Source: an uncultured Actinomycetota bacterium
GTDB lineage: Bacteria; Actinomycetota; Actinomycetes; CAVWCF01
DNA length: 13,393 nt
Assembly (NCBI GenBank): GCA_963753435.1
Contig: CAVWCF010000006.1
Coordinates: forward strand, 1 to 13,393
Direction: 5' to 3'
Below are positions 1 to 13,393 of this stretch, piece by piece. Positions within the stretch are counted from its first letter, which is position 1. Each line of letters opens with the position of its first letter. The translations under genes and the position numbers were made by a program. The notes under the pieces are model-generated. The model did not search any database and had not been told where the DNA came from. It worked only from the letters and a program-made list of their open reading frames with translations.

Positions 1-33
1 GTCGAGAGGAAGCATGACCCGAACTAGCCGAAC

Positions 34-960
34 TCAGTCTCCATCCGCACGGCCGGCCCCGCGCCCCAGCACGAATGCAATGACGATTGCCACGACCCCC
101 AGGAGCAACGCCACGAGAGGGACAGTTGTACCGATCAGGTTGAGCAGACCTATGGAGTCCTTCGCGTCGGCCGCGGTCTCCTCGACGTACTCGTCGGTGA
201 AGGCCAGTTCCGCATCAAGCAGCGTGAGTGCGTCAACATCAGACCCTGGAACGCGCAGTGACTGCACCTGCTCCTCTTGCCCCTTAACGATCACGCCGGT
301 ACGCGGCTCCACCCAGATCGTCCGGGTGTTGGCGTAGAACCGGTCGGCATCAACGGAAGCATCCTCGGTTCCCACCAAGGTGCCAGGAACCGTCAGGGTG
401 GTGTACTTCTCGGCAGCGATCGTCTGAACGAATCGGTAAACCGGAAGCCCGTACAACTCGTCCTCGCCATCGAACTCGGCCGGCAGCGCCTTGGCGAGCG
501 TCGTGTCGTAGTACTGGTAAGTCGTCTTCTCGGTGTTGAAGGGGAACTTCAACGGCATGATGCCGTTGTAGTCGGTGATCGGCGCACCTTCCAGGTTGCT
601 GTCGCAGCAGTCGACCATCTGTGACGTCTTGCGATCGAAGGCGAACCGCGCCTTCGTATCCGCAATAACGGATTGGTCTGCAGTCAGAACAGGGATGAAG
701 GTGTCGTACACGGCAACATCGCCGTTGCCGGCGTCGACATCGCCAACAGTCGTTCGCAACGCGGTGAGCGGGACATCCTCGACGATCTCCAGCGCTCCGG
801 CATCGAACAGAACGCGCGCCACGCCATCTGACGGCGTCTTCGAATCGGCGTCCAACGGAGCCTTCGCCGCTGCAGGGAGAACGGCGAATCTGAGCACGCC
901 GGCCAGCGCGATCAGGAAAACACCGAGGCCCAGCAGGATGTACGCACTGATCCTTCTCAT
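34..960 (-). CDS. DUF3068 (PorA-like) membrane-anchored envelope protein, family of M. tuberculosis Rv0227c / MSMEG_0317 (LmcA/PgfA); 308 aa
   Basis: ATG with AGGAG 5 nt upstream. N-terminal hydrophobic helix (ILLGLGVFLIALAGVL) followed by KAPLD, C-terminal TM helix (VPLVALLLGVVAIVIAFVL). Family motifs FAFDRKT, KFPFNTEKTTYQYYD, GLPVYRFVQTI, RFYANTRTIWVEPRTGVIVKGQE. Context next to acyltransferase and aftD. Confidence 0.88.
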   Translation of the reverse strand: MRRISAYILLGLGVFLIALAGVLRFAVLPAAAKAPLDADSKTPSDGVARVLFDAGALEIVEDVPLTALRTTVGDVDAGNGDVAVYDTFIPVLTADQSVIADTKARFAFDRKTSQMVDCCDSNLEGAPITDYNGIMPLKFPFNTEKTTYQYYDTTLAKALPAEFDGEDELYGLPVYRFVQTIAAEKYTTLTVPGTLVGTEDASVDADRFYANTRTIWVEPRTGVIVKGQEEQVQSLRVPGSDVDALTLLDAELAFTDEYVEETAADAKDSIGLLNLIGTTVPLVALLLGVVAIVIAFVLGRGAGRADGD

Positions 961-965
961 TCGCG

Positions 966-970
966 CTCCT
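966..970 (-). promoter_or_regulatory. Shine-Dalgarno AGGAG of the DUF3068 gene
   Basis: ctcct on + strand, 5-nt spacer to the ATG at 960. Confidence 0.75.
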
Positions 971-985
971 CAGGACTGCACAGCC

Positions 986-1005
986 GAGACTGACGGAGAG
1001 TGACG
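986..1005. repeat. 10-bp tandem direct repeat GAGACTGACG / GAGAGTGACG
   Basis: Read directly, 9/10 identity. Lies in the divergent intergenic region over the predicted DUF3068 transcription start. Confidence 0.5.
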
Positions 1006-1008
1006 ATA
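1003..1008 (-). promoter_or_regulatory. Putative SigA-type -10 hexamer TATCGT for the DUF3068 gene
   Basis: Matches actinobacterial TANNNT. Lies 42 nt upstream of the ATG, leaving room for a short 5'UTR containing the SD. Confidence 0.4.
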
Positions 1009-1017
1009 GGGCGTGGG

Positions 1018-1031
1018 CGGCATTAATGCCG
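1018..1031. promoter_or_regulatory. Perfect 14-bp palindrome CGGCATTAATGCCG, candidate operator
   Basis: Exact inverted repeat with an AT-rich core, in the middle of the 113-bp spacer between divergent genes. Confidence 0.5.
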
Positions 1032-1073
1032 GGTGAACGGCCAGAGCGTTGTCGGACTGGAATGCTTCAACCA

Positions 1074-1784
1074 ATGGACACTCAGGAGATCCGGCGCCTG
1101 GTGGCGGTCGAGGACCGCCACTGGTGGTTCCGGGAGAAGCGGGCCCGGCTCCGAGCCGCCGTGGCTGACCTGCCCACCACCAGCGCGGTCGAGGTAGGGG
1201 CCGCTGGTGGCGGTAACGCTGCCGCGCTGGCCGATATGGGCTGGGACGTCTGCATCGTCGAACCGGATGCCGAGGGAGGCAGGGTCGCCCGGGAACGCGG
1301 TCTGCCGTCCATCCGGGGGCGCATCGAGACCCTGCCGCTACGAAGCGAATCCGTTGGACTGGCTGTCGCTTTGGACGTTCTCGAGCACATCCCCGATGAC
1401 GAGACCGCCGCATTTGAGTTGTTTCGGGTGCTGCGGCCGGGAGCACGTCTGGTTGTGAATGTGCCCGCGGACATGGCCCTCTGGTCCGGTCACGACGAAG
1501 CCTTGGGACACGTTCGGCGGTACCAGCGGGACGAGCTAGTCAAGCTGCTTCGCGGTGCCGGGTTCGCAGTTCAGTCCTGTGTCTCCTGGAATGTCCTGCT
1601 ACGCCCCGTCGTCCGCATCCGTCGCCGCCGTGCAACCGGCAGCGAGATGCAGGAGCACAATCCGTTCGTCAACTCCGCGCTACGAGCGGTTCTGGCGGCC
1701 GAGCATGCGCTTCCCCTGAGTCGATTCCGCGGCGTGTCGCTGTTCGCGGTTGCACATAGACCCCCTGCGGGCAGGGATGTCTGA
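1074..1784 (+). CDS. Class I SAM-dependent methyltransferase (Methyltransf_11-like); 236 aa from ATG 1074 (alternative starts 1062, 1026)
   Basis: Motif I VEVGAAGGGN, LPLRSESVGLAVALDVLEHI, LRPGARLVVNVPA, WSGHDEALGHVRRY, and N-terminal EDRHWWF typical of glycan-cluster methyltransferases. Confidence 0.9.
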   Translation: MDTQEIRRLVAVEDRHWWFREKRARLRAAVADLPTTSAVEVGAAGGGNAAALADMGWDVCIVEPDAEGGRVARERGLPSIRGRIETLPLRSESVGLAVALDVLEHIPDDETAAFELFRVLRPGARLVVNVPADMALWSGHDEALGHVRRYQRDELVKLLRGAGFAVQSCVSWNVLLRPVVRIRRRRATGSEMQEHNPFVNSALRAVLAAEHALPLSRFRGVSLFAVAHRPPAGRDV

Positions 1785-2973
1785 GCCGGTAGTGGTCACG
1801 TCGGACCGCGCCCGGCTCCCGGCACTCGACGGGGTGCGGGCGATTGCAGCCCTGTCGGTGCTCGTGTTCCACGTGGGCTTCAACACCGGGCTGCCCTACG
1901 ACAACTGGGTGGGCCAGTTGGTCACCCGATTGGACTGGGGCGTCTGCCTCTTCTTCGTCCTGTCGGGCTATCTGCTCAGCGGTCCGTTCATCCGGGCGTC
2001 ACTACCCGGCGGCAGTGTCCGGATGCGCGTCTATGCAGAGCGGCGGGCCCTCCGAATCCTGCCGTTGTACTGGATCAGCCTGGCGGTGGTCGTCTGGCTC
2101 CACAGCGGAACGATCGACTCCCCCGGCCAGGTGGCGAGGACTGCTCTACTCATCCAGCCGTATACGAACCAGGCGGCGATTCCGGGGTTCGAGCAGTCAT
2201 GGTCCATTGCTACGGAGGCGGTCTTCTATGCCCTGCTGCCGACGTTTCCCTTCCTGGTCAGCCTTATGCGGCCCAGGGACGCCCGATCGGTACTGCAGCG
2301 CTGGTGGCTGCTGACCGCCGCGCTGGTGTTGCTCGGCATCGGCTCCACCTGGGTTGCGTGGCAGACCCTGACACCGGATCCGGTCATCAGCTCGACGTGG
2401 TTCCTACAGTTGGCGCCCTGGTTCGCCGGCGGGATCGCGTTGGCCGTGCATGAGGAATCCAGGCGCGTCGGTTTGCCGGGTTGGCGCTTGCTCACCGACG
2501 TGGGATCGAACCCAGGAGCATGCGTGGCCTTGGCCTTCGGCTCCTTCGCGCTGTCGGCGACCCTGTGGGCTGGCAACTTTGAGCCGCTGTCCATCGTGCC
2601 GCTGGAACAGGTGATCCCGAGGCGGCTGCTCTACCTGGGGGCGGCCGTCCTATTGGTCCTTCCCGCGACCGTCGCCGACTCCGCAGACACCGGCTCTCGG
2701 TCCGTAGTGCTGCGCTCGCTGTCCGCGGACTGGCTGCGCCATGTCGGCTTGATCTCCTACGGGATCTTCCTGTGGCATCTACTGGCCTTGGATCTGGCCC
2801 TGAGGTGGTGGGACCTGGAACCCTTCTCCGGCGGGTTCTGGCGCATCCTCATCACGACCCTCGTCGTGAGCCTGGTGCTCGCCGAGATCAGTTGGCGTCT
2901 TGTGGAGCGGCCGCTCCAGAACTACTCGCACCGGCGCCGTCTGGCTCCGCATTCCGTCGCCAAAGGGGTTTGA
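1777..2973 (+). CDS. Membrane O-acyltransferase, Acyl_transf_3/OafA family, no fused SGNH domain; positional equivalent of Rv0228/TmaT; 398 aa
   Basis: LDGVRAIAALSVLVFH, GVCLFFVLSGYL, RRALRILPLYW, WSIATEAVFY, GLISYGIFLWH, SWRLVERP, about 10 TM segments. ATG 1777 overlaps the upstream ORF end by 8 nt. Confidence 0.93.
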   Translation: MSEPVVVTSDRARLPALDGVRAIAALSVLVFHVGFNTGLPYDNWVGQLVTRLDWGVCLFFVLSGYLLSGPFIRASLPGGSVRMRVYAERRALRILPLYWISLAVVVWLHSGTIDSPGQVARTALLIQPYTNQAAIPGFEQSWSIATEAVFYALLPTFPFLVSLMRPRDARSVLQRWWLLTAALVLLGIGSTWVAWQTLTPDPVISSTWFLQLAPWFAGGIALAVHEESRRVGLPGWRLLTDVGSNPGACVALAFGSFALSATLWAGNFEPLSIVPLEQVIPRRLLYLGAAVLLVLPATVADSADTGSRSVVLRSLSADWLRHVGLISYGIFLWHLLALDLALRWWDLEPFSGGFWRILITTLVVSLVLAEISWRLVERPLQNYSHRRRLAPHSVAKGV

Positions 2974-5900
2974 AAGCACCCCGCCACCGAGCGAACGCAC
3001 CGGAGTCGATCGCGATCAGAACGACCAGGGCCGCCAAGCCGGCAAGTACCAGGGCCTGACTCCACCAATACCCGCGTCCAACCGCGTAATTGTCGACCAG
3101 CCACAGCCCCGCAAGTTGACCAGTGACGGCCAATGTAGGACCGGCCCAGGCGATCGCCGCAATCGCTGCTCGCCACCGCGCGGCCCACGCCAGCACAATC
3201 AGAGCGGCGGCCGCGAACCACCCGCCAAGCAGGACTAGAAGCGCCGCCCCGAGTGGCGCGATCCAATTGGCCGCGGCCGCCCGCACCGGCGCCGGCTCGG
3301 GACCGCCGCCGCTGCGGCGCAGGCCGACGAACAGCGCCAGGATGCCAATCGCCAGGCTGGCGACAATCGACCAGCGAACCGCTGACTGCGGTCGGAACTC
3401 CAACAGGACTGTTGTTGCCTCTCCGGCCGGCAGCATCCAGCCCTGTCGCCACCCATCGATCGTCACTGGGTTCAGGACCGTCCCGTCCGCAGTTGTGGCA
3501 CGCCACCCTTCGTTCCGGTTCTCGGTGGTGACGAGGATGCTGGCGGGTCCGGCTGCGACCGTGGCCGTGCGCTCGGCCTGGCCCCATCCGGTCACGGTGA
3601 CCAGACGATGGCTGGTCGGCGTGGCCAACCCGGCCTCGGCGGCGCCGACTTCCCGGGCAATCAGCGATAGGGGGAAGTCCCGGGGCGTGTCCGGCATCTG
3701 GATGCGGTGCTCCCCGGAACTCAGACTCACCGTCCGGCAGGCGAAGAACTCCAGGGGACGAAACGCCTCAACGGCTGCGCGTGTGCCGACCAGGCGCGTC
3801 GGGACGTCGAGCCCGTCAATGCGAAGGGTCGGGCCTGAACCGCAAGGCACAACTACCCGGTCGGTGGGCGCCGCGGACCCGATCAGGTCGGAAATCGCAG
3901 GGATCAGCAGTTCGCTGATCCCCGGCTGCGCCTGCGGGGAGATCCCCACGTCGTATGGCAAGTCAACGAACGAGTCGACTCCGGTTATCTCCAATCGCAG
4001 CGAGGTCGTTCTAAGCGGATCGAAGCTCACGAAGGAGCCGTCGCGCGGTATCTCAAGCGTGCGGACACCATCGTCGCCGACGAGTAACGCCTGTGTGACG
4101 ATTCCGGAGGCGGAACCGGACGAGTGGCGAACTGCCAGGCGATCAACGGTTCGTATCGCGTCCCACGACAACGTGAGTTCCGGGGAAAGATCCGCTGGAT
4201 CGGTGACCCAGGTGGTGCCCGGATCGGCGTCCACAGCGGCGTAGCCGGTGACCTGGGGATCCGCCGTCTGTGATGACGACCAAGCGACACGTAGGTCCGG
4301 ACGTCCGGCGGCCAGGACGGTGTCGGCCCCAGTCCCCGGCGTCACCAACGTCTCCCCCGAAATGCGCCAAACGACCGAATTCGGCAGGGAGACGGCGCGG
4401 TCGATTCGGGTCGTGTCCTCGCCGGTCGCCGGGAGTTGCCGGGAGCAGCGGGTCTCCGTGTCGACGCGGATACAACCGCCGCGGATGAAGGGCGCCCGGC
4501 GAATGCTCAAGCTGGTGGACTCGTCGGCCGCCGGGAGCGCGGCGGTGACCAGGGCCTTTGCGACTGGCAAGCCCGGCCCCTCGATCTCAGCGATCGCAGC
4601 CCGTTGTTCGAACCCGGCTCCCCCGACCACCGTGGCGACCGTCACCCGCAACGTGGTCGCGGGGCCACCTGGCACACCGGCTCGCACCACACCTTCGGGG
4701 TTCGGTGCGATGGCTAGGGACCCGTTCTCCGACGACAGCTCAGCGAGTGTGACCTTCGCCCCGCCCACATCCGTGAAACGGACAGTGACATCGGACAGAT
4801 CCACTGGTTCGCGATAACGGATCTCCAACCACTCGCCGTCTGGCGAGCCGTAATTGCCGGAGGTCCACGCGGTCAACAGGTTCCCATCAGCCCCAGCCCA
4901 CGGTTGCGCCTCGGACACGTGCCTTCCGGGGTTGTCCGCATCAGCCAGTGACGTGGACGCGACCACGTCCGCAACGAGACCGTCATATCGCGCCACTGAC
5001 TGGCGGCCGTCTAGAGGGAAGGGGGTGTAGTCGTTGATGGGTCGCCGTGGCTGCGGTGAATCCGGCGTCAAGGTTGCAGACTCGCCCTCCAAGATCAGCC
5101 CGAAGTTGCGGGTGCGCAGCCGCAGGGTGTCGGTGATCACCTGCTCTGCAACCGCGGCATCGGGCGGCACCCCGTCCCCATCCAGGATCACGGGCCGCGC
5201 TCCGACCACGTCCTGTTCGGCAAGCTGCAGCATGGCCTCCGGGCCCCCACTGGCCCGGACGACTTCTGCTGCTGCAAACGCCGACAACCGCGCCGCGGCC
5301 CCCTGCACCCGAAAGATCTGGATCGACGGCAGGTCACCGTCAAGCCGGGAATCGGCCGCGTTGTCGAACACGGTGATGGTGGTTCCCACATCGGGACCGA
5401 ACTGCGCCACCGGCTGAAGGCCCGGGCTTTCGGCAAGCGTTTGGGCGACCAAACCTGGGCGCGTGGTCAGCGCCCGGCGCCATTCCAGATCGTTTCGCAC
5501 CAGTACGTATTCGACCCCCATACGGGCCAGCAGTTTCGATAGGCCTGCCGAGCCCCGGCCCTCATTGATGCGCTGGTTGATGCCGTCCAGGAGGCGGATG
5601 TTGGCCGCCGACCCGAGGGGTATCTGATTTCGCACTGCCCACGGAACACTCAGCGCTGATTGAAAGGGTTCGTCCAGCGGACGGCCCCAGTAGTACTCCG
5701 CGAAGCCAGAGGCCGGCAGCAGCAGCACCCGGCCTTCAGCGTCTTGGGACTCCAACCAGTCACCCGCGTCATTCCACCATTGCGGGACTTCACTGAAACT
5801 TCCATCCGCCGGGAGTTCCGCTTGCCACAACGGGAGTGTGGATAAGGACAGGCCAACAACAGCCGTGATGGCGGCGGCCGCAGCTGGCACATCGGGCATG

Positions 5901-7123
5901 TTTGATGCCAGGGCCCGTTTCAGACGTCCGAAGTCGACTCGCTCCAGCGCCACGGCAACGCCGACCGCCAGAGGCAGCCGCAGGAGCGGATCGAACTTGC
6001 CCACGTTTCGTAGTGGGCCGAGCGGGCCCTCGAGGAGATAGCGGATCTGCTCGGAGATGGGCGAGTCAAGGCTTCCCACGAAACCCAACGAGAGCAGGCT
6101 GATCGCGATCAGAGCCGACAGCCGCATGAGCGGCGCCTCTCGCATACGGCGCAGCGACAAACCGGCCAGCCCAACGGCTAGAACCAACCCGGTGCCGGCG
6201 ACGAGCCACGGATCGCTCACGAAGCGGTGGGCCGTCGGCCACCAAGGCCCGGTGGGCAGAATCAGTTGCCCCAACCAGTGGCTGGTCCCCCGGCCGACCT
6301 CGGCGAGGTCGGTCCAAGCCGTCGTGACCGAAGCGGGTTCCGTGTACGGGATGAACTGGAGTCCGTACCGGTTCTGAAGCAGCAACGGAACCGTCCACCA
6401 CAGCGTCCCCAGGACCACAAGCCCGGACCACCACGCCAGCAACGCCGACCGCCTAGGTCCTCTGGTCCGGGTCAGCAGGAAGAGCAGCGGGAGTGGGAGG
6501 ACGGCCAGAGTGGCCGTTGCATTGACCCCGCTCATCGAGACCGTACAGAGGGCGGCCAGGGCCGCCCAGCGCCTAGGGGAACCGCTCTCGGTGCCCCGGT
6601 GCAGGAAGTACAGCGTCCACGGCAGCAGCGCAAGCGGCAGCAGTTCGTTCGTGAATCCACCGAACAGCGACAACGCCCTCGGCGCCAGCGCGTAGGCCAG
6701 GCCCGCGCTGACGCGCGCGAAGGTCGAAGCTATCCCCAACCGGCGAGTCAGCCAGATGACGCCGAAGTAGCCCAGCAGAACCAGAGTGATGTGCCAGATC
6801 CGCTGCGCGGTCCAGTCCGGTATCTGGAGTAGGTCGGCTAGCCAGTAGTACGGGCCGATCGGCCACAGGTACCCGGTGGCTTGGTTCTGGATCTGCCCGA
6901 ACCCTGCAGATGGATCCCAGAACCCGAAGACTCTGGAGAGAAACGTCCCGGGAGCCTGGAAGAGATCGAACTTGGTATCCGGCATGACCAGGCCGGGCGC
7001 CTGCCGGAACAGGGCCGTGGCGATGGCCAGGGCCCCGACCCACTCCCAGGCGCCAGCTTGCCGAGACCGACGACGCTGCGCGTCCGCAGTCGCCTCTCGG
7101 GCTTGACGCAGCTGCACCGTCAC
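2888..7123 (-). CDS. aftD: AftD-family (DUF3367) GT-C glycosyltransferase with extracellular F5/8-CBM32-like modules; 1411 aa
   Basis: PDTKFDL, GQIQNQATGYLWP, AYALAPR, MSGVNATAT, FIPYTE...TT, RGTSHW, LRNVGKFDPLLRLPL, WGRPLDEPF, PWAVRNQIPLG, VLVRNDL. Two discoidin-like repeats (AGADGNLLTAW; AAVDADPGTTW), IDGWRQGW and C-terminal TMs. GTG start at 7123 forms a GTGA overlap with the GT4 stop. The family call is strong, the sugar specificity is unproven. Confidence 0.9.
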   Translation of the reverse strand: MTVQLRQAREATADAQRRRSRQAGAWEWVGALAIATALFRQAPGLVMPDTKFDLFQAPGTFLSRVFGFWDPSAGFGQIQNQATGYLWPIGPYYWLADLLQIPDWTAQRIWHITLVLLGYFGVIWLTRRLGIASTFARVSAGLAYALAPRALSLFGGFTNELLPLALLPWTLYFLHRGTESGSPRRWAALAALCTVSMSGVNATATLAVLPLPLLFLLTRTRGPRRSALLAWWSGLVVLGTLWWTVPLLLQNRYGLQFIPYTEPASVTTAWTDLAEVGRGTSHWLGQLILPTGPWWPTAHRFVSDPWLVAGTGLVLAVGLAGLSLRRMREAPLMRLSALIAISLLSLGFVGSLDSPISEQIRYLLEGPLGPLRNVGKFDPLLRLPLAVGVAVALERVDFGRLKRALASNMPDVPAAAAAITAVVGLSLSTLPLWQAELPADGSFSEVPQWWNDAGDWLESQDAEGRVLLLPASGFAEYYWGRPLDEPFQSALSVPWAVRNQIPLGSAANIRLLDGINQRINEGRGSAGLSKLLARMGVEYVLVRNDLEWRRALTTRPGLVAQTLAESPGLQPVAQFGPDVGTTITVFDNAADSRLDGDLPSIQIFRVQGAAARLSAFAAAEVVRASGGPEAMLQLAEQDVVGARPVILDGDGVPPDAAVAEQVITDTLRLRTRNFGLILEGESATLTPDSPQPRRPINDYTPFPLDGRQSVARYDGLVADVVASTSLADADNPGRHVSEAQPWAGADGNLLTAWTSGNYGSPDGEWLEIRYREPVDLSDVTVRFTDVGGAKVTLAELSSENGSLAIAPNPEGVVRAGVPGGPATTLRVTVATVVGGAGFEQRAAIAEIEGPGLPVAKALVTAALPAADESTSLSIRRAPFIRGGCIRVDTETRCSRQLPATGEDTTRIDRAVSLPNSVVWRISGETLVTPGTGADTVLAAGRPDLRVAWSSSQTADPQVTGYAAVDADPGTTWVTDPADLSPELTLSWDAIRTVDRLAVRHSSGSASGIVTQALLVGDDGVRTLEIPRDGSFVSFDPLRTTSLRLEITGVDSFVDLPYDVGISPQAQPGISELLIPAISDLIGSAAPTDRVVVPCGSGPTLRIDGLDVPTRLVGTRAAVEAFRPLEFFACRTVSLSSGEHRIQMPDTPRDFPLSLIAREVGAAEAGLATPTSHRLVTVTGWGQAERTATVAAGPASILVTTENRNEGWRATTADGTVLNPVTIDGWRQGWMLPAGEATTVLLEFRPQSAVRWSIVASLAIGILALFVGLRRSGGGPEPAPVRAAAANWIAPLGAALLVLLGGWFAAAALIVLAWAARWRAAIAAIAWAGPTLAVTGQLAGLWLVDNYAVGRGYWWSQALVLAGLAALVVLIAIDSGAFARWRGAFKPLWRRNAEPDGAGASSSGAAAPQDAN

Positions 7124-8277
7124 GATGCTCGGCGCTGCGGCCGCTGGTCTCCGCTGGATGGCAACCGAACGGCCAGCAGCAGGGACTCGATCTCGGCCAC
7201 CGTGTTCGACCAGGTGAAGCCACGGGACCATTCCTTGCAGTTGTCGGCCCACTCGTTCGCCGACTCAGGATCGGCCAGCAGGTCGATGGCCTCGGCAATC
7301 GCCGGGCCTAGATCGGCAACGGAATCAACGAGCCAGCCTGTTCGACCGTCCTGGACCGCATCCCGGATCCCGGGGGCGTTGACGGCGACCGCAGGCACGC
7401 CCCCGGCAGCGGCCTCCATCAGCGCGAGACCCCAGCCCTCCCGGGTGGACGCGCTCACGGTCAGCCAAGCGGCGGCGAGCCAGGCCTCCTTCTCGTCCTC
7501 GTTGACGCGCCCCGTGACCTCAATCCTGTCGCTGACCGGCGATCGGTCAACGGCCGCGCGGACCGCGTCGGCGTCATCGCCATCACCGACCACCACCAGT
7601 CGCGCGTCGGGACGCCGACGCAGGACGAGGGGCATTGCGTCCACGATCGCCGGTACGCGCTTGTGGCGGACGAGACGGCCCAGCACCAGTACCAATGGCA
7701 GACGGCTGCGCTCACCGGTGCCGGTCGGCTGCGGGGTGCCGTTGTGAACGACCTCTATGGGTCCCAGCCAACGAAGGCGCTGCCTCATCTCGTCCGCGGT
7801 GGACTGTGACACGGCGGCTGTAATCGTGTGCCGATAGACCCTTCGCGCGATGGGCCCCTCCAGCCAGCGGCCCAACGCTGCCACCGGCCGTGGGAAGTAC
7901 ATCCCGAACTGCTCCTGGTGAACGTGATGCGTGACATGCACGACTGGTCGATCGCCAGCGAACAGCGGAGCCATCATCGACAGGCCGCTTTGGCAATCCA
8001 CTACGGCGTCATAGGAGCGTCGGCGGGTGAGCAGGTACCACCACATCCGCGGATAGGCGGTCCACAGCCCCCCTCGCCGAAGCAGCCGAACACCCTCGCG
8101 TCGTTCCTGGCGCGCTTGCCCGGGGGCACGACCGCCAATGAGGGTGACGTCATGGCCCGCAGCTGCGAGTCCGCGAGCCACTTCCCAGGCGAACAGTTCC
8201 GCACCCCCCGCTGCAGGGTGGCCGGGACTCCGCCACGTGCCCACCACAATCCGCAGGCTCGCGCCGGCGGGCGTCAT
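7120..8277 (-). CDS. Glycosyltransferase family 4 (GT-B, retaining), Rv0225-like; 385 aa
   Basis: WRSPGHPAAGGAE, HHVHQEQF, AVSQST, VHNG, GRLVRHKR, VVGDG, and E-x7-E motif REGWGLALMEAAAGGVP. ATG 8277 forms an ATGA overlap with the GT2 stop. Confidence 0.93.
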   Translation of the reverse strand: MTPAGASLRIVVGTWRSPGHPAAGGAELFAWEVARGLAAAGHDVTLIGGRAPGQARQERREGVRLLRRGGLWTAYPRMWWYLLTRRRSYDAVVDCQSGLSMMAPLFAGDRPVVHVTHHVHQEQFGMYFPRPVAALGRWLEGPIARRVYRHTITAAVSQSTADEMRQRLRWLGPIEVVHNGTPQPTGTGERSRLPLVLVLGRLVRHKRVPAIVDAMPLVLRRRPDARLVVVGDGDDADAVRAAVDRSPVSDRIEVTGRVNEDEKEAWLAAAWLTVSASTREGWGLALMEAAAGGVPAVAVNAPGIRDAVQDGRTGWLVDSVADLGPAIAEAIDLLADPESANEWADNCKEWSRGFTWSNTVAEIESLLLAVRLPSSGDQRPQRRAS

Positions 8278-9056
8278 GGACCCGCCGGCTCCCATCCGGC
8301 CGCCAGGGAGGGCGCCCGGGTAGCGGGCGTGGTGGCAGCGCGAGTCGCTGCGGGTACGTCCCGGAACGAGCGCCAGCCATCGCGCATGGTGTGGAAGCCC
8401 GAGCCGGGTTGATGCGTCCAGCGCACTGGTACCTGCCGGACCTGCAGTGACTGACTCCTGGCCCGGGCCAGGACTTCCACGTCGAACGCCCAGCCCTCGG
8501 TGCTCAGTGGCGCAAAGAGACTTCGGGCCGCTGCGGCCGTGAAGAACTTGAACCCGCACTGGGTGTCGTAGCGCTCCCCCAGATGGTGGGCGACCCAGGC
8601 GCGGAACGCGAAGCCACCCCAGCGGCGCAGCGAGTTCTGGCCCACCACGAAAGATCCGCCATGGCTCCTGGCCCCGAGGACAACATCGGCACCGGATTCA
8701 AGGGCCGCAACCACATCGGGAATGGCGCTGGGGTCGGTGGCCCCGTCGGCATCCACGAATCCGACCCACTGGGTGTCGGACGCCAGAATGCCGGCCCGAA
8801 CAGTTCCACCCTTGCCCGGGATGGGGTGCGCCATGGTCCGCACCGGCAGCTCGGCGCTGTCGTGCGCTGCTGCGGCGGCACGAGTGCCATCAGTGCTGGC
8901 ATTGTCGACCACCAGGATCTGCGTGGGTAGTGAATCCGGGAGCTGCTTCAGGTGGCTTGCCAGATTCTCGAGAGGCTCAGCGATCCGCGTTACCTCGTTG
9001 CGGGCGGGAATCACGACCGTAAGGCCGGCGCGAAACGCGCCGTGCTGGGCGGTCAC
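8274..9056 (-). CDS. GT2 polyprenol/dolichyl-phosphate glycosyltransferase (DPG-synthase/Alg5-like); about 260 aa
   Basis: VVIPARNE, VVDNASTDGT, GKGGTVRAG, DxD in FVDADGAT, GAR, DTQCGFKFF, WAFDVEVL, VPVRW. GTG at 9056 lies 5 nt after the upstream stop, with GGAGAG upstream. Confidence 0.9.
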   Translation of the reverse strand: MTAQHGAFRAGLTVVIPARNEVTRIAEPLENLASHLKQLPDSLPTQILVVDNASTDGTRAAAAAHDSAELPVRTMAHPIPGKGGTVRAGILASDTQWVGFVDADGATDPSAIPDVVAALESGADVVLGARSHGGSFVVGQNSLRRWGGFAFRAWVAHHLGERYDTQCGFKFFTAAAARSLFAPLSTEGWAFDVEVLARARSQSLQVRQVPVRWTHQPGSGFHTMRDGWRSFRDVPAATRAATTPATRAPSLAAGWEPAGP

Positions 9057-9061
9057 GTAGT

Positions 9062-9202
9062 TCAGCGCTCTCCGTAGTAGTCGATCAACGGTGTCTGAAC
9101 CGCGGGCGGGGTTTCGGTCAAGGCCTGGACGCCGAAAACCCCAACGCCGACCGCAAGCAGGGCACCGACGACCGCTGCAACTATCGCCCCGATGATTCCC
9201 AT
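9062..9202 (-). CDS. Small membrane/secreted protein, DUF2613-like (Rv0236A-type); 46 aa MGIIGAIVAAVVGALLAVGVGVFGVQALTETPPAVQTPLIDYYGER
   Basis: Perfect AAGGAGG 6 nt upstream of the ATG. One hydrophobic helix, Pro-rich linker and C-terminal YG-x-R, upstream of aftD as in mycobacteria. It is the tail of the 9062..9685 track ORF. Confidence 0.82.
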   Translation of the reverse strand: MGIIGAIVAAVVGALLAVGVGVFGVQALTETPPAVQTPLIDYYGER

Positions 9203-9208
9203 ATAGCG

Positions 9209-9215
9209 CCTCCTT
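9209..9215 (-). promoter_or_regulatory. Consensus Shine-Dalgarno AAGGAGG
   Basis: cctcctt on + strand, 6-nt spacer to ATG 9202. Confidence 0.85.
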
Positions 9216-9222
9216 CGCAGAG

Positions 9223-9231
9223 ACGGTATCA
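9223..9231 (-). promoter_or_regulatory. Putative extended -10 promoter TGA-TACCGT for the microprotein-GT2-GT4-aftD operon
   Basis: TGn-TANNNT that uses the upstream gene's TGA stop, ending 7 nt before the SD. Confidence 0.45.
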
Positions 9232-10941
9232 GCGAAATGGGCCGACGGCACGGTCTTGGGTGGTGGCCCGATGGGGTGACGCAACGGCCCAGAGCAGGGC
9301 ACCCGCCCACACGGCGAGGCCCAGCCAGGCGACCCAACGACCCACTACCGGGCCCGGGTACCACCCGACCGGGTCGACTCGGTACAGCCGAACCGTTCCG
9401 TTGGACACCACCTCCTCCGCCCCGCGCAACGATTCGTCGGAGACAAGCGCGAAGCCACTGGCGTCGAGCCAGATCCATCGGGCGCCTGCTGCGCGCGCCA
9501 CCTCCACCGGAGACTGACCGGATCGCAACGCTGCCGTGACCTCCGCGGCCACCACGCTCTCCCCAGCCACCCGCACGGACCCGACCTCGATTCCGTCGTT
9601 CCAGATGACCGGAACGGGTGCGATCTTCGTGAGGGGGTCGAGAACCGTCGTGTTGCTCCAGGTGGTGGTTCGGTAGCCGGCCCAAGGCAGGCTCAGGATC
9701 GGGCCGGGATCACTGCGGACCTCAGTCAATGCGGCATTCCAGTCCGAAGTCGGGGGTTCGACCGGTACAACTCGCCCGCTCAGACCCCAGGCCAAGGCGG
9801 GGGTCAGAGCAATTGGTGCGACCAGGCCCAGGACGGCGGCCACACGCCCGGCCAAGGCACCACGCCGAGCTACGGCCAGCACGATGCAACCCAGCCCCAG
9901 GGACAGCGGCAGCGCCCAGAGCCCGACCCACTTCTGCCCGTCCCTCAAGACGCCAAGCCCCGGGATGTCCAGCGACGCCAAGGAGTCGCGCACGGCTGGG
10001 AGGCTCGACAAGAAAGCGAGGAGGAGTCCCGCGCCTCCTACCCAGAGTGCGGAGCGGACCGGGACGCGATCAGGGTCATCGTCGCCCGCACTGCTGTATC
10101 GCACAGCGCCCCAGATCGCCACGACGACCAGGAGCAGAACCAAGAGCGCCCCGACCAATTGATCGCGGCCCGGCACGTCGGAGCGGGAACTCCAGAACCC
10201 CCCGAGGGTGACAAGGCTGCCCAGGGTGGTCAGGGGTCCGTCCGCCCTGGGAGCAAAGGCGGAAAAGCCGTTCGGATCGCTGTACGCATCACCCCGAGCG
10301 AGAGCCAAGAGCAGCCAGGGGGCGCTGGCTAACAGCCAGAGAGACAGCCACCTGACCCAGGCCCGGAAGTCGGCGCGGTCAACTGCGAGGACGACAACCA
10401 CCACAACTGCGAGAAGCAGTGCGGCGGAGACACCACCGAGGCACCCCAGCACCAGGGCAACTGCTCCGACCCGGGCATGACGGGGATCCCTGCTGATGGA
10501 GGCGACCACCCAGGGCACTGCCGCATAGCCGACCAACAGCGCCCACTGGCCGATGGCCAAGCGCTCGAAGACGAAGGGGTTCCACACATACAACAGACCC
10601 GCAACAGCGCCGCCGGGCCACCAAGTGTCACGAAGGCACCAGCGTGCGCCGAGCCCCGCAACCACCAGGATCCCCAGAAGCAACGCGCGGTAGGTGAGCT
10701 GGGGGAAAGGCAGAGCTGCCAGTCCCGCGACCAGCGCGTCGCTGGGGACATTGCGCGGCTGCGCCGCATCGACGCCAAGCGCGGCATCGGAAAACGGCAT
10801 GTCCGGCAACAACAACAGGTCGTAGACCGCGAACCAGCCCGGCTGAAGCCACGGTGCCCCGACCAGCAAGACCCCGGCAACGACGACTCCCAGTCCCCAC
10901 CGGGAATTCCTGGGGTTGACATGTCCCGCGGGTGGCGCCAC
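9229..10941 (-). CDS. Rv0226c-like polytopic membrane protein, probable GT-C-fold glycosyltransferase; about 570 aa (start uncertain, GTG 10941)
   Basis: PGWFAVYDL, ALGVDAAQPRNVPSDALVA, YVWNPFVFERLAIGQWALLVGYA, FAPRADGPLTTLGSLVTLGGFW, GVLRDGQKW, VLDPL. Many TM helices plus an extracytoplasmic domain and a final TM. Confidence 0.8.
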   Translation of the reverse strand: MAPPAGHVNPRNSRWGLGVVVAGVLLVGAPWLQPGWFAVYDLLLLPDMPFSDAALGVDAAQPRNVPSDALVAGLAALPFPQLTYRALLLGILVVAGLGARWCLRDTWWPGGAVAGLLYVWNPFVFERLAIGQWALLVGYAAVPWVVASISRDPRHARVGAVALVLGCLGGVSAALLLAVVVVVVLAVDRADFRAWVRWLSLWLLASAPWLLLALARGDAYSDPNGFSAFAPRADGPLTTLGSLVTLGGFWSSRSDVPGRDQLVGALLVLLLVVVAIWGAVRYSSAGDDDPDRVPVRSALWVGGAGLLLAFLSSLPAVRDSLASLDIPGLGVLRDGQKWVGLWALPLSLGLGCIVLAVARRGALAGRVAAVLGLVAPIALTPALAWGLSGRVVPVEPPTSDWNAALTEVRSDPGPILSLPWAGYRTTTWSNTTVLDPLTKIAPVPVIWNDGIEVGSVRVAGESVVAAEVTAALRSGQSPVEVARAAGARWIWLDASGFALVSDESLRGAEEVVSNGTVRLYRVDPVGWYPGPVVGRWVAWLGLAVWAGALLWAVASPHRATTQDRAVGPFR

Positions 10942-10946
10942 CGGGT

Positions 10947-10956
10947 TACCGTGCCA
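10947..10956. promoter_or_regulatory. Overlapping divergent -10 elements: TACCGT (+, 10947-10952) and TGG-CACGGT (-, 10956-10948)
   Basis: Both lie in the 48-bp gap between divergent starts. The minus hexamer ends 6 nt before GTG 10941, which is leaderless spacing. Confidence 0.35.
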
Positions 10957-10989
10957 CGACTTGCGGCGTCGGCGGAGAGGCGAGGCCAA

Positions 10990-12201
10990 GTGGCGACACG
11001 GACCCGGCAATGGCGGCTGGCGCCATCAGCCTTCGTCGCCATCGCCAGTTGGTTGTCGGGAGCCCTGTTCTTCGCCCTACTGGCCCTGAGCGCATGGGCG
11101 CTGGGAAGACAGGAGTTCGGAGTCGCGGCGTCGCTCTTCGCCGTAGTAACGGTCTCGTTCGTCGCAGCGCTTGGCCTGCAGGCGACGGTGGCCCGCTCCG
11201 AGCGCACCAACCCGGTTCCAAGGTCCACCTCGATTCGCCTGACCGGCTGGGTGGCAATCGTTGCCGGGGTTGGGACTGCCTTGATGGCGCCATTCCTCGA
11301 CGTCCCGGTGTTGAGTTCGGCCCTTGTCGTGACGCTTGCCATCGCGCCACTGGTGCTCCTGGCGGATCCACTCGGTCGGGTACAAGGCAGGGAGGAGTTC
11401 AACCGGCTGGCGCGCTGGCTCATGCTCGGAGCGGCACTGCGAGTGCTCGGCGGGGTGCCCGGTTTGGTCCTCGGTTCGGGCCTCGGGGTCGTCCTGGGAA
11501 CCGGAGCCGGCACTGCCCTTGCGGCAGCACTGCTGTGGTCGTGGTCGGCGCCCGGGCCCGCGCCGGGAACCAGTGTCCCGGCACTTCGGGGAGCGCTGGC
11601 GGCGACCGCATCGTTGGGCGGGGTACTAGTCCTCGCGAACCTCGATGTGGTCCTCGGTCGAGGCCTTCTCAGCGCCGATGACGCCGGGCTGTACGCGGCA
11701 GGAGCCCTCATCGCGAAGATCGCCTTCTGGGCCCCGTCGTTCCTAGTCCTGCTCGGTCTCCCTGCGTTTGCGGACCCCTCGCGACGTCGAACCACGTTCT
11801 TCACCGTTCTGACGGCCACCGGCGCGTTGGCCGGAATGATCGCGCTCGCCGTGGCGATCGCCCCGAACCTGGTGCTGCCGTTCATCGGCGGCCAGTCATA
11901 CGAGCCGATCGCGGACCTGTTGCCGGTATTCGCATTGCTCGGTGGGCTCGTCGCGATGATTCAGGTGGTCGCGTACAGCCGCATCGGGCGCGGTGGGCGG
12001 CGTACCGGCCCGTTGTTGTTGGGGGCGGCCGCCCTGATCGGCGTTGTCAGCATCGCACTCGCTCCTGGGACACCGAGCGCACTGATCGCCACCTACATCG
12101 CAGCGATAGTCCCGACGGCGCTCTTGGCGGTCCTACTCGAACTTCGCGCCCTTCAGTTCCCGGCGCGCGCTTCTGGGGCTGGCCAGGGCCCCGCCGAGTA
12201 G
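10990..12201 (+). CDS. Polysaccharide biosynthesis protein / Wzx-like MOP-superfamily flippase; about 403 aa (alternative starts 10921, 10951)
   Basis: About 12 TM segments. EFGVAASL, ALGLQATVAR, GRVQGREEFNRLA, ANLDVVLGRGLLSADDAGLYAAGALIAKIAFWAP. GGAGAGG 9 nt upstream of GTG 10990. Confidence 0.78.
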   Translation: MATRTRQWRLAPSAFVAIASWLSGALFFALLALSAWALGRQEFGVAASLFAVVTVSFVAALGLQATVARSERTNPVPRSTSIRLTGWVAIVAGVGTALMAPFLDVPVLSSALVVTLAIAPLVLLADPLGRVQGREEFNRLARWLMLGAALRVLGGVPGLVLGSGLGVVLGTGAGTALAAALLWSWSAPGPAPGTSVPALRGALAATASLGGVLVLANLDVVLGRGLLSADDAGLYAAGALIAKIAFWAPSFLVLLGLPAFADPSRRRTTFFTVLTATGALAGMIALAVAIAPNLVLPFIGGQSYEPIADLLPVFALLGGLVAMIQVVAYSRIGRGGRRTGPLLLGAAALIGVVSIALAPGTPSALIATYIAAIVPTALLAVLLELRALQFPARASGAGQGPAE

Positions 12202-13393
12202 CCCGGCGACAAACCGGATTCAGTACCGATAGCCGCAGCCACAGTGTCGGGTCCGGGTATCACCCCGCTCTGTAGCCAGCCCTGCATCGACTCCACGAGG
12301 CCGGTGAACGTGGCGGCGGTGAAGTTGCAGTGACCCGCGCCGTAGGGCGCGCCCCCGACATCGCCGTTCGGTGGCGGGTATGTGGCCGGGGCCTCGGTGA
12401 AGAATGGCAGGACGTCCGCGGTCCGCTCCTGGTTGGCGAAAGCCCTTGCGGAGAACTGCGTCTCGTTCTGAGCCAGAACCAACGGGTCGGCGGCGGTATG
12501 GATGGTGATCGTCGGGTCCTGAACGGCCCCCGACGTGTCTCCGGCTTCGGAGATGGCCCCTCGAGCCGCCGGGTCGGCACTGATCCGATCCCCTGCTGCC
12601 AGGGCCTCGAGTGCCGCGTCTACTGCACCGGGAGCCAGCCCTTCGATCAGCGCTCTTTCGCCTTCGTCAACTCGGGCTCCGTAGTCCGCATTGCTGTTCT
12701 GCGACGGGTTGCCACCGAAACGTTCCTCGATCTCGGCGCGAACATAAGTGGTGAATCCCAGTGCGGTGATCAGGCTCTCGACCAAGGCCCCGATCTGGGA
12801 CTCGACCGTCGAGCCATCGAAAGTCCGCGTTCGCGTGGGGGCGTCCGTCAGTGCCCCGATGACCAGGAGGTTCGGTACCCCGGAAGAGAGGTCTTCAGTT
12901 GCGGCGAGCACCCGTTCCCGGGCGTACTCCCAGTTGGCGACCGCATCGTCCCAGGAGTCGTAGCCAGTCAGTTTGAGGTCAGGTGCGAGGAGCATCTTCA
13001 CCGCGTAGGCGACATCCAGTCCCAGATCGAGGTTGTCGTTCGGTCCGGCCAGGACACCGCAGGTGGGTACGGCGCCGGAGACCCAGTCGGGGTTCCGTTC
13101 GGCGAGGACCTGCGTGATCAGCCCACCGAGCGACGCACCCCAGACAATCGTTCGCTCGGGCTGGCCCACGTTCGCTACGAAGAACTCGTACAACTGCTCC
13201 CCGGCAGAGACACCGTCCGCCACCGCCCAGCCATTGCTTGCATAGGCGGAACCAGCCAGCGCATACCCGTCGGTGAGCAGCGCGGCTGCCACCTGACCAT
13301 CACCGCCACCGGGGGCCGGTTCGGCGTCCGTGTTGATCGGGTTGAAGTCCGGCGGAGCCGGCTGCGGTTGGCGGTATCCGTGTGACCAGATCA
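12153..13393 (-). CDS. Alpha/beta-hydrolase (serine esterase, tannase/feruloyl-esterase-like), 5'-partial
   Basis: The frame stays open to the window edge (IWSHGYRQPQPAPPDFNP... upstream of the track start). HG oxyanion motif, nucleophile elbow WGASLGG, HTAADPLV (Asp), GAGHCNF (His). Confidence 0.85.
   Translation of the reverse strand, partial: IWSHGYRQPQPAPPDFNPINTDAEPAPGGGDGQVAAALLTDGYALAGSAYASNGWAVADGVSAGEQLYEFFVANVGQPERTIVWGASLGGLITQVLAERNPDWVSGAVPTCGVLAGPNDNLDLGLDVAYAVKMLLAPDLKLTGYDSWDDAVANWEYARERVLAATEDLSSGVPNLLVIGALTDAPTRTRTFDGSTVESQIGALVESLITALGFTTYVRAEIEERFGGNPSQNSNADYGARVDEGERALIEGLAPGAVDAALEALAAGDRISADPAARGAISEAGDTSGAVQDPTITIHTAADPLVLAQNETQFSARAFANQERTADVLPFFTEAPATYPPPNGDVGGAPYGAGHCNFTAATFTGLVESMQGWLQSGVIPGPDTVAAAIGTESGLSPGYSAGPWPAPEARAGN

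Follow-up and report, generated by a model that had tools for sequence, protein, structure and literature searches.

The tmaT locus of Corynebacterium and Mycobacterium contains aftD, tmaT (Rv0228), lmcA-pgfA (Rv0227c), mmpA (Rv0226c), the GT4 gene Rv0225/cgp_3166, mtrP (Rv0224c) and a DUF2613 gene, and TmaT and AftD form a complex (bioRxiv 10.64898/2026.07.31.741767 and 10.64898/2026.07.31.741936; PMC8698533). In M. smegmatis, R385 and D386 of AftD are required for TmaT binding. Mycobacteria require aftD, tmaT, mmpA and pgfA to make their waxy outer membrane. The genes of the locus are essential in mycobacteria and have been proposed as drug targets, and the 2026 preprints leave the substrates of MmpA, GT4, MtrP and even TmaT open. 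Preprints report that aftD mutants group not with AG genes but with mycolate genes, mmpA and MSMEG0311, and a glycan is raised there as a possible TmaT substrate. The wide range of AftD is already known, since homologues in 11 other actinobacterial orders have been reported (Tan et al., bioRxiv 10.1101/2019.12.22.885152). For the locus as a whole, our literature search yielded no study beyond Mycobacteriales.

GtrABC-type three-component systems combine a GT2 polyprenyl-phosphate-sugar synthase with a flippase and a GT-C. The locus described here resembles them: it has a predicted GT2 synthase for the donor, specific to the locus, together with a flippase and GT-Cs. It differs in having a 400-aa MOP/Wzx protein, and not GtrA, as its flippase, and in that two GT-Cs are accompanied by a GT4, an AT3, a methyltransferase, PgfA and a microprotein. 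The predicted fold of the flippase, the cytoplasmic GT and the O-acyltransferase are shared with Wzx/Wzy assembly (WzxE, PDB 9G9N), but extension would be carried out by GT-Cs of the AftD/MmpA type.

As in the tmaT locus, AftD, MmpA and PgfA are clustered and score above curated cut-offs, and they are joined by a GT4 of the same family, an AT3 with the acetyl-CoA residues and a microprotein homologue. Unlike the tmaT locus, this one is assigned to a bin without mycolate, arabinan or DPA genes, and it has an unrelated methyltransferase in the place of MtrP and a dedicated GT2. The TmaT-interface motif R385/D386 was not evident by eye in the AftD of the window or in other AftDs from outside the Emb-bearing family (f40), in a region that aligns poorly. 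What distinguishes the locus is the GT2, which resembles dolichyl-phosphate-hexose synthases and lies in a swappable middle part.

Gene content of the locus

The window, that is, the whole stretch of DNA analysed, is an entire contig (C6) of 13,393 bp. Positions 34-12201 hold nine ORFs, all intact and free of internal stops, and a tenth gene is truncated by the contig end (Table 1). Genes were called with our own codon-model caller, which overlooked some AT3s and did not work on one locus (L094), and with a recount over all six frames.

Table 1. Genes of the window with their positions, strands and main assignments.
Product	Position	Strand	Basis
PgfA/LmcA (DUF3068, Rv0227c family)	34..960	-	308 aa; PF11271 261 bits (cut-off 29.5), NF053601 269 (160)
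Class I SAM methyltransferase, non-MtrP family	1074..1784	+	PF08241
AT3 membrane O-acyltransferase, TmaT-like	1777..2973	+	PF01757 96 bits (cut-off 31)
AftD orthologue	2888..7123	-	1411 aa; PF11847 674 bits (cut-off 26), PF24607
GT4, Rv0225/MSMEG_0311 family	7120..8277	-	PF00534/PF13439; EX7E motif at 280
GT2, dolichyl-phosphate beta-glucosyltransferase type	8274..9056	-	PF00535; DAD (GT-A DxD) at 102
DUF2613-like microprotein	9062..9202	-	46 aa, one TM helix, C-terminal 'PLIxYG' tail (from alignment)
MmpA (Rv0226c family), second GT-C-fold protein	9229..10941	-	NF053599 319 bits (cut-off 210)
Wzx-type MOP flippase	10990 (or 10921)..12201	+	predicted fold and own profile
Alpha/beta-hydrolase (GxSxG), tenth gene	12153..13393	-	weak PF12146/PF00561; truncated by contig end

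AftD has a GT-C domain followed by carbohydrate-binding modules and matches the arabinofuranosyltransferase structures 6W98/6WBX over its full length (E 4e-146). All seven active-site residues are kept, K51, D53, E262, W283, K376, D484 and E485 corresponding to M. abscessus K39, D41, E251, W272, K361, D474 and E475, and among 105 AftD homologues K39 is retained in 101, E251 in 105, W272 in 105 and D474 in 103. Arabinofuranosyl transfer is at most a prediction from this homology; unlike the setting of the characterised enzyme, the bin lacks the genes for the DPA donor (DPPR synthase, DprE1, DprE2). The AF2 model of MmpA (pLDDT 80) had AftD as its top Foldseek match (E 7e-9), followed by AglB/STT3/ArnT. 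HHalign showed homology between MmpA and the N-terminal half of AftD (probability 98.5), and placed the invariant D41 of MmpA on AftD D41 and its RDxxK motif on AftD K361.

The microprotein gene has a strong Shine-Dalgarno sequence. A profile of 53 non-mycolate homologues gave 40 bits for the window microprotein and 19-21 bits for three mycolate-family microproteins, one of which is a Pfam-confirmed DUF2613. The window protein was unmatched by PF11021 (DUF2613) and the rest of Pfam at 1e-4, and its homology is drawn through our own profile. In one locus (L034) it is fused in frame to MmpA, and it is likely a GT-C subunit.

The GT4 scored 364 bits on our own profile of its family, against 146 for the next paralogue. 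In the tree it falls in a subclade of GT2-linked loci (support 99) and belongs to the same family as the GT4s of Emb-family genomes. Homologues of the GT2 are 40-49% identical, and most of those that are named, which occur in Nocardioides and Micromonospora, are called dolichyl-phosphate beta-glucosyltransferase. Its top PDB match was the DPM synthase 5MLZ (E 6e-6), matches to NCBIfam AglJ and DPhHxTase were under their cut-offs, and it is distinct from the lnt-linked Ppm1-like GT2 of the bin. From its homologues it is likely a polyprenyl-phosphate-hexose synthase. The flippase was unmatched in Pfam at 1e-4, but its AF2 model (pLDDT 90) had the lipid III flippase WzxE as best match (TM 0.76, E 1e-6), and its Atlas clusters are labelled polysaccharide biosynthesis protein. 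An earlier, sequence-only reading of this DNA had placed a donor-synthase-like GT2 and a flippase in the locus; the homologue names for the former and the predicted Wzx-like fold for the latter agree with it. No GtrA was found by Pfam among the genes of the window.

R21-X10-H32, R90, R93 and R378 of the AT3 correspond to TmaT R27/H38/R96/R99/R365 by alignment and spacing. The AT3 gene and aftD are convergent, and the 3' end of aftD is overlapped by 86 nt. A complex prediction for AT3 with the N-terminal domain of AftD scored 0.17 against a mark of 0.32 and bears neither way on their pairing. PgfA has a hydrophobic segment at each end by hydropathy and is likely an extracytoplasmic lipid carrier. 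The methyltransferase had been assigned to the Rv0224c family, but orthology with MtrP was rejected. It scored 57 bits on our own MtrP profile, on which the training members scored 343-407 and two held-out partial members 155-168, and MtrP was found neither in the window nor anywhere in the bin. Homologues of the window type (215-236 bits) occur in 6 other GT2-type loci.

GT2/GT4 and GT4/AftD have stop/start overlaps of 4 nt, which suggests that the mmpA, microprotein, GT2, GT4 and aftD genes form a coupled operon. Searches of the window gave 0 Rfam matches, and promoters, terminators and repeats were not above chance.

Host pathways

The bin to which C6 is assigned (G000) is 97.98% complete. 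Emb and AftA were not found in it, and the best matches for DPPR synthase (25 bits, cut-off 207) and Pks13 (96 bits, cut-off 2100) were far below threshold. DprE1 had no match and DprE2 only weak SDR matches. Antigen 85 was rejected, as two PF00756 matches of 24-29 bits covered short stretches. The suggestion of a non-mycolate host thus stands, provided that C6 belongs to this bin. The sequence-only reading also called the system self-contained, which the gene content leaves unproven: no priming phosphoglycosyl transferase, Wzy, Wzz or nucleotide-sugar gene was recognised in the locus, and WecA-like, PIM and lnt-ppm1 genes lie elsewhere in the bin.

DPA synthesis is missing in this bin, and DPPR synthase is missing in 45 of the 76 MmpA carriers tested outside f40. 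In such hosts the donor of AftD is therefore probably other than decaprenyl-phospho-arabinose.

Distribution and exchange of the middle part

MmpA was found in 103 of 301 genomes of the class, 17 in the Emb-bearing family and 86 outside it. Cashmore 2021 described MmpA as without homologues beyond corynebacteria and mycobacteria; in the present survey 86 carriers lie outside f40. Emb gave no match in 74 of the 76 carriers tested outside f40, and weak distant matches (57-102 bits) in the other two. The 55 MmpA-centred loci outside f40 contained AftD (52), GT4 (53), the microprotein (44), MtrP (41), the flippase (36), PgfA (32) and AT3 (26), and polA lay inside the retrieved stretch in 22. Co-occurrence of the module genes is far above chance, and AftD, MmpA, GT4 and the microprotein are a conserved core across many non-mycolate families. 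Hence the expected co-occurrence in relatives was found, and the range of the module is much wider than that of the mycomembrane. An AftD-based search of genome contigs for related loci returned only 7, all distant.

The flippase had been regarded as particular to this locus, but it is also present in 4 of 8 loci of the Emb-bearing family; it is not new, because some mycolate hosts carry it in the locus, and its novelty here was rejected. A search run without a positive control did not find it in three g41 genomes, G004 and G029.

The GT2 subfamily occurs in 8 of 80 genomes, and all eight genome-wide matches adjoin mmpA. With G000 and G004 counted there are 10 carriers, and the gene lies beside mmpA in every one. 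Nine of them have no MtrP genome-wide, eight have no DPPR synthase, and in seven the locus includes the window-type methyltransferase. Six of the 10 belong to one genus, so that the independent lineages are at most four, and in genomes of the same genus without GT2, MtrP is also missing in 3/8. Five GT2-linked GT4s form one clade in the tree (support 99), and the AftD of the window clusters with three of four other GT2-linked AftDs (support 99). A ubiA-dprE1-dprE2 arabinose-donor cassette lies within 7 of 64 loci. The middle part is swappable: here it consists of GT2 and the window-type methyltransferase, whereas most loci have MtrP and others ubiA-dprE1-dprE2. Two GT2-type loci (L035, L105) have no flippase, and AT3 was absent from all six g272 GT2-type loci. 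In f11 hosts both GT2 and DPA synthesis were 0/10, and many hosts have neither.

The locus is patchy in non-mycolate hosts and is probably dispensable there. Such hosts offer a clean background for finding its product, and the natural swaps (GT2 with methyltransferase, MtrP, DPA cassette) directly predict the contribution of each part.

Proposed function and alternatives

Taken together, the locus is a near-complete module of the tmaT-aftD type, with another methyltransferase for MtrP, and we consider it fairly probable that it makes a lipid-linked, O-acylated surface glycan for which the donor supplies a hexose and not arabinose. The steps below follow from family membership, conserved residues or predicted folds. 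GT2 would load hexose onto polyprenyl phosphate, and GT4 would use a nucleotide donor to glycosylate a lipid acceptor at the cytoplasmic face. The methyltransferase may O-methylate an intermediate, and the lipid-linked sugar would reach the outside through the Wzx-type flippase. MmpA and AftD, with the microprotein as a likely subunit, would transfer or extend the flipped sugar; AT3 would O-acylate it on the outside, and onward transport of the lipid would fall to PgfA. GtrA-type proteins are the usual flippases for polyprenyl-monophosphate sugars, whereas Wzx substrates are usually pyrophosphate-linked, so GT2 and the flippase need not act in series. Since many hosts have neither GT2 nor DPA synthesis, a general donor such as Ppm1-made polyprenyl-phosphate-mannose could serve.

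Presence of the module in many non-mycolate actinomycetes, together with a bin that lacks mycolate and arabinan genes, makes an older and general acylated surface glycan likely. In Mycobacteriales this older module was likely retained and became linked to mycolate transport and mycomembrane assembly. That it is older than the mycomembrane, as had been proposed, is only suggested by distribution and midpoint-rooted trees. Arabinogalactan and then mycolate have been described as stepwise gains (PMC6194230), and one core piece of the mycomembrane appears outside them. A bolder view, which we hold only tentatively and think rather less likely to be right than wrong, is that the tmaT locus is an ancient actinobacterial pathway in its own right, whose product is a lipid-linked glycan with O-acyl and O-methyl groups and whose donors can be exchanged (hexose by GT2 or arabinose by DPA). 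This glycan would be the true mycobacterial and corynebacterial substrate of AftD, MmpA, the Rv0225 GT4, MtrP and TmaT; the defects in mycolate transport and arabinogalactan would be downstream, and the mycomembrane would have been built on top.

The module might instead mature a mannose lipoglycan of the PIM/lipomannan type, with the GT-Cs using polyprenyl-phosphate-mannose from Ppm1 and the GT2 of the locus supplying a side-branch sugar only. The bin does encode PIP synthase, a PIM acyltransferase adjoining a GT4, lnt adjoining the Ppm1-like GT2 and one GT87, and the PgfA-family protein NCgl2760 of C. glutamicum affects LM/LAM. That many hosts have neither DPA synthesis nor the GT2 of the locus is in line with this route. 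However, LM/LAM of C. glutamicum are unaffected by loss of tmaT, mmpA or mtrP, and the route has no need for the Wzx-type flippase that most of the 55 loci carry. We regard it as unlikely.

It is more doubtful still that the locus, as in corynebacteria, acetylates a lipid of trehalose (or of another sugar) and exports it by way of MmpL, with ordinary fatty acids for mycolates and the glycosyltransferases as scaffold or regulators. The bin encodes two MMPL-family proteins, but on contigs other than C6. MtrP is absent, AT3 is found less regularly than any other core member (26/55), and the dedicated GT2, the flippase and the exchangeable donor cassettes favour glycan assembly.

GT4, Wzx and GT-C together are the layout of en-bloc systems. 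The locus has this layout, and AglB and STT3 are the closest folds to MmpA after AftD (E about 2e-4), which is consistent with protein glycosylation, in which OST-like GT-Cs would move a Wzx-flipped lipid-linked oligosaccharide en bloc to secreted or membrane proteins. This is improbable. The OST likeness is that of the general GT-C fold (TM 0.34-0.46), the mycobacterial orthologues are not known to have such a role, and the loci showed no conserved gene for an acceptor.

Contig and bin membership

C6 likely belongs to G000. Mis-binning from an organism that makes arabinan or mycolates, in which the genes would be ordinary orthologues, is very unlikely, although C6 is a complete contig without overlap to any other, it is more atypical in codon usage than all but one of 74 genome windows, and its hydrolase duplicates, at only 48% identity, that of the main contig, which has a polA-hydrolase site of its own from which the module is missing. 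In the tree the C6 hydrolase clusters (support 83) with two same-family genomes (88% and 58% complete) that showed no Pks13 or DprE1 match, the DprE1 search having no positive control. The GC3 of C6 (0.79) is closer to the median of the bin (0.84) than to the values of those same-family relatives (0.92-0.97). The AftD and GT4 of C6 fall outside the Emb-family clades, and the locus-type GT2 is missing from 4/4 Emb-family genomes. Mis-binning within the same family is an appreciable, if minority, possibility and would leave the reading unchanged. An above-cut-off Pks13 flag in another genome (G508) was rejected as summed neighbouring modular-PKS matches, each of at most 755 bits.

A hydrolase search of metagenome contigs gave no extension of C6 and only 2 relatives (57-58%). 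In two estuary runs from separate studies, related sequence, mostly 95-99% identical, covered 30/30 bins of the window; contig pieces from these runs bridge several gene junctions, and none spans the whole window. The hydrolase gene adjoins the module, on the polA side, in 13 of 64 loci, and its full-length homologues begin, by eye, with a signal/lipobox-like sequence.

Locus organization and protein features

The window comprises the entire contig C6 (13,393 bp) of G000, a genome bin of an uncultured Actinomycetota bacterium, and all nine envelope genes named in the sequence-only reading are present and unbroken in it. The minus strand carries mmpA, the microprotein, GT2, GT4 and aftD, with stop/start overlaps of 4 nt at GT2/GT4 and GT4/aftD. 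aftD is convergent with the methyltransferase and acyltransferase (AT3) genes, and the block is flanked by pgfA and the flippase gene. AftD scored 674 bits on PF11847, above the curated cut-off, and PgfA and MmpA scored 269 on NF053601 (cut-off 160) and 319 on NF053599 (cut-off 210). In two estuary runs from different studies, related sequence, mostly 95–99% identical, covered 30/30 window bins, and a sediment run that is a possible source sample covered 28/30; the pieces span several gene junctions of C6, and none spans the whole locus. The locus is real, and it is a variant of the known tmaT locus of Mycobacteriales in a genomic context from which the accepted substrates are missing.

Window AftD aligned full-length to M. 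abscessus AftD (E 4e-146) and retains K39, D41, E251, W272, K361, D474 and E475 (M. abscessus numbering). AT3 retains the R-X10-H motif and three more arginines; judged by alignment and spacing, these are the counterparts of the residues with which M. smegmatis TmaT binds acetyl-CoA. The predicted structure of MmpA (pLDDT 80) matched AftD best (E 7e-9), followed by AglB, STT3 and ArnT, and in a profile alignment (probability 98.5) the invariant D41 of MmpA coincides with AftD D41 and the RDxxK motif with AftD K361. MmpA is therefore likely to be a second active GT-C. Its resemblance to AftD was noted before by Parks et al. and Cashmore et al. (PMC8698533). The flippase model (pLDDT 90) is nearest to WzxE (TM 0.76). 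Among the nearest homologues of the GT2 (40–49% identity), those that carry a name are for the most part dolichyl-phosphate beta-glucosyltransferases, and the GT2 is distinct from the lnt-linked Ppm1-like GT2 on the main contig, C1. The microprotein gave no match to Pfam DUF2613; with a profile from 53 non-mycolate homologues it scored 40 bits, and the scores of three mycolate-family microproteins were 19–21 bits. In locus L034 the microprotein is fused to MmpA. The proposed kinship of the methyltransferase with Rv0224c (MtrP) did not hold, as it reached only 57 bits on the MtrP profile.

Coordinates of features in the window and in related loci
Feature	Sequence	Position
Alpha/beta-hydrolase, tenth gene, truncated by contig end	Window (C6)	12153-13393
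Unannotated membrane protein, ~600 aa	L033	1911-3797
PgfA-family gene, locus with two	L061	3976-6123
Trm112-like gene (PF03966), family f28	L031	3589-3840
Wzx-like flippase adjoining mmpA, family f40	L045	13068-14402
Distant Emb-like gene pair, family f118	G571:C5	492300-496524
Distant Emb-like gene pair, family f118	G581:C46	2295-13103
400 bp, 96.5% identical to 5' end of C5	G000, C1	near 1,696,500-1,696,900

Host genome and binning of C6

G000 (2.17 Mb, 6 contigs) is 97.98% complete with 0.19% contamination. A non-mycolate host had been suspected, and the arabinan and mycolate genes bear this out: Emb, AftA and DprE1 gave no match in G000, and only weak matches were found for DPPR synthase (25 bits, cut-off 207), Pks13 (96, cut-off 2100) and DprE2 (SDR proteins). 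MtrP was not found anywhere in G000. Other envelope genes of the bin are those for PIP synthase, a PIM acyltransferase and lnt, together with a WecA-like transferase, an LCP protein and a wall-polymer cluster of ABC type.

That C6 belongs to G000 is not proven. A separate polA-hydrolase-rpsA region is present on C1 and does not contain the module, the hydrolases of the two contigs are 48% identical, and the codon usage of C6 deviates more than that of 73/74 genome windows. The C6 hydrolase clusters with two same-family genomes (support 83), and the GC3 of C6 (0.79) is nearer to G000 (0.84) than to these relatives (0.92–0.97). By our estimate, origin from another member of the same family is a sizeable minority possibility. 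Mis-binning from a mycolate producer is very improbable; in trees, C6 AftD and GT4 fall outside the clades of the Emb-containing family.

The match between C5 and C1 (Table) is a sign of an assembly repeat or strain variation. The hydrolase lies downstream of polA in many genomes (also L143, L144) and marks a site hosting different glycan modules, with an MtrP-type module in genome G002 and none in G001 or the G000 main contig.

Distribution outside mycolate hosts

The wide range of AftD is already known; Tan et al. (10.1101/2019.12.22.885152) describe it in 11 other actinobacterial orders. We found matches in 9/41 relatives and in 52/301 phylum genomes, other classes included (E up to 0.001; one unpublished genome, G126, is counted here and was set aside in later steps). 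Among 41 carriers tested, 3 had Emb and 25 a DPPR-synthase match. MmpA was found in 103/301 class genomes, 17 in f40, the family having Emb and AftA, and 86 across 17 other families; this search found it in 0/20 f28 genomes. Named homologues occur in Nocardioides, Marmoricola, Thermomonospora, Actinomadura, Streptosporangium, Sphaerisporangium and Microbispora. Cashmore et al. (PMC8698533) give MmpA no homologues outside corynebacteria and mycobacteria, which the 86 non-f40 genomes contradict. Apart from G000, 80 of 102 carriers were searched further; the remainder were 13 f40 genomes, 6 covered by the earlier tests and 3 whose match was weak or partial. Of these 80 genomes, 76 are non-f40; Emb matches were absent in 74 of the 76 and DPPR synthase in 45. 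AftA was strong only in f40 (3/3) among 30 genomes tested, with two weak matches elsewhere. The Emb-like gene pairs of f118 (57–102 bits) fall short of mycobacterial scores.

The survey of relatives confirmed co-occurrence of the module genes. Using our own profiles and thresholds, 55 non-f40 mmpA-centred stretches of up to 20 kb, some ended by contig ends, contained GT4 (53), AftD (52), the microprotein (44), MtrP (41), the flippase (36), PgfA (32), AT3 (26) and polA (22). The flippase is present in 4/8 f40 stretches too. In midpoint-rooted trees f40 GT4s, and likewise f40 AftDs, form a single clade amid non-mycolate sequences; an origin of the module before Mycobacteriales would be consistent with this but is not proven.

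The Wzx-like flippase adjoins mmpA in f40 mycolate-type hosts outside genus g41 (L045, L118, L119, L120). It was not found in three g41 genomes in a search without positive control, which raises the question of its substitute. Five f28 loci (L031, L040-L043) have a Trm112-like gene in the cluster; they are without MmpA and flippase and keep AftD, GT4, MtrP and the microprotein, with PgfA in four. This clustering with MtrP lends genomic support to the MtrP-ML1347 (Trm112-like) partnership predicted in 10.64898/2026.07.15.738315.

Possible function of the locus

The locus probably builds a lipid-linked glycan. The analysis establishes its gene content, conserved residues, predicted folds and distribution, and the catalytic steps given here are all inferred. 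GT2, GT4 and the methyltransferase would perform donor and cytoplasmic steps, the Wzx-type protein would flip the product, MmpA and AftD would extend or transfer it, AT3 would O-acylate it on the outside and PgfA would hand it off. Several points count against this model. The product of a GT2 and the substrate of a Wzx are normally different lipids. Many module hosts have neither GT2 nor synthesis of decaprenyl-phospho-arabinose, fewer than half of the loci contain AT3, and the motif through which AftD binds TmaT was not evident outside f40 in our AftD alignment, which is poor in this region. Maturation of a mannose lipoglycan is an unlikely alternative. Acetylation and export of a trehalose lipid appears less likely still, and the two MMPL proteins of G000 are unlinked to the module. 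We give protein glycosylation slightly less credence again.

Gupta et al. (10.1101/633768) consider DUF3068 actinobacterial and PgfA function mycobacterium-specific, and 10.64898/2026.07.31.741767 and 10.64898/2026.07.31.741936 describe the TmaT-AftD complex, leave the substrates open and do not mention Streptomyces or Actinobacteria in their main texts. A literature search covering mainly openly available papers, main texts only, turned up no publication that describes the complete locus outside Mycobacteriales, and none that describes the GT2 variant; subscription papers or supplements could hold such a survey. With this variant, the nature of the tmaT-locus product becomes directly testable in simple hosts.

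Exchangeable middle of the module

The central part of the module is exchangeable between loci. Of 64 non-f40 loci, 7 have ubiA-dprE1-dprE2 within them, and in three stretches of family f3 these genes adjoin a split-off half-module. The window GT2 subfamily was found in 8/80 genomes, adjacent to mmpA every time, giving 10 carriers from four families once G000 and G004 are counted; these include kin and are not independent, so they represent at most four events. MtrP is absent in 9 of the 10 and DPPR synthase in 8, and the window-type methyltransferase is in the locus of 7. In genus g272, MtrP was present in 0/6 GT2 carriers vs 5/8 non-carriers. In genus g4, two GT2 carriers are without MtrP and DPPR synthase, and G417 has both without GT2. 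The GT2-linked GT4s in the tree (5/5) fall within one clade (support 99). Within the stretches examined, none of the other nine GT2-type loci combines AT3, flippase, PgfA and methyltransferase as the window does.

A further, divergent type of AftD, often altered at the D41 position, is accompanied by a second GT2 subfamily (L034, L036, L085, L086, L095, L099, L103, L104, L123, L062-L068, L070); both AftD types occur together in several same-class loci. The ~600 aa membrane protein, with no Pfam match at E 0.1, has homologues in 20/64 loci and three copies in L033, and is possibly another GT-C. Two PgfA-family genes were seen in some loci (L061, L161, L162), and in f3 the second is grouped with AT3 and the ubiA-dprE1-dprE2 cassette.
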